61,315 nt of DNA from a bacterium (GTDB lineage Bacteria > JAJRZV01). A program made the translations under genes and the position numbers. Position 1 is the stretch's first letter. Every line of letters begins with the position of its first letter. Location of the stretch: contig JAJRZV010000072.1 in NCBI GenBank assembly GCA_024275095.1, positions 1-61,315 of the forward strand, given 5' to 3'. Shown here in pieces: positions 1 to 61,315 of this stretch. The notes beneath the pieces were generated by a model. It was not told where the DNA came from. It was given only the letters and a program-made list of their open reading frames with translations, and ran no database searches.

Positions 1-143
1 AACATACAGTGGAGGATGGTTATCGTACGCGTGATATGGCATCACATGGAGAGGACATCAAGGTGGTCGGGACGCACGAGATGGGAGAGGCCGTGCGTAC
101 CAGGGTGAGGGATGTGCTGGAGTCGGAAGGCATGTCTGTGTGA
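1..143 (+). CDS. leuB: 3-isopropylmalate dehydrogenase, 3' end (partial)
   Basis: Frame from nt 3 reads HTVEDGYRTRDM...VVGTHEMGEAV...*, matching the LeuB C-terminal GYRTxD..GTxEMG motif; leuB-asd synteny. Confidence 0.75.
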   Translation, partial: HTVEDGYRTRDMASHGEDIKVVGTHEMGEAVRTRVRDVLESEGMSV

Positions 144-155
144 AGGAGGGGTGCA

Positions 156-1172
156 ATGAGGGATTTTAATGTGGCGGTGGTGGGTGCCACAGGCGCCGTG
201 GGAAGAGAGATGATCCGCGTTCTGGAGGAGCGGAAATTTCCGGTCAGAAACCTCAAGCTCCTCGCATCCGAGCGGTCGGCGAGTGAAAAGATTGAATTCA
301 TGGGTGAAGAAATTACGGTTGAGGTGCTCGGTGAGGATGCTTTTGATGGGATAGAGATTGGACTTTTTTCTCCCGGCTCGAAAATATCAGCCGTGTATGC
401 TCCCATTGCTGCCAGGGCAGGAACTGTGGTCATAGATAACACCTCGTACTTCCGTATGGACCCTGATGTGCCACTCGTGGTTCCTGAGGTCAATCCTCAC
501 GCGGTTGCAGGCTTTGAAAAGAAAGGCATTATTGCGAACCCCAACTGTTCCACAATTCAAATGGTAGTGGTTTTAAAACCCCTCCACGATGTTGCACGCA
601 TAAAGCGGGTGGTCGTGGCGACCTACCAGGCTGTCTCCGGTGCAGGGAAGGAAGCCATGGATGAGTTGCACGACCAGACCGTGGCCATTCTCAACATGCG
701 TGAACATCCTCCGCGCGTGTTTCCCCATCAGATTGCTTTCAACCTGTTGCCGCACATTGATGTGTTTCTTGAAAACGGCTATACCAAGGAAGAGATGAAA
801 ATGGTAAACGAGACCAAAAAGATTATGGAGGATGATAGTATTCAGGTATCTCCCACAACAGTACGGGTGCCGGTTTTTATCGGTCACAGCGAGGCCATTA
901 ATGTCGAGTTCGAGAAGCCCCTTTCTGTGGAGGATGCTCGCAGAACCCTTTCCCAGGCTCCCGGAGTGGTGGTCGTGGACGACCCTTCGAAAAACGAGTA
1001 TCCTCTACCTATAAACGCTGCGGGAAAAGACGAGGTTTTTGTGGGGCGCATTCGCGAGGATTTTACAGTAAACTATGGTATTAATTTGTGGTGCGTGGCC
1101 GACAACCTCAGGAAAGGTGCAGCGACCAACGCTGTACAGATTGCGGAAATACTGGCGGAGAAATATTTATGA
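156..1172 (+). CDS. asd: aspartate-semialdehyde dehydrogenase
   Basis: VGATGAVG, NPNCST, YQAVSGAG and DNLRKGAATNAVQI motifs; RBS GGAGG upstream. Confidence 0.97.
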   Translation: MRDFNVAVVGATGAVGREMIRVLEERKFPVRNLKLLASERSASEKIEFMGEEITVEVLGEDAFDGIEIGLFSPGSKISAVYAPIAARAGTVVIDNTSYFRMDPDVPLVVPEVNPHAVAGFEKKGIIANPNCSTIQMVVVLKPLHDVARIKRVVVATYQAVSGAGKEAMDELHDQTVAILNMREHPPRVFPHQIAFNLLPHIDVFLENGYTKEEMKMVNETKKIMEDDSIQVSPTTVRVPVFIGHSEAINVEFEKPLSVEDARRTLSQAPGVVVVDDPSKNEYPLPINAAGKDEVFVGRIREDFTVNYGINLWCVADNLRKGAATNAVQIAEILAEKYL

Positions 1173-2869
1173 CGTTCTTGCGCAAGCTTGTGGTTTCTGC
1201 AGCAGTTTCCAGTCTGATGGTTGTCCCTGCCGCCACTTCTGCCCTTACACTTGAAATTCTTGGGGTTCAGCCTGCTTCCAAAGTGATTTCAGACACAGAT
1301 ACCCTGCGCGTGTACTGGCGGGCGGATACAAGCGGCACCTACAGCATTTCAGTCTCGTCTCAGAACATGACCTCCAGGTATGTTGATGACTACAGGGATT
1401 TGCCTTATAACGCTGGCATTTCGTACAGTGTAACTCTCACTCCGCTCGAGGATCTGGAAAATGATGGTTACACCGTGGATGACGTGTATTACCTTACGGT
1501 GGAATTCAGTGCTTCAGGTAGCACTGTTGATGCCACTGTAAGCACAAGTTTTATTCTCGATAATCCCCCCGAAGCCCCCTCGAATGTACGTGCAACACCC
1601 GGAGACAAGTACGTGCTTATTGAGTGGGACAGGCACAGGGATAACGATATTAAAGAATTTCGCGTGTATTACGATATTACACCTTCTCCCTATCCTTCCT
1701 CCCCTACAGAAGCTGATTACGATAACGTGAAAGTGGTTGAAGGGAGGGAGAGCACGGGCATTGAGATCAACGACCTGTTCAATGGAGAGACTTACTACTT
1801 TTCCGTACAGGCGGTTGACGCTTATGGAAACAGATCGGAATTTTCTGCTGAAATTTCTGCTACCCCCCAATATGAAATGGGATTTTCCAGTTTCAGTGAT
1901 GAAGATGTGGGTTGTATAATCGCGCGTACCGCCGGAAGAGACACCTCTTTAAGTGCCGCTCTTTACAAGTTGCGGAAGATAGTCGGTAACCATTTTCCCG
2001 GTATTGTGAAGTCATATTACGCTTTCAGTGCTGTTATCGCCGTGTTTGAGCATCACAGACCGTTTGAAGGAACCATCGTTCGTTATGTTCTTTTCGCATT
2101 TGTGGCTTCTGCAGGTTTTATCTACAGTGTTCCAGCTGTTTTGCCGGGAGCATTACTGGCCATTGTGATTGGGCTCTCAGGCATAAGGCGTTCACGAAGC
2201 CTGAAAGTTTTGCTTCTGGCTGGAATTGTGTTTTTCAGCACTAATGCTCACGCAGATTCTCCGATGAATTTTTACATGAATTTGAAAGCCGGGAACATGA
2301 AGTTTTCCAAGACTGCTCTCAAGGAGCGGTGGTGGGAAATATACGGACCGGGGGGACATACAGCCCTGATGGGAGATCTGGGGTATGAAATCCCGTGGAA
2401 GCGTTTTGGCACCTGGGTGCTTAACGGTACGGCAGGAATTTTCTGGGAGAGCGGTTACGGACTTGTGGAACAGGCTTCAGGCGAAATAGAGCGAGGTGGG
2501 AAAGACCTTGAATTTTACCTTGTTCCTTTGGGAATAGGTGTTACGTACCTGGCGCGTTTTCTCAAACAACAGTACGTAATACCCTTTGGGGGGGTGGGTA
2601 TTACAGGTTACTTTTTTTCTGAGAGTAAAAAAAACGGAGAAACCATTAAAAAAGGCCGTGTTGGAGGGTACTACTATAGCGTGGGAGCCCTTTTCAATCT
2701 TGACTGGGTTGAACCGGAATACGCGCTGAAGCTTGATGCGGACTCCGGCATTAACCATTCGTATATTTTATTGGAATACCGCTGGTCCATTGTGGACGAG
2801 TTCGGGAAATACAGTGATTTCGATTTTTCCAACAACACCTTTTTTGCAGGACTTGCCTTCGAGTTTTGA
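1169..2869 (+). CDS. secreted FN3-domain protein with CFI-box-CTERM-like segment, fused to a MXAN_2562-like outer-membrane beta-barrel
   Basis: ATG at 1169 overlaps the asd stop (ATGA). Signal peptide MTFLRK...ATSA; FN3 (PPEAPSNV...W...Y..YY...LFNGETYYFSVQAVDAYGNRS); GCIIARTAG..YY box; TM segments; second signal-like RRSRSLKVLLLAGIVFFSTNAHA; barrel ending AGLAFEF. Confidence 0.75.
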   Translation: MTFLRKLVVSAAVSSLMVVPAATSALTLEILGVQPASKVISDTDTLRVYWRADTSGTYSISVSSQNMTSRYVDDYRDLPYNAGISYSVTLTPLEDLENDGYTVDDVYYLTVEFSASGSTVDATVSTSFILDNPPEAPSNVRATPGDKYVLIEWDRHRDNDIKEFRVYYDITPSPYPSSPTEADYDNVKVVEGRESTGIEINDLFNGETYYFSVQAVDAYGNRSEFSAEISATPQYEMGFSSFSDEDVGCIIARTAGRDTSLSAALYKLRKIVGNHFPGIVKSYYAFSAVIAVFEHHRPFEGTIVRYVLFAFVASAGFIYSVPAVLPGALLAIVIGLSGIRRSRSLKVLLLAGIVFFSTNAHADSPMNFYMNLKAGNMKFSKTALKERWWEIYGPGGHTALMGDLGYEIPWKRFGTWVLNGTAGIFWESGYGLVEQASGEIERGGKDLEFYLVPLGIGVTYLARFLKQQYVIPFGGVGITGYFFSESKKNGETIKKGRVGGYYYSVGALFNLDWVEPEYALKLDADSGINHSYILLEYRWSIVDEFGKYSDFDFSNNTFFAGLAFEF

Positions 2870-3672
2870 AGAGACACATTGTTCTTCTTCTTGAATATGA
2901 CGGTACAGATTACGCGGGATGGCAGCGCCAGAGGAGTCTTCCCACCATTCAGGGCACGCTCGAGAATGTGCTGTCTCAGATTCTAAACGAGAGAGTTGTG
3001 CTGCGTGGCAGTTCACGTACAGATGCTGGTGTACACGCTCTGGGACAGGTCGCTGCTTTTGAGACAAAAAATACGATTCCCCTGGAGACATTGCAAAGAG
3101 CAGCGAACGCCCTTCTTCCTTCGTCCATTGTTATCGCGGATGCCTGCGAGGTGGAGGCCCCTTTCAGTCCCCTTCGTGATGCAATTCGTAAGACATACGT
3201 GTACTGCTATTACAATGGGTTTAAACCTTCACCCTTTATCTCACGGTACGTATGGGCCCCTGGAGTCGAACTGGACTGTAAAGTAATGAAGCAGGCGGCC
3301 GCTCTCTGGAAAGGCCGCCGTGATTTTCGCATGTTTATGAACAGTGGCTCTCGGGTGAAAACTACCGTTAGAACCGTTGAACGAATTGAGGTGCACGCTG
3401 TTGATGAGATGATTTTTTTCCTTGTTACAGCAGATGGTTTTCTCAAACAGATGGTACGCAACATGGCAGGTACCCTTGTTATGCTCCTGCGTGGAAAAGT
3501 GGAACTTGAACACATACGGGCCATGCAGCCCCCGGATCCCAAACGCGGATTTCGATACACGGCTCCGGCAAAGGGGCTTTGCCTTCTTCACATAGAATTC
3601 AGAAGAAGCTTGCCTTTGTCTTTCAGGCACAATAAGATTGTGAAAAAAATGAAGGAGTGGTGGCATGAATAA
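2866..3672 (+). CDS. truA: tRNA pseudouridine(38-40) synthase
   Basis: YDGTDYAGWQRQ, SRTDAGVHA, GFLKQMVR and TAPAKGL motifs. Confidence 0.96.
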   Translation: MKRHIVLLLEYDGTDYAGWQRQRSLPTIQGTLENVLSQILNERVVLRGSSRTDAGVHALGQVAAFETKNTIPLETLQRAANALLPSSIVIADACEVEAPFSPLRDAIRKTYVYCYYNGFKPSPFISRYVWAPGVELDCKVMKQAAALWKGRRDFRMFMNSGSRVKTTVRTVERIEVHAVDEMIFFLVTADGFLKQMVRNMAGTLVMLLRGKVELEHIRAMQPPDPKRGFRYTAPAKGLCLLHIEFRRSLPLSFRHNKIVKKMKEWWHE

Positions 3673-5425
3673 GATCAAAATGTCAGCAGTAATTTTTATC
3701 TCGGTTATTGCTTTTATCATTGCAGGTTGTGGAACAGGCAACGTGAAGGAAACCCGCCTTAAAGAAGGTAGAAATTACCTCTCGAGCGGCGAGTACCTCA
3801 ATGCCTATGATTCTTACTCCAAGGTTCTGGAAGAAGACCCGGAAAACTGTGAGGCCAACTATGGATTGCTGCTTTCGGACACCCTTATGCTGATCGATCA
3901 GGTTAACGCGATCCTTGGTCTCGCCAGCGGGTTGGGTTCCACCCTCAGTGCAGCAGCCGGAGGGATGGTTGATCAGATTGTTGCAGCATTCCTCATGCCG
4001 TTTGTTGAACTCTTTGATGAAATGGATAGTGCTGCAGGTGTGATCGAACGCAAAGATTGCACTTTTAATCCAGGGCACATCGTGATTCAAATTGGCACAG
4101 TGGACGACCCTATCGTGCAGGTGGCCCTTATTGGACAGTGGGATCCTCCAGAGGCCCAGTTGATCGGCTCCATGGCCAATGCTGCCAAAGCTATTCTCAA
4201 GCTTGTGCTTTCCGTTGACCTGGATATTCCCCTTGATCCCGTGCTTGCAATTGTTCAGGATTCGGATTCTCCACTCTTGCAAAAGATCAACGCGTGCGAT
4301 TTTACGGACCTCAGCTCCCTTTTTACCACATGTGACTTTGCGGGCATTATGAGGGATCTCGGTTTTGTCATGGACCTCACGTCCACATTTCTCACCTGGC
4401 ATCCGGACAGGGCATACATGTACACGCAGGCTTCGCAGGAACTCTCTGCCGCTCTCAGGCGTGTTGGCGAAGCCATCAGGGGTATCTTCAGCGAGGTGAA
4501 TGACAGCGATGACTATGACAATGTGCTTTACGTTTATGACAAGGACAGGAACGGTGTGTTTTCAGGTCTTAAAAAGGATAACCTCATCATCAATGCTTAC
4601 AAGGTGTATCCCGGTGGATCAACGGCAGAGACGGTTATTGACGAATCATCGCGGTGCCTGTGGCTTCCCAGCATGGGCGAGGATTTCTGCGCGGAGGACC
4701 TTGTAGAACCCCTCCTGTATCCCCTTATCACTACAGACTATGTAAATACTGTGGTCTCATTTATGGAGAGATGGTCTAAGGTGTTTGACGTAAATACCAT
4801 TGAGTCCACGGGTGAAGAACCGGAACCAATCCATCCAGTCGAAATCATGAAGCTTATTCCTATTGATCTCGGGTTTGCGCTGCCTGACGTGATCAGAGTG
4901 AGCCCCTGGAGGTTCTTCGCAACATCTGTGACACAGGATACTGCCGGGCCGCGTGATCTTTTGCCTTACTGGGGTGATCTCAACGGTGATGGTGAATCAG
5001 AGTTCGTGGTAGAAGCAGAATGGCCGGAAGGCAGTACCATCCCGTCCAGCATGACCGATTACGTATTTGCGGGTGATGCCTCTCACTACGTGAAACCCAT
5101 AACCCTTCCCGATGGTTCTCCCATGGGCCTTACCGTGCCTGCTGACTGTGCCTATCTGACGGGCGAGGGTGTGATTGTATACATGGCGCTTCAGGACCCA
5201 TCCTACAACGGTGCACTTGAAGTGAATCTAAGTTCCCTTGACCTTCCATGTACAAACCCATGCGAAACGGAAATTGCAAGTGCGGCTGATGCGGAGGGAT
5301 GGTATTCACCTGTTAAACCTGATGAAGGCTCCACCTGTGGAATCTACGCCGTCAACAAGGTGGTTGGTTATTTCATGTCACAGCTTACAAGCATGCTGTC
5401 GAGCATCCTTTCGCTGTTGCAGTAG
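3665..5425 (+). CDS. uncharacterised lipoprotein with N-terminal TPR-like repeat (paralog 1)
   Basis: Lipobox IIAG-C; TPR-like GRNYLSSGEYLNAYDSYSKVLEEDPEN; Ca-binding-like DLNGDGESE; similar along its length to the next ORF. Confidence 0.8.
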   Translation: MNKIKMSAVIFISVIAFIIAGCGTGNVKETRLKEGRNYLSSGEYLNAYDSYSKVLEEDPENCEANYGLLLSDTLMLIDQVNAILGLASGLGSTLSAAAGGMVDQIVAAFLMPFVELFDEMDSAAGVIERKDCTFNPGHIVIQIGTVDDPIVQVALIGQWDPPEAQLIGSMANAAKAILKLVLSVDLDIPLDPVLAIVQDSDSPLLQKINACDFTDLSSLFTTCDFAGIMRDLGFVMDLTSTFLTWHPDRAYMYTQASQELSAALRRVGEAIRGIFSEVNDSDDYDNVLYVYDKDRNGVFSGLKKDNLIINAYKVYPGGSTAETVIDESSRCLWLPSMGEDFCAEDLVEPLLYPLITTDYVNTVVSFMERWSKVFDVNTIESTGEEPEPIHPVEIMKLIPIDLGFALPDVIRVSPWRFFATSVTQDTAGPRDLLPYWGDLNGDGESEFVVEAEWPEGSTIPSSMTDYVFAGDASHYVKPITLPDGSPMGLTVPADCAYLTGEGVIVYMALQDPSYNGALEVNLSSLDLPCTNPCETEIASAADAEGWYSPVKPDEGSTCGIYAVNKVVGYFMSQLTSMLSSILSLLQ

Positions 5426-5534
5426 CCGGGGGATGTAGCAGAGTGTTTTGAACAGCACTGCTTTTAGCAGGATCTGGAGATAGAAACCGAGTTGTTGGTT
5501 AAAAAGGCTTAGCTGGTGTGATATACTTAAATAT

Positions 5535-7394
5535 ATGCCTATGAAAAGAGCAAATTTGTTATTTTTTCTACTTTTGTTGTTTCCCTCGTGCTTTCAGAAG
5601 GTTGGTGAACCCCTTACCCTTGTTGAAAAGGGCAAGAAGTATCTTTCGACCAGTCAATACCAGGAAGCCCTTTCGGTTTTTCAGCAGCTTGAGGCTGAGA
5701 ATCCCAAGAGCTGCGATGCGGCCTATGGTATTTTGCTGGCCCAGGCGGGATTGGGGCTTAATACCTTGAATAGTCTGTTTTCCGTGATTTTTTCCGCCCT
5801 CGGTAGTCTGGGCGGCAGTGACGAGACAACCCTGCCTTCCCTGTTCCCTGTTTATCCACTTCAACCTCTTCAGAACACCTCAACTTCGGATACGATCAAC
5901 AGTATCATAGAGCAGTTTTTCATTCCCTTTCTGTCTCAGTTTCAACAGGTGGAAACGGCTGTACAGCGGATAGAGCAAACCGGCTGTACGTTCTGGCTTG
6001 ACCACTACGTGGTGGACCTCAGGCTTGGAGATATAATATGGGTTTACATGGACCTTCGAGGAGAATGGTCTGTAGTTGAAGCGAAGATTATAGGCGCGAT
6101 TTTTGACCTGATCACCGCTGTGGATTACCTGGTACTTTCGCTTGACCTTAACGTCAACCTTGACCCCATTTTTACCGCGCTCTTGAGGATATTCGTCAAC
6201 TGTACACAGCAGGACGACGTAATGCAATGCGTTAACAACTTTTCCGACAATACGATTCCGTATCCTGTTGCGGATAAACTCCTGGCTATTACAAGGGGCG
6301 ACCTTGTTACCACACTTCGTGCTCTCGGTTTTATTTTTGCAAGAAGCCCCAATTTTCTCGCGTGGCATCCTTCCCGTTACGGGTACTTTCTGGAAGTGGG
6401 AACTGAATTCGCCAGTTCGCTGACCCGGATAGCCGATGCTTTTAATATTCTGATGAACCGGAAAACCGACGTGCCGGGTTATGATTTGCACGATGATCCC
6501 ACGGACGACGTAATTGTTTTCAAGGATAGTGCCACCATTGGTGCGTATGACCCGGACGATGATATTTACATGAACGCGTACAATCCTTTGAAACCAGAGC
6601 TCGAGATGAAGGAGGATAATATCTGTTATAACATATTCATCGGTGTGTCTCCCATAAATGATGACCCCAATGCAATGGAGTGGTGTAAAAATACGTTTTT
6701 CGATGTTTTCAAGTCCATTATTATCTCCGATGCTTTTGCTAAACTTCTCGATTTCATGTATGACTGGGCAAATATTTTCAGTGGAAAGGATCAGGAGGGT
6801 TTAATTCGTCCTGGAGAGTTGAGGGATGTGCTTTTGGGATCTCTGGTGCCGATACCGGATGTGTTTTCTTTTAAACCCCAGGCATGGTTTTCCAAGACCC
6901 CGGATGAATTCCTCCGTACTGTTTCGCCGCCGCGGGAATGGTTGCCGTTTTACAGGGATATGGACGGCGATGAGTACGAGGACTTTGTTGTGGAAGGTGA
7001 GACATACTCTTCTTCATCCACCTATCCGTGCAGTGCAACTTATATCAAATACGGGGATTGTCCACATTTTCCCACCTCGTTCACGTGGTTCAAATCAGCA
7101 ACGCCCCTTAATCTCCAGATTCCTCCGGATTGCGAAGGACCCACAGAGAACGTGTTTCTCCTTTACATGGCCCCACAGGATCCATCTCTGGGGGGTGCGC
7201 TTTACGTAAACCTGGACTCTTCCGAGTTCCCTGTGTGTTCTAATTCCATTGAAGACGCGGTGAGAAACACGGGAGCACCCTACGTATTGCTTACTCCTGA
7301 CACGCAGGGGCGTTACCTTTTCAACAAGGCGCTGAACATTATTTTCAAACAGTTCTCAGGCCTGATTTCCAGTGGTGGTGCCTCGAGTCCCTGA
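5535..7394 (+). CDS. uncharacterised lipoprotein with N-terminal TPR-like repeat (paralog 2)
   Basis: Lipobox-like FPS-C after a hydrophobic stretch; TPR-like segment; DMDGDEYED; motifs shared with 3665..5425. Confidence 0.8.
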   Translation: MPMKRANLLFFLLLLFPSCFQKVGEPLTLVEKGKKYLSTSQYQEALSVFQQLEAENPKSCDAAYGILLAQAGLGLNTLNSLFSVIFSALGSLGGSDETTLPSLFPVYPLQPLQNTSTSDTINSIIEQFFIPFLSQFQQVETAVQRIEQTGCTFWLDHYVVDLRLGDIIWVYMDLRGEWSVVEAKIIGAIFDLITAVDYLVLSLDLNVNLDPIFTALLRIFVNCTQQDDVMQCVNNFSDNTIPYPVADKLLAITRGDLVTTLRALGFIFARSPNFLAWHPSRYGYFLEVGTEFASSLTRIADAFNILMNRKTDVPGYDLHDDPTDDVIVFKDSATIGAYDPDDDIYMNAYNPLKPELEMKEDNICYNIFIGVSPINDDPNAMEWCKNTFFDVFKSIIISDAFAKLLDFMYDWANIFSGKDQEGLIRPGELRDVLLGSLVPIPDVFSFKPQAWFSKTPDEFLRTVSPPREWLPFYRDMDGDEYEDFVVEGETYSSSSTYPCSATYIKYGDCPHFPTSFTWFKSATPLNLQIPPDCEGPTENVFLLYMAPQDPSLGGALYVNLDSSEFPVCSNSIEDAVRNTGAPYVLLTPDTQGRYLFNKALNIIFKQFSGLISSGGASSP

Positions 7395-8623
7395 TGATGA
7401 AACAGTTTTTTTCTCCAGAAGTTCCCGCAGACGAGAAGTTCATTCAAAAAACAGACGAGACGTTTCGTCTGCATCGCCAGGCTCTCCTTGCGCCTTTTGA
7501 TCCTTTAAAAGACGAGGATTATCTGGCCCTTGCATTGAAGCACGGGAAATGGCTCAGGGAAAGGTTCGAGCGGGTGTATTTTTTCGGGATGGGCGGATCG
7601 GTCTTACCCGCTGTGGCTCTTTTTGGCAGTAACGCGGATGAGAGCGGCATAAGATTTGTTGAAACGTATTCTGGCAGTGCTTTCAGGGAAGTCATCGAAT
7701 CGGTCAATGGGAATGCCCACTACGTCTTCGTGTCCAAGAGCGGTGCCACACTGGAGACGTGCATAGAATGCGCGGTGATAACGAGGCGCCTGGAGGAGAA
7801 GGGCTTAAATTCGGCCCACCACGTTACTGTAGTGACCGCCAAGAGTAATTCAATGCTGATGAAGCTCGCTCCGCCTGAATGTTATGTGCTTCCCCTGCCG
7901 GATCACATCAGTGGGCGCTATTCAGCGTTTACTCACGTGGCTGCACTCCCGGCTGCGGTAAAAGGCGAGGAGTTTTTTAATGAAATATTGACCGGTGGTC
8001 GCGCAGTACTTGAGGGAGTGGCAGAAGGTGCGCTTGTGGAAACAGGAGCTGAGTTTCTGAGACACGCATGGACATGGTATCGTGACGGTGCCCGTGTAAT
8101 GGGTGTATGGACTTATGACGAGCCCCTTCGACCCCTTGCAAGGTGGCTCAGGCAGGTGTGGTGTGAAAGCCTGGGGAAAAAGGGGGCTGCATTTGACCCC
8201 GACGTGCTCCTTGTGTGGGGTCCCGAAGACCAGCACAGTGTTCTTCAACAGTTTATGGAAGGAGAAGACCGCCGTTTCTACCTGTTTATTTCAGCCGAGT
8301 CTGACGGCCCTGGCGATTCTGATGAGGTGGTTTTTCTTCCTGAGACTGTGTCAAAAGTGATGGAACTGAGGCAGGGCCTGAACCTGAAAGACGTGGAAAC
8401 AGCCCAGCGTGAGGCCACGGCCTCTGCACTCGTTGAAAGTGGTCACAGGGTTGCTTTCATTAATATTGGAAATGGAGGCAATGGAGTCCTCGGGCGTGCT
8501 TATTTTATGGCTTACATGATGTTCCTCGTACCGCTGGCTGGTTTTATTCAAGGAGTTGATCCGTTCAACCAGCCAGGCGTGGAGCTGGGTAAGGTCAGAA
8601 CCAGAGAAAAATTAAAAGCTTGA
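7394..8623 (+). CDS. pgi: glucose-6-phosphate isomerase (short type)
   Basis: GMGGS, SKSGATLET, SGRYS, ESLGK, DQHS and PFNQPGVELGK motifs. Confidence 0.85.
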   Translation: MMKQFFSPEVPADEKFIQKTDETFRLHRQALLAPFDPLKDEDYLALALKHGKWLRERFERVYFFGMGGSVLPAVALFGSNADESGIRFVETYSGSAFREVIESVNGNAHYVFVSKSGATLETCIECAVITRRLEEKGLNSAHHVTVVTAKSNSMLMKLAPPECYVLPLPDHISGRYSAFTHVAALPAAVKGEEFFNEILTGGRAVLEGVAEGALVETGAEFLRHAWTWYRDGARVMGVWTYDEPLRPLARWLRQVWCESLGKKGAAFDPDVLLVWGPEDQHSVLQQFMEGEDRRFYLFISAESDGPGDSDEVVFLPETVSKVMELRQGLNLKDVETAQREATASALVESGHRVAFINIGNGGNGVLGRAYFMAYMMFLVPLAGFIQGVDPFNQPGVELGKVRTREKLKA

Positions 8624-9505
8624 TCAGCCGAACCACACGCTGCGGCGCTGGCTGAGAAGGTGATAGACCATCTTCTGGATGGTTGAGCGCACGCGTTCGG
8701 TCAATTCATTCACAAGAATGTCGTCCTCTGCAGCGTTCTGGGGGTATCGCGATGTGTCTACTGGTTCGCCAAACTGTACAAACCACCGTGAAGGAAGCGG
8801 CAGAAGACCTGCCAGACCGAACAGCGGAAAAAACGGCGTTACGGGGAAAAACGGGAGATTGAGAACCCTGGCGGGAAGTTTCAGGGTGCGCAAAAGGGGA
8901 TAAGTCTCTTCTGAACCAACAATGGCAGCAGGAACAATTGGAGAGCGGGTTTTAATGGCCAGACGCACGAATCCACCGCGACCGAAGCGCTGAAGATTGT
9001 ATCGCTCTTTATAGGGTTTGGAGATACCCTTGATACCTTCCGGGAACACGATGATGCCGAAATCAGAGTTCAGCAACCTTTCCGCATTTTCCTGGTCCGC
9101 CCTCACGCAACCGAGGCGCTGGAAAATGGTACCGATGAATGGAAGGTAGTAAATGGGATTCTCTATGAGTGGTCGAAGAGGCCTTTCGCCTGGATAGGCT
9201 TCCTCCACCGCGTGCTTTATGACCAGTCCGTCAAAGGGTATGAAGCCCGCGTGGTTGGCGACGATGATGACTCTCCCACGGGATGGTACATGCTGTACGC
9301 CTTCTGTTTTTACGCGCCACCACCGGTGATAGAGAAACTCGATGAGATTTCGAAGTTCCTCGGCTTTCATGGGATTAAAACCGAACTCGTCGTAATATGC
9401 CAGGGGTTGTCTTCTGGAAGAGGACGGTTTGGCGGTTGTCGTGGCATGTTGGGTCTTTCTTGTTCGTGGTGTCCGTGGAGTGCGTTTTTTCTGTGCCATG
9501 ACCAC
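8624..9505 (-). CDS. lysophospholipid acyltransferase family protein (PlsC-like)
   Basis: NHAGFIPFD (HxxxxxD variant), VFPEG, FGRGGFVRLA and PIVP motifs. Confidence 0.9.
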   Translation of the reverse strand: MVMAQKKRTPRTPRTRKTQHATTTAKPSSSRRQPLAYYDEFGFNPMKAEELRNLIEFLYHRWWRVKTEGVQHVPSRGRVIIVANHAGFIPFDGLVIKHAVEEAYPGERPLRPLIENPIYYLPFIGTIFQRLGCVRADQENAERLLNSDFGIIVFPEGIKGISKPYKERYNLQRFGRGGFVRLAIKTRSPIVPAAIVGSEETYPLLRTLKLPARVLNLPFFPVTPFFPLFGLAGLLPLPSRWFVQFGEPVDTSRYPQNAAEDDILVNELTERVRSTIQKMVYHLLSQRRSVWFG

Positions 9506-9517
9506 TCCTTAAATTAT

Positions 9518-10444
9518 TTACGAAGCTCTGACAGCTTCCAGCGTGGAGTACTTTGGGACCACCCCCAGCACTTTTTTCATTTTCGTGTTGTCCAGGAGGA
9601 AAGGAAATATGAGGTAATCCAGAAAATATCCGGGGAATGGGGCCGCACCGAGACGCCAGAGAGAGTCCAGTGCGAGATGTGCACCAGGACGCGGCATGAG
9701 AACAGGGACAGAACGGGCTGCTCGAGTGAGACTTAAAAGTGGAACGGGTGAGTCACCGGCGATGTTAACAATGCCGGGATTTTTTTTCGAGATGGAAGCT
9801 TCAAATGCACGCACTGCATCAGCAATGTGGAGCACCTGGATGACAGGATTGTATCCCGCGGCAACCGGTACCGCTTTCATGTGTATATAACGTGAAAAAA
9901 ATGTGCTCACGCTTTTGCCTGTTATGAACCCTGCTCTGAGGATGGTAATGTCTGCATCCCTTACTTTCTCCCCAAAATTGAGAACCATCTTCTCTGCTTC
10001 CTGTTTATCTTCGATAAATGAGTGCCCCGAAGGCCGGCACGGGTGTGTTTCTTTGAGTAAGGCTGGGTTGCTGGGATGGGCTCCATACACGAGCGCTGTG
10101 GACTTGTAAATGAATTTCTTTACTCCGGTCATGCGGCATGCGTGCAACATTTTCATTGTCCCGATGACGTTGATTTCATGTGAGATATCAGGATCTTTTG
10201 TGGGTGTGTTGAACACTGCGAGGTGTGCGAAGGCGTTGCATTTTTCTTTTTTGAGTATGTCTCCCACCGTAAAGTGCACGGCAGGGTCGAGCAGGTCTAT
10301 TTTGCAGAACGAGATGTTTCTTGCTTCCACTTGGGGGGGAAGTGCATCGAGGGTAACGATTCTTATTCCCCTTTTGCCGGCTGCACGCTGGAGGAACACG
10401 CGGCCGAGGTCGGTCCTCGTACCTGTTAGAGCGAGGACAATCAT
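9518..10444 (-). CDS. NAD-dependent epimerase/dehydratase (extended SDR) family protein
   Basis: Degenerate Rossmann start LTGTRTDLG, HLA, INVIGT, STALVYGAHP; the catalytic YxxxK position reads FIEDK. Confidence 0.8.
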   Translation of the reverse strand: MIVLALTGTRTDLGRVFLQRAAGKRGIRIVTLDALPPQVEARNISFCKIDLLDPAVHFTVGDILKKEKCNAFAHLAVFNTPTKDPDISHEINVIGTMKMLHACRMTGVKKFIYKSTALVYGAHPSNPALLKETHPCRPSGHSFIEDKQEAEKMVLNFGEKVRDADITILRAGFITGKSVSTFFSRYIHMKAVPVAAGYNPVIQVLHIADAVRAFEASISKKNPGIVNIAGDSPVPLLSLTRAARSVPVLMPRPGAHLALDSLWRLGAAPFPGYFLDYLIFPFLLDNTKMKKVLGVVPKYSTLEAVRAS

Positions 10445-10448
10445 CTTA

Positions 10449-11381
10449 TTATCGTATCATGCCTTTTCTCAAAAGTCTGAAAAAGTGGCGCCAGCCGAAA
10501 ATCAGGGGATATTTCCTTTCGCGTTCTGTAAGTTCTATGCGGATCCCCTTCGCTCGCTCGATTTTATCAAGGAGATAGTCCACGTAGTTATCGAAGGTGA
10601 TGATGCCTTTTGGCCACCGAGCTACGGAGCGGAACCTGCTCCACAGGATGAATGCCCGGGTACGCCACCGGAGGAAGCGTGGCGGATGTATTTCATAATG
10701 GCTGTTTTTTCGATGTACCCAGGTGGTGTTCTCTGCAAGCTGTGACAAAAGGCTGCTGTAGATGCGTGAGTAAAAGTCTTTTTCTGCTGAAAAAAGCTCC
10801 ATCACCTTGGAGTCCCTTTCCACGCGAAAATCAGCACGATAGCTGAGGGAGAGGGTGTGAAGTATAATTTTCTCCATGTCGTAAGACCCGTTCATCAGGC
10901 GCACCGAGAGTTCCAGGTTTTTCATGAAGGCGGTGGCAAGGGCCTTTACGAGACGTTGTTGCACGTCACTGTGGCGCGTGTAAAGTATGACGGTCTTTTT
11001 CCCGAAACGTCCCAGGTTGTACATGTCAGAGGGCCTTTCGGCTATTTCTTTGATGAAGCGGGATGTCTTGACAACGTTGTATTTACACCGCAGTGTTTCC
11101 CCGTTTTCTCCTTTTAGAAGTAAAAAGTAAGCATTGGGCGGCATCACAGGGGCCAGCAAAGTGTTCAAGGTTTTTCGATGTTTAAACGTCTGGGAATATT
11201 TCTCCACGAGCACGTAAAAGTCGGGAAAACTGGTGGGTTTTCTGGTGCTTTCGTTCACGCACGAGCCATAAAGTATGATCGCTTCGGTGGTGGGGATATG
11301 CTCCAGGAAGTACCGGACAAAGGGTTCGAGCGGTCCTGGCTCGCCTCTGCATCCCGAGAGAATGATTTCTTCCGCGTTCAC
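10449..11381 (-). CDS. Tam41/Mmp37-like nucleotidyltransferase (putative phosphatidate/lipid-phosphate cytidylyltransferase)
   Basis: LYGS...PDFYVLV nucleotidyltransferase motif, KYNVV, YNLGRFGKKTV (compare Tam41 YLAGRLQKPV), LSYRADFR.E..KV (compare LSYxGDFRM..GE..KV). Confidence 0.65.
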   Translation of the reverse strand: MNAEEIILSGCRGEPGPLEPFVRYFLEHIPTTEAIILYGSCVNESTRKPTSFPDFYVLVEKYSQTFKHRKTLNTLLAPVMPPNAYFLLLKGENGETLRCKYNVVKTSRFIKEIAERPSDMYNLGRFGKKTVILYTRHSDVQQRLVKALATAFMKNLELSVRLMNGSYDMEKIILHTLSLSYRADFRVERDSKVMELFSAEKDFYSRIYSSLLSQLAENTTWVHRKNSHYEIHPPRFLRWRTRAFILWSRFRSVARWPKGIITFDNYVDYLLDKIERAKGIRIELTERERKYPLIFGWRHFFRLLRKGMIR

Positions 11382-11384
11382 CTT

Positions 11385-12353
11385 TCAGACACGAAGGAGT
11401 TGAAATACCGGCCCCAGTTCTATGGTGACCCTGTAAGGGCCCGATGGCTTAAAGAGTTCCCCGTCGAATGTGTACCCTGACTCTGTTTCTGCTTCTACCT
11501 TTTCTGCGAGGTCGTTGTAGGATTTTTTGAGGATCATGCGGCCGAGGGAGAGAGCCCTGATGTTTTTTACCGCCTCCCAGGTGCTCTCCGAGAAGCACAG
11601 GAAGTAAAAGCCGTGCTTCCACATGCCGTCTCGAGCGTAGAAGGGTTTGAACCACAGCACCATCTTCGGGAACACGCTCGCAACAGCGATAAGGTAGGTC
11701 TTATAAGGGTATTCATGGCCGTCTATAATAAAATGTCCCCTGTGATGGCCGAGCAGCTGCTTCCCCTGCTTGCCTCCCATGACAAACGCGCCTATGGCCG
11801 ACGTTGTGACATTGAATGCCTGCTGGACCGACGGTTCACCCGAAGCGTAATAGGCATCGCTGATGGTGTACGCCGCGCCAAATCCAATGGCGAATCCGTA
11901 TTCAACCTGTCCTGTTTCGCTGTTTGTGACCTTGAGCAGGGGCGTTTTACGCAGGTTTTCTCTTGTGAGTTCTGCCAGCCCCCCGGACTTTTCAAGAAGT
12001 GTCCTGAGGTTTTTCATTGTGGAGACCGGGTTGAGGCGCACGGGAATGTTGTTGGCCGCGAGGTTCATTGTGCCGCCGCGCAGGACGAGATAAAGGGGGT
12101 ATTTGCCATCTTCTCCCCATAATCTGACAATCTCGGTGACAATAACGTGGTGCGTGCCGTCCCCCCCGAGGCCCACCACCAGCGGGTAATTGTTTCTCTT
12201 GATAAGTTTCAACACCTGGTCCAGCTCTTCCAGGGTGTGGGTTTTGAAATACTCGGCCTCCGGGAATACATGAGCCAGCATGCGCTCGTCGTACAGGCCC
12301 TTGCGCACCTTGCGCGCGTTGGCATTGACGATCACTGCAATCTTGTCAGCCAT
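11385..12353 (-). CDS. diacylglycerol/sphingosine kinase family protein
   Basis: VNANA, GGDGT, GGTMN, GFG and DGE motifs of the DAGK_cat family. Confidence 0.88.
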   Translation of the reverse strand: MADKIAVIVNANARKVRKGLYDERMLAHVFPEAEYFKTHTLEELDQVLKLIKRNNYPLVVGLGGDGTHHVIVTEIVRLWGEDGKYPLYLVLRGGTMNLAANNIPVRLNPVSTMKNLRTLLEKSGGLAELTRENLRKTPLLKVTNSETGQVEYGFAIGFGAAYTISDAYYASGEPSVQQAFNVTTSAIGAFVMGGKQGKQLLGHHRGHFIIDGHEYPYKTYLIAVASVFPKMVLWFKPFYARDGMWKHGFYFLCFSESTWEAVKNIRALSLGRMILKKSYNDLAEKVEAETESGYTFDGELFKPSGPYRVTIELGPVFQLLRV

Positions 12354-12416
12354 GGCTTAATGTTAACGGTTAAAACGTGCTTCAATCAAGTTCTCCCGTG
12401 CTTTGTCCTTCCGGGG

Positions 12417-13017
12417 TCAATCGCCCGAGGTGGCTGGCGAGAGGAGAGCGGAGAGAATTTCCAGGAACTCTTTTTTTCTCAATTCCACGTTGCCGGTCCA
12501 TGCCCACCGGATGATCTCCTTGGTATCCACCACGAAGGTTTGGGGGAAGAAGCAACCCACTTTATAATCCTGAGCCGCCACACCGTATTTATCTGAAAGC
12601 AGGGTAAAGGGGATGTTTATTTTTCTTTGATTTCACGCGTGTGTCCCTCTTTCTCTCCCGTGACCACCATGAGTATCTCAGTCCTTTTTCACGGTACCGC
12701 CTGTACGTCTCTACCAGGAAGGGGAGTCCTCTTACGCACTCAACGCATCCTTCCTGGAAAAAGTTAATGACAACGGCCTTTTTGCTTTTGAGGAGTTCCG
12801 CCAGGTCCACGTAACGCCCGCGGGTATTACGCAGGATGAGGGGCGGTGCCTTTTCGCCTGTTTTCATGGCACCGGCTGCCACCGGGAAAAATGTTGATGC
12901 ACCTGTCAGAATGGTGCTCAGCAGAACAACTATTGTGGCTGAGCGTTTTCCTGCTATTTTATTCAACCTGCTCGGGGACTCAGTTAAAAAACTATCATTC
13001 TCTGGAAGCAACGTCAA
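12417..13017 (-). pseudogene. TlpA/peroxiredoxin-like thioredoxin-fold protein, frameshifted
   Basis: GEKAP...INFFQEGCVEC...LP (CxxC). Two frame breaks near 12680 and 12620, after which NIPFTLLSDKYGVAAQDYKVG..PQTFVVD resumes to a TGA at 12417. Confidence 0.7.
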
Positions 13018-13119
13018 TTAAACGGTGATGGTGATGTTCAGGCTCGATCAAGTGCTGCTCTGTGTTCAGAATCCGCCGCGAAAAGGACACCCCGATGCTT
13101 TGCCGCTGGAACAGGAGGG

Positions 13120-13880
13120 GTGAAGAGGTTGAAGGTCACGTCAGGTGAACATCGGATTGTCGTGGGGGACCGGGAAAGGTTCAGGCCGTGGGACCAGACC
13201 ATTGTTGTGGGTGTGAAAGAGCACAAGCAGGTGGTGGCTGAGCCGAGGTCCCGGGTTGGCAAGCTGATTCTGGCTTCTCAGCCCCGGGGTGCCGAGGTGT
13301 ACGTGGACGGTGAAAGGAAAGGTGTCACTCCCGTGGTTCTCAAGCTCCTTCGCGGCCAGCACACCATCACTTTGAGAAAGGAAGGCTACAGCGAGGTTTC
13401 GGAAAAGATTGAAATAGATGAACAGGAGGTGAAGCGCCTGAGTCTGGAACTGCCCAGGTACAGGCCTGCGCTTGTGAGGGTGAAGGTGTCTGAGCCGGCT
13501 GATATTTACGTGGACGGGCGGGAAGTGGGCAGTGGAAGTGAGCTGACACTGCAGGTGCCCTCGAGAGAAAAAGTGGTCATCACCGCCCGCAAAAGGGGTT
13601 ACCTCACCGCCCGCGAAGCAGTGTGCATGCACCCCCGCGAGGAAAGGACCGTTTACCTCTTCCTGAGAGAGCGTCCCTTCTTGTTAGGGATTTTATCGGT
13701 GGCATTTCTTTACAATCACCCTCCCCTCGCCGGTTTTGAGGGTGGTGCGGGCGTGTGCTTTATCACGAGGTGTACCTGGATGAATACTACATTGACAAAT
13801 ACGAGGTGACTGTGGCGCAGTACAGGGAATGCGTTAATGCGGGTGTATGCACGGAGCCGGGAACAGGTGGCTCGTGTTAT
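13120..13880 (+). pseudogene. PEGA-repeat / formylglycine-generating-enzyme (SUMF1) domain protein remnant
   Basis: PEGA motifs (SQPRGAEVYVDGERKGVTP...GQHTITLRKEGY). An out-of-frame FGE fragment HEVYLDEYYIDKYEVTVAQYRECV ends at the repeat starting at 13881. Confidence 0.7.
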
Positions 13881-13909
13881 TTCGGGGTCTGGTCTCAACA
13901 TTTGACATT
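13881..13909 (+). repeat. solo copy of the Y1-transposase terminal inverted repeat
   Basis: TTCGGGGTCTGGTCTCAACATTTGACATT is identical (29/29) to 29972..30000. Confidence 0.9.
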
Positions 13910-13974
13910 CGGGGTTTTGTTGCGGGGCCTTAAGGGTGGTGCGGCACGTGGATGAATACCGCTTTGCTCATCCT

Positions 13975-14236
13975 CCCGCGTTGCGAGGGATTCGTTCGCG
14001 AGGACTGATGTCCCGGGACTGTTTCGTTGCTTGCGTTGTTTGCTACTCGCGATGACTGTTTGGCGGTGGTATTGCTTTGGTTGCTCTCCCGCGGAAGTCG
14101 TGATCGCTCCTCGTAATGACGGATAGGGAGGCAGAGTTGCTCGGTCGTCAAGCTGAAAGCGGTCTGCCTCGGAACGGCCGGGTAAGGGAGCTGTCAGTAC
14201 GAGTCCCGTCTTTGAGAGGATGAAACCATCTCCTAC
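13975..14236. repeat. cluster of degenerate REP-like palindromes (CGTC-type and GTAG-type)
   Basis: Minus-strand (C)GTCATTACGAGGAGCG.. ending at 14121 and GTCATCGCGAG.. ending at 14056; minus-strand GTAGGAGATGGTTTCATCCTCTC at 14214..14236. Confidence 0.45.
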
Positions 14237-14274
14237 GCCCCCGGAACTACTTCACAATAATTTGGGGATGAATG

Positions 14275-14302
14275 TTGTCAGATACTCAGGTTGTGGTATA
14301 TA
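14275..14302 (+). promoter_or_regulatory. sigma70-type promoter for tRNA-Arg
   Basis: TTGTCA, 16 nt, TATATA with upstream TG, ending 12 nt before the tRNA. Confidence 0.5.
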
Positions 14303-14314
14303 AAATTATCCAAC

Positions 14315-14388
14315 GCGCCTGTAGCTCAGCTGGACAGAGCACTGGACTACGAATCCAGGAGTCGCAGGTTCGAATCCTGCCAGGCGCG
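14315..14388 (+). tRNA. tRNA-Arg(ACG), CCA not encoded
   Basis: Acceptor stem GCGCCTG/CAGGCGC, D-arm AGCTCAGCTGGACAGAGC, anticodon arm CTGGA-CTACGAA-TCCAG, T-loop GGTTCGAATCC. Confidence 0.97.
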
Positions 14389-14518
14389 GTTTGTTTAAAC
14401 TATTATTAATGTGTTTTTTGAAATGCAGGTCGGCATTCGAGTATTTGAGTTTCGATTGACCTGGTACTGTAACTGTAAAATAAAGATAATAAAAAATAAT
14501 AAATCTCTAAGGTAAAAG

Positions 14519-14671
14519 ATGCTTGAGTTATTAAAAGATATCCGGGGATTTCTGAAGGAGCGGAAAAAGTGGTGGTTGATTCCAGTTGTCGTTGTTCTTC
14601 TCTTGTTTTTCGTGCTCATATTTGTAACGTCTGGCTCGGCCGTGGCACCCCTTATCTATACCATTTTTTGA
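14519..14671 (+). CDS. small membrane protein, DUF5989/SxtK-like (absent from the ORF track)
   Basis: MLELLKDIRGFLKERKKWWLIPVVVVLLLFFVLIFVTSGSAVAPLIYTIF carries the characteristic RKKWWLxP and SAVAPxIYTxF motifs. Confidence 0.85.
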   Translation: MLELLKDIRGFLKERKKWWLIPVVVVLLLFFVLIFVTSGSAVAPLIYTIF

Positions 14672-14759
14672 ACTGCCTGCCCTGTGCTATTGAATATAAT
14701 CCAATCACAGAGGGAGATTGTTTTTCAATTTCACCTCAATAGGTTAAAATCATTTGCCA

Positions 14760-15105
14760 ATGAAAAATAGCGCTTTACCAGTTTTGGCCCTTGTTTTCGT
14801 TTTGTTACCTGTGGAAAGAGATCCATGGGTTTTTGTATATTTCCTGCGTTTTACTGTTTATAAATGTTGTTTTTCCTTCCCTTGATCAGCTGCTTACCAA
14901 ATGGTGGTTGAAGCTGGACGAAACGCTGAGTATTATTCCCACCTTTATAATTCTCTTGCTGGTGTGGGCTTTTGTGCTGGTTCCCGTAGGGATAATTTCA
15001 AGATTAGGAAAAAATCCTCTGTGGCTGAGGAGACCTGATACAGGTACTTTTTAGAAAGACTCACCTCAAAAATTTACAAAGAGGGATTTGGAGAAACCGT
15101 GGTGA
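14760..15105 (+). pseudogene. SxtJ-like membrane protein, disrupted
   Basis: Hydrophobic ORF with WWLKL...IILLLVWAFVLVPVG..RLGKNPL; 5' frameshift and an in-frame TAG at 15052 before the typical DLEKPW end. Confidence 0.65.
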
Positions 15106-16938
15106 AAAGCTCAGAATACGTTATTGGTATTTCTGCTTTTTACCATGATTCAGCAGTAGCGGTTCTCAAAGACGGGGAAATTCTCTGTGCTGCGCAGGAG
15201 GAGAGGTTTACAAGGAAGGAACACGATCCATCGTTTCCATCGAATACCTGAAATGGTGCCTGGAGTATTCAGGAATTTCCACGGATAACACCCATTGCTG
15301 TCGCGTTTTACGATAACCTCTTCTCAAATTTGAGAGGCTTTTGGAGACATATTATGCTTTTGCTCCGAGAGGTTTTACGTCTTTTTTCAGAGCCATACCT
15401 GTTTGGATAAAGGAGAAGGTCTTTTTAAAAAAGATCATTCGTGAAGAGTTTAAAAAGGCCGGGGCGGACACTGGTGTGAACATTCAAATAGGAGAAGATA
15501 TTCCCCTTTTGTTCCCAGAACACCATCTTTCCCATGCAGCGAGTGCCTTTTATCCATCACCATTTCAAAGAGCCGCTGTGGTTACAGTAGATGGGGTTGG
15601 TGAATGGGCTACTGCTTCAATATGCAGGGGTGAGGGGAAGAATCTGGAGAAAATAAAGGAAATACACTTTCCCCATTCTCTCGGGCTTTTATATTCCGCT
15701 ATTACATAACGGCAGTCCAGAAGATGAGCGTACCAGAAAATACATACGGTTAATTCTTGATCATTTAATAGATGTAAAAGATGACGGTTCGATCTGGCTG
15801 AACATGGAGTATTTTGATTATGCCACAGGATTGAAGATGGTGAAGGATGAAAAATGGACAGAAATTTTTGGCATACCTCCGAGGAAACCGGAAACAGAGC
15901 TTACCCAGGAGTACTGCGACCTCGCTCTCGCCATACAAAAGGTTACGGAAGACATCATGTTAAAGATGTGTTCGTATGCCAGGAAGATCACCGACGAAAA
16001 ACACCTTGCTCTTGCCGGTGGAGTTGCACTCAATTGTGTTGCAAACGGGAAGATTTTGAGGTCAGGACTTTTTGGCGATATATGGATACAGCCCGCGGCT
16101 GGAGATGCAGGTGGTACCCTTGGGGCTGCTTATGCTGCATGGCACATATACCTTAATAGAGAGCGGCATACCAATGGCGGTTCAGATAAAATGAAGGGTA
16201 GTTGCCTTGGTCCTGCATTTTGTGATGATGACATTGAGAAGGTGCTGCGAAAGTTTAATGCACATTGTGTATAAAGTACGAGAATTTCGATGAATTATGT
16301 AATGTGACTGCAACATACATTGCAGAAGGCAAGGTGGTGGGCTGGTTTCAGGGAAGAATGGAATGGGTGCCAAGGGCGCTGGGCAATCGCAGTATCCTCG
16401 GGGATGCGAGAAATTCGGAGACTCAGAAGAGGCTGAACCTTAAAGTAAAATTTCGAGAGTCATTTCGTCCTTTTGCGCCTTCAGTTCTTTATGAAGATGC
16501 AGGTGAATATTTTGAAATTGACCGCCCTTGTCCCTACATGCTTCTGGTTGCTGATGTAAAAAAGTCACGAAGGACTCCTCTGCCGGAAAATTACCATGCC
16601 ATGAGTGTAAGAGAGAAACATTACGTTATCAGAAGTGATATTCCAGCAATAACACATAGACTTCAGCGCAAGACTGCAAACAGTTCACAAAGAAACCAAT
16701 GAAAAGTACTGGAGGCTCCTCCAGGCTTTTAAGAAACTAACAGGTTACAGCGTTATTGTAAATACATCATTCAACGTGCGGGGTGAGCCGATTGTGATGA
16801 CTCCAGAAGATGCTTACATCTGCTTCATGCGCACGGATATGGATTATTTTGGTAATGGGAAACTATCTGCTCGACAAAACAAATCAGCCCCCCTGGAAGG
16901 AAACCAGAGACTGGAGAGAGGATTTCGTTCTTGATTAA
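15102..16938 (+). pseudogene. carbamoyltransferase (NodU/CmcH/SxtI family), multiple frameshifts and a deletion
   Basis: GISAFYHDS, AQEERF, EHHLSHAASAF, DGVGE, PHSLGLLY, AGGVALNCVANG, QPAAGDAG, PRALGNRS, KFRESFRPFAP and NTSFNVRGEP are spread over several frames; the GEYKxMGLAP segment is missing near 15710. Confidence 0.9.
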
Positions 16939-16966
16939 ATGTATAAGGAATGCCAGGATTTACGAT

Positions 16967-18241
16967 TTACTCCGCAATTTTTAGACCCGAGGAGACACCT
17001 TCAAAATCTCCAAGCATGCCTGTAATCATGTATTTCTCGTCGAATGCCTGATTCGCGAGTTCTATTACATCGTCACGGGTGACAGATTCTATCATTTTTA
17101 TAAGGTCTGGAAATGTCATAACTCTTTGAAAGTATATTGCGCTTTTAGCAAGAAGGTGCATTCGGGCATCAGTACTTTCCATGCTCATGTACATTACACC
17201 CTTGAGATGGTCTTTTGCTTTCGTAAGTTCATCTTCTGTCACATCGCCCTGCTTGACGCTGTGAAGTTCGTGTAGGATCTTTTCTCTCACTATCAGATAA
17301 TTTTCGGGTGAGCTTGCACAGTAAATTCCCATTACACCCGCATCCTGATACATGGAAAAGAAGGAGTATATTGAGTATACAAGACCTTCCCTGTTACGAA
17401 GACGCTGGAACAGACGAGATGACATCGAGCCCCCAAGCAGTGAATTGAGAATGGAAACAACGTGGCGTTTGGGATGTGAATATCCAGGTCCCGGACCACC
17501 CATTACAATGTGTACCTGCTCTGCGGGCTTGCTGATAACTACTTCGCTGCGTTCAGGAGGAAGAGGAGCTTTTATAGTGACATCAATTCCTTTACGAAGG
17601 TTGGCACAGAATTTCTCTTCCACGAGGTCTACCAGGTGTTGGTGATCTACATCTCCACTGGCACTGATGATAATCCGATCCGGTGTGTAAAAGCGGTTGA
17701 AGTAAGAACAAATCTTTTCCCGTGTCATGGAAAGCACACTTGACGTTGTGCCGAGTACGGATCTGCCCAGTGGGTGACTGTGAAACACACGACGGTAGAA
17801 TCTGTCAAACAGGAAATCGTCCGGAGACTCTTCCGAGGCTGAAATTTCCTGAAGTATAACCATCTTCTCCTTGTCTATTTCTTCCTGTGAAAAGCGCGAG
17901 TTACACAGGATGTCAGAAAAAAGAGTCACAGCCTTTTCCAGGTGCTCACTCAGGATTTTTGCAAAGAAGCATGTAATTTCTTTATCCGCGTAGGCATTGA
18001 GCACACCGCCCATCGAGTCGATTTCATGAGCAAGCGCCGCAGAACTGCGATTTTCTGTGCCTTTGAAAAACAAGTGTTCTATGAAGTGGGATACTCCGTG
18101 GTCAGAGTCTGTTTCGTATCGTGATCCCGCCTTTATGTATACTCCTAATGCTATTGTTTTCAGGTGTGGGATTTTTTCTGAGATGACGGTTAAACCATTT
18201 GATAATTCATGGCGGGATATCATGTTGTCAGGATTGGCCAT
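16967..18241 (-). CDS. M16 family zinc peptidase (pitrilysin family)
   Basis: HFIEH inverted zincin motif, FKGT, GGSMSSRLFQ; usual position downstream of pnp. Confidence 0.93.
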   Translation of the reverse strand: MANPDNMISRHELSNGLTVISEKIPHLKTIALGVYIKAGSRYETDSDHGVSHFIEHLFFKGTENRSSAALAHEIDSMGGVLNAYADKEITCFFAKILSEHLEKAVTLFSDILCNSRFSQEEIDKEKMVILQEISASEESPDDFLFDRFYRRVFHSHPLGRSVLGTTSSVLSMTREKICSYFNRFYTPDRIIISASGDVDHQHLVDLVEEKFCANLRKGIDVTIKAPLPPERSEVVISKPAEQVHIVMGGPGPGYSHPKRHVVSILNSLLGGSMSSRLFQRLRNREGLVYSIYSFFSMYQDAGVMGIYCASSPENYLIVREKILHELHSVKQGDVTEDELTKAKDHLKGVMYMSMESTDARMHLLAKSAIYFQRVMTFPDLIKMIESVTRDDVIELANQAFDEKYMITGMLGDFEGVSSGLKIAE

Positions 18242-20342
18242 TGGATGTTCTGTGCATTTTTTCTTTCAGAACTTCCTTTCGGCTGAAATAGAGCTTTCCG
18301 TCCTCTTCCATCTTGATGAGTTTCACCTCTACAGTGTCTCCTACTTTAAGCACATCTGACACGCGCTTTGGATGCTTGAAGTCTATTTGTGTTCTGTGCA
18401 AAAGGCCGACGGCTCCCGGGAGAATTTCCACCAGTGCTCCGTAATCGAAAAGTTTGACCACCCTTCCTGTATAAACCTTACCCACTTCAGGGTCCTCTGT
18501 GAAATAATTTATCAGTTCAAGTGCTCTGGTCAACGAATCCTCGTCTCCTGCAAACACATATACTGTTCCGTCTTGATTGATGTCGATGTTGGCTCCGGTT
18601 TTATCAATAATGCTCTTAATGTTTCTGCCACCAGGACCTATAAGATCTTTAATTTTTTCGACTTTGATTTTCACTACTTTTACCCGGGGTGCGTACGGAG
18701 ACACCTGAACTCTCGGCCTGTCAATGACCGAGTCCATGATATCAAGAATTTTGAGCCGCGCATCTTTTGCACGCCGTAGGGCTTCGCGCAATATGTTGAA
18801 ATCTATTTTTTCCACTTTTATGTCCATCTGAAGTGCAGTGATTCCCTCACGCGTGCCGGCTACCTTGAAGTCCATGTCACCCATGTGGTCCTCGTCGCCG
18901 AGGATGTCTGTGAGTACGCGGTATTCCTCACCTTCTATTACAAGCCCCATGGCGACACCTGCAACAGGTGCGGAAATAGGTACTCCTGCATCCATAAGAG
19001 AAAGAGATGCACCGCATACAGTGGCCATGGAAGACGAACCATTGCTTTCGAGGATGTCAGAAACTACTCTGATTGTATAAGGAAACTCTTCTTCTCCCGG
19101 GACCACCGGTTCCAGTGCACGCTCCGCCAGTGCACCGTGTCCAATTTCCCTCCTGCCGGGCCCGCGGATGGGTCTTACCTCTCCAACACAGAAGGGGGGA
19201 AAATTGTAATGAAGCATGAAGTGCTTGGCACTTTCACCTTCAAGCGCTTCAACAATTTGCTTGTCTTCACGTGTGCCCAGCGTTGTGACAACAACTGCCT
19301 GGGTTTCACCCCTGGTAAATATGGCTGAACCATGTGTGCGAGGCAATACGCCGACCTCACACGTTATGGGTCTGATGTCTCCCTCAGAGCGCCCGTCAAT
19401 GCGCTGGCCCGTGGAAAAAAGCTTCTCACGAAGCACGTGCTTCTCTACTTCTTCAACAATCGCTCTCACTGCTTCTATAGAGAAGTTTTCCCTCTCTTCT
19501 TCAGGGACGTTCTGAAGGAGTTCCTCGGGGATCCGGTTTATTTTTTCTCTACGCTTTTTCTTTTCCTGGATGGATAGAGCTTCTCTGACTTTCTCTTCGG
19601 CTGTTTTTTTAAAACTTTCACGGTACTCTTCAGGTAGTTCCGGCCTGATAACTTCGTCCTTGGTGACTTCAAACTGGCTGATGAATTCTTTTTGCTTTTG
19701 GACGATTTTTTGAATATGTGTGTGTGCAAACTCAATGGCATCAGCAACAATTTCTTCCTTTTCAAAACGCGCGCCTGCCTCAACCATTACAATTCCCGAT
19801 TCCTTCCCTGCCACCAGGATATCAAGGGTGCTGCGTTCCAGTTGTTCAAACGTGGGATTGACAACGAATTCTCCATCGACACGTCCCACCCTTACGGCAG
19901 CAAGAGGACCATCGAATGGCACCGGAGAAATCATCAGGGCAAGGGAGGCTGAGTTGATGGCGACCACGTCTGGATTGTTTTCCTGGTCGTGAGAGAGGAC
20001 CCACGCAATCACCTGGAGCTCTTTGCGATAGGCTCGATCAATAAGAGGGCGAATCGAGCGGTCTATAACACGGGCGACGAGAATTTCTCTATCAGTGGGA
20101 CGGCCTTCCCTCTTTATAAATCCTCCTGGAATTTTCCCCGCAGCATAGTTTTTTTCTCTGTATTCCACTGTAAGGGGAACAAAATCCAGGCCTTCAATCT
20201 CTGATGGCGCACGCGTGGCCGCAACAAGTACCACTGTATCACCATAACGGCCGACGACAGAACTGTCAGCCTGTTTTGCCCACTGCCCTGTATGGAAATG
20301 AAAGACACTATCCCCCAACGTAAAAGAAATTTCTTTTTTCAT
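18228..20342 (-). CDS. pnp: polyribonucleotide nucleotidyltransferase
   Basis: AGKIPGGFIKREGRP, RIDGR, ESNGSSSMA, GDMDFKVAGT; KH and S1 domains. Confidence 0.98.
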   Translation of the reverse strand: MKKEISFTLGDSVFHFHTGQWAKQADSSVVGRYGDTVVLVAATRAPSEIEGLDFVPLTVEYREKNYAAGKIPGGFIKREGRPTDREILVARVIDRSIRPLIDRAYRKELQVIAWVLSHDQENNPDVVAINSASLALMISPVPFDGPLAAVRVGRVDGEFVVNPTFEQLERSTLDILVAGKESGIVMVEAGARFEKEEIVADAIEFAHTHIQKIVQKQKEFISQFEVTKDEVIRPELPEEYRESFKKTAEEKVREALSIQEKKKRREKINRIPEELLQNVPEEERENFSIEAVRAIVEEVEKHVLREKLFSTGQRIDGRSEGDIRPITCEVGVLPRTHGSAIFTRGETQAVVVTTLGTREDKQIVEALEGESAKHFMLHYNFPPFCVGEVRPIRGPGRREIGHGALAERALEPVVPGEEEFPYTIRVVSDILESNGSSSMATVCGASLSLMDAGVPISAPVAGVAMGLVIEGEEYRVLTDILGDEDHMGDMDFKVAGTREGITALQMDIKVEKIDFNILREALRRAKDARLKILDIMDSVIDRPRVQVSPYAPRVKVVKIKVEKIKDLIGPGGRNIKSIIDKTGANIDINQDGTVYVFAGDEDSLTRALELINYFTEDPEVGKVYTGRVVKLFDYGALVEILPGAVGLLHRTQIDFKHPKRVSDVLKVGDTVEVKLIKMEEDGKLYFSRKEVLKEKMHRTSNGQS

Positions 20343-20353
20343 TCACACTCTCC

Positions 20354-20623
20354 TTACTTTCTCAGGCCGAGGGACTCGATGAGCTTCAGATACCTTTCTT
20401 CATCCACGCGCTTAAGGTATTTCAGCAACCTTCTCCTCTGACCCACCATTTTCAGCAAGCCCCTGCGAGAATGCAGGTCCTTCTTGTGTACCTTGAAGTG
20501 GTCCATAAGTTTGTTGATACGCTCTGTGAGCAATGCAATCTGCACCTCAGGGGAGCCGGTATCATGCTCGTGTAACCGGTACTTCTCAATAATCTTTTGT
20601 TTTTCTTCTTTTTCCAGAGACAC
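20354..20623 (-). CDS. rpsO: 30S ribosomal protein S15
   Basis: [16 protein letters not shown]...[17 protein letters not shown]. Confidence 0.98.
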
Positions 20624-20668
20624 CCCTGACCTCCTCCATTAGAAGTTATAATGTGTTGTGAGTTTAAT

Positions 20669-21589
20669 TTACCCCATCACCCTTAAAAATTCAAAGTCCC
20701 CTCGACCTGAAGGCACAAACCGCGCGATGGCCAGAAGCTCACCTTCTTCGCTGGTAAGTGCTACGACCTCTCCAAAAGCCGGTGGGTTCAAGTAACGAGT
20801 TTGACTGAGTCGTGGGGGGATTCCGTGTCTGACTCTGTAGATCATTTTCGGGCCAACCACCAGGGTTTTGAGACCGAGCTTTTCCGGGATAATATCGTGA
20901 AGCACGGCATCGACATCGCCTCTTTCCAGTGCCTCGATGGCTTCGTGTAAGGGGATTGCCTGTTCAAGCGAAAACGGCCCGGTTTGTTCACGCCGCAGCG
21001 CCGAAAGGGTTCCCAGTGTTCCAAGCTCACGTGCAATGTCTCTCGCAAGAGCCCTCACGTAAGTTCCTTTTGAACAGCGGATTTTTACAACCGCTTTGTC
21101 ACCCTCAATTCGACCCAGTTCCATTGAGTATATCTTGATTTTTCGGGGTTTCATGCGGGGTTTGCGCCCTTTTCTCACGAGCCGATAAGCTCTTTCGCCA
21201 TTGACTCGAAGTGCTGAATATTCAGGTGGAATCTGTTCCATTTCTCCTGTCAGACGTGTAAGAACATCCTGTAGTCTATACGGATCTATACCGGAAAAAT
21301 CCGCGTCCCGTTCAATGACCTCACCGGTAATGTCCAGAGTATCTGTCTGTACACCAAAAAGTATTTCTGCTGTATAGACCTTATCTGCATTAAGTAGCAG
21401 GGACGTCAACTTGGTCGCCTTGCCCACTGCAATGGGAAGTACACCCGTTGCCATGGGATCGAGAGTGCCGAGGTGTCCCACCTTGGTATCTTTGAAGTAC
21501 CGGCGCATCTCTTCCACAATATCGTGGGATGTAAATCCCGCCGGCTTGTCAACAATAATGAACCCGCTGTGTTCCTGTTTGGGTTTCAC
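20669..21589 (-). CDS. truB: tRNA pseudouridine(55) synthase
   Basis: DKPAGFTSHD, KVGHLGTLDPMATGVL, CSKGTYVR. Confidence 0.96.
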   Translation of the reverse strand: MKPKQEHSGFIIVDKPAGFTSHDIVEEMRRYFKDTKVGHLGTLDPMATGVLPIAVGKATKLTSLLLNADKVYTAEILFGVQTDTLDITGEVIERDADFSGIDPYRLQDVLTRLTGEMEQIPPEYSALRVNGERAYRLVRKGRKPRMKPRKIKIYSMELGRIEGDKAVVKIRCSKGTYVRALARDIARELGTLGTLSALRREQTGPFSLEQAIPLHEAIEALERGDVDAVLHDIIPEKLGLKTLVVGPKMIYRVRHGIPPRLSQTRYLNPPAFGEVVALTSEEGELLAIARFVPSGRGDFEFLRVMG

Positions 21590-22581
21590 CGCGTCCTCAC
21601 TTCCTGAAGCAAGGTGAGTAACCTTTTTTTCACGGCTTCGTATGAACCCTCTACTTCAGCACCTGCAGCCTGTCTGTGGCCGCCTCCTCCCATGCGTGCT
21701 GCGATTTCAGCTGCATTTATTGTAGAGACTTTTGAACGAATACTTATTTTAAAGTGGTTATTTTTGATTTCACGTATAAGAAAGGCCACGTCTACGTCTC
21801 TAATGTCACGGGCAAAATTAACGAATTCTTCTGTATCTTCCGGGCGTGCCCCTGTTTTTTCATACATGTGTGTGAACACCGAGATAACAGATGCTTTCAA
21901 ATCAGGATAAAACTCGAGTGTCTGCAACGCAAGTGCAAGAAGTTTCATCCGCCTCAGAGGATAACTTGAATATATGGAGGAGTACACGAGATGGGGATTG
22001 ACACCTCTTGTCACCAGATCAGCTGCCATGACGAGACACTCGGCATTCGTATTGGAGTAACTGAAGTTGCCTGTATCAGCCACCACTCCTGCGTATAGAT
22101 TTTCCGCAACTTCTATTCCAAATTCGGGTACGAGTTTTTTGATGATCCGGTACACGAGGACTGCTGTTGCTGCTGCGGAAGAATCAACATAATTCATGTG
22201 TCCAAACAGAGGATTGGATTCGTGGTGATCTATGTTCAGCACCTCTTTACCCTGTACGTATTTTCCAAATTCTTCGTGCACGCGCTGTAGTCCTGCAGAA
22301 TCAAGAACAATTACACATTCTGGTTCAAAATCAGCAGGAAGTTGAGTTTCTATAAGCTGACAGCGGGGTAAAAACCTCAAAACCTCTGGTACACCTGAAG
22401 TATTGAATGAACGACAATTCACACCTTTTTGAGCAAGTGCGAGGTGAAGAGCGAGCTGTGATCCAAGAGCGTCGGCTTCAGGATTTTTGTGAGATGCAAT
22501 GAGGCATGAAGTGAGATGACTCAGGCGGTGAACCACGGCTTCCAGTTCTTCCTGAAGTTTATGGACACTGGAATCTTTCAC
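21586..22581 (-). CDS. nrnA: DHH/DHHA1 phosphoesterase (NrnA-like nanoRNase/pAp phosphatase)
   Basis: H.NPEADALGS, IDHH, DTGNF, SIRS, GGGGHRQAAG. Confidence 0.88.
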   Translation of the reverse strand: MKDSSVHKLQEELEAVVHRLSHLTSCLIASHKNPEADALGSQLALHLALAQKGVNCRSFNTSGVPEVLRFLPRCQLIETQLPADFEPECVIVLDSAGLQRVHEEFGKYVQGKEVLNIDHHESNPLFGHMNYVDSSAAATAVLVYRIIKKLVPEFGIEVAENLYAGVVADTGNFSYSNTNAECLVMAADLVTRGVNPHLVYSSIYSSYPLRRMKLLALALQTLEFYPDLKASVISVFTHMYEKTGARPEDTEEFVNFARDIRDVDVAFLIREIKNNHFKISIRSKVSTINAAEIAARMGGGGHRQAAGAEVEGSYEAVKKRLLTLLQEVRTR

Positions 22582-22910
22582 TCGGATTCTTCCCCTTCAT
22601 TCATCGTTGTGTAGAGAGGGTCAAATTCAAAAGTAAGCTGTGGGATGCGTTTGATGTTGAGATTTTTAAGCATTAAATGCCTGATAAAGCCTGATGCGCG
22701 CTGAAGTCCTTTCTGCACTTCTTCAATGCGTTCTTCTTCCCGTACGTAGAAATAGACGACTGCTGAACTTAGATCTTCCTTGACTTCAACTGAGGTAACA
22801 GTGACATCCCTTACGCGTGGGTCCTTTACGCGTTTGAGAAGAATATTGGAGATTTACTCCCGGAAGAGTGTTACAAGTCTTTCAGATCTTCTGTATGGTA
22901 AATATCCCAT
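22578..22910 (-). CDS. rbfA: ribosome-binding factor A with an in-frame TAA at codon 19 (absent from the ORF track)
   Basis: MGYLPYRRSERLVTLFRE*ISNILLKRVKDPRVRDVTVTSVEVKEDLSSAVVYF...GLQRASGFIR...KRIPQLTFEFD; canonical position after infB and DUF503. Confidence 0.9.
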
Positions 22911-22912
22911 AA

Positions 22913-23200
22913 TTAGAACTTTATGATCTCCATATAATGACTCTCAACGCTTCCTGGAGCAATACGGTCAATAAAGTTAAGAGCTTTATCAAGCACAGAG
23001 TTGACAAATTCGTGCGATGTTCCAACTGTGACGAACGAAAGCTCTCCCTGCTTTTTGCTGTTCTGGAGTCCTGTTTCTGCAACAGAGGCGTTAAATTTAT
23101 TTTGCAAACGCTGTTTGATCGAATTCATTCTTTTGCGTTTTTCCTTAATGGAGTACGGTTGAGGTATCTGCAAGGTGACCACCAGAATTCCTATGAACAT
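22913..23200 (-). CDS. DUF503 (YlxP) family protein
   Basis: SIKEKRK...LQNKFNASVAE motif; lies between infB and rbfA. Confidence 0.88.
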   Translation of the reverse strand: MFIGILVVTLQIPQPYSIKEKRKRMNSIKQRLQNKFNASVAETGLQNSKKQGELSFVTVGTSHEFVNSVLDKALNFIDRIAPGSVESHYMEIIKF

Positions 23201-23227
23201 CGCAGATACTCCAGGAAAAGTTCCCCA

Positions 23228-25666
23228 TCATGCAGTTGCTTCTTTGGAGACCTCTTCATAAAATTCGAGACGGTCTCCTTCTTCAAAATCGTTAAATCCA
23301 TCTACTCCTATTCCGCATTCAAACCCCTTTGTTACCTCCCTTACATCCTCCTTAAATCGTTTCAAAGAGGAAACAATTCCTTCTCCCACCTGTTCACCAT
23401 TTCGCAAGATTTTTACCTTTGAGTTCCTCCTTACACGGCCGTCCGTAACCAGACATCCGGCAACCACCCCCACGCTGGATATGCGAAACACCTGTTTCAC
23501 CTCAGCTGCTCCAATCTGGACCACTTCCACCTCAGGGGCAAGAAGACCTTTAACAGCTTTTTCTACGTCCTCTAAGAGCTCGTAAATAACTTCATAGGTC
23601 TTGATCTGGACCTTCTCTTTTTTGGCGGCTTCCTTTGCTCTTGGATCTGGCTTCACATTAAATCCCACAACAACTGCGTTGGATGCAGATGCAAGCATTA
23701 CATCGCTTTCGGTAATGGCACCAACCCCTTTATGGACGACTTCAACCTGTACTTCATTAGTACTCAAGCGTTTTACCGCGTTTTCTATTGCTTCTACAGA
23801 TCCCAGATAATCGGCTTTAATAACAAGGTTAAAATGTTTTAATTCACCTTCGCTGATTTTCTGGAAAAGGCTTTCGAGTGTGACCTTTTCTGGAGTGACG
23901 ACTTCTCCCTTGGCTGCTTCACGTTGCTGTTTGTAAAATTCTGCGATCCTGCGGGCTATATCTTCATTTTTGACTGCGTAAAGATGTTCTCCTGCTTCAG
24001 GAACTTCACTCAAGCCCACGACCTCTACAGGGACTGATGGTCCGGCTGATTTGACATTTTTCCCGGTCCAATCTATCAACGACCTCACTCTGCCGAAAGC
24101 CGTACCAGCAACAACCCAATCGCCTACCTTGAGCGTGCCCTCTCTTACCACGACCGATGCCACAGGGCCTCTTCCTTTATCCAGGCGGGATTCGATGATA
24201 ATTGCATGAGCACGTTTGGAAGGATCGGCCTTAAGTTCGTGCATCTCCGCAACCAGAAGCACTGCTTCCAGCAGCTCCTGAATGCCCTGCCCTTTAATAG
24301 CGGAGGTTTCAACAAACAACGTTTCACCGCCCCATTCCTCGGGTATGAGCTCGTGTTCTGCAAGCCCCTTTTTTACTGCCTCGACATTGGCGTTTGGCTT
24401 GTCAACTTTATTAATAGCAACTACAATCGGCACCCCTGCTGCACGCGCGTGGTTAATCGCTTCTACGGTTTGAGGCATTACGCCGTCATCAGCCGCGACA
24501 ACGAGAATCACAATATCTGTCACCTGAGCTCCGCGAGCTCTCATGGTGGTAAATGCTTCGTGTCCGGGCGTATCAATAAATGTGATCGTTCCCTTGGGTG
24601 TTTCAACGACAGAAGCACCTATGCGCTGTGTGATTCCGCCTGCCTCACCTGCTGCAACATTGGTTCTGCGAATGGCATCCAGAATGGAAGTTTTACCGTG
24701 ATCGACGTGTCCCATCACCGTAACCACCGGGGCGCGGGGGCGAAGTTTTTCCGGGTCTGAAGGTCCGATGTCAAAATGATCTTCAGGGCGGAACTCTTCT
24801 TTTTCCACTGTAAAGTTGTAATCTGCTGCAACAAGAGCTGCCGCTTCGAAATCTATCAGCGTATTCCTGTCGGCTTCGACCCCGAGATCTCGAAGTTTTG
24901 CGAGGACTTCGTTGACCTTAGCTCCCAGGCGCTGAGCCAGCTCGGCAACCTCTATGCTTTTTTCCACCTTGATAATTCGTTTTTCTTCTTTGGGTACGGT
25001 AATGGTTGGCTTCTTCACGGGTCGTTTGGGCGGAATTTTTTTCCTGACCTGGAAGCGTGAGCGCTCTTCTTCTGTATAAAGGTCTTCCCGTGTGAGAATT
25101 TCACGCCGCTTGATAACCTTTTTTCGAAGTATTTTCTCCTCTTCCGGAAGTTCCTTGCGCTTTTTTGCCTTTTCTTCTTTTCGTCGTTGTTCTTCTTCGG
25201 GTGTAAGCGGTGGAATCTGAGAGGGGATGGACTCCACCGGTGCTTCTTCAGTGATTTCTTCTTTTGTTTCTTTCGGTTTCGGTGTTTCCTCCTCTACAGC
25301 AGCAGGTTTTTCGGCAACCTGTTGCTGTTCTGCATGTGTTTCTTCTTGGACCGTTTCAGTTACCGCTTCTTCTTTCTGTTCTTCAGAAACCTCTTCGGCC
25401 TTTTTCTCCTCTGGAACTTCAATCTTCTCTTCGGGTGCTGCCGGAGTAGGTGCGCGCCTGCGCCGAATGACTGTTCTTCTTTCCACTTTTTTTTCTTTTT
25501 CAACTTCAAAGCCTAAATGTTTCAACAAAGCCTGATAGTCTTCTTCGTCCACGTTGGACCGGGTAGACTTCACGGTAATGCCTATCTTTTCAAAATGCTC
25601 CATAACCTCGCGAGGAGACATGCCAACACTGCGTGCTATCTCTGTAATTTTTTTCTTTTTGGCCAT
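23228..25666 (-). CDS. infB: translation initiation factor IF-2
   Basis: [35 protein letters not shown]. Confidence 0.98.
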
Positions 25667-25669
25667 TTC

Positions 25670-26191
25670 TCAACGGTCCTCCATGAGCCTTTTCAATTTT
25701 AATCTTATATTTTCCACCTGTCTCCCCACCCGAGGAGTACGTGCGATCAGCTCTACGGTCCCATTTTTATGCATCACGTACACGGCTGCTCCTGAGGTTA
25801 CGGCACCCATGACCTTTTTGTTCAGGACCTGCTGCAGTTCGTTGACTATGAAATGAATGAGTTTTTCCGGTTTTTGGGGACAATGCACTTTCTTCAACAT
25901 GCGCCTGATGCAATTTGAATTCGGACAGGTATAAATACCGTATCCACCGGCTCGATATTCTGGATCAAATGCGAGATTGTGGTCTTCATCCAGGTAAAAT
26001 CTGAGTAGTGTGTATTTGTTTGCCTGACGGAAGCAACCTCGACACCGTCGGAGAGGTGTCTCTCCTGTTTGAAGATTACTCCCTGACCCCGCTCTGGTTC
26101 TTTCAGAGTTCAACTTATCACCTTTAATGCTTACACCAGGAGTATAAGTGTAATTCAACAAAGTTGCATTTGCTTGTGAAAACATACTCAA
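25670..26191 (-). CDS. ylxR: YlxR/DUF448 family protein (true start probably internal, near 26070)
   Basis: PLRRCRGC...LLRF...GYGIYTCPNSNC; lies between nusA and infB. Confidence 0.7.
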   Translation of the reverse strand: MSMFSQANATLLNYTYTPGVSIKGDKLNSERTRAGSGSNLQTGETPLRRCRGCFRQANKYTLLRFYLDEDHNLAFDPEYRAGGYGIYTCPNSNCIRRMLKKVHCPQKPEKLIHFIVNELQQVLNKKVMGAVTSGAAVYVMHKNGTVELIARTPRVGRQVENIRLKLKRLMEDR

Positions 26192-27618
26192 TGCTCCTCC
26201 TGTTCTTCGGTTTCGTTTGAAGCGTCTTCGTTACTTTCCTGTTGATCCCCGCTCGTGGCAGTCGTTTCTACACTGGTAGATGCCTCACTTGTGGAGACTT
26301 CATCCTGTACTTTTTCAATTTTTTCATCCTCTTCTTTCTTTTCTGCCTCTGCTTCTTCGTCTTCACCTGTTATCACAATGCCACCTTCTCCTTTTTCAAT
26401 GAGTTCTTTCGCTGCTGCGATAAGCTCCTTTGCATACTTTTTATTTACTCCTGGCACGCGTGCAAGCGACTCTTCTTCTGCTTCTGCTATGTCCTCGAGA
26501 GACCTGAAGCCATAAGCCAGCAGCAGCTCTGCCATCTTACGGCCCACATCTGGTAGCTTGGTGAATAGTTTGTACGCCTGCTCACGCATCCTGTTCATCT
26601 TGGACTCGCTGATGATATCTATATTCCAGCCCGTAAGCTGTACAGCCAATCTCACATTGACACCACGGCGACCAATGGCGAGGGATTGCTGGTCATCAGG
26701 AACAATAACATGGACGGTTTTGAGATCTTCATCTACAATGATTTCGGAAATTTGCGCGGGAGAGAGCGCTTTTGCTATGAACTTGGCAGGGTCTGGATTC
26801 CATTCTATGATATCTATCTTTTCGCCCCGGAGTTCGTTCACAACATTTTGAACGCGCGATCCCCTGTAGCCCACACATGTGCCCACAGGATCAATGTCAT
26901 CGGATTTTGACCTTACAGCCACTTTTGCACGGACTCCCGGCTCCCGGGCTACGGAGACAATCTCCACGGTTCTTTCACGCACCTCGGAAACTTCACTCTC
27001 GAACAGTTTTACCAGAAACTGGGGGGCAGCTCTTGAAAGAATGATTCGGGGTCCACGTGTGGATTTTTGAATATCGAGTACGTATGCACGTATAGGGTCA
27101 CCCTGTTTGAATCGCTCACGCGGTATTTGTTCCTCGTACGGGAGAATGGCTTCGGTCTTACCTAGGTCCACTACGTATGCCCCCCCTTCCATCCGCAGCA
27201 CTGTGCCGGTGACGATTTTATCTTTTTGGGTTTTGAATTCTTTGTAGATGAGCTCTTTTTCCGCATCGCGGAGTTTTTGAAAAAGCACCTGTTTGGCAGC
27301 CTGTGCAGCGATGCGTCCCAGATCATCTACTTCCACGCGCAAGCCGATCTGGTCTCCTATCTGGGCTTCGGGGTCGTATTTTCGAGCTTCTTCCAGAGAA
27401 ATTTGTGTATCCGGATCTTCCGGGTTGTCTACCACGTCCTTGAACTCGAAAAGGTCCACCTCGCCCGTGTCCTCGTTGTATTGAGCTTCGAATATCTTAT
27501 TCTTTCCAAGTTTTCTCTGTGCCGCAGAAACGATAGCTTCCTCTATAGATTCAATAATGGTACGGCGATCGAAGCCTTTTTCCTTTTCGATCTGGTCAAT
27601 TACCATTTTGAGATTCAT
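26188..27618 (-). CDS. nusA: transcription termination/antitermination factor NusA
   Basis: GRIAAQAAKQV, AREPG.RAK, DPVGTCVG.RGSRV, SLAIGRRGVNVRLA; C-terminal HhH repeats and acidic tail. Confidence 0.98.
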   Translation of the reverse strand: MNLKMVIDQIEKEKGFDRRTIIESIEEAIVSAAQRKLGKNKIFEAQYNEDTGEVDLFEFKDVVDNPEDPDTQISLEEARKYDPEAQIGDQIGLRVEVDDLGRIAAQAAKQVLFQKLRDAEKELIYKEFKTQKDKIVTGTVLRMEGGAYVVDLGKTEAILPYEEQIPRERFKQGDPIRAYVLDIQKSTRGPRIILSRAAPQFLVKLFESEVSEVRERTVEIVSVAREPGVRAKVAVRSKSDDIDPVGTCVGYRGSRVQNVVNELRGEKIDIIEWNPDPAKFIAKALSPAQISEIIVDEDLKTVHVIVPDDQQSLAIGRRGVNVRLAVQLTGWNIDIISESKMNRMREQAYKLFTKLPDVGRKMAELLLAYGFRSLEDIAEAEEESLARVPGVNKKYAKELIAAAKELIEKGEGGIVITGEDEEAEAEKKEEDEKIEKVQDEVSTSEASTSVETTATSGDQQESNEDASNETEEQEEH

Positions 27619-28087
27619 TCTAAACCCCCTTATATCTTCATCATTTCCAGAAAAAAATGATAGACAGATTTACTCACTCAGTGGGATACGAATTCAAAAT
27701 CAAATCCTTTAAATTATATCAAACTATATCACACGATAATTGCTTTGAAAACATCCTTGGACCCTCAGGGTCTCTGAAGAGCGCCCCTGGAAGATGTTTT
27801 GTCGTTTATAAAGAATTCGTAAGAACCCCTCGCATATCCGCTTCTTCCAGTCTTGTGTGCGGACACTTAAAAAATTTTTTTTCAAATCCTGGAACAACAA
27901 CCTGGTTGAAAATGTTGCTGAAAGTCCGAAATTGGATTGAGGTGCACGGATAAAAAACACGTGGTACAGGAATGTCGAGTGCAAAGAATGGATGTTGCGC
28001 ATTTGATATAAACCTCGCCTTTTTCTTTACTTTTGGTCAAAATACGTAGATGGGAATATCACAAAGGTATAACGCAGGAGGCGTGTG

Positions 28088-28876
28088 ATGAGTGAATGTG
28101 TGTTGCTGGAGGTAAACGAGGGAATTGCCACCGTGACACTCAACCGCCCTGAAAAGCACAATGCGCTTAATCTGGAGGTGTTCAACACTTTGGAAAGAGT
28201 GATTTTCGAAATACATCAGCGCGAAGATATTGGTTGTTTAATTCTGCGCGGTTACGGGACTGAAGCTTTTTCTTCGGGGCTGGATATGGAAGATAACGCT
28301 ATACTGGAGATGTTTTCCAAGTGGTCTGATGATGTATCGCCTGAAGATCATGTAAAACGTTCTATACTGAAGCTACGAAAACCTTTTGACATGATAGCGG
28401 AACTCGAGATTCCTGTTATTGCTGCAATAAACGGATATTGCCTGGGTGGAGGAATGGAACTGGCCCTGTGTGCGGACATTCGGGTCGCTAATCCCCATGC
28501 AGTTTTTTCACTACCGGAAGTGTCTCTTGGGTTCATTCCTGACCTGGGGGGAACTCAGAGCCTCACCGCTGTTGCGGGACCGTCCACAGCCAAGTATTTC
28601 ATCCTTACATCTGTTAAAGTTCGTGCACGGGAAGCTATGCTCATGGGAGTCCTCAATGAAGTAAGTTCTGAGGAGGATGCTTATTTACGCGCGAGAGAAT
28701 TGGCAGAAATGATACTGGCATCTCCTGAATATCCGGTGCGTCTTGCAAAAGAAGTCGTCAACGCAGCGGTCAAAGAAAGACTTATTGAAGGCCTTGAAAA
28801 AGAAACTTCCCTCGCTACGAGAGCGGTGCTTGTTCATCCCTTCCTGAAATCTATGTTTAACAAAAGTAGCACATAA
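28088..28876 (+). CDS. enoyl-CoA hydratase/isomerase family protein
   Basis: LNRPEKHNAL, FSSGLD, PVIAAINGYCLGGGMELAL.AD, PE..LG.IP..GG. Confidence 0.92.
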   Translation: MSECVLLEVNEGIATVTLNRPEKHNALNLEVFNTLERVIFEIHQREDIGCLILRGYGTEAFSSGLDMEDNAILEMFSKWSDDVSPEDHVKRSILKLRKPFDMIAELEIPVIAAINGYCLGGGMELALCADIRVANPHAVFSLPEVSLGFIPDLGGTQSLTAVAGPSTAKYFILTSVKVRAREAMLMGVLNEVSSEEDAYLRARELAEMILASPEYPVRLAKEVVNAAVKERLIEGLEKETSLATRAVLVHPFLKSMFNKSST

Positions 28877-28932
28877 GAACATCGGCGGGCCGGTTTCCTT
28901 AGCATAGTGGTATAATAATATTGTCAGCCTGT

Positions 28933-29283
28933 GTGGAGCAGGCCAGGTGGTCGCCCTGGAGTTTTTACTTCAGGGAGGAAAGTCCGGACTCCACAGGGCA
29001 GGGTGGTCCTGTAGTATTATGCTGCAGGACGCCGGGTGACCGGCGGAAAGTGCCACAGAAACCATACCGCCCTGCAGCAGTACGGTAGGTATGTTGCGGG
29101 GTAAGGGTGCAACGGTGGGGGTAAGAGCCCACCCGCGGTGGCGGTGACGCTGACGCGCGGTAAACCCCACCCGGAGCAAGGCCAAATAGAGGGGCGTTTG
29201 AGGCTGGCCCGGCCGAGCCCCAGGGTAGGCCGCGTAGATTAATGACCACCCTCGACAGAATCCGGCTTACAGGCCTGCTCCAC
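28933..29283 (+). ncRNA. rnpB: RNase P RNA (type A variant lacking P18)
   Basis: GAGGAAAGTCC, AGTGCCACAGAAA, GGTAAGAGC, GGTAAACC, GGAGCAAG and ACAGAATCCGGCTTA conserved blocks; P1 GTGGAGCAGGCC/GGCCTGCTCCAC; TATAAT upstream. Confidence 0.96.
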
Positions 29284-29298
29284 CAGGTTTTTTCGTTA

Positions 29299-29880
29299 CT
29301 AAATGTTCAGTACAGCCGGGTGTTCATTGATAAGGCGTAAAAATTCAGAGCGGGTTTTGGCATCTTTTCGAAAGGCACCAAGCATAGCAGACGTAACCAT
29401 ATGTGCATTGTTTTTTCTCACGCCTCGCATTACTGTGCACAAATGATAACCCTCAACCACCACCCCGACACCAAGAGGTTCCACAACACTCATGAGTGTC
29501 TCGGCAATTTCCACAGTCATTCGTTCCTGTACCTGAAGCCTCCGTGAAAACATCTCTACAATTCTGGGTATTTTCGAGAGTCCTATGAGTTTGCCATCTG
29601 GCACGTAACCGACGTGTACCTTGCCAAAGAAAGGGAGCAGGTGGTGTTCACATAAGCTGTAGAAGTCTATGCCACGTACAATCACCATTTCGCTGTAGTC
29701 AGAGGAGAAGACCGCTCCGTTGACAATGTCTTCCAGATTCATGGAATAACCCGAGCATAGTTCGAGATACATTCGCGCCGTGCGTTCCGGGGTGTTTTTG
29801 AGGCCTTCTCTTTTCGGGTCCTCACCGATAAACCTGAGTATTTCCCGTATGGCTTCTTCGATTTTCTTTTCGACAGACAT
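29299..29880 (-). CDS. folE: GTP cyclohydrolase I
   Basis: REGLKNTPER, SLCEHHLLPF.G, GLSK, RRLQVQER, HLC..RG. Confidence 0.97.
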   Translation of the reverse strand: MSVEKKIEEAIREILRFIGEDPKREGLKNTPERTARMYLELCSGYSMNLEDIVNGAVFSSDYSEMVIVRGIDFYSLCEHHLLPFFGKVHVGYVPDGKLIGLSKIPRIVEMFSRRLQVQERMTVEIAETLMSVVEPLGVGVVVEGYHLCTVMRGVRKNNAHMVTSAMLGAFRKDAKTRSEFLRLINEHPAVLNI

Positions 29881-29968
29881 GGCAAAAGTCCTCCTTGAAA
29901 TTAGACCTCAATTATCCATTTATTTACCCGCAAATTTACACTATACCTCCCTAATATGAAACCCCCCA

Positions 29969-31028
29969 CCCTTCGGGGTCTGGTCTCAACATTTGACATT
30001 TGTTTTTAAAGCATGGTAGGGTTCTCCTCATGGCAAGGCCGTTGAGAGTAGAAATAGAAGGTGGTTTTTACCACGTTTTCTCAAGGGGTATTAGAAAAGA
30101 CCCAATATTTCTAAATGATAGGGATAGAGAAGTTTTTTTAGAAAAGCTTGGAGATGAACTCAAAAAATACGGTATAAAGTGCCATGCATACGTACTTATG
30201 AAAAATCACTATCATTTGTTATTGGAGACCCCCCAAGGAGGTCTCCAAAGGGCTATGCACGGGATAAATGGCTCGTATGCTAACTGGTTTAAGAAAAAAC
30301 ACGAATTGGTTGGACCTCTGTTTCAGGGGAGATACAAAGCGATATTAATAGAAGCTGATGCGTATCTTGCTGTTGTAAGCGCTTATATTCATCTTAATCC
30401 TGTAAGAAAGGGTTATTTAGAAAAGCCCGAAGAGTATAGATGGAGTAGTTTGAAATATTACATCAAGGAGAAAGGAAAGCCTGGGTGGCTTGATACGGGG
30501 TTTACATTGTCCATGTTCGGAGAAGGGGGCATGGCCCGGAAAAGGTATTTGAAATATGTATATGAACAAATAGGAAAGAGAGAAGATCCTTTTAGAGAGG
30601 TGAAGTTGGGATTTGTTCTGGGTAGCGATGAATACGCAGAAATGGTGAGAGATAGGATAAAGAAGGAAAAGCAAGATTTGAGAAATGTAATAGAGAGAGG
30701 TGGTGTAGAGAAAGGACTAACACTTAATGAAGTAATCAGGGTGGTTATAGGCGAGTATGGCGTTGAAAAAGAGGCTGTGTTTGAGAAGAAAAGAGGTAAT
30801 GAAGCGAGAAAAGCATGTATATATTTTTTAAAAAAGCTGACTCCGTTAACATTGAGGGAAATAGGGGAAATTTTCGATATGGATTACGCTGCGGTATCAC
30901 AAATGGTAAGGAGGTTTGAGTCAGAAGTAGGAAATGATAAAAAGCTGAAGAGACGCGTTGAGAATATAGAAGAGCTGTTAAGCAAGTAAGACCACGAATG
31001 TTCAATGTTGAGACCAGACCCCGAAGGG
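29969..31028 (+). mobile_element. HUH/Y1 (RAYT/IS200-like) transposase element with 32-bp terminal inverted repeats
   Basis: Left repeat 29969..30000 and right repeat 30997..31028 match at 30/32 nt in inverted orientation; the interior is visibly AT-richer than the flanks. Confidence 0.85.
30030..30989 (+). CDS. REP-associated tyrosine (Y1) transposase with C-terminal DnaA_C-like HTH
   Basis: MARPLR...YHVFSRG, LMKNHYHLL (HUH), GPLFQGRYKA, YIHLNPV, YRWSS; C-terminal LREIGEIF.MDYAAVS HTH. Confidence 0.9.
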   Translation: MARPLRVEIEGGFYHVFSRGIRKDPIFLNDRDREVFLEKLGDELKKYGIKCHAYVLMKNHYHLLLETPQGGLQRAMHGINGSYANWFKKKHELVGPLFQGRYKAILIEADAYLAVVSAYIHLNPVRKGYLEKPEEYRWSSLKYYIKEKGKPGWLDTGFTLSMFGEGGMARKRYLKYVYEQIGKREDPFREVKLGFVLGSDEYAEMVRDRIKKEKQDLRNVIERGGVEKGLTLNEVIRVVIGEYGVEKEAVFEKKRGNEARKACIYFLKKLTPLTLREIGEIFDMDYAAVSQMVRRFESEVGNDKKLKRRVENIEELLSK

Positions 31029-31176
31029 GTCGAAGGGGTGGCAGGGTGTAATGTTTTTTGATGAAAATTCAGGTAAAATACGGGCTGAGCATGTGTGATT
31101 CAAACCAGGTCATATCGAAGAAGGAAAATATATAGAGGTCGTAAAGATTTAAAATTAAAATTAATTGGAGGTGGGG

Positions 31177-31710
31177 ATGATCAGGGTTAGACAGTTGTCT
31201 GTATATGTACCGTTGGTGTTGATGGTTTTGACAGGTGTGGCGTCAGCTGACGTGAAGGTGGCCATTGTGGATTTGCAGAGAATTCTTTCCGAATCCATCA
31301 GGGGTAAGGAGGCCAAGGATTTACTGGAGAAGGAAGCCGAAAGAAAGAAAGAGATTATTGAAACAAAAAAAGAGGAATTACAAAAACTTATCGAAGAGTT
31401 TGAAAAACAACAGCTTGTCCTTTCGGAAAAAGCACGGGCAGATAAGCAGAGACTTATAGACGAAAAGAGCAGTGCGCTCAGGGAAATGATTATTCAATAC
31501 CAGCAGGAGTTGCAGAAGAAGGATCAGGAACTTACTCGCTCTATTATTAATGAAGTGAGCGGTATTGTTGAGGAAATTGCCAAACGATACGGTTTTACCC
31601 TTGTGGTAGAGAAGAATGAAGGAGGTATCCTCTATTTTAAGAATGGGCTGGATATTACGGATAAGGTGTTAAAAGAATACGATAAGCGGGTAAAAAAACG
31701 CAGCCGATGA
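31177..31710 (+). CDS. skp: OmpH/Skp periplasmic chaperone
   Basis: Signal peptide ...VASA; KVAIVD; coiled coil; DITD.V motif. Confidence 0.9.
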   Translation: MIRVRQLSVYVPLVLMVLTGVASADVKVAIVDLQRILSESIRGKEAKDLLEKEAERKKEIIETKKEELQKLIEEFEKQQLVLSEKARADKQRLIDEKSSALREMIIQYQQELQKKDQELTRSIINEVSGIVEEIAKRYGFTLVVEKNEGGILYFKNGLDITDKVLKEYDKRVKKRSR

Positions 31711-31734
31711 TTCGGGAAAAATTGAGTTGTTGAT

Positions 31735-32790
31735 ATGCCTTTTATAGAACTTGGAATACCAGCTCAGGCACGCGAAATTGCGGTGGTGGTAAAAGGTGAG
31801 CTCCAGGGCCATGGTGATGTTTCCATTTTGAGGGTGGCGACACCAGACGAGGCCGGGGCGGGCGATGTGTGTTTTCTGTGGGAAAAAAAAGCCCTTTCCA
31901 AATTAAAGAAGAATGTTTCATGTGTTGTGGTTACAAAGCACATGGTGTCGGAAGTGAATGCAGATGCAGTAATTGTTCATTCTGATCCCCGCCTCGCTTT
32001 TGCAAAGTTCCTTCAGGAAAAGACTGCTTCACCATGGCTGTTTCCTTCATTAAAGGATGGAGAAGGATTGATTTGTATTGGTGAAGGTACTGTGGTGGCT
32101 GATGATGCAATGGTATACCCGTTTGTATATATTGGCGAAAGGAGCAAAATAGGTCGTCGTACCAGAATTATGCCGTTTTGCTATATTGGCTCAGACACTT
32201 ACATCGGTGATGATTGTATTCTGTTCCCGGGAGTGACAGTTTACGGAAATACACGCATGGGTTCCCGTGTTATTGTTCATGCCTCTGCAGTAATTGGAGC
32301 TGATGGGTTTGGCTTCGTCAGGAATGATTCAGGATGGGCTAAGATTCCACATCGTGGAGGAGTGGAAATCGGTGATGATGTTGAAATTGGTGCTGGTGTA
32401 ACCATAGATAGAGGTACTCTTGGAGTTACCAGGATCGGCAATGGTGTCAAAGTGGATAACCTTGTACAGGTTGCACACAATGTGGAAATAGGAAGTCATA
32501 CAATCATCGCTGCCCAGGCGGGAATATCGGGTTCAGTAAAGATTGGTGAAGATTGTCTGGTCGGTGGCCAGGCAGGATTTGTGAACAATATTCGTATGGG
32601 CAACCGAGCAGGTGTAACGCCTAAATCAGGAATTCACACTGATGTGCCTGATGGAGAAGTGGTAAGCGGGTATCCCGCTGTGACTCACCGTGAATGGTTG
32701 AGGATTATGGCCGCCCTCAGGCATCTTCCTGAGATGAGGAGAACCCTTCAGGGTATTCGTCGAAAGGAGGAGAAAGAAGATGAGCGTTGA
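31735..32790 (+). CDS. lpxD: UDP-3-O-(3-hydroxyacyl)glucosamine N-acyltransferase
   Basis: Hexapeptide repeats, [32 protein letters not shown]. Confidence 0.96.
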
Positions 32791-33208
32791 CATCAATGAA
32801 ATTTTGAAAATTCTTCCGCATAGGTTTCCCTTTTTGCTGGTGGACAGGGTGGAGGAGTTCAAAGAAGGAGAAGGAATTACTGTCCGTAAGGCTGTGACCG
32901 TGAATGAACCGTTTTTTCCGGGACATTTCCCTCAAGAGCCGGTATTTCCCGGGGTTTTGATTATCGAGGCGATGGCTCAGGCATGTGGATTGTACGTAGG
33001 GCTTTGCGGAGAAATGAAAAGCCTTTTTTATCTTGCAGCAGTAGAGAATGCCCGTTTTCTCAAACCTGTACGCCCGGGTGATTTACTTATTATTAAAGCC
33101 GAGCCTGCGGGAAGTAAATTAGGTGTGATTTCCTTCAATGCAAAGGCTTATGTGGATGGTGTAGAAGTAGCTCGATGCCGGATAACAGCGGCTCAGGTAA
33201 GAAAATAA
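32780..33208 (+). CDS. fabZ: 3-hydroxyacyl-ACP dehydratase
   Basis: [32 protein letters not shown]. Confidence 0.97.
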
Positions 33209-33984
33209 TGGCTTCCAGAGTCCACATCCACCCGACGGCCGTGGTTGATTCTCGGGCGAGACTTGCTCCGGGTGTAATTATAGGACCCTATGCTGTTATC
33301 GAGGGCAATGTTGAACTGGGTGAGGGTTGTATCGTGCACTCGCATTGTGTCATCAAAGGACCTGTAATCGCAGGACGCGAAAATGAATTTTATCCTTTTT
33401 CAGTGATTGGAGAGCCCCCTCAGCATTTGACGAAAGGCAAGATCGGCGGAGTTCGAATCGGGGACAGGAACGTTTTCAGAGAACATGTCTCTGTTCATGC
33501 GTCTACCGAACCCGAAGGCACACGGATAGGAAATGGTAATTATTTCATGGCCACTTCTCATGTGGCTCATGATTGTGTGGTTGGAGACGGTAATATATTT
33601 GCCAATTACGTGGGACTTGCAGGACATGTAGAGGTGGGGAGTAATAATTTTTTTGGAGGGCATTCAGGAATTCACCAGTTTGCACGTGTGGGTTCTTTCT
33701 GCATGATTGGCGGAGGTTCTATGGTGCCCAAGGACGTTGCCCCATTTACAATTGTTCAGGGCGATCGGGCGCATTTTGCGGGCCTGAACGCCGAAGGACT
33801 AAAACGGGCCGGGTATTCTGTAGAGGATATTGCGGTGGCGAGAGAAGTCGTAAAAATCTTCTTCCGCAGTGGTCTACTTGTTCAGGAAGCACTGAAACTT
33901 ATCGAGGAAAAACTGGGTGATCATGAGCTTTCCAGAATGTTTGTCGAGTTTGTAAAAAAATCCCGCAGGGGGATCACGCGATGA
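33208..33984 (+). CDS. lpxA: acyl-ACP:UDP-GlcNAc acyltransferase
   Basis: IHPTAVV, IG.PPQ, HVAHDC, IHQF, GLN.EGLKR; ATG at 33208 overlaps the fabZ TAA. Confidence 0.95.
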   Translation: MASRVHIHPTAVVDSRARLAPGVIIGPYAVIEGNVELGEGCIVHSHCVIKGPVIAGRENEFYPFSVIGEPPQHLTKGKIGGVRIGDRNVFREHVSVHASTEPEGTRIGNGNYFMATSHVAHDCVVGDGNIFANYVGLAGHVEVGSNNFFGGHSGIHQFARVGSFCMIGGGSMVPKDVAPFTIVQGDRAHFAGLNAEGLKRAGYSVEDIAVAREVVKIFFRSGLLVQEALKLIEEKLGDHELSRMFVEFVKKSRRGITR

Positions 33985-34919
33985 AAGAGATACGCGTGGC
34001 AGTAATTGGGGTTGGATATGCAGGCACTATTCACGCGAGGAAACTCTTATCCATGCCTGAGGCCAAGCTGGCGCTGGTGGTGGATGTTGACAGAAAAAGA
34101 GCGGAAAAGGTGGGAAAAGAGCTCAATGTACCATATTGCATGTCTCTCAACGATGGACAACTGAGCGAAGTAGACGCTGCAGTTGTCTCTGTACCCGCGA
34201 AAAATCATTATGAAGTGGCGCGTCCACTGGTGATGGAAGGTAAACATGTGCTCATAGAAAAGCCTTTTGTTACTTCCATTAGCGAAGGTGAAGAGCTTAT
34301 TGAACTCGCAAGGAAAAAGGGAGTACTTATCGGAGTTGGTCATTCGGAACGCTTTAATCCGGTTACGAAAATCCTGGCCAATGAACTGCGTTCACCAGGA
34401 TTTATTGAAGGTGATCGTTTAAGTCCTTTTACAAACAGATGTCTTGATGTTGATGTTGTTCTCGATCTGATGATTCATGATCTGGACATACTTACGCACT
34501 TGCTGCCGAGACGGGTGCTTCAGATAGACGCCGTGGGAGTGCCCGTACTTACGGGTAAGATAGACATCGCGAATGCCCGCATTCGTATGGAAGGAGACTG
34601 TGTCATAAACCTGACCGCCAGCAGGGTTTCCGATAAGAAGATGAGAAAGTTGAGGTTTTTCCAACCTGACTCCTACATTTCTGTTGATTTTTCAATTCCG
34701 CGCATTTCTGTAAAAAAGCGTGTTACAGATGATGGAGGTTTGCGTATCCTCAGTGAGGAACATATGCCTGAAGAAAATGATCCGTTAGCAGAGGAATTGA
34801 GGGATTTTCTGCGTGCTATTCGTGAGGGTCGTGAACCTGAAGTAACTGCCGAGGAGGCCATGCGGCCCATAAAACTTGCTCTCGATATCCTTAAATATAT
34901 GAAAGTTCCTTCGGCCTGA
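33981..34919 (+). CDS. Gfo/Idh/MocA oxidoreductase (GnnA-like UDP-GlcNAc 3-dehydrogenase)
   Basis: GVGYAG, HVLIEKP, GHSERFNP, DLMIHDLD, LTASRVS; lies between lpxA and lpxB. Confidence 0.85.
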   Translation: MKEIRVAVIGVGYAGTIHARKLLSMPEAKLALVVDVDRKRAEKVGKELNVPYCMSLNDGQLSEVDAAVVSVPAKNHYEVARPLVMEGKHVLIEKPFVTSISEGEELIELARKKGVLIGVGHSERFNPVTKILANELRSPGFIEGDRLSPFTNRCLDVDVVLDLMIHDLDILTHLLPRRVLQIDAVGVPVLTGKIDIANARIRMEGDCVINLTASRVSDKKMRKLRFFQPDSYISVDFSIPRISVKKRVTDDGGLRILSEEHMPEENDPLAEELRDFLRAIREGREPEVTAEEAMRPIKLALDILKYMKVPSA

Positions 34920-34926
34920 GGGTTCT

Positions 34927-36045
34927 TTGTCACTTATGTTTATTTCAGCAGGTGAAGCATCTGGTGATGTAATGGGTGCTTACATCATGGAGGCTCTGCA
35001 GAATTCAAAAGAGAACATACAGTTTGCTGGTGTTGGTGGTGCACGCATGCGTTCGCAGGATCTGAAAGCACTCGCTCATGCAGAAAGCCTTTCTGCAGCA
35101 GGGATTGTAGAGGCCATCCCGCGTATTCCAGCGGCTGTACGAACATTCATTCGGTGCACCCGCTACCTCAGCGAAAAAAGGCCGGAAAGGGTTATTCTCA
35201 TTGATTTTCCGGAAATGAACATGCGTATTTTGCGCCGATCCGTATTTCACGGTATTTCCACTTTTTACGTATCCCCGCCCCAGGTGTGGGCATGGAGGGA
35301 GAAACGTCTGAAACATTTGCGCCTCGCTCGTGCACTGCTGTGCATTTTACCTTTTGAAAAAGATTATTATACCAGCGGAGGAGCAGCCGCATTTTATGTG
35401 GGTCACCCGGCGGTGGGAAGAATGGAAAGAGAAGAAATTGATAATATTTCAAAAGATCCGCGTCCCTCGCTTGCGATTTTACCGGGCAGTCGCCTCTCAG
35501 AGATTTCAGCTCATATGAAGATTCTGTTCCCCCTGGTAAAGTTACTGAGAGAAAGCTATGAATTGAAAGAACTTTCGATTATCGTGGCTGTGGCACCAGC
35601 CATACAGGAGTACTTCGAATCCCACTTTGGTCAGCGCATTAGAGAGTTGGGATTGCAGGTAGAATATGACGGGATGAAGGCGCTCAAGAGAGCATGGTGG
35701 GCTGTTGTGGCTTCTGGCACCGCCTCACTGGAGGCATCCCTTGTACGCACCCCTTCTGTAATTATTTATCGGATTTCTCCAATCAGCTATGCAGTGGGTC
35801 GAAAGATGATCAGAGTGAACTACGTCGGGCTGCCCAATATTCTGCTGGGCAGAAAGATACTTCCTGAACTTCTCCAGAATAATGCTAACCCGCAGTTTAT
35901 ATTTGAGCACCTGAAACACTTTATGAAATATGGTCAAGATGCTCCACCTGATGTTGAGGAAGGATTCAGCATTATTCGAGACATGCTGGGTAATAGACGT
36001 TTTTCTTCTCAGGTGGCAGAAATCATTTTGAATGCAGCACCATGA
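34927..36045 (+). CDS. lpxB: lipid-A-disaccharide synthase
   Basis: AGEASGD, PPQVWAWR, LPFE, VGHP, LPGSR, SGTASLE. Confidence 0.95.
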   Translation: MSLMFISAGEASGDVMGAYIMEALQNSKENIQFAGVGGARMRSQDLKALAHAESLSAAGIVEAIPRIPAAVRTFIRCTRYLSEKRPERVILIDFPEMNMRILRRSVFHGISTFYVSPPQVWAWREKRLKHLRLARALLCILPFEKDYYTSGGAAAFYVGHPAVGRMEREEIDNISKDPRPSLAILPGSRLSEISAHMKILFPLVKLLRESYELKELSIIVAVAPAIQEYFESHFGQRIRELGLQVEYDGMKALKRAWWAVVASGTASLEASLVRTPSVIIYRISPISYAVGRKMIRVNYVGLPNILLGRKILPELLQNNANPQFIFEHLKHFMKYGQDAPPDVEEGFSIIRDMLGNRRFSSQVAEIILNAAP

Positions 36046-37799
36046 AAGATTTTATCCAGAGCGAAAGGAAGGAGGTGTTCTTCCGTATTCTCGGGTTTTA
36101 CCGTCCTTACTGGAAATACGTGATCCTGTCTATTCCGTGTGCTGTGCTCGTAAGTATTGTACCGGGAAGTTCCGCAGCACTCATCAAACCCCTTATTGAC
36201 AATGTGTTTATATCCAGAAACCAGCAGTTGTTAGGTTTGATAGCCGTGGCAGTGGTTGGGCTTTATCTGATCAAGGGGCTCGCTCGTTTCGGTCAGGGAT
36301 ACCTTCTTCGCATAGCCGGTCAAAAAGCCGTGAGAGATGTACGCAATGTGCTATTCAGGCACATCCATTCTCTATCGAGAGATTTTTTTGATAGGGCAGA
36401 TACAGGAGCATTGATATCTCGTCTCAATTACGACGTGTTTCTGTTGCAGATGATCGCCCAGGCGGCTGTGGACCTCATCAAGGAACCTTTGACACTCCTG
36501 TGGTTGCTCGGGCTTATGTTTTACCTGGACTGGAAACTTTCACTCGCTGCCCTAATCGTGCTTCCTCCGGCAGGGTGGTTTGTGTGGTTTCTTGCAGGTC
36601 GCGTGAGAGCTGCTTCTCGCGCAGGTCAAGAATACATGGAAAATCTTACAGCACGAATGCAGGAAAGTTTTGCTGGTTCTCACGTGGTGAAAGCATTTGG
36701 TGCTGAAAGAGAGGAACTACGACGGTTCGAAGAAGAAAACGAGCGCTTTCTCCAGTCGATGGTGGGTGTTATCAGGTACACGGAAATGTTGAGTCCTGCC
36801 GTGGAGTTCTTGGGAGCCCTGGGAATATGTGCGGTGATATATTACGGTGGCATGCGGGTGCTCGAGGATGGTATTTACACCCCCGGCCGTTTTTTTGCAT
36901 TTCTCGGGGCGGTGGGAATGATGTACGAGCCCTATAGGAAATTAAGCCGCCTTTACGCGGTACTCCAGCAGGCAATTGCGGCAGGTGGAAGAATTTTTTC
37001 AATTTTGGACATGCAGCCATCTGTACAGAATCCGCCAGAACCCGCACCATGGACAAGGTTTGAGAAAGAAATACGTTTTGAAAACGTACGGTTCAGTTAC
37101 GGTGCCAGGCCTGCGTTAAAGGGTGTCAGTTTTACCATTACTGCAGGCAGTGTTGTGGGTATTGCAGGAGAAGTGGGTTCGGGAAAGAGTACCATCGCTC
37201 ACCTCATAATGCGTTATTACGATGTTACGGATGGACAGATACTTGTTGATGGTTACGATATTCGCGAACTTCGTATAGAAGCCTTGCGTAGCAATGTGGC
37301 CCTCATATCTCAGGATGTGTTTTTATTTAACGACACGGTGAAAGAGAACATTCGTTACGGGAGACCGGACGCCCATGATGAAGAAATTGTAGAAGCAGCA
37401 AAACTTGCCGGTATTCACGAGTTTATCCTCACCCTCCCCCATGGGTATGACACCCTGGTTGGGGAGAGGGGGGTGCATCTTTCAGGCGGTCAAAGGCAGA
37501 AAATTTCCATAGCACGTGCATTTTTAAAAAATGCACCTTTACTCATTCTTGACGAGGCCACGTCGAATCTTGATGTGGACTCCGAAAACGAAGTGGAGGA
37601 TGCTATTTTTCGACTGATTAAGGGAAAGACAGTCATTATTATTACACACAGGTTACCCTTTCTTGAAAAAGCGGATAAAATCATTGTGATGAAAGAAGGT
37701 CTGATTATGGAAGAGGGTTCTCACCAGGAACTGATGGCGGCAGGTGGATATTACGCGTCACTGGTGGGAAGGCTGGGAGCATTTTCGCAGGAGATGTGA
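36042..37799 (+). CDS. msbA: lipid A ABC exporter (MsbA-like)
   Basis: TMD plus NBD (GSGKST, LSGGQRQK, LDEATS); follows lpxB. Confidence 0.85.
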   Translation: MKDFIQSERKEVFFRILGFYRPYWKYVILSIPCAVLVSIVPGSSAALIKPLIDNVFISRNQQLLGLIAVAVVGLYLIKGLARFGQGYLLRIAGQKAVRDVRNVLFRHIHSLSRDFFDRADTGALISRLNYDVFLLQMIAQAAVDLIKEPLTLLWLLGLMFYLDWKLSLAALIVLPPAGWFVWFLAGRVRAASRAGQEYMENLTARMQESFAGSHVVKAFGAEREELRRFEEENERFLQSMVGVIRYTEMLSPAVEFLGALGICAVIYYGGMRVLEDGIYTPGRFFAFLGAVGMMYEPYRKLSRLYAVLQQAIAAGGRIFSILDMQPSVQNPPEPAPWTRFEKEIRFENVRFSYGARPALKGVSFTITAGSVVGIAGEVGSGKSTIAHLIMRYYDVTDGQILVDGYDIRELRIEALRSNVALISQDVFLFNDTVKENIRYGRPDAHDEEIVEAAKLAGIHEFILTLPHGYDTLVGERGVHLSGGQRQKISIARAFLKNAPLLILDEATSNLDVDSENEVEDAIFRLIKGKTVIIITHRLPFLEKADKIIVMKEGLIMEEGSHQELMAAGGYYASLVGRLGAFSQEM

Positions 37800-38408
37800 G
37801 TGAGTTATACGGAAACCCAGAATGCCGCGGGAACTCGTGAGCGAATTCTCCGGGTTGCAGAACGCTTTTTTGCAGAACGTGGTTATGAAGGAACCTCCAC
37901 ACGCATGATTGCAGAAGAAGCAGGTGTTAACAAGGCCATGATTTTTTATTATTTTCGTAACAAGGAAGACCTTTATTTCCAGGTACTTTCAGACCTTTTT
38001 ACTTCTTTGACGACGCGCCTGTTTCCCATTTTCAGGGCACGGATGCCGTACGAAAAAAAAATTGAACGATTTGTGGATGAGGTTTTTACATTTTTTTCGA
38101 CACGTCCTACTTTTTGCAAGATTACCCAGCGTGAATCTGTAAATCCGCGCAAGCGTTACAAAGAGTTTATCGTCCAGAACCTGAGACCTCTTTACAATGA
38201 GGGTCGGAAATTTCTTGTAGAAAGGGCTCGTGTGGAAGATCCGGACAACCTCATTTTTTCTGGTTATGGAATGATAATGTCGTATTTTAATGAAGCGGAA
38301 TTTATCGGCATGCTCATGGGACGTGAGGCACTTGACCGTTCCGCTTTGAAAAAGCGCCGTGAGCATGTTAAAAAAGCAATTCTGAATCTCGTTCGGGCAT
38401 TTTCATAG
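37800..38408 (+). CDS. TetR/AcrR family transcriptional regulator
   Basis: RERIL..A..FF.ERGY.GTS.R.IAEEAGVNKA..YYF.NKEDL. Confidence 0.92.
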   Translation: MSYTETQNAAGTRERILRVAERFFAERGYEGTSTRMIAEEAGVNKAMIFYYFRNKEDLYFQVLSDLFTSLTTRLFPIFRARMPYEKKIERFVDEVFTFFSTRPTFCKITQRESVNPRKRYKEFIVQNLRPLYNEGRKFLVERARVEDPDNLIFSGYGMIMSYFNEAEFIGMLMGREALDRSALKKRREHVKKAILNLVRAFS

Positions 38409-38425
38409 ATAGACAGGAGCACTAA

Positions 38426-38983
38426 ATGAAACTTGTTGTTACCGAGATACCCGAAGAGGGGCTGAACCTCACTATAAGTGGTGATGGAAGGTGGTTGCGC
38501 ACTTTTTTCAGTCCCAGGGAAAAGGAAGAAACGGTACGTGTGAGGGATTCATTTTCGGTAGAGGTGCGAATTTCGCGTGTTGATGAAGTGATTCGGGTTG
38601 CAGGCTGCGCAAAGATACCGGTAGAGCTTCGATGCGTGAGGTGTAACGAATGGTTTATCAGTGAAGTTGATGTGGAGGTGAAATCAGAGTTTCATCCTCT
38701 CAGTGAATGGGTGGCCAGGGGAAAGGAGGAAATTGAACTCAAGGCCTCGGAAATGGAAATGGAGTTTTATTCTTCACGTGTGATTGACATAGATGAAGTT
38801 GTGGCAGAAAGCATTTTCCTTTCACTACCTTCGTACCCTGTGTGCACAGATGACTGTAAAGGGTTGTGTGCTCGTTGCGGTGCCAATCTTAACAAGGGAA
38901 AGTGTCAATGCTCTGCTGACCAACCGGTTGATGATTGGAAGAAAGCACTTGAAGATTTAAGGTCAAAACTGAAAATAAAGTGA
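38426..38983 (+). CDS. yceD: YceD/DUF177 family protein
   Basis: CVRC and C..DCKGLC..CG.NLN motifs; directly upstream of rpmF. Confidence 0.9.
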   Translation: MKLVVTEIPEEGLNLTISGDGRWLRTFFSPREKEETVRVRDSFSVEVRISRVDEVIRVAGCAKIPVELRCVRCNEWFISEVDVEVKSEFHPLSEWVARGKEEIELKASEMEMEFYSSRVIDIDEVVAESIFLSLPSYPVCTDDCKGLCARCGANLNKGKCQCSADQPVDDWKKALEDLRSKLKIK

Positions 38984-39004
38984 CAATTCACAAGGAGGTT
39001 TAAA

Positions 39005-39184
39005 ATGGGTGTGCCCAAAAGAAAACACTCCCGAGCACGAAGAGACAAAAGATGGGCTCATTACCATCTGAGACCCCGCCCCCTGTCTATATGTCCTCGT
39101 TGTGGCGAGAGGAAACTGCCACACAGGGTATGTCCAAGCTGTGGGTTTTACGGAGTGAAAAAAGTCATCAATGTAAAGGATTGA
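39005..39184 (+). CDS. rpmF: 50S ribosomal protein L32 (absent from the ORF track)
   Basis: MGVPKRKHSRARRDKR...CPRCGERKLPHRVCPSCGFY. Confidence 0.96.
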   Translation: MGVPKRKHSRARRDKRWAHYHLRPRPLSICPRCGERKLPHRVCPSCGFYGVKKVINVKD

Positions 39185-39185
39185 G

Positions 39186-40223
39186 TTGTCGGCTGCCGGG
39201 ATCAAAATAGCGGTAGATGCTATGGGGAGCGACAACTGGCCGCTCCCTGAAGTGGGTTTTTTGCGCGATGGTGTGCCTGAGAGGGTTCATCCCGTGCTTG
39301 TGGGCAATGAGAGTGTGATTCTGGAACGTGCAGAGGCAGAGGGAATAAACGCAAACCGTTTCAGTATCGTCCACGCCCCTGAAAGAATCGGTATGGATGA
39401 ATCACCTCTCAGCGTGCGCACTCGTAAAGATTCGTCTATTGTTACAGCCCTGAATCTTCTCAAGTCCGGTGAAGTGGATGCTGTGGTATCCGCTGGCAAT
39501 ACAGGTGCTGTTATGGCGGCGGCGGTGTTTATACTGGGCAGGCTGCCGGGAATATCTCGTCCTGCCATAGCAGGATGGATACCTACCACCAGGGGCTTTG
39601 CTCTCGTGCTGGATCTTGGTGCCAATGTTGACTGTCGCAGCGAGCACCTTGTGGATTTTGCTCTTATGGGAGAGGCGTTGTTCAGGATTCTTACAAATTC
39701 TCAAAGTCCCCGTATTGGGCTGTTAAGTAATGGTGAGGAGGATACCAAGGGTAATGCACTGGTAAAAAGCACAAGGGAATTGCTGAAAGCATCTGCTCTC
39801 AATTTCGTGGGTAATGTGGAAGGAAAGGATATTTTCTTTGATAAAGCCGACGTGGTTGTATGCGATGGTTTTGTCGGTAATATCCTGCTCAAAGGATGTG
39901 AAGGACTTGCAGAATTCATGACTTCCTTTATAAAGCAGGAAATTCGCCGCCGCCCCCTTGCTCTCCTGGGAGCCCTGGGGATGCGCGGGGTGTTTAAACG
40001 AATGAAAAGGCGTTTTGACTATGCAGAATACGGGGGTGCCCCGCTCGTAGGTGTGAACGGTATTGTAATTGTTACTCATGGACGCGCAGATGAACGTGCT
40101 GTAAGGAATGCAGTACTCCTGGCACGCAGGCTTGTGGAAGCAGATTACATAGGTCAATTAAAGGAAGCGGTTTCGCGGTACAAATCTGTGTCCCGCCCGT
40201 CGCTTGGAGATGCGGAGGGTTGA
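39186..40223 (+). CDS. plsX: phosphate acyltransferase
   Basis: IAVDAMGSD, SAGNTGA, LDLGAN, DGFVGN..LK, YGGAPL.G. Confidence 0.96.
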   Translation: MSAAGIKIAVDAMGSDNWPLPEVGFLRDGVPERVHPVLVGNESVILERAEAEGINANRFSIVHAPERIGMDESPLSVRTRKDSSIVTALNLLKSGEVDAVVSAGNTGAVMAAAVFILGRLPGISRPAIAGWIPTTRGFALVLDLGANVDCRSEHLVDFALMGEALFRILTNSQSPRIGLLSNGEEDTKGNALVKSTRELLKASALNFVGNVEGKDIFFDKADVVVCDGFVGNILLKGCEGLAEFMTSFIKQEIRRRPLALLGALGMRGVFKRMKRRFDYAEYGGAPLVGVNGIVIVTHGRADERAVRNAVLLARRLVEADYIGQLKEAVSRYKSVSRPSLGDAEG

Positions 40224-40226
40224 AAA

Positions 40227-41201
40227 ATGAGCATTGTTATTCGATCTCTGGGGATAGCCGTTCCTTCACGCGTACTTACCAATGCAGACCTTGAGAAAAT
40301 GGTGGATACCTCCGATGAGTGGATTCGTGAACGCACTGGTATTCGCGAGAGACGTATTTCTGATGAACCACTATCTGTACTTGCTGAGAAAGCAGCGAGG
40401 GAGGCTCTGGAGAACGCATGTGTATCACCAGATGATATAGAGCTTATTCTTATGGCCACTATTACCGGTGATTATCCCCTACCCGCAGCAGCGTGTCTTC
40501 TCCAGGAGCGTCTTGGTATCAAAGAAGTTCCTGCCTTTGATCTGGCAGCTGCATGTTCGGGATTTATTTACGGGCTTGCCGTGGCAGAAGGTCTCAGCGC
40601 GCGGTATTCCACAATTCTTTTTGTTAGTGGAGAAATACTTTCTGCTGTTACAGATTACACGGATCGTTCCACCTGTGTGCTTTTCGGCGACGGTGCAGGC
40701 GCTGCAGTGCTTACAGTAGCAGATGGCAATATCTCACGCAGGGAGCTTGTGGATTATGTGATTTGCGCTGACGGTACGGGCTGGCGGCATATTCATATTC
40801 CGGCTGGAGGATCTGCAGAACCTCCAACAGAGAGAACAATAAGTGAGCGGCTTCATTATATAAAAATGACCGGCAGAGACGTGTTTAAAAACGCTGTAAA
40901 GCGAATGGAAGAGGCCATTGTTGAACTGCTTAAACGCAACAATCTCGATATATCAGGTGTAGACCTCATCGTCCCTCATCAGGCCAACGCCCGAATTATC
41001 CACACCCTCTGCGAAAGACTCGGAGTGGCAAAGGAGAAAACCTACATCAATATAGACCGCTATGGAAATACATCTGCAGCTTCTATTCCTCTTGCGCTTT
41101 ATGAGGCAGAACGAGATGGACTTATCGGTGCCGGTTCGCTGGTTGTTGCTGCGTCTTTTGGAGCAGGTTATACATGGGGAGCAGCACTTTTCAGGTGGTG
41201 A
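40227..41201 (+). CDS. fabH: 3-oxoacyl-ACP synthase III
   Basis: DTSDEWI..RTGI, AACSGF, HQAN, GNTSAAS. Confidence 0.97.
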   Translation: MSIVIRSLGIAVPSRVLTNADLEKMVDTSDEWIRERTGIRERRISDEPLSVLAEKAAREALENACVSPDDIELILMATITGDYPLPAAACLLQERLGIKEVPAFDLAAACSGFIYGLAVAEGLSARYSTILFVSGEILSAVTDYTDRSTCVLFGDGAGAAVLTVADGNISRRELVDYVICADGTGWRHIHIPAGGSAEPPTERTISERLHYIKMTGRDVFKNAVKRMEEAIVELLKRNNLDISGVDLIVPHQANARIIHTLCERLGVAKEKTYINIDRYGNTSAASIPLALYEAERDGLIGAGSLVVAASFGAGYTWGAALFRW

Positions 41202-41204
41202 GTT

Positions 41205-42143
41205 ATGAAGATAGCGTTTCTCTTTCCAGGGCAGGGGTCTCAATATGTGGGAATGGGGAAGTTGCTTTTCAATGCTCTTCCCCGTGCCCGAGAGTTGGTG
41301 GAGGAGGCTTCCGAGGTTATACAGCAGGACCTTATGAAGCTGATGCTTGAAGGGCCTGAAGAGTCACTCACACGTACAGCAATAGCGCAACCGGCCATAC
41401 TCACCCATTCATACGCCCTATTTCAATATATTAAAGAAACTGTAGGCTCTTCTCCCTCTTTTCTGACCGGTCACAGCCTGGGAGAATACACTGCTGCCCT
41501 CGCTGCAGGTGCGATGAATTTTGCAGATGCAGTCAAACTGGTTCATCTGCGCGGCAAATTCATGCAGGAGGCTGTACCCCCCGGTAAGGGGGCCATGGCC
41601 GCGATTATTGGGCTTTCAGGTTCGGAGGTTACGAAAGTTATAAGGGAAGGTAACTTTCACGGTGTGGTGGATGTAGCCAATTTTAACGCACCTGACCAGA
41701 CTGTCATTTCCGGAGAAAAGGAGCCGGTGGAACAGGCGGCCGAAAAGCTGAAAGAAGCTGGTGCACGACGGTGTGTGTTTCTCAATGTATCTGCTCCTTT
41801 TCACTCTTCTCTAATGCAACCTGCTGCTGAGCGCTTGAAACAAGTAATGGATAACCTGGAGATAAATCATCCTGCTTTCACAATTGTTTCCAACGTAACA
41901 TCTCAGCCGGTATTGACTGCAGAGGAATTAAAGGAGATTTTGATAAAGCAGGTTACCTCTCCGGTCAGGTGGGTTGATGTTGTGCGCTTTCTTTACAGTA
42001 ACGGCGTCCGAACATTTGTTGAAATTGGCCCTGGTAAGGTGCTTTCCGGACTCGTGAAAAGAATTTTGAAAGGGCAGGAATTTGAGGTATATAACCTTGA
42101 AGATCCGGAGGATGCAGATAATGTCCTGTCGAAAATATCCTGA
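41205..42143 (+). CDS. fabD: malonyl-CoA:ACP transacylase
   Basis: FPGQGSQ, GHSLGEY, SAPFHS. Confidence 0.97.
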   Translation: MKIAFLFPGQGSQYVGMGKLLFNALPRARELVEEASEVIQQDLMKLMLEGPEESLTRTAIAQPAILTHSYALFQYIKETVGSSPSFLTGHSLGEYTAALAAGAMNFADAVKLVHLRGKFMQEAVPPGKGAMAAIIGLSGSEVTKVIREGNFHGVVDVANFNAPDQTVISGEKEPVEQAAEKLKEAGARRCVFLNVSAPFHSSLMQPAAERLKQVMDNLEINHPAFTIVSNVTSQPVLTAEELKEILIKQVTSPVRWVDVVRFLYSNGVRTFVEIGPGKVLSGLVKRILKGQEFEVYNLEDPEDADNVLSKIS

Positions 42144-42882
42144 GCTGGAAGGGCGAGTTGCCCTTGTTACCGGATCATCCCGGGGGATAGGTCGAGCTAT
42201 TGCTGTTCGCCTTGCAAGAGAAGGCGCAAGAGTGGTTGTAAATTGTCGTAGCAGCACCGGTGCGGCAGAAGCGGTGGTTAGAGAGATAGAAGATGCAGGA
42301 GGTGAGGCCCGGCTATGCGTTTTTGATATTGCGGATGCAGAGGCCGTGAAAGAAGGTATTGAAGAACTTGTGAAGGAGTTGGGAGCAATTCATATTCTTG
42401 TAAATAATGCAGGAGTGACAAGCGATAATTTGTTACTGCGTATGAAGGAGGAGGAATGGGAAAAGGTTGTGAAGATTAATCTTGCAGGTACATTTAACTG
42501 TACAAAGGCTGTACTCAGGGGGATGATAAAACAGCGTTACGGTCGCATTATCAACATTACATCTGTTGTGGGCGAGATGGGCAATGCGGGCCAGGCCAAT
42601 TATGCTGCTTCAAAGGGGGGTATCATTGCTTTTACCAAGTCTGTTGCCCGTGAGGTCGCTTCGCGTAATATTACAGTGAATGCCGTATCACCTGGATTTA
42701 TCACTACCGACATGACAAGCAGTCTTCCCGAAGACGTGAAAAGCAAAATGCTCGAGAGCATCCCTATGGGCCGTTATGGTGAACCGGAAGAAGTTGCGGC
42801 TGTAGTTGCATTTCTTGCCTCGGATGAGGCTTCATACATTACAGGTGAGGTGATACGTATTAACGGTGGACTATACATGTAA
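42121..42882 (+). CDS. fabG: 3-oxoacyl-ACP reductase
   Basis: TGSSRGIG, NNAG, YAASK, PGFITTDM. Confidence 0.97.
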   Translation: MSCRKYPELEGRVALVTGSSRGIGRAIAVRLAREGARVVVNCRSSTGAAEAVVREIEDAGGEARLCVFDIADAEAVKEGIEELVKELGAIHILVNNAGVTSDNLLLRMKEEEWEKVVKINLAGTFNCTKAVLRGMIKQRYGRIINITSVVGEMGNAGQANYAASKGGIIAFTKSVAREVASRNITVNAVSPGFITTDMTSSLPEDVKSKMLESIPMGRYGEPEEVAAVVAFLASDEASYITGEVIRINGGLYM

Positions 42883-42903
42883 TCACATAAAGGAGGTGCA
42901 TGG

Positions 42904-43137
42904 ATGAGCATAGAAGAAAAGGTAATGGACATGATCGCTGAAGAGCTGGGGCTTTCCCGCGAGGAAGTCAAACCTGAGGCCACGTTTATTGAAGACCTCG
43001 GTGCTGATTCCTTGGACGTGGTGGAACTCATCATGAAAATGGAAGAGGAATTCGGGATCAGTATTCCTGACGAGGATGCTGAAAAGATAAAAACGGTTCA
43101 GGATGCTATTGACTATATTAAGTCGAAGGCGGGATGA
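42904..43137 (+). CDS. acpP: acyl carrier protein
   Basis: [12 protein letters not shown]. Confidence 0.98.
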
Positions 43138-44387
43138 AAGAAGGTCGTCGTGTTGCCATAACGGGTATCGGGATTGTATCTCCAGCCGGTTCCACGCTTG
43201 AAGAATTCTGGAAAGTGATTTCCAGTGGTCGGTCCTGCGTGGGGCCCATTACCCGATTTGATGCAGGTGAGTTCAGGGTAAAGATTGCTGCGGAAGTAAA
43301 AGATTTTGCAATTTCTGAAAAATATCTTGACAGGAAAGAGGCGAGGAGGCTGGACCTCTTCCTCCAGTATGCTATTGTGGCCTCTGGTGAGGCCTTGAAA
43401 GACGCAGGGGTGAAAGGTGATGCTCTTCCCGTTGATTCCGGCCGTGTGGCTGTGGTGATTGGTTCAGGTATTGGTGGGATCAAAACCATTGAGGATAACT
43501 GTCGAATTCTTGTGGAAAGGGGACCATCGCGCGTCTCTCCACATTTCATTCCTTATTCCATTGGCAACATGGCCTCCGGACTTGTTGCAATAAAGTTCGG
43601 TCTTAAAGGACCCAATTTATGTGTGACCACGGCCTGTTCAAGTGGAGCACACGCCGTGGGAGAAGCGGCACGTATGATCAGGCATGGATACGCGGATGCA
43701 GCCCTTGCAGGAGCTTCAGAAGCTGCTATTACGCCTCTTGCCATTGGAGGTTTTGCAGCGATGAGGGCACTTTCAGAGCGCAATGACGAGCCGGAGAAGG
43801 CGTCCAGACCTTTTGACAAACACAGAGACGGTTTTGTGATGGGTGAAGGTGCTGCAGTCTTGTTCATGGAAAGTGAAGATGCTGCCCGGGCCAGGGGCGC
43901 ACGGATATACGCGTTTGTAGAGGGCTATGCTGCCAATGGTGATGCCTTTCACATTACAGCACCGGATGAGACCGGTCGCGGCGCTGCAGAATGCATGCGG
44001 ATGGCTCTGAAGGATGCCGGGATTTCTCCTTCGCAGGTGCAGTACATTAATGCTCACGGGACTTCAACCCCCTTGAACGACAAGATCGAGACCAAAGCCA
44101 TTAAAGATGTGTTCGCAGAACATGCCTACAAACTTGCCGTCAGCTCTACCAAGTCTGTTACAGGACACCTTCTTGGTGCAGCTGGTTCAATAGAAACTGC
44201 GGCAGTAGCACTTGCTCTCTTTCATCAATTTGCTCCACCCACAGCAAACCTGGAAACTCCCGATGAGGAATGTGATCTCGACTACGTGCCACTCAAAGGG
44301 CGAAAATTAAGAATTGAGTATGCACTCAACAACTCGTTCGGATTCGGGGGTACCAACGCTTGTCTGGTTCTTCGCAGAGCTGATTAA
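43134..44387 (+). CDS. fabF: 3-oxoacyl-ACP synthase II
   Basis: [30 protein letters not shown]. Confidence 0.97.
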
Positions 44388-44388
44388 G

Positions 44389-44412
44389 AACCCTGTGCAA
44401 GTTTTCAGGGTT
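44389..44412. terminator. possible hairpin at the convergence of fabF and the lipoprotein gene
   Basis: AACCCTG-N10-CAGGGTT at the junction of the two convergent genes. Confidence 0.3.
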
Positions 44413-45751
44413 TAATTCCAAGATTTTTCAATGCAGTAAGATACCTATCTTCTGAAGATACGATAATTGCTTCCATGATGTTGTCCTCGTTCGAGGGCAG
44501 ATTGGTCAGTATTTCGTCCAAGCTTAGATTTGTCCAGTAAACGTCAGTTTGATATGCAACAGCTGGAGAAAGACTTGCAATTGGATTGTATGGAATAGGG
44601 ATTTCAGGTTCTTCTGCCGGTGGGCTGATTTCTTCTATGATCCACCAATCCAGTCCCCCTCCTGTAATGTGAAGGATGATGCTGGCGGCTTTTACGGGTG
44701 CGGAGGTGCTCAGCGTGTAGTTTGAGTAATCCATATCTTTGGGTGGTACTTTAAATACGAGTTCCCTGGTAATACTGCTTGATGTTACAGCGGTGGGGTC
44801 TATCTTGGATGCAAGGATAGAGTAGAGCACAATATTGCCGTTCGGCGCGAACTTCAGCACTCCGATCATGCTGAATACAGGATTGAGATTTGACAGAGAG
44901 GCGAAAGCATCCTTTGGCGGCATGCTCAGTTGTACGCTTGCCCCCTGTCCAGAGGTGGAGAGAGGCTGCTCTTCAAATTTGAGATTTACATTTGCCAGTC
45001 CCCTGAGGCTGAGCGTTGTGTAGAAGGTCAATTTTTTTGCACTGGTAGGCGATTCTTTTTCAAGGAAGACATTGTTGCGGAGCACTACGCTGAATTCGTC
45101 GTCCAGCCTGAAGGGGGGAGTGTTCGCCGGCAGACCTTCAGGAGAAACAGATGAATAGTAAGTAAAAAGGTGGGCAGTACCACCCGCCGGTGACCTGGTG
45201 AACGCGATCAGGGCCACGTTGGAGTTTTCCGTGGGATAGAAGTAGCCGGTAATGTATGCAGTGGTACCGAGTGTGTACGAGGTGAGCTGTTCTGAATAGG
45301 GTCCTGGAAGGGTGGATACAAATATCAAGTCGTTGCCTATAGCATTTTTGTCAGCGGTGAGCTTTATGGGAAATGTCAGCACTTTGGGTGAACAGGAAGA
45401 TGTATCAAATCCATAGCGAATGTTGAGCTGTTTTTTTTCGCTGACGATGGTGTAAATCGCTCCATTGGGCGCGGTAAAGCTCAGGGCATAACGTTTAAAG
45501 GAAGATTTAAATTCAGCCAAGCCATTACTATTCGTTGAAGCAGTGCTTGTTTCACCGGATGATGCAGTTTTATAATCCCCCGCAAGAGCCATGTAAAAAG
45601 TGCCCTGTGCAGGCGAATTGCAGTGATCGGAAAGGGTTACTTCCACAGGTAAAGGCAACAAAACATTATCTGGAATTTTCTTTCCGCAAGAATATACAAA
45701 AGCCGTTGTTGAAATAACTACCAGAGCCGTAACAGTTAATCTCTGTTTCAT
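44405..45751 (-). CDS. hypothetical lipoprotein
   Basis: MKQRLTVTALVVISTTAFVYS-C lipoprotein signal; Ser/Thr/Pro-rich beta-type sequence; no family recognised. Confidence 0.7.
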   Translation of the reverse strand: MKQRLTVTALVVISTTAFVYSCGKKIPDNVLLPLPVEVTLSDHCNSPAQGTFYMALAGDYKTASSGETSTASTNSNGLAEFKSSFKRYALSFTAPNGAIYTIVSEKKQLNIRYGFDTSSCSPKVLTFPIKLTADKNAIGNDLIFVSTLPGPYSEQLTSYTLGTTAYITGYFYPTENSNVALIAFTRSPAGGTAHLFTYYSSVSPEGLPANTPPFRLDDEFSVVLRNNVFLEKESPTSAKKLTFYTTLSLRGLANVNLKFEEQPLSTSGQGASVQLSMPPKDAFASLSNLNPVFSMIGVLKFAPNGNIVLYSILASKIDPTAVTSSSITRELVFKVPPKDMDYSNYTLSTSAPVKAASIILHITGGGLDWWIIEEISPPAEEPEIPIPYNPIASLSPAVAYQTDVYWTNLSLDEILTNLPSNEDNIMEAIIVSSEDRYLTALKNLGIKP

Positions 45752-45897
45752 GACTTCATCCTCCCTCAAGTGGTAATGCAAAATATATCTTTCATTCTCC
45801 CATTTTACCGCTTAATGTTCAATCCATAAGAATGTATACCCCTTTAAAGGACTAAGGGGCTTGTGAGATAATCTGGTAGAATGTTTCAGGAGGGTAT

Positions 45898-46965
45898 ATG
45901 AATTTTTTGTCGAACAATTTCAAACGTCTTGTTCACGGTGGTGAGAAGCTGGTTCTTGGTAATCTTGCCCCACCTGTAAGGACTCCTCATCACGTGATTC
46001 ACTGGTGGGGCAAAAACAGGGTGATTCATTTTTTTCCTCTTCAAGAAATTCTTTATCAGGTTCCTCTGGTGATTATTCCACCGTTGATGGTTAAGCCCGA
46101 TATATTTGACCTTCATCCAGGTCATTCAATGGTTGGTTACCTTATAAAAAAGGGTTTTGACGTGTTCCTCGTTGACTTTGGTGTTCCTGACTCGAGTGAT
46201 AAAAACATTACTGTGGACGATTACGTGGATGATTTCATTCGTACGGGAGTAAAGAAAGTAAAGGAATACGCGAGAATGGATAAGGTTTCACTTCTCGGCT
46301 GGAGCATGGGTGGCATCATGATTGTACTTTATACTTCGCTTTATAACGACGACGGACACGTCAAAAATGCGGTGATAATGGGCTCTCCTGTTGATTACAG
46401 CAAAATGTTCCCGATAAACCTTATGGCGAAGGCAGGTGGCATATTTGTTGAGCCTGCCATGAAGGTGATGGGCAATATCCCTGGATTCATGTCTTCACTG
46501 GCCTTTAAGATGTCTTCACCGCTGGGTCGTTTGAGGAGGTACCTTCAGTTGCTTTATCACATGCATGACCGCGAGTGGGTGGAGGCTTATGAAAAGGTGG
46601 AAGAGTGGATTGACGGTTTTATTCCATATCCGGGCGAGGCTTTTAAAAAGTTTGTTCTTGAATTTATCAAAGATGACCGCCTGAAGGATGGCCGGCTTAC
46701 CATTCGGGATAATCCAGTGATTCTCAAACGCTTTAAAGCCAGCCTTCTTATTGTCGCAGGTGATACTGACTGGATTGCTCCGGCCGATTCCTGCACCGCA
46801 CTGGCTGAAATGGTATCCAGTAAGGACATTTCCATACTAAGGGTTCCTCTCGGTCACCTTGGTATGGTGGCAGGACACCGCGCGCCAGAAGAGGTGTGGG
46901 AAAAACTTGTGCTCTGGCTCTCCAGTCGTTCGGGTAAACGCGTGCACAGACAATATGAGGTGTGA
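45898..46965 (+). CDS. PhaC-like alpha/beta hydrolase with a Ser nucleophile
   Basis: IPPLM..P.IFDL.PG.S, VDFGVP, GWSMGG, D.IAP, GHLG. Confidence 0.8.
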   Translation: MNFLSNNFKRLVHGGEKLVLGNLAPPVRTPHHVIHWWGKNRVIHFFPLQEILYQVPLVIIPPLMVKPDIFDLHPGHSMVGYLIKKGFDVFLVDFGVPDSSDKNITVDDYVDDFIRTGVKKVKEYARMDKVSLLGWSMGGIMIVLYTSLYNDDGHVKNAVIMGSPVDYSKMFPINLMAKAGGIFVEPAMKVMGNIPGFMSSLAFKMSSPLGRLRRYLQLLYHMHDREWVEAYEKVEEWIDGFIPYPGEAFKKFVLEFIKDDRLKDGRLTIRDNPVILKRFKASLLIVAGDTDWIAPADSCTALAEMVSSKDISILRVPLGHLGMVAGHRAPEEVWEKLVLWLSSRSGKRVHRQYEV

Positions 46966-47010
46966 CCGGAAGGCAAATCAATATACAGTGTTGTGAAACA
47001 GGGGGGTTGA

Positions 47011-47739
47011 ATGCATGAAAGCGGAGTTAATTTTGCTATAGCGGTGGTGGGTGGCATTTTGTCGTTTCTTTCACCATGCGTTCTTCCGCTGGTTCCAGGT
47101 TATATTTCCTATATAACCGGTATGAGTCTGGAAGAGCTTACGGCATCCGACAGCCGCCATTTTTACATGAAGGTGCTTTACAACAGCGTCGCGTTTGTTG
47201 TCGGTTTTTCAATCGTATTTATAGCGCTTGGAGCCGGAGCCACGTCAATCAGTCGCTTTCTTATACGGCATATGAAACTATTTTCAACTCTCGCCGGAAT
47301 TATTATTTTTATTTTCGGCCTTCATCTTGCCGGTGTAATCACCATACCCTTCCTTCTGCGTGAAAGAAGAGTTCAGTACTCCAGTGTTGGGGCCGGCCTG
47401 GCCGGGTCTTTTCTCATCGGGTTCTTTTTCGCTTTTGGCTGGACCCCCTGCGTTGGTCCCATCCTTGCCGCCATCCTTGCGATGGCAGCACAGGAAGAAA
47501 GCATGTGGAAGGGCATCTGGCTTCTTTCAGCGTATTCGGCCGGTCTTGGTATACCGTTTATTTTCTCAGCTCTGTTTATAAATTCTTTCTTCACGTTTTT
47601 TGAGGGAATAAAGAAACATCTGCGAAAAATAGAAATCGCTTCCGGTGTGCTCCTCATGCTTGTAGGAGTTCTCATGTTTCTTGACAAGATGTCTTTTCTC
47701 GCGCAGCTTTTTTCAAAGTTTATAGGATTTAGAGGATGA
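47011..47739 (+). CDS. ccdA: cytochrome c biogenesis protein CcdA
   Basis: FLSPCVLPLVP.Y and WTPCVGP motifs; about six TM segments. Confidence 0.93.
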   Translation: MHESGVNFAIAVVGGILSFLSPCVLPLVPGYISYITGMSLEELTASDSRHFYMKVLYNSVAFVVGFSIVFIALGAGATSISRFLIRHMKLFSTLAGIIIFIFGLHLAGVITIPFLLRERRVQYSSVGAGLAGSFLIGFFFAFGWTPCVGPILAAILAMAAQEESMWKGIWLLSAYSAGLGIPFIFSALFINSFFTFFEGIKKHLRKIEIASGVLLMLVGVLMFLDKMSFLAQLFSKFIGFRG

Positions 47740-48323
47740 AAGTTGCAGTTTTTATGACCTTGCTGCTGTTGAATACCGGTATAAATTCATGGCACGTTGT
47801 TATTTACGCGTTTGAGGGTACGGATGTGCGGGGTTTTGTGTCGCTTGCGGCTCGAATACAGGAAATTGTGGGACTTCCTGTAGTACTGGGTGAGAGAAAA
47901 CTCCACGTGCCTGCTCGGGCATTTGATTTTCACAGGAAGCAGTACAGGGCCGAGGTCATAGCGCAGGAGCTTGTACGCGTGAAGAAATCCCACCAGCTGG
48001 TTCTCGGTATTGCGAATGTGGATATGTATGTGGAGGATCTCAATTTTGTTTTTGGTCTGGCTCTTCCATCGGCGGGGGTGGCGGTGGTGGCGACACCCCG
48101 GCTGTATCCGGAATTCTACGGTGCCTCTTCGGATCAAGCACTTTTTGAGGAACGGCTTCTTAAAGAATGTGTGCACGAACTTGGACACCTGCTTGGACTT
48201 TCGCACTGTCCTGATGTGAAATGTGTCATGCATTTTTCCAACAGCCTGAAAGACACGGATGTAAAAACTCCTTTCTTTTGCAAATCCTGCAGGGAAAAGC
48301 TGAAATCGCTGCGCATTTTTTGA
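47736..48323 (+). CDS. archaemetzincin family Zn metalloprotease
   Basis: RKQY, LNFVFG, KE..HELGH..GL.HC....CVM.FS...D.K...C..C. Confidence 0.9.
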   Translation: MKVAVFMTLLLLNTGINSWHVVIYAFEGTDVRGFVSLAARIQEIVGLPVVLGERKLHVPARAFDFHRKQYRAEVIAQELVRVKKSHQLVLGIANVDMYVEDLNFVFGLALPSAGVAVVATPRLYPEFYGASSDQALFEERLLKECVHELGHLLGLSHCPDVKCVMHFSNSLKDTDVKTPFFCKSCREKLKSLRIF

Positions 48324-48397
48324 AGGGAGCCGTTATTTTTTCTTGCTTTTGTGTTGAAAGGCCGGCTACCATTAAAAAAAATTATCAAGGGGGTGCC

Positions 48398-48901
48398 ATG
48401 AAAACAATGATAGTTCGTTTTCTGGAAGAAGCTTTTGCGGGGGAGAGTCAGGCACACATGAAGTATCTGGTTTTTGCCCAGCAGGCAGAAAAGGAAGGTT
48501 TTTCGAATGTGGCACGACTTTTCAGAGCCATCGCTTTTGCAGAACAGGTTCACGCGACAAACCATCTCAGAACACTTGGGCTGATTAAAAGGAGCCTTGG
48601 GAATCTGGAGGCGGCTGCAGAGGGAGAGAGTTTTGAGATAGAGGATATGTATCCAGCTTATATTGCCGCAGCGCACGCCCAGGAAGAGCAGAAGGCAGAA
48701 AGAACTTTCAATTATGCACTTGAAGCGGAAAAAATACATTTTCAAATGTATGAAAGAGCTAAGGATCAGGTAATGGAAGGCAAAGACGTTGACATAGGCG
48801 ATATTTATATCTGTGAGCTGTGTGGTTACACTGCCGAAGGGTCTTCTCCTGAGAGGTGTCCCGTCTGCGGAGCGACCAGGAAAAAGTTCAGAAAATTTTA
48901 G
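48398..48901 (+). CDS. rubrerythrin family protein
   Basis: AFAGESQA, E..HA, GE.FE...MYP, EK.H; C-terminal CxxCG...CPxC rubredoxin domain. Confidence 0.93.
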   Translation: MKTMIVRFLEEAFAGESQAHMKYLVFAQQAEKEGFSNVARLFRAIAFAEQVHATNHLRTLGLIKRSLGNLEAAAEGESFEIEDMYPAYIAAAHAQEEQKAERTFNYALEAEKIHFQMYERAKDQVMEGKDVDIGDIYICELCGYTAEGSSPERCPVCGATRKKFRKF

Positions 48902-49172
48902 AGGGCTATAACAATGGACGGGTACAGGTGTACTTTTATAATATTATATTTACGACCCGGAAAAGGGTGACCCTGGCCCATCTTCTACAGTTGCATTCCA
49001 AAAGTTTTTACAAATCAATGTGTTATGAGTACACGATTTCCTTTTGGCACCACAGTTCTCTGTGCGGGAAAGAACGGGTGTTTATTTAGTTTTCTTTCTC
49101 CAGAGGTATTAAAGAAGATGGCGGTGTCACTCCCACAGCAGTGAATGCGTTGGCCCAGGAAAGATATCTTAC

Positions 49173-50153
49173 TTAAAAATTAATCGAAACGCCGAGGCCG
49201 CCGTAAGGCCGCACCATTTCCGAGGTTCTACCTCCGGCACCTGCTTTTATCATAAGCCCGACGCCGGGGGTAAACAGGTGTTCCAGGCCCACACCAAATC
49301 TCACTCCCATCTTTCCGCCCTTTGGAAGGTTTTCTGCGATGGTCTCACCGAACATTCTCCACTTGCTGGTCAACGGGGTTGAAAGCATGATGAGCACCTT
49401 ACCTCCAACATAAGAGGCAATGTATCCACCAACGGTCAAATGGGTGCCGAGATCAGAACCGATTGTGACCCGGCCGTCCACACCCACACCAAAACCGTCA
49501 GGATTCAAACCCATTTGAATGGCAAAGGCACAGGTAAAATATTCAATGCCCAATTTCACATCAGCAAAGCCGTAATAGTAATTGATGTTAGCCGTCTCAG
49601 TATATCCTCCGTTTAATCCTCCGATACCCATTCTTACACCAAAGGCATACCCTTTAACCTGAAGATACATAAAATCAGTCTCATAACGTACATACCAGTC
49701 GCTCGCGTTCTCGCGCTCGCCATAGTCAACAACCTCTGTCCATATTTCCACGCGTTTGTAAACCTTTGCTTGACCCCTGTATTTCTTTTTCACCTTCCGG
49801 GCCCAGCGTTCCTGAAGCATCACAATATCTCCCTCGTGTATATCCGCTGTTCGTGTGTTTCCAACAGGCACAGCAATAGAAAATTCATCTCCTGGAACCT
49901 TCACCTGAAGAGTACCAACCGGGATTTTACTCTTCAGGACCTTTCCCGTTACCGGGTGGGTGACTTCCTCAATCCTCAACACATTGAGAATGGCACCTGC
50001 AACAACACCGTCATAACGTGTCAGGTCAACTATAACGCTGTTTTCTTTAACCTTTAATACATACCCCATGTCCTTGGGAACCTTTTCCTCTGCACCCACG
50101 CTTCCTGAAAAAAACATAAAAACAATTATCCCTCCTATTACTCTGCTGAACAT
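49173..50153 (-). CDS. exported protein: FlgT-C-like domain plus probable outer-membrane beta-barrel
   Basis: Signal peptide ...SVGA; VIVDL...DGV..G..L.V....V.HPVTGKVL...VG.L.V; alternating Gly/aromatic strands ending GVSINF. Confidence 0.65.
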   Translation of the reverse strand: MFSRVIGGIIVFMFFSGSVGAEEKVPKDMGYVLKVKENSVIVDLTRYDGVVAGAILNVLRIEEVTHPVTGKVLKSKIPVGTLQVKVPGDEFSIAVPVGNTRTADIHEGDIVMLQERWARKVKKKYRGQAKVYKRVEIWTEVVDYGERENASDWYVRYETDFMYLQVKGYAFGVRMGIGGLNGGYTETANINYYYGFADVKLGIEYFTCAFAIQMGLNPDGFGVGVDGRVTIGSDLGTHLTVGGYIASYVGGKVLIMLSTPLTSKWRMFGETIAENLPKGGKMGVRFGVGLEHLFTPGVGLMIKAGAGGRTSEMVRPYGGLGVSINF

Positions 50154-50204
50154 ATTTCTCTCCCCTTTTTGGATTCTTATGAATATTTTACTGATATAAT
50201 TTCT

Positions 50205-50232
50205 GTAATTCAAAAAACATATTATGAGTTAC
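50205..50232. other. dif-like 11-6-11 inverted repeat
   Basis: GTAATTCAAAA-AACATA-TTATGAGTTAC; the arms are complementary at 9 of 11 positions. Confidence 0.3.
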
Positions 50233-50307
50233 TCATGCTCCATTCCTTGTTGAAAGAAGTTGTGTTCATTTGACTTTAATGGGAGCTGACCTTCAAAATA
50301 AAGTGCC

Positions 50308-51336
50308 ATGACCGGTCGCGAAAGATTTGTCTGCGCTCTTCACCGTAAACCAGCGGATGCCACGCCTGTATGGTTCATGCGACAGGCGGGAAGATTCCTT
50401 CCAGAATACCGGGCCCTCAGGGAGCGTTATGACTTTCTCACGTCGTGCCACGAACCTGACCTCATTGTTGAAATTACTCTTCAGCCTTTAAAACGCCTGG
50501 ATGTGGATGCAGCCATTGTTTTTTCCGATATACTTCTACCCCTGGAATACATGGGCGTAAAGTTTGATATTGTGGAAAATCGGGGACCAGTCATTGAAAG
50601 CCCCATCAGGACACCCGAAGACGTGGAAAAAATCCACTCCTTCAACCCCGCGGAACAAATGAATTTTCTTGGAGAAGCACTGAAACACCTGCGCCAGGAG
50701 CTCGGAGACGAAAAAGCCCTTCTCGGTTTCACAGGAGCACCCTTCACGCTTGCATCTTATCTTATCGAAGGCGGCCACTCCCGTGATCACGCTCTAACCA
50801 AGAAATTCATGTATCAGAACCCTCAAGCCTGGGAAAAACTCATGAAAAAACTTACGGATGTGATTTCTAAATACGTGGAGTTTCAGGCAACCTGTGGTGT
50901 AGATGCGGTTCAAATATTTGATTCGTGGGCAGGATTTCTCGCGCCGGATGATTACGAGGAGTTTGTAAAACCTTACATGGAAAAAATCTTTTCTCACTCA
51001 CCCGTACCTACCATTAACTTCTCTACGGGGACGGGAGGATACATCGAGACCATCGCATCCTCTGGAGGCGACGTGATAGGGGTGGACTGGCGCATTCGTT
51101 TGAACGACGCATGGCAGAGAGTGGGGCCTGATAAGGGAATTCAGGGAAACCTCGACCCGGCTGCAATGCTCGCCGAGAAACGTACATTAGAAGCCAGGGT
51201 AAAACGAATCCTCCATCAAGCAAACGGCAGGCCAGGGCATATATTCAATCTGGGACACGGCATCCTGCCGACAACTCCTGTTGAAAATGCACAATTTGTA
51301 GTGGAGCTGGTTCACCAGCTTACCTCCGGCAAATAA
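50308..51336 (+). CDS. hemE: uroporphyrinogen decarboxylase
   Basis: PVWFMRQAGR.LPEY, FSDIL, QIFDSW, QGNLDP, FNLGHG. Confidence 0.97.
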   Translation: MTGRERFVCALHRKPADATPVWFMRQAGRFLPEYRALRERYDFLTSCHEPDLIVEITLQPLKRLDVDAAIVFSDILLPLEYMGVKFDIVENRGPVIESPIRTPEDVEKIHSFNPAEQMNFLGEALKHLRQELGDEKALLGFTGAPFTLASYLIEGGHSRDHALTKKFMYQNPQAWEKLMKKLTDVISKYVEFQATCGVDAVQIFDSWAGFLAPDDYEEFVKPYMEKIFSHSPVPTINFSTGTGGYIETIASSGGDVIGVDWRIRLNDAWQRVGPDKGIQGNLDPAAMLAEKRTLEARVKRILHQANGRPGHIFNLGHGILPTTPVENAQFVVELVHQLTSGK

Positions 51337-52217
51337 TGCCAGAAAAAATTGAGCTTCTGTTCTTTATCCACGGAGCACCGGAAAAAATCAATGATGTGCC
51401 TACCTTTGTAAAAAACATTCTGGGAACACGCGCAACCGAAAGCGTCATTAGAGAGAATGTTAAAAGATATAAAACCATCGGAGGTTCTCCGCACGCACGC
51501 ATATCCCGCTTGCAGGCAACTCAACTGGAGAAATATCTTGCTGCGAGGGGAGTCAATACCTACGTCCACCTGGTTGCACTTCACTGGAACCCGCGGCTCA
51601 AGGATGTCAGGAAATACATAAAAGATTCTATCGTTGTTTTCGTGTCCACCCTGCTCCACACAAAAGCGGTGCTCGTACCCTACGAAAAAGAGCTCAAAGA
51701 TGCAGAAATACTCTACAGTATTGCAGCCCCATTCCACCGCGACGAAAGATTGATTCGCTATCTTGCAAAGCGGTTGAAAAAACAGGCTAAGGAAGATGCT
51801 TTTGTGATTTTCACTGTGCACAGCCTGCCCGGTAAATTTCCGGGGGCTGAGGAATATGCAGAAGAGGCTCACCGGTTGGCTCGTATCGTGGCACATGATG
51901 CGGGAGTGAAAAACTTTCACTTGGCTTTTCAGAGTGCTCCCCCTGGAGCAAGCGGCTGGCTCCGGCCATCTGTAAAAGAGGTGCTAAACGCGACTCTCTC
52001 GCGGCATCGTGTTAAAATGCACATTGTTTTTATGAACCTGAATTTTTGTACAGAAAACGCTGAGACTCTTTACGACCTCGACGTTGCAGCAAAAGAAGAA
52101 GTGGAAAATAAAGGCTTTGCTTACTCGCGTATCCCCCAGCCCAACGATGACAGCGAATTTATCCACATAATCGGCGACTTCACTCTGGAACACATCAGGA
52201 GGCATTTTCAGCGATGA
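51336..52217 (+). CDS. hemH: ferrochelatase
   Basis: Y..IGGSP, HSLP, FQS, WL.P, ENAETLYDLD motifs. Confidence 0.85.
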   Translation: MPEKIELLFFIHGAPEKINDVPTFVKNILGTRATESVIRENVKRYKTIGGSPHARISRLQATQLEKYLAARGVNTYVHLVALHWNPRLKDVRKYIKDSIVVFVSTLLHTKAVLVPYEKELKDAEILYSIAAPFHRDERLIRYLAKRLKKQAKEDAFVIFTVHSLPGKFPGAEEYAEEAHRLARIVAHDAGVKNFHLAFQSAPPGASGWLRPSVKEVLNATLSRHRVKMHIVFMNLNFCTENAETLYDLDVAAKEEVENKGFAYSRIPQPNDDSEFIHIIGDFTLEHIRRHFQR

Positions 52218-53617
52218 AGAAGCCCCATATCGTTGTGGTGGGTGGCGGGATTGCAGGACTTGCAACCTGTTACTTTTTAACCCAGCGGTCAGGCCAATCC
52301 CCCGTTCAGGTTACACTCCTGGAGAAAGGGTCCAGGCTGGGCGGCAACATCTGGACAGAATATCCTGATGGATTTGTGGTGGAAGCAGGACCTGACTGCT
52401 TTATTGCAGAAAAGCCCTGGGCCGCGCAACTTGTTCGGGAGATAGGCCTGGGCGATGAAATTATCGGAACCATCCCCGAAAACAACCACACATACATTCT
52501 TTCCCGGGGACGCCTGCACCCTTTACCAGAAGGTTTCATGCTCCTGGTGCCAACCAGAATCTGGCCCTTTATCAAATCGTCACTCATATCTCCCGCGGGA
52601 AAAATCCGTATGCTGCTGGATCTGTTCATTCCACCTTCACCCGAAGGCGATGTAACCCTTGCATCCTTCATCATTCGACGACTCGGCCGCGAAGCCCTGG
52701 AAAAAATAGCAGAGCCCCTCATTGCAGGAATACATGCTGCAGATCCTGCACGCATGAGCCTGAAAGCCACGTTCCCGCGATTTTTAGACCTTGAAAAAAC
52801 ACACGGGAGCCTTATTAAGGGTATGCTCAAACTCCGCAAAAACATGCAGTCTTCACAAAACCGCTCTGCCTTTCTGTCACTGAAACGAGGGCTGTATTCG
52901 CTGGTGGAAAAACTGGAAGAAATTTTACATGCCCAGGGAGTCATTATCCGTAAAGGAGTGGAAGTAAAAGAAGTGACAAAGCTTCAAAATCAATGGTGTC
53001 TCGCAAGTGAACAGGAAACATTTTATGGCGATATATTGATACTTGCACTTCCTGCTCACACCGCGGGTGTGCTGCTGAAAAACGTGCACAGTACGCTTGT
53101 ACAGCAATTGAGCGAAATTCCTTTCACATCCACGGTTACGGTATCCGCCGCGTTCAGAAAATCAGAGACATCGAAAGAGCTGAAAGGATACGGTTTCCTC
53201 GTGCCAGCATCTGAAAATACTCACCTGCTTGCCGCAACATGGACAAGCTCGAAATTTCCTTTTCGTGCCCCTGAAAGCCACCATCTTATCCGGTGCTTTG
53301 GAGGAGGATACAGAAACGAAAACTTTGTGTTCAAAAACGAAGATGAGATTGCTTCTATACTTCTTGAAGAATTCTGCAAGATAATGAACTGGACCGCCCG
53401 ACCTGAATGGATTAAGGTTTATCGCTGGCCCAAAGCAATGCCCCAGTATGAAATAGGACATCAGGACAAAGTAAAACGAATCGAAGAGGTCAGCTCGCGC
53501 GCCGGAGGACTCTTTCTTACAGGCAGTTCTTATAGAGGAATTGGGATCAGCGACTGCATTAGAGATGCCCGGGAAACAGCCTCCAAGGTTTTTTCTTTTC
53601 TTTTAAATGAAAATTAA
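52214..53617 (+). CDS. hemY: HemY-type proto/coproporphyrinogen oxidase
   Basis: GGGIAGL, RLGG.I, EAGPD, G.GFLVP, W.S.KF, W..AMPQY..GH, GIGI.DC. Confidence 0.92.
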   Translation: MKKPHIVVVGGGIAGLATCYFLTQRSGQSPVQVTLLEKGSRLGGNIWTEYPDGFVVEAGPDCFIAEKPWAAQLVREIGLGDEIIGTIPENNHTYILSRGRLHPLPEGFMLLVPTRIWPFIKSSLISPAGKIRMLLDLFIPPSPEGDVTLASFIIRRLGREALEKIAEPLIAGIHAADPARMSLKATFPRFLDLEKTHGSLIKGMLKLRKNMQSSQNRSAFLSLKRGLYSLVEKLEEILHAQGVIIRKGVEVKEVTKLQNQWCLASEQETFYGDILILALPAHTAGVLLKNVHSTLVQQLSEIPFTSTVTVSAAFRKSETSKELKGYGFLVPASENTHLLAATWTSSKFPFRAPESHHLIRCFGGGYRNENFVFKNEDEIASILLEEFCKIMNWTARPEWIKVYRWPKAMPQYEIGHQDKVKRIEEVSSRAGGLFLTGSSYRGIGISDCIRDARETASKVFSFLLNEN

Positions 53618-53657
53618 AGGAGATATAATTAAAATTTAATAAAGCAGGGGGTTGAAT

Positions 53658-55100
53658 ATGTCTGCAAAAATATTGCTGGCCGATGACAGTATTACGATAC
53701 AAAAAGTGGTCAACCTGACCTTGCGCGATACAGATTACCAGCTCATTTCTGTAAACAACGGAGACGAAGCCGTAACAAAAGCCATTGAAGAGAAGCCCGA
53801 CATTATTATTGCCGACGTGAGCATGCCGGGTAAAACGGGATACGAGGTGTGCCGTGAAATCAAGTCACACCCCGAACTCAAAAGCGTTCCAGTCATACTG
53901 ATGCACGGGACATTTGAAACGTTCAATGAAGAGCTGGCAAAACAGGTGGGTGCAGACGATTACCTGACCAAGCCGTTCGAATCGAGAGTATTACTGGAAA
54001 TGATAGAAAAACACCTGCGCAAAGAAACCCAACCTCCCGTGGAAGAAGCAGCCCCGGCGGCAGGTGGTGAAGAAGAGGGACTTCTACTGGAAGAAGAAGT
54101 GGAAGAACTGGAAGAACCCGCAATACTTGAAGCAGAAGGCGGCGAGGAAGAACTGGCTCTCACCGAGGATGCGGAAACGCTCGAACCTGCTGAAGAAGTA
54201 CTGGAAGAAGGTGGAGAAGAAGACTATGAAACGGAAGAAGAATTGCTTGAAGCAGAGCCTGTAGAAGAAGGCGGACTCTTCGAGGAAGGAGAGCTTCTCG
54301 AGGCCGAAACCGTAGAAGCTGAGGTGCTTGCTGAAGAAGTTCCGGAAGCAGCAGCTGAGATACCTCTCGAAGAAGAAGTCAGCCTTGAAGAGCCGGTACT
54401 TGCCGAGGAGGCTGTGGAGCTTGAAGCAGGTGAAGAGGAAACCGAACTTGTACTGGAAGAAGAGGTCAGCGGCACAGAAGAGGCGACAGTAGCCGATGAG
54501 TGGAGTGGTGGAGAGTACGAGCTGGCCGAATCACCTTTTGAAGAACCCGCTCCTGCTCAGGAACCAGATATCGAAGGAGTTACCTATGAAGAAACCACCC
54601 CTCAAGAACCGGAGAAACTCGGCGAACCGGTAATAGAAGATGAAATACAGGACTTTGAGGAGGTTTCACAGGAAGCAGAGCCGTTTGATGAGGTTATCAG
54701 TTCTTACGAACAAGCGGCTACGACTCCGTCTCGTGAAGAGGTAACAGAACCTATTGATGTAGACACCGGGACAGAGGAAATTTCGGAAGTTTTCGCTGAA
54801 GAGCCCCAGGTAGAACCCGAAGAAGAAGTAATCCCCCTGCATGAAGAAGCTGTTGAAGAGAAAACGGAGATTTATCTGGAAGAAGAAGCCATCCAGGCCG
54901 AGGAGGCACCCGCCGAAGAATTGACGCCACCCGAGGCTGCTGAAACCGTGGCCGTTGCCCCTGAAATTTCTGAAAAAATGCCTGTTGACCAGATAGAAAA
55001 GGCCATCAGGGACGCTGCCGAAAAAATCGCCTGGGAGATCGTCCCCGACCTTGTAGAGATGATCGTTAAAAGAGAACTCGACAAACGTTTGAATAAATAA
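53658..55100 (+). CDS. romR: RomR-like response regulator (receiver domain, acidic linker, RomR C-terminal domain)
   Basis: ILLADDSITIQKVV receiver; C-terminal EKIAWEIVPDLVEMIVKREL signature; adjacent to valS. Confidence 0.75.
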   Translation: MSAKILLADDSITIQKVVNLTLRDTDYQLISVNNGDEAVTKAIEEKPDIIIADVSMPGKTGYEVCREIKSHPELKSVPVILMHGTFETFNEELAKQVGADDYLTKPFESRVLLEMIEKHLRKETQPPVEEAAPAAGGEEEGLLLEEEVEELEEPAILEAEGGEEELALTEDAETLEPAEEVLEEGGEEDYETEEELLEAEPVEEGGLFEEGELLEAETVEAEVLAEEVPEAAAEIPLEEEVSLEEPVLAEEAVELEAGEEETELVLEEEVSGTEEATVADEWSGGEYELAESPFEEPAPAQEPDIEGVTYEETTPQEPEKLGEPVIEDEIQDFEEVSQEAEPFDEVISSYEQAATTPSREEVTEPIDVDTGTEEISEVFAEEPQVEPEEEVIPLHEEAVEEKTEIYLEEEAIQAEEAPAEELTPPEAAETVAVAPEISEKMPVDQIEKAIRDAAEKIAWEIVPDLVEMIVKRELDKRLNK

Positions 55101-55184
55101 AGGCATCCTTAATATGATTTTTTCCAGGCTGGGGGTGTTATCTCTTCAGCCATAATACATGTTCTGTTTAGTTTTGGAGGAATC

Positions 55185-57842
55185 ATGGAGCAGAGCGAAA
55201 AATTTCCCAAACGCTTTAATCACCAGGACACAGAGAAAAAGTGGTACACACGCTGGGAAGAAGCAGGAGTTTTTACAGCCCAGCCGGAATCTCCCAAAAA
55301 ACCCTTTTCCATTGTCATACCTCCGCCCAACGTAACAGGGACACTCCATATCGGCCATGCACTTAACAACACCCTTCAGGACATACTCGTGCGTTATAAA
55401 CGCATGGACGGCTACGATGTGCTTTGGCTTCCGGGTACAGACCATGCCGGCATTGCCACAGAAAACGTGGTTGAAAAAGAACTTCTGAAAAAAGGAATCA
55501 AAAAACGAAACCTCGGCAGGGAGAAATTCATAGAGGAAGTATGGAAGTGGAAAGAAGAAAAGGGTGGTCGCATTATCTACCAGCTCAAGCGCCTTGGAGC
55601 CTCCTGCGATTGGACTCGCGAAAGGTTTACCATGGATGAGGGGCTTTCGCGTGCTGTACTTGAAGCATTTACACGGCTCTACCAAAAAGGACTTGTTTAC
55701 CGGGGCGACTACATCATCAACTGGTGTCCCCGTTGCCATACAGCGCTCAGTGATCTGGAAGTGGAGCAGTCAGAGACGCAGGGCAAACTTTACTACATAC
55801 GCTATCCTTTTAAAGAACGCGATGGCTTCATTACGGTAGCCACAACCCGTCCTGAAACCATGCTCGGTGACACAGCCGTGGCATTCCATCCAGAAGATGA
55901 GCGTTACAAAGGGCTGGAAGGAGAAACCATCGTCCTTCCTCTTCTGGGGCGCAGAATGCCTTTTATAAGCGATAAATTTGTTGATCCCAGGTTCGGCACC
56001 GGCGCTGTGAAAATTACACCTGCACATGATTTTAACGACTTCCTCGTCGCTCAGAGGCACGACCTGCCGGTGGTAAAAGTCATTGATGAAAACGCAATTA
56101 TCACCCGGGAAGGGGGACCCTATGCGGGCTTGACCCGTGAAGAAGCGAGAGAAAAAGTAGTGGAAGACCTCAAAAAGGAAGGCCTGCTTGAAAAAGAGGA
56201 GGATTATACGATCCTGCTTGGGCGCTGTTATCGATGCAAAACTGTGGTGGAGCCACTCCTTTCCAAACAATGGTTCGTAAAAACAGAACCACTGGCGCGT
56301 CCGGCGATAGAGGCTGTCAAAACAGGCCGTATCCGCATTGTACCGTCCATGTGGAACAGCTCCTACTTTCACTGGATGGAAAACATCCGTGATTGGTGCA
56401 TTTCGCGGCAAATCTGGTGGGGCCACAGGATCCCTGTATGGTTCTGTGACTCCTGTGGTGCAGAAAACGTGGGAAAAGACAAACCGGAAAAATGCAACCG
56501 CTGTGGAAGTGAAAAACTGCACCCTGAAACAGATGTGCTGGACACCTGGTTCAGCTCCGCTCTCTGGCCGTTCTCAACCCTGGGATGGCCAGAAGAAACT
56601 CCTTAATTGAAGAAATACTATCCAACATCCGTGCTGGTCTCTGGTTTTGACATACTCTTTTTCTGGGTAGCCCGAATGATCATGATGGGACTCGAATTCA
56701 TGAACGATGTGCCATTCCACGAGGTGTACATTCACGCTCTCATTCGGGACGAACACGGGGAAAAAATGAGCAAATCCAAGGGTAATGTCATTGATCCACT
56801 TGTTATGATGGAAAAATATGGCACAGATGCATTTCGCTTCACACTCGCGGTGCTGGCCGCGCAGGGCAGAGACATCAAGCTTTCGGAATCACGCATTGAA
56901 AGTTACAGAAACTTTATTACTAAATTGTGGAACGCTGCACGGTTCGTCTTCCTCAACACAGGCACTGTATCCGACATCACACACCGTTCTCTGAAAGGAC
57001 TGGCGAACAAGTGGATACTCTCTCGCCTCCACAGAACTATCGAGAACACCAGAAAATTTCTGGACAGTTACGAATTCGACAGAGCGGCACAGACCCTTTA
57101 TCTCTTCACGTGGAATGAATTCTGTGACTGGTTCATCGAAACGGCAAAATTCAATCTGCAAGCACAGGATGTTACCATCCGTGAAGAGACAGCCTGGACA
57201 CTGCGATTTGTCCTGGAGGTGCTTCTCAGACTCCTCCATCCCTTCATACCATTTATTACTGAAGAGCTGCACAACCTGCTCATGCCTCAGGAGGAAAAGT
57301 TCGTGGCAACAATGGCATATCCCACCCCGGGCGATGCCCGTTTTTTTCCCGATGCAGAAGAAAATATGAAAGGGGTCATGTCAGTTGTAACCTCCATACG
57401 CAACACCAGAAGCACCTACAACATACCACCAGCCCAAAAACTCAACGTGGTTCTTCGAGAACACCAGCCAGGCTCTTTTACACCTGAAATGCTCGAGCTT
57501 ATAAACCATCTTGCAAATCTTGAATCCGTGCAAATAGCAGAAGCAAACTGGAGTCCGGAAAAGGGAACATCCCGGGACGTAACAGAAAAAGCGGAAGTGT
57601 ACATTCCCCTTGGTGGAATCGTTGATTTCGAGAAAGAATACCAGAGGCTCTCGAAGAAAATTTCAAAAATGCGGGAAAGGCTGAAGCAACTTACTGAAAA
57701 GCTCCAGAACGAGGCCTTTTTGAAAAATGCTCCTGCTGAAGTCGTCCAGAAGATCCGGACCGAAGCCGTACGCGTCAAATCAGAGCTGGAAGTATTCACG
57801 AAAAATCTTGAGGAAATAGACCGCATGGCACGGTCATCATGA
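55185..57842 (+). CDS. valS: valine--tRNA ligase interrupted by one in-frame TAA (56604..56606)
   Basis: PPPNVTG.LHIGH, DWCISRQ, DTWFSS, then *LKKYYPTS, GFDILFFW, KMSKSKGN and the C-terminal coiled coil, all in one frame. Confidence 0.95.
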
Positions 57843-58696
57843 GTGATTTTCCTCTTCATCAACGCACAATAGATCGGTTTGTCAAAAAAGCGCTCCAGGA
57901 AGATATCGGTCCGGGAGATGTAACAGTAAATCTGCTGCCGTCTTTAGAGTGCAAAAAGGTGGAAGGTGTTATTACAGCCGAAGAAGAGGGAATTCTTGCA
58001 GGTGTACCATTTGCCCGTCGGTGTTTCGAGTTCATCGCCCCTGGGAGTGAAATTATTGAAATCAAAAACGACGGCAGCTGCATAAAAAATGGAGATGAAA
58101 TATTACGGGTAAAAGCAGCGGCGACTCATGTGCTCGCAGCAGAAAGGACAGCTCTCAACTTTCTCATGCGACTCTCCGGGATTGCCACCGCAACACGAAA
58201 ACTGGTGGATGCAGCAAAGGGCCGGGTGACAATTCTCGACACCCGAAAAACCACCCCTGGATTCAGGATACCTGAAAAGTACGCAGTAAAAATTGGAGGA
58301 GGCCGTAATCACCGCATGGGATTGTTCGACGGCATTCTTATAAAAGACAACCACAAAGCCGCCCTCGGAGGAATCAAAGAGGTTTTGCGTGAGTTAAAAA
58401 AGCAGGCTTCGCACACGTTTCGTGTGGAAATAGAAATCAGTTCCCCTGAAGAACTCAAGGAAGCACTTGAAGAAGGCGGATTTCATGCCGTACTCCTGGA
58501 CAACATGACTCCCCAGGAAGTGAAAGAATGCCTTCAGCTTCTGGAGCCAGACATTACCGTTGAGGTCTCGGGAAATATCAGAACCGATAATATTGGAGAA
58601 TACTGCATTCCGGGAGTACATTTCATTTCTTCCGGCGCCATAACCCATTCTGCACCATCCCTTCACTTCTCGATGGATATCGCTGCCTGTGATTGA
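57839..58696 (+). CDS. nadC: quinolinate phosphoribosyltransferase
   Basis: ERTALN, DTRKTTPG.R, IKDNH, LLDN. Confidence 0.96.
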   Translation: MSDFPLHQRTIDRFVKKALQEDIGPGDVTVNLLPSLECKKVEGVITAEEEGILAGVPFARRCFEFIAPGSEIIEIKNDGSCIKNGDEILRVKAAATHVLAAERTALNFLMRLSGIATATRKLVDAAKGRVTILDTRKTTPGFRIPEKYAVKIGGGRNHRMGLFDGILIKDNHKAALGGIKEVLRELKKQASHTFRVEIEISSPEELKEALEEGGFHAVLLDNMTPQEVKECLQLLEPDITVEVSGNIRTDNIGEYCIPGVHFISSGAITHSAPSLHFSMDIAACD

Positions 58697-59645
58697 ACGA
58701 GACAGGGCAATAGAAGAATTCCTGAATATTGCAGAAAGGGAAGGAGCTACTCCAGACCGTAAGTTCAAAAATGAATTAGAAACCCTTGGATATTCCTTTC
58801 ACGAAAGAGAAGGGAAGCTCTTTGTCCAGCACATTCCGGAAAAGCCTTTTCCCTGGGAAATCGGTAGAAAATTGACCGTATCAGCTTCTGCATTTGAAAA
58901 AATCCTGTATTTCGAGTCAATCTCATCAACCAATACATTTTTACTGGACCATGCTGATGAGCTGCCATCCTGGACGGCTGTTGTTGCTGAAGAGCAAACA
59001 GCAGGGCGGGGGCGCCGTGGTGCTTCATGGTTCTCTCCTCACGGGAAAAACATATATACCTCCATCCTGATAAAACCTGAAATTTCATCCACACCTCACC
59101 TATCTGCCATAACGCTTACCACAGGAATTGCAGTGGCGAGAATACTTGAGTCGCGAGGACTCCACGTAGGACTTAAATGGCCAAATGATGTTACAGTTCA
59201 TGGTAAAAAACTCGCCGGAATCCTTACAGAATCCCGCTTTACAGGCGATGAAAATCCCCTCATTGTCGTGGGCATCGGGATAAATGTGAATATTAAACAG
59301 GAAGAGTTCCCCCCTGAACTACAATCCCTGGCAACTTCACTGATTGAACTCACAGGCCGGGGCTTTCGCAGAGCCGAAATACTTTCCTCGCTTTACGGTG
59401 AAATTTATTATTGTTATTATAAACTTCTGAAGGAAGGGTTCGGGTTTTTCGTACAAGAGTACAGTGCTCGCTCTGTTCTTATGGGCAAAGAGGTGATTGT
59501 GAAAACTGATGAGATCACTGTAATGGAGGGTAAAGTTCTGGGGGTGGACAGTGACGGTGCTCTTGTGGTCAAACTTTATAACCCGCCACTGGTTCACCGT
59601 ATATATTCAGGGGAGGTTATAAAATTTCATGATTCTGACCATTGA
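58689..59645 (+). CDS. birA: biotin--protein ligase
   Basis: SSTN, EEQTAGRGRRG..W.SP, KWPND, KKLAGIL.E, GIGIN. Confidence 0.95.
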   Translation: MIERDRAIEEFLNIAEREGATPDRKFKNELETLGYSFHEREGKLFVQHIPEKPFPWEIGRKLTVSASAFEKILYFESISSTNTFLLDHADELPSWTAVVAEEQTAGRGRRGASWFSPHGKNIYTSILIKPEISSTPHLSAITLTTGIAVARILESRGLHVGLKWPNDVTVHGKKLAGILTESRFTGDENPLIVVGIGINVNIKQEEFPPELQSLATSLIELTGRGFRRAEILSSLYGEIYYCYYKLLKEGFGFFVQEYSARSVLMGKEVIVKTDEITVMEGKVLGVDSDGALVVKLYNPPLVHRIYSGEVIKFHDSDH

Positions 59646-60396
59646 CATAGGCAATACCAATATCGTCCTGGGCATTTTTCGTGAACAGGAGCTGGTAAAA
59701 AGATGGAGAGTAGCTACGGAAGAAAACAAAACCGCCGATGAATACAGGGTGATACTCACAAATTTATTCGAAATGGACGGAGTGGAACTTTCTTTAATCA
59801 AGGGTGGCATTATATCCAGTGTTGTTCCCCCTCTTACTCACGTATTTACAGAGCTGGTTAAAGGTTACATAGAAAAAAGACCTCTTATCGTGGGGCCGGG
59901 TCTGAAAACCGGAATATCCATTCTTTACGATAACCCCCGGGAGGTTGGCGCCGACCGCATAGCCAATGCGGTGGGTGCGTACCAGAAATTCCGTTCTGCG
60001 TGCATTGTGGTGGATTTTGGCACAGCAACAACCTTCGATTACATTTCGGAAAAGGCAGAGTACGTGGGTGGATTGATTGTACCTGGCGTGGAGATCAGTG
60101 CCGAAGCTCTTTTTGCACATACGGCTAAACTACCGAAAGTGGAAATTGCCGATCCCTCTGCTGTGGTGGGGCGCAACACGCTCGAGAGCATTCAATCCGG
60201 ACTGATCAACGGATACAAGGCACTGGTGGAAGGAATTGTGCAACGCATTAAAGAAGAACAGAATTCCCGGGCCAGGGTCATAGCCACAGGGGGATTGGCA
60301 CCACTCATTACAAGAGATCTTCAATGCATAGATGTTATAGATGAAAACCTCACCCTCTGGGGTTTATACTTTATCTACCAAATGAACAGAAGGTGA
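59629..60396 (+). CDS. coaX: type III pantothenate kinase
   Basis: IDIGNTN, GADR, VDFGTATT, ATGG. Confidence 0.96.
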   Translation: MILTIDIGNTNIVLGIFREQELVKRWRVATEENKTADEYRVILTNLFEMDGVELSLIKGGIISSVVPPLTHVFTELVKGYIEKRPLIVGPGLKTGISILYDNPREVGADRIANAVGAYQKFRSACIVVDFGTATTFDYISEKAEYVGGLIVPGVEISAEALFAHTAKLPKVEIADPSAVVGRNTLESIQSGLINGYKALVEGIVQRIKEEQNSRARVIATGGLAPLITRDLQCIDVIDENLTLWGLYFIYQMNRR

Positions 60397-60401
60397 GAAA
60401 A

Positions 60402-61315
60402 ATGGATGATAAGAAGAAAAAAATAACAGAAGAACTTTTAGATGATGATTTTTTTGGTCCTCCTGAAGAAGAGGAGGAGGTCGGAACATCCGAAAAAGCT
60501 GAGACAGAGGAGGATATTGAATCAGCGATAGAAATAGAAGAGAGCGCACCAGCCAAACCTTCGACACCTGAGGAAAAAGACAAATCCGGGATTTCAATAG
60601 ATGAATTTGATGACTTCTTTGCCTCTCCAGAGGAAGAGGCTGCTTCTGGCAAAATACCGGAAACCGTTTCGGTTGAGGACCTCTCACTTCTCGAATCTGA
60701 AATGCTCAAAGAGGAAGGCGCTGCCCCTTCGGATAAAAGGGCTCCAGCAGAAAAAGAAGTGAGGGTTGAACCCCCACCTCCTATTAAGCCCCAAGCTGCA
60801 AAAGAGACTTCATCGGCTCAGGATCTGGGTGAGATAGACTTTCTATCAGCCAAGCAACAACAAAAAGTTGAACCACAAATTGTTGAAGTAAAGGTTACCA
60901 ATGTAGGGGCAGTGCTGGGAGCGCTCGTGGGAGGCATTATTATCGGGGGCGGTCTTGTTTATGCACTTACGTTTCTTAATATTCTTCCTGTAGTGTCTAT
61001 CTCGAAAAAATCACCTGCTGTAGCCCCGGCAATTCCACAGCGAACAACTCCCAAACCGCCCGCACCCTCTAAACCTGTACCTGTCAAGCCAGCGGAAAAA
61101 AAGACTCAACCGGTTAAAGAAAAGGCTGTAACGCCTCCACCTGCTCCCACACCACCAAAGCCGGCACCAGTGCCTCAGAAAACGGCAAAGGCAGAAATGC
61201 CCCAACCACAGGCCTCTCCACCACCTCAGGTTGAGAAAAAACCTGCTCTTCCACAACCCAAGCCGCAAAAGGTGGCCTCTGCACCAGCACCGAAACCCCG
61301 ACCTGCATCTCCCCC
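60402..61315 (+). CDS. bitopic membrane protein with acidic N-terminus, single TM and Pro-rich linker (partial; runs off the window)
   Basis: Open frame MDDKKKK...; TM VGAVLGALVGGIIIGGGLVYALTFL; Pro/Lys/Ala-rich C-terminal region. Confidence 0.75.
   Translation, partial: MDDKKKKITEELLDDDFFGPPEEEEEVGTSEKAETEEDIESAIEIEESAPAKPSTPEEKDKSGISIDEFDDFFASPEEEAASGKIPETVSVEDLSLLESEMLKEEGAAPSDKRAPAEKEVRVEPPPPIKPQAAKETSSAQDLGEIDFLSAKQQQKVEPQIVEVKVTNVGAVLGALVGGIIIGGGLVYALTFLNILPVVSISKKSPAVAPAIPQRTTPKPPAPSKPVPVKPAEKKTQPVKEKAVTPPPAPTPPKPAPVPQKTAKAEMPQPQASPPPQVEKKPALPQPKPQKVASAPAPKPRPASP

Follow-up and report, generated by a model that had tools for sequence, protein, structure and literature searches.

Does the gene between asd and truA near the 5' end of this contig encode one exported protein or two? 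The window, defined here as the whole stretch of DNA analysed, is 61,315 nucleotides in length (contig JAJRZV010000072.1, assembly GCA_024275095.1). A first-pass annotation, made from the letters alone, described a single frame holding a secreted FN3 protein, a sorting-type motif, an internal signal peptide and an outer-membrane barrel, and proposed cleavage at the internal signal. The follow-up analysis leads to a similar answer. A two-gene surface module has genuinely been fused into one precursor, which is probably cut into an FN3 protein and its barrel partner.

The fused gene and its neighbours

The features of the locus are listed below by position in the window. All are on the forward strand.

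156..1172, +, asd, aspartate-semialdehyde dehydrogenase (NCBIfam NF011456, 520 bits)
1169..2869, +, the whole fused gene (P0001), one intact frame
1169..1243, +, first (N-terminal) Sec signal peptide, residues 1-25, candidate site TSA↓L (hydropathy and AF2)
1250..1558, +, FN3/Ig-like beta-sandwich domain 1, residues 28-130 (AF2 strands, Foldseek)
1559..1867, +, FN3 domain 2, residues 131-233 (Pfam fn3, MXAN_2561_fam, AF2)
1868..2122, +, conserved linker and Cys box, residues 234-318 (conservation, hhalign, AF2)
2129..2185, +, transmembrane helix of the sorting signal (TM1), residues 321-339 (hydropathy, alignment)
2186..2206, +, basic loop RRSRSLK, residues 340-346 (4 K/R, 0 D/E)
2207..2254, +, hydrophobic core and c-region of the internal signal, residues 347-362, candidate signal peptidase I site AHA↓D (rule-based reading)
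2255..2866, +, 8-stranded outer-membrane beta-barrel of the MXAN_2562 type, residues 363-566, ending AGLAFEF (NF040596, AF2, VIA, Foldseek)
2866..3672, +, truA (TIGR00071, 165.6 bits)

The frame is uninterrupted, as first annotated, and is open for 566 aa. From the 5' end it encodes a signal peptide, two FN3-type domains, a Cys box, a membrane helix, RRSRSLK, a second signal-like segment and the barrel. A 577-aa homologue is colinear with it at 45% identity over residues 18-566, and the homologue in genome G001 is colinear at 30% identity and contains no stops.

The gene overlaps both of its neighbours. The asd stop and the fused-gene ATG share the sequence ATGA, and the fused-gene TGA overlaps the TTG of truA, the sole in-frame truA start, as TTGA. 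These overlaps had been reported before and are read directly in the sequence. The flanks are widely conserved across loci, and in 22 of 30 loci the FN3/barrel module sits in the asd-truA slot. In many proteobacteria this slot is filled by fimV. FimV/HubP is defined by a LysM domain and a cytoplasmic TPR region, and identity with FimV/HubP was rejected for the slot gene here because a Pfam search at E ≤ 1 gives fn3, OMP_b-brl, DUF4998, Pur_ac_phosph_N and fn3_4 only, with neither LysM nor TPR. A literature search on fimV with truA and asd returned nothing usable.

N-terminal signal and FN3 domains

The N-terminal Sec signal has a hydrophobic stretch at residues 7-19, an AF2 helix at residues 2-17 and small residues at TSA↓L, a site read from the sequence by eye. 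Two beta-sandwiches follow, at residues 28-130 and 141-231, with block-mean pLDDT values of about 85-91 for domain 1 and about 88-96 for domain 2. Pfam fn3 matches residues 136-231 (E 2.8e-6), and the top Foldseek matches for the pair are tandem FN3 pairs (for example 4bq8, E 2.7e-9). The signal and the Ig/FN3-like domains of the first-pass annotation are both borne out. The MXAN_2561_fam model (SgmI, NF045522) matches residues 125-240 with 37.6 bits and E 1.7e-9, aligned to profile positions 159-265 of 304. The match covers the FN3 part alone and does not reach the 150-bit cut-off set over the full length.

The Cys box and the sorting-signal helix

A divergent CFI-box had been proposed at about 1910-2090. 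The box itself is real. When 8 divergent and 9 canonical boxes of orthologues, each group realigned on its own, were compared by hhalign, they proved homologous at profile level over 58 columns (probability 96.9%, E 1.4e-10), and Cys249 (codon 1913-1915) is conserved without exception in the 23 fused homologues. The curated model is not reached: CFI_box_CTERM (NF041770, cut-off 40 bits) does not match the fused protein at E ≤ 1, and in the whole genome at E ≤ 0.01 it finds only another gene, on contig C108. [quoted passage not shown]

A CFI-box-CTERM is normally a putative sorting signal at the extreme C-terminus of a protein. Here the box is internal, at residues 244-318 of 566, and a hairpin and then 204 barrel residues all lie C-terminal to it. 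In the split upstream protein of genome G010, CFI_box_CTERM scores 97.8 bits at residues 589-657 of 706. The literature searched contained no paper with the term CFI-box-CTERM.

AF2 places helices at residues 260-320 of the Cys-box region with low pLDDT, and the block-mean pLDDT over residues 249-363 is about 39-54. The hydrophobic segments annotated earlier are found at residues 302-318, where a hydrophobic or amphipathic helix falls within the Cys-box region, and at 321-340. The second of these, TM1, matches in alignments the TM helix that homologues have in their MYXO-like and CFI-type tails, and is read as crossing from periplasm to cytoplasm.

The hairpin and the putative internal signal peptide

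The second signal-like segment annotated at 2186-2254 (residues 340-362) has the composition of a type I Sec signal peptide. The rule-based reading looked for a basic n-region, a hydrophobic core of 7-15 residues or more, and small residues at -3 and -1. RRSRSLK, VLLLAGIVFF and STNAHA↓D supply these in turn, with a 14-residue core and A at both -3 and -1. Judged by its sequence, RRSRSLK is probably cytoplasmic and would have two uses, closing the sorting signal as its tail and opening the second signal as its n-region. The resulting hairpin topology fits the positive-inside rule.

These features are present in 19 of 19 hairpin-bearing homologues, as read partly by hand. The loop has 2-5 K/R and 0-1 D/E, the hydrophobic core is 12-18 residues long, and a small-x-small site lies within about 7 residues. 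The barrel profile begins 0-15 residues past the candidate site in 18 of the 19. The internal segment occupies the position of the N-terminal signal peptide of split barrels, and in fused and split barrels alike the signal segment is followed by the start motif [DE]SPxxF. In a near pair of homologues the hairpin is 71% identical, compared with 93-97% for the other three parts, and its features are kept; in changing fast while keeping its features, it behaves like targeting sequences. A heuristic scan of the 1629 genome frames of at least 250 aa found the signal-hairpin-signal design in one secreted protein, and two further matches resemble cytosolic enzymes.

The barrel

The barrel is 204 residues long, close to the 200 aa first estimated, and its final residue is F. 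MXAN_2562_fam (NF040596) matches residues 384-566 with 89.9 bits and E 1.7e-25, or 92.6 bits in the genome search. Both scores are under the curated cut-off of 100 bits; an orthologue at 30% identity (P0002) scores 115 bits. The families named in the first-pass annotation were the right ones, as NF045522 and NF040596 are the best NCBIfam matches of the two halves. The AF2 model has 8 long strands and a pLDDT of 91.4. VIA gives Z scores of 16.0 to NspA (rmsd 3.2, 153 aligned), 15.2 to OprF-N and 15.1 to OmpW, and Foldseek matches the barrel to OmpA (E 9.9e-8). Searched against PDB sequences, the barrel profile had no significant match (best AlkL, E 0.12). Among 29 barrel rows, 25 terminate in F or Y. 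The gene places a small barrel with a C-terminal aromatic residue straight after a Cys-sorted FN3 protein, here in the same frame.

The barrel had been proposed as anchor or translocator. Eight strands, as in OmpA, OmpX, NspA and OmpW, make a translocator role unlikely, and the model favours a role as anchor or partner. A translocation pore was set aside on the same count. In a classical autotransporter (type Va) the C-terminal barrel has 12 strands and encloses a linker helix. That class was rejected for the 8-stranded model, to which autotransporter barrels are only weak Foldseek matches (for example 4mee, E 1.7e-3).

Fused and split forms

The search covered 401 genomes, 400 of which are kin of the source genome at domain level only. 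Forty bear the barrel, and 29 barrel loci were read. The gene is fused in 15 of the 29, with a hairpin in 13 and without one in 2, and is split in the other 14. The split form consists of two adjacent genes, which agrees with the first-pass annotation's description of the myxobacterial barrel as a separate gene beside an anchored FN3-like protein. Its upstream partner is a CFI-box or MYXO-like FN3 protein that finishes after a Cys box, TM helix and basic tail, and its barrel has a normal N-terminal signal peptide of its own.

Four fused homologues (P0099, P0119 and those of genomes G392 and G084) are hairpin-less. They pass straight from Cys box to barrel, with neither TM helix nor second signal. 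This form shows that not every member of the family is cut between its two halves; the sequences indicate that a permanent covalent link between FN3 protein and barrel is tolerated somewhere in it, and the Cys box may have a role beyond sorting.

On the barrel tree the fused or split label switches nine times, and the starred branches require three changes or more. A single fused clade, and with it a single fusion event, is rejected by the AU test (p 0.0009).

A word-indexed search with the whole protein returned only itself, and an exhaustive search was needed to reach relatives. A related-locus search with a 4-row alignment found one locus, apparently that of G001. A cluster look-up for 10 homologues gave no names. 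Look-alike clusters in the Atlas are commonest in Myxococcota and Bdellovibrionota, which is a lead only.

Alternatives to a cut precursor

The halves might never be separated, leaving one polypeptide that is either anchored in the inner membrane by the hairpin or, like the hairpin-less relatives, has an FN3 part that stays covalently joined to the barrel, as in autotransporters. All four hairpin-less homologues form one clade (support 99) that adjoins the clade of the window, at a weakly supported join (77), and the helical Cys-box region that directly precedes the barrel is placed like an autotransporter linker helix. In the window protein, however, only 0-5 residues lie between the c-region and the first barrel strand, and an intact hairpin in the inner membrane would keep the barrel off the outer membrane. 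The barrel also has the 8 strands of OmpA, NspA and OmpW rather than the 12 of an autotransporter, and the hairpins of all 19 homologues carry signal-peptide features. An uncut product is unlikely, though it is the strongest of the alternatives.

It is less likely still that the barrel is made from an internal translation start, the fusion being merely apparent at the protein level. Some homologues have a Met within the second hydrophobic segment or close to it, and in the window a TTG codon stands at the start of the hydrophobic core. Initiation at this TTG would drop the basic n-region, though, and the window has neither an ATG or GTG nor a convincing ribosome-binding site ahead of the segment. 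In 15 genomes, moreover, the upstream frame continues with no intervening stop.

A frameshift, or an overlooked stop separating two genes, is conceivable in a metagenome-assembled draft of 136 contigs in which a TGA-interrupted BamA match indicates that errors or pseudogenes occur, but an assembly or sequencing artefact can be dismissed for practical purposes, as the same fused frame with a conserved hairpin recurs in 14 other genomes and 8 metagenomic representatives, to 30% identity, and the short loop serving as both tail and n-region is unlike chance read-through of an intergenic spacer.

Export and sorting machinery

The genome encodes signal peptidase I (159.8 bits), BamA (500.9 bits, in the interrupted match mentioned above) and three secretins. 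It has one myxosortase-core protein, which scores 104.3 bits where the cut-off is 100, a level that no match in 14 control genomes exceeds. Across the 401 genomes, barrel and myxosortase core occur together in 29, each occurs alone in 11, and neither occurs in 350, so that a myxosortase-type protease accompanies the module in 29 of 40 barrel-bearing genomes. At E ≤ 1e-18 the core is missing from 44 of 62 CFI-box genomes. Myxosortase as the general CFI-box enzyme is unsupported by this distribution. About 12 further proteins of the genome end in a Cys motif, TM helix and basic tail, according to a reading of 28 heuristic matches among 3102 frames. MrtX is reported to cleave MYXO-CTERM in a Cys-dependent manner and to be required for surface anchoring (PMC11980579).

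Proposed course of processing

With a cut precursor as the preferred reading, the first signal peptide would direct both FN3 domains, together with the Cys box, via Sec to the periplasm. The sorting-signal helix (residues 321-339) would stop transfer and leave RRSRSLK in the cytoplasm, and the second hydrophobic segment (residues 347-356) would restart export. Signal peptidase I would then cut after AHA362. Only when cut free can the barrel get to the outer membrane; once released, its 204 aa would pass to periplasmic chaperones and BAM for insertion there.

The two helices of the hairpin would hold the N-terminal product in the inner membrane. A sorting protease, of which the genome's myxosortase-type CPBP enzyme is the likeliest candidate, would next cut it at Cys249 or close by. 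If MYXO-CTERM is a guide, the FN3 protein may then be lipid-modified and moved to the cell surface. There the SgmI-like protein would bind and work with the barrel as its anchor or partner. A sorting signal left by signal peptidase in this way would bear an extra helix that is absent from canonical substrates.

Relation to known systems

The closest counterpart is the sgmI and MXAN_2562 pair of Myxococcus xanthus. MXAN_2561 is SgmI, which a preprint implicates in type IV pilus-dependent motility; there MXAN_2562 is apparently co-transcribed with it and has the same transposon fitness profile, and the pair is also tied to attachment (bioRxiv 10.64898/2026.08.28.747804). Both systems have a Cys-sorted FN3 surface protein followed by a small outer-membrane barrel, and both co-occur with myxosortase. 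The window differs in its single frame joined by a TM-loop-signal hairpin, its long divergent CFI-type box in place of MYXO-CTERM, and its HMM scores below the cut-offs (89.9 of 100 and 37.6 of 150). The asd and truA flanks found here were not seen at the Myxococcus-like locus L014.

Like CFI-box-CTERM (NF041770), the Cys box region has an invariant Cys and, after it, LRxxRD-like and YY motifs, an amphipathic helix, the TM helix and a cluster of basic residues. Orthologues of the fused gene carry canonical boxes, whereas the box here is internal and goes unmatched by the curated model. With the MYXO-CTERM/myxosortase (MrtX) system it shares a tripartite signal (Cys motif, TM helix and Arg-rich cytoplasmic tail), and the genome has a myxosortase-core gene. 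Here, unlike in MYXO-CTERM, a second exported protein comes after the tail.

The barrel has the 8-stranded fold of NspA, the OmpA N-domain, OmpX/Ail, OmpW and OprF-N. It differs from these in sequence (10-16% identity), in two predicted loop helices and in forming the C-terminal half of a precursor.

Polyproteins resolved at internal signal peptides are well known in viruses and organelles and, to our knowledge, are rarely described in bacteria. The cytochrome b/c1 product of Bradyrhizobium fbcH and plant thylakoid PsbY are precursors cut in this way. They and the fused gene have one frame, two membrane or exported products and a signal-peptide-like separator, at which the cut is proposed here. 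Their products stay in the inner membrane or thylakoid, whereas here a released outer-membrane barrel and a retained sortase-type substrate are proposed. The literature searched contained no paper on a bacterial internal-signal polyprotein that releases an outer-membrane barrel.

Biological significance

The fused and split forms are a natural Rosetta-stone link indicating that the SgmI-type protein and its MXAN_2562-type barrel function together. Co-occurrence with myxosortase extends the known reach of the sorting system beyond Myxococcota.

A broader reading is offered tentatively and is, on balance, doubtful. Myxosortase-type protease, SgmI-like FN3 protein with its invariant Cys and dedicated 8-stranded barrel might form one display unit, present in many families outside Myxococcota and usually encoded between asd and truA. 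The barrel would serve a single client, acting in the outer membrane as the specific receptor or carrier of that client's Cys-modified C-terminus, and the CFI-type box would be a docking domain for the barrel and not a mere sorting tag. Docking of this kind would explain the repeated fusion, the basic cluster shared by tail and signal, and the viability of the hairpin-less form.

The same genome holds a second box-hairpin-signal case, which on this broader reading would deliver a multihaem cytochrome. On that reading, the case hints at a general polyprotein grammar of a tag followed by the next cargo.

The genome also offers a small, simple test case, with a single protease, roughly twelve candidate clients and one client in fused form. 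Together, the hairpin-less form and the cytochrome-bearing case give direct handles on the role of the CFI-type box.

The Fused Gene and Its Family Matches

A single open reading frame of 566 amino acids spans positions 1169–2869 (+) of the window, uninterrupted as the first-pass annotation had described it. The overlaps it had reported with both neighbors are read in the sequence: the ATG overlaps the asd stop (ATGA), and the TGA overlaps the truA start (TTGA), truA having no other in-frame start. The identities of asd and truA are both confirmed by NCBIfam models. No convincing internal start codon was found.

Pfam places fn3 at residues 136–231 (E 2.8e-6) and, below threshold, OMP_b-brl at residues 349–566. 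The top NCBIfam match is the MXAN_2562_fam barrel at residues 384–566 (E 1.7e-25, 89.9 bits, not reaching the cut-off of 100), and the FN3 part matches MXAN_2561_fam (E 1.7e-9). These are the two families named in the first-pass annotation.

Features of the 566-amino-acid window protein; AF2, whole-protein AlphaFold2 model (23-row alignment, mean pLDDT 78.8)
Residues 2–17, signal helix (AF2)
Residues 28–130 and 141–231, two beta-sandwich domains, confident (AF2)
Residues 249–363, helical stretch, low confidence (AF2)
Residues 302–318, amphipathic or hydrophobic helix after the Cys box
Residues 321–339, transmembrane helix
Residues 340–346, basic loop RRSRSLK
Directly after RRSRSLK, hydrophobic core VLLLAGIVFF
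Directly after the core, candidate cleavage site STNAHA/D
Residues 368–565, barrel, confident (AF2)

Predicted Structure and Barrel Class

The two sandwiches agree with the Pfam match and with Foldseek, where the N-terminal half matches tandem FN3 pairs, so the Ig/FN3-like domains noted initially are borne out. Modeled alone (28-row alignment, pLDDT 91.4, pTM 0.85), the barrel consists of eight long strands plus two helices in loops. Its top structural matches are without exception small 8-stranded outer-membrane barrels.

Structural matches of the barrel
NspA, Z 16.0
Legionella Dot/Icm-associated small porin, Z 16.0
OprF N-domain, Z 15.2
OmpW, Z 15.1
OmpA, Foldseek E 9.9e-8

The barrel had been proposed as either an anchor or a translocator. 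Eight strands leave no space for a protein-conducting pore, so the translocator role is set aside and the model favors a small anchor-type barrel.

The Cys Box and the Hairpin

All 23 of the fused homologues compared keep Cys249. The window protein gives no match to the curated CFI_box_CTERM model, though canonical boxes occur in orthologues of the fused gene (97.8 bits in genome G010). A profile alignment of eight divergent boxes, including that of the window, with nine canonical boxes gives a probability of 96.9% (E 1.4e-10). On both grounds, the original label of a divergent CFI-box-like motif is correct.

The box is followed by a hairpin, defined here as the transmembrane helix, the basic loop, and the internal signal-peptide-like segment. 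The positive-inside rule is obeyed with the FN3 part out, the helix leading in, the basic loop cytoplasmic, and the second segment leading out, which would put the candidate AHA site at the periplasmic face. The transmembrane and second signal-like segments with an AxA site, as first noticed, are present and have counterparts in all 19 hairpin-bearing proteins. By rules and hand reading, each of the 19 has a loop with 2–5 K/R and 0–1 D/E, a core of 12–18 residues, and a small-x-small site no more than about 7 residues away; the barrel profile starts at most 15 residues from that site in 18. Between the near pair G131 and G287, the hairpin is 71% identical and the other three parts 93–97%, with all hairpin features retained, a pattern typical of targeting sequences.

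Fused, Split, and Hairpin-Less Forms

A word-indexed protein search found no relatives. The best 150 matches of an exhaustive search include nine fused relatives, P0121 as a stand-alone barrel, and one fragment. Six fused relatives are colinear in one stretch (P0005, P0022, P0002, P0045, P0056, and P0091), P0005 with 45% identity across residues 18–566, and three align in two stretches (P0072, P0099, and P0119). NF040596, the barrel model, matches in 40 of 401 genomes and in none of 14 control genomes. The loci of 29 of the 40 were read.

Forms of the barrel locus in 29 genomes
Hairpin-bearing fusion, 13 genomes: G000 (the genome of the window), G001, G037, G066, G105, G131, G149, G158, G264, G285, G287, G305, G349
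Fusion without hairpin, 2 genomes: G084, G392
Two adjacent genes (split), 14 genomes

Both forms that the survey was to compare exist, 15 fused and 14 split. Several long frames in GC-rich split genomes are spurious, since the barrel there starts separately and with its own signal peptide. At the remaining 11 loci, the open frames (207–393 amino acids) are too short for a fusion. That the fusion is an artefact of one draft genome is very unlikely, because it recurs in other genomes and among the protein relatives.

At split loci, the upstream protein terminates after a Cys box, transmembrane helix, and basic tail, and an ordinary signal peptide opens the barrel gene. The motif [DE]SPxxF comes directly after both the signal peptide in stand-alone barrels and the internal site in fused proteins. 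The basic cluster of fused genes doubles as sorting tail and n-region of the second signal. In G010 (contig C71, locus L004, 2508..2852), a 114-amino-acid gene, a putative GIY-YIG-type nuclease by the look of its sequence, lies between the split CFI-box protein and barrel, still between asd and truA.

On the barrel tree (38 rows), the fused/split label switches nine times, with at least three changes forced by starred branches. A single fused clade is rejected by the AU test (p 0.0009, the group being defined after the tree was seen). These results indicate repeated fusion or fission.

In P0099, P0119, and the proteins of G392 and G084, the Cys box runs directly into the barrel, and no hydrophobic segment was found beyond the N-terminal signal. 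They form one clade (support 99), whose placement beside the clade of the window is weakly supported (77). The hairpin-less form is probably derived from the hairpin-bearing one, since removing a two-helix hairpin keeps the topology of both flanks.

Genomic Context and Sorting Machinery

Among 30 genomes whose barrel locus was examined (flanks mostly 1.5 kb), 22 have asd and/or truA next to the module, and 11 have both. In many proteobacteria, fimV sits between asd and truA. An FN3 protein in G028 (contig C8, locus L010; 623-amino-acid frame, weak match to the query) adjoins truA. No barrel was found in G028, where this protein may fill the slot without one. In the available text of the Haft preprint 10.1101/2023.06.07.544157, aspartate-semialdehyde dehydrogenase has a perfect score in Synerg-CTERM phylogenetic profiling, which the author dismissed as chance; given the asd-module-truA linkage, it may not be.

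Elsewhere in the window, two large proteins right after truA (3665–5425 and 5535–7394, +) match no Pfam or NCBIfam family, the first having a lipoprotein-like start (hydrophobic N-terminus, then Cys). Two short adjacent frames at 15804–16702 (+) match a NodU-type carbamoyltransferase (profile positions 296–350 and 388–483 of 556) and look like a broken or fragmented gene. A class A bacterial RNase P RNA (28935–29285, +; 261 bits) and one tRNA (14315–14388, +) are ordinary.

G000 encodes signal peptidase I, BamA, and three secretins. The BamA match (contig C111, about 20796–22993, −) lies in two frames with a TGA inside (profile positions 2–561 at 500.9 bits, then 550–741 in the next), reflecting a frameshift, an error in sequencing, or the disruption of a gene of essential function. 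One protein, from a 220-amino-acid CPBP-family gene after mutS, exceeds the myxosortase core cut-off (104.3 bits). Of the 401 genomes, 29 have both barrel and core, 11 have the barrel only, 11 have the core only, and 350 lack both. Because related genomes are not independent, the Fisher value for these counts cannot be read as a probability. The core is present in 12 of 15 fused genomes, and in 15 of 21 genomes with CFI box and barrel compared with 3 of the 41 that have only the box; it tracks the barrel, not the CFI box.

In a rule-based scan, 28 of 3102 G000 frames end in a Cys, transmembrane helix, and basic tail. On visual inspection, about 12 of the 28 resemble MYXO-CTERM-type tails on large secreted proteins (contigs C9, C20, C25, C52, C54, C55, C86, C88, C115, C118, C120, and C73), with a Gly/Ser-rich Cys motif, helix, and Arg/Lys tail. 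Although none of them reaches the TIGR03901 cut-off, this group has the look of a set of MYXO-CTERM-type clients for the single myxosortase-core gene. The tail normally terminates the protein in this organism, a rule from which the window gene departs.

Discussion

Precursors cut at internal signal peptides have precedents in fbcH and PsbY. TraA/TraB offers an analogy. The literature search found no paper containing "CFI-box-CTERM" and, for bacteria, none combining internal signal peptide, polyprotein, signal peptidase, and outer membrane. As far as the available text of PMC11980579 and 10.1101/2023.06.07.544157 goes, the MYXO-CTERM signal has three parts and an invariant Cys, its cleavage by MrtX is Cys-dependent, and surface display requires the type II secretion system. 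The accessible part of bioRxiv 10.64898/2026.08.28.747804 implicates SgmI (MXAN_2561) in type IV pilus-dependent motility and describes MXAN_2562 as a predicted barrel, apparently co-transcribed with MXAN_2561 and with a common transposon fitness profile.

On comparative and topological grounds, the reading with the best support, and a fairly probable one, is that of a precursor of two products. The FN3 part would be exported and anchored via helix 321–339, with RRSRSLK staying cytoplasmic; the second hydrophobic segment would lead the chain out again, and a cut after AHA would free the barrel. An uncut segment would tie the barrel to the inner membrane, so on topological grounds its placement in the outer membrane requires the cut. 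The hairpin-less form counts against separation of the halves being essential family-wide and suggests that the Cys box and the barrel N-terminus are close together in the working state.

A second G000 protein of like design (contig C108, locus L034, 19..2568, +) combines a large Ig/PKD-like ectodomain with a canonical CFI box (57 bits); next come a transmembrane helix, a short loop, and another hydrophobic segment, which ends in AHA/LDSP. Five CxxCH haem motifs lie in the C-terminal domain, where the Pfam matches are weak and of cytochrome c3/c7/MtrC-like type. This protein suggests that the arrangement of box, hairpin, and signal can carry cargo besides the barrel.
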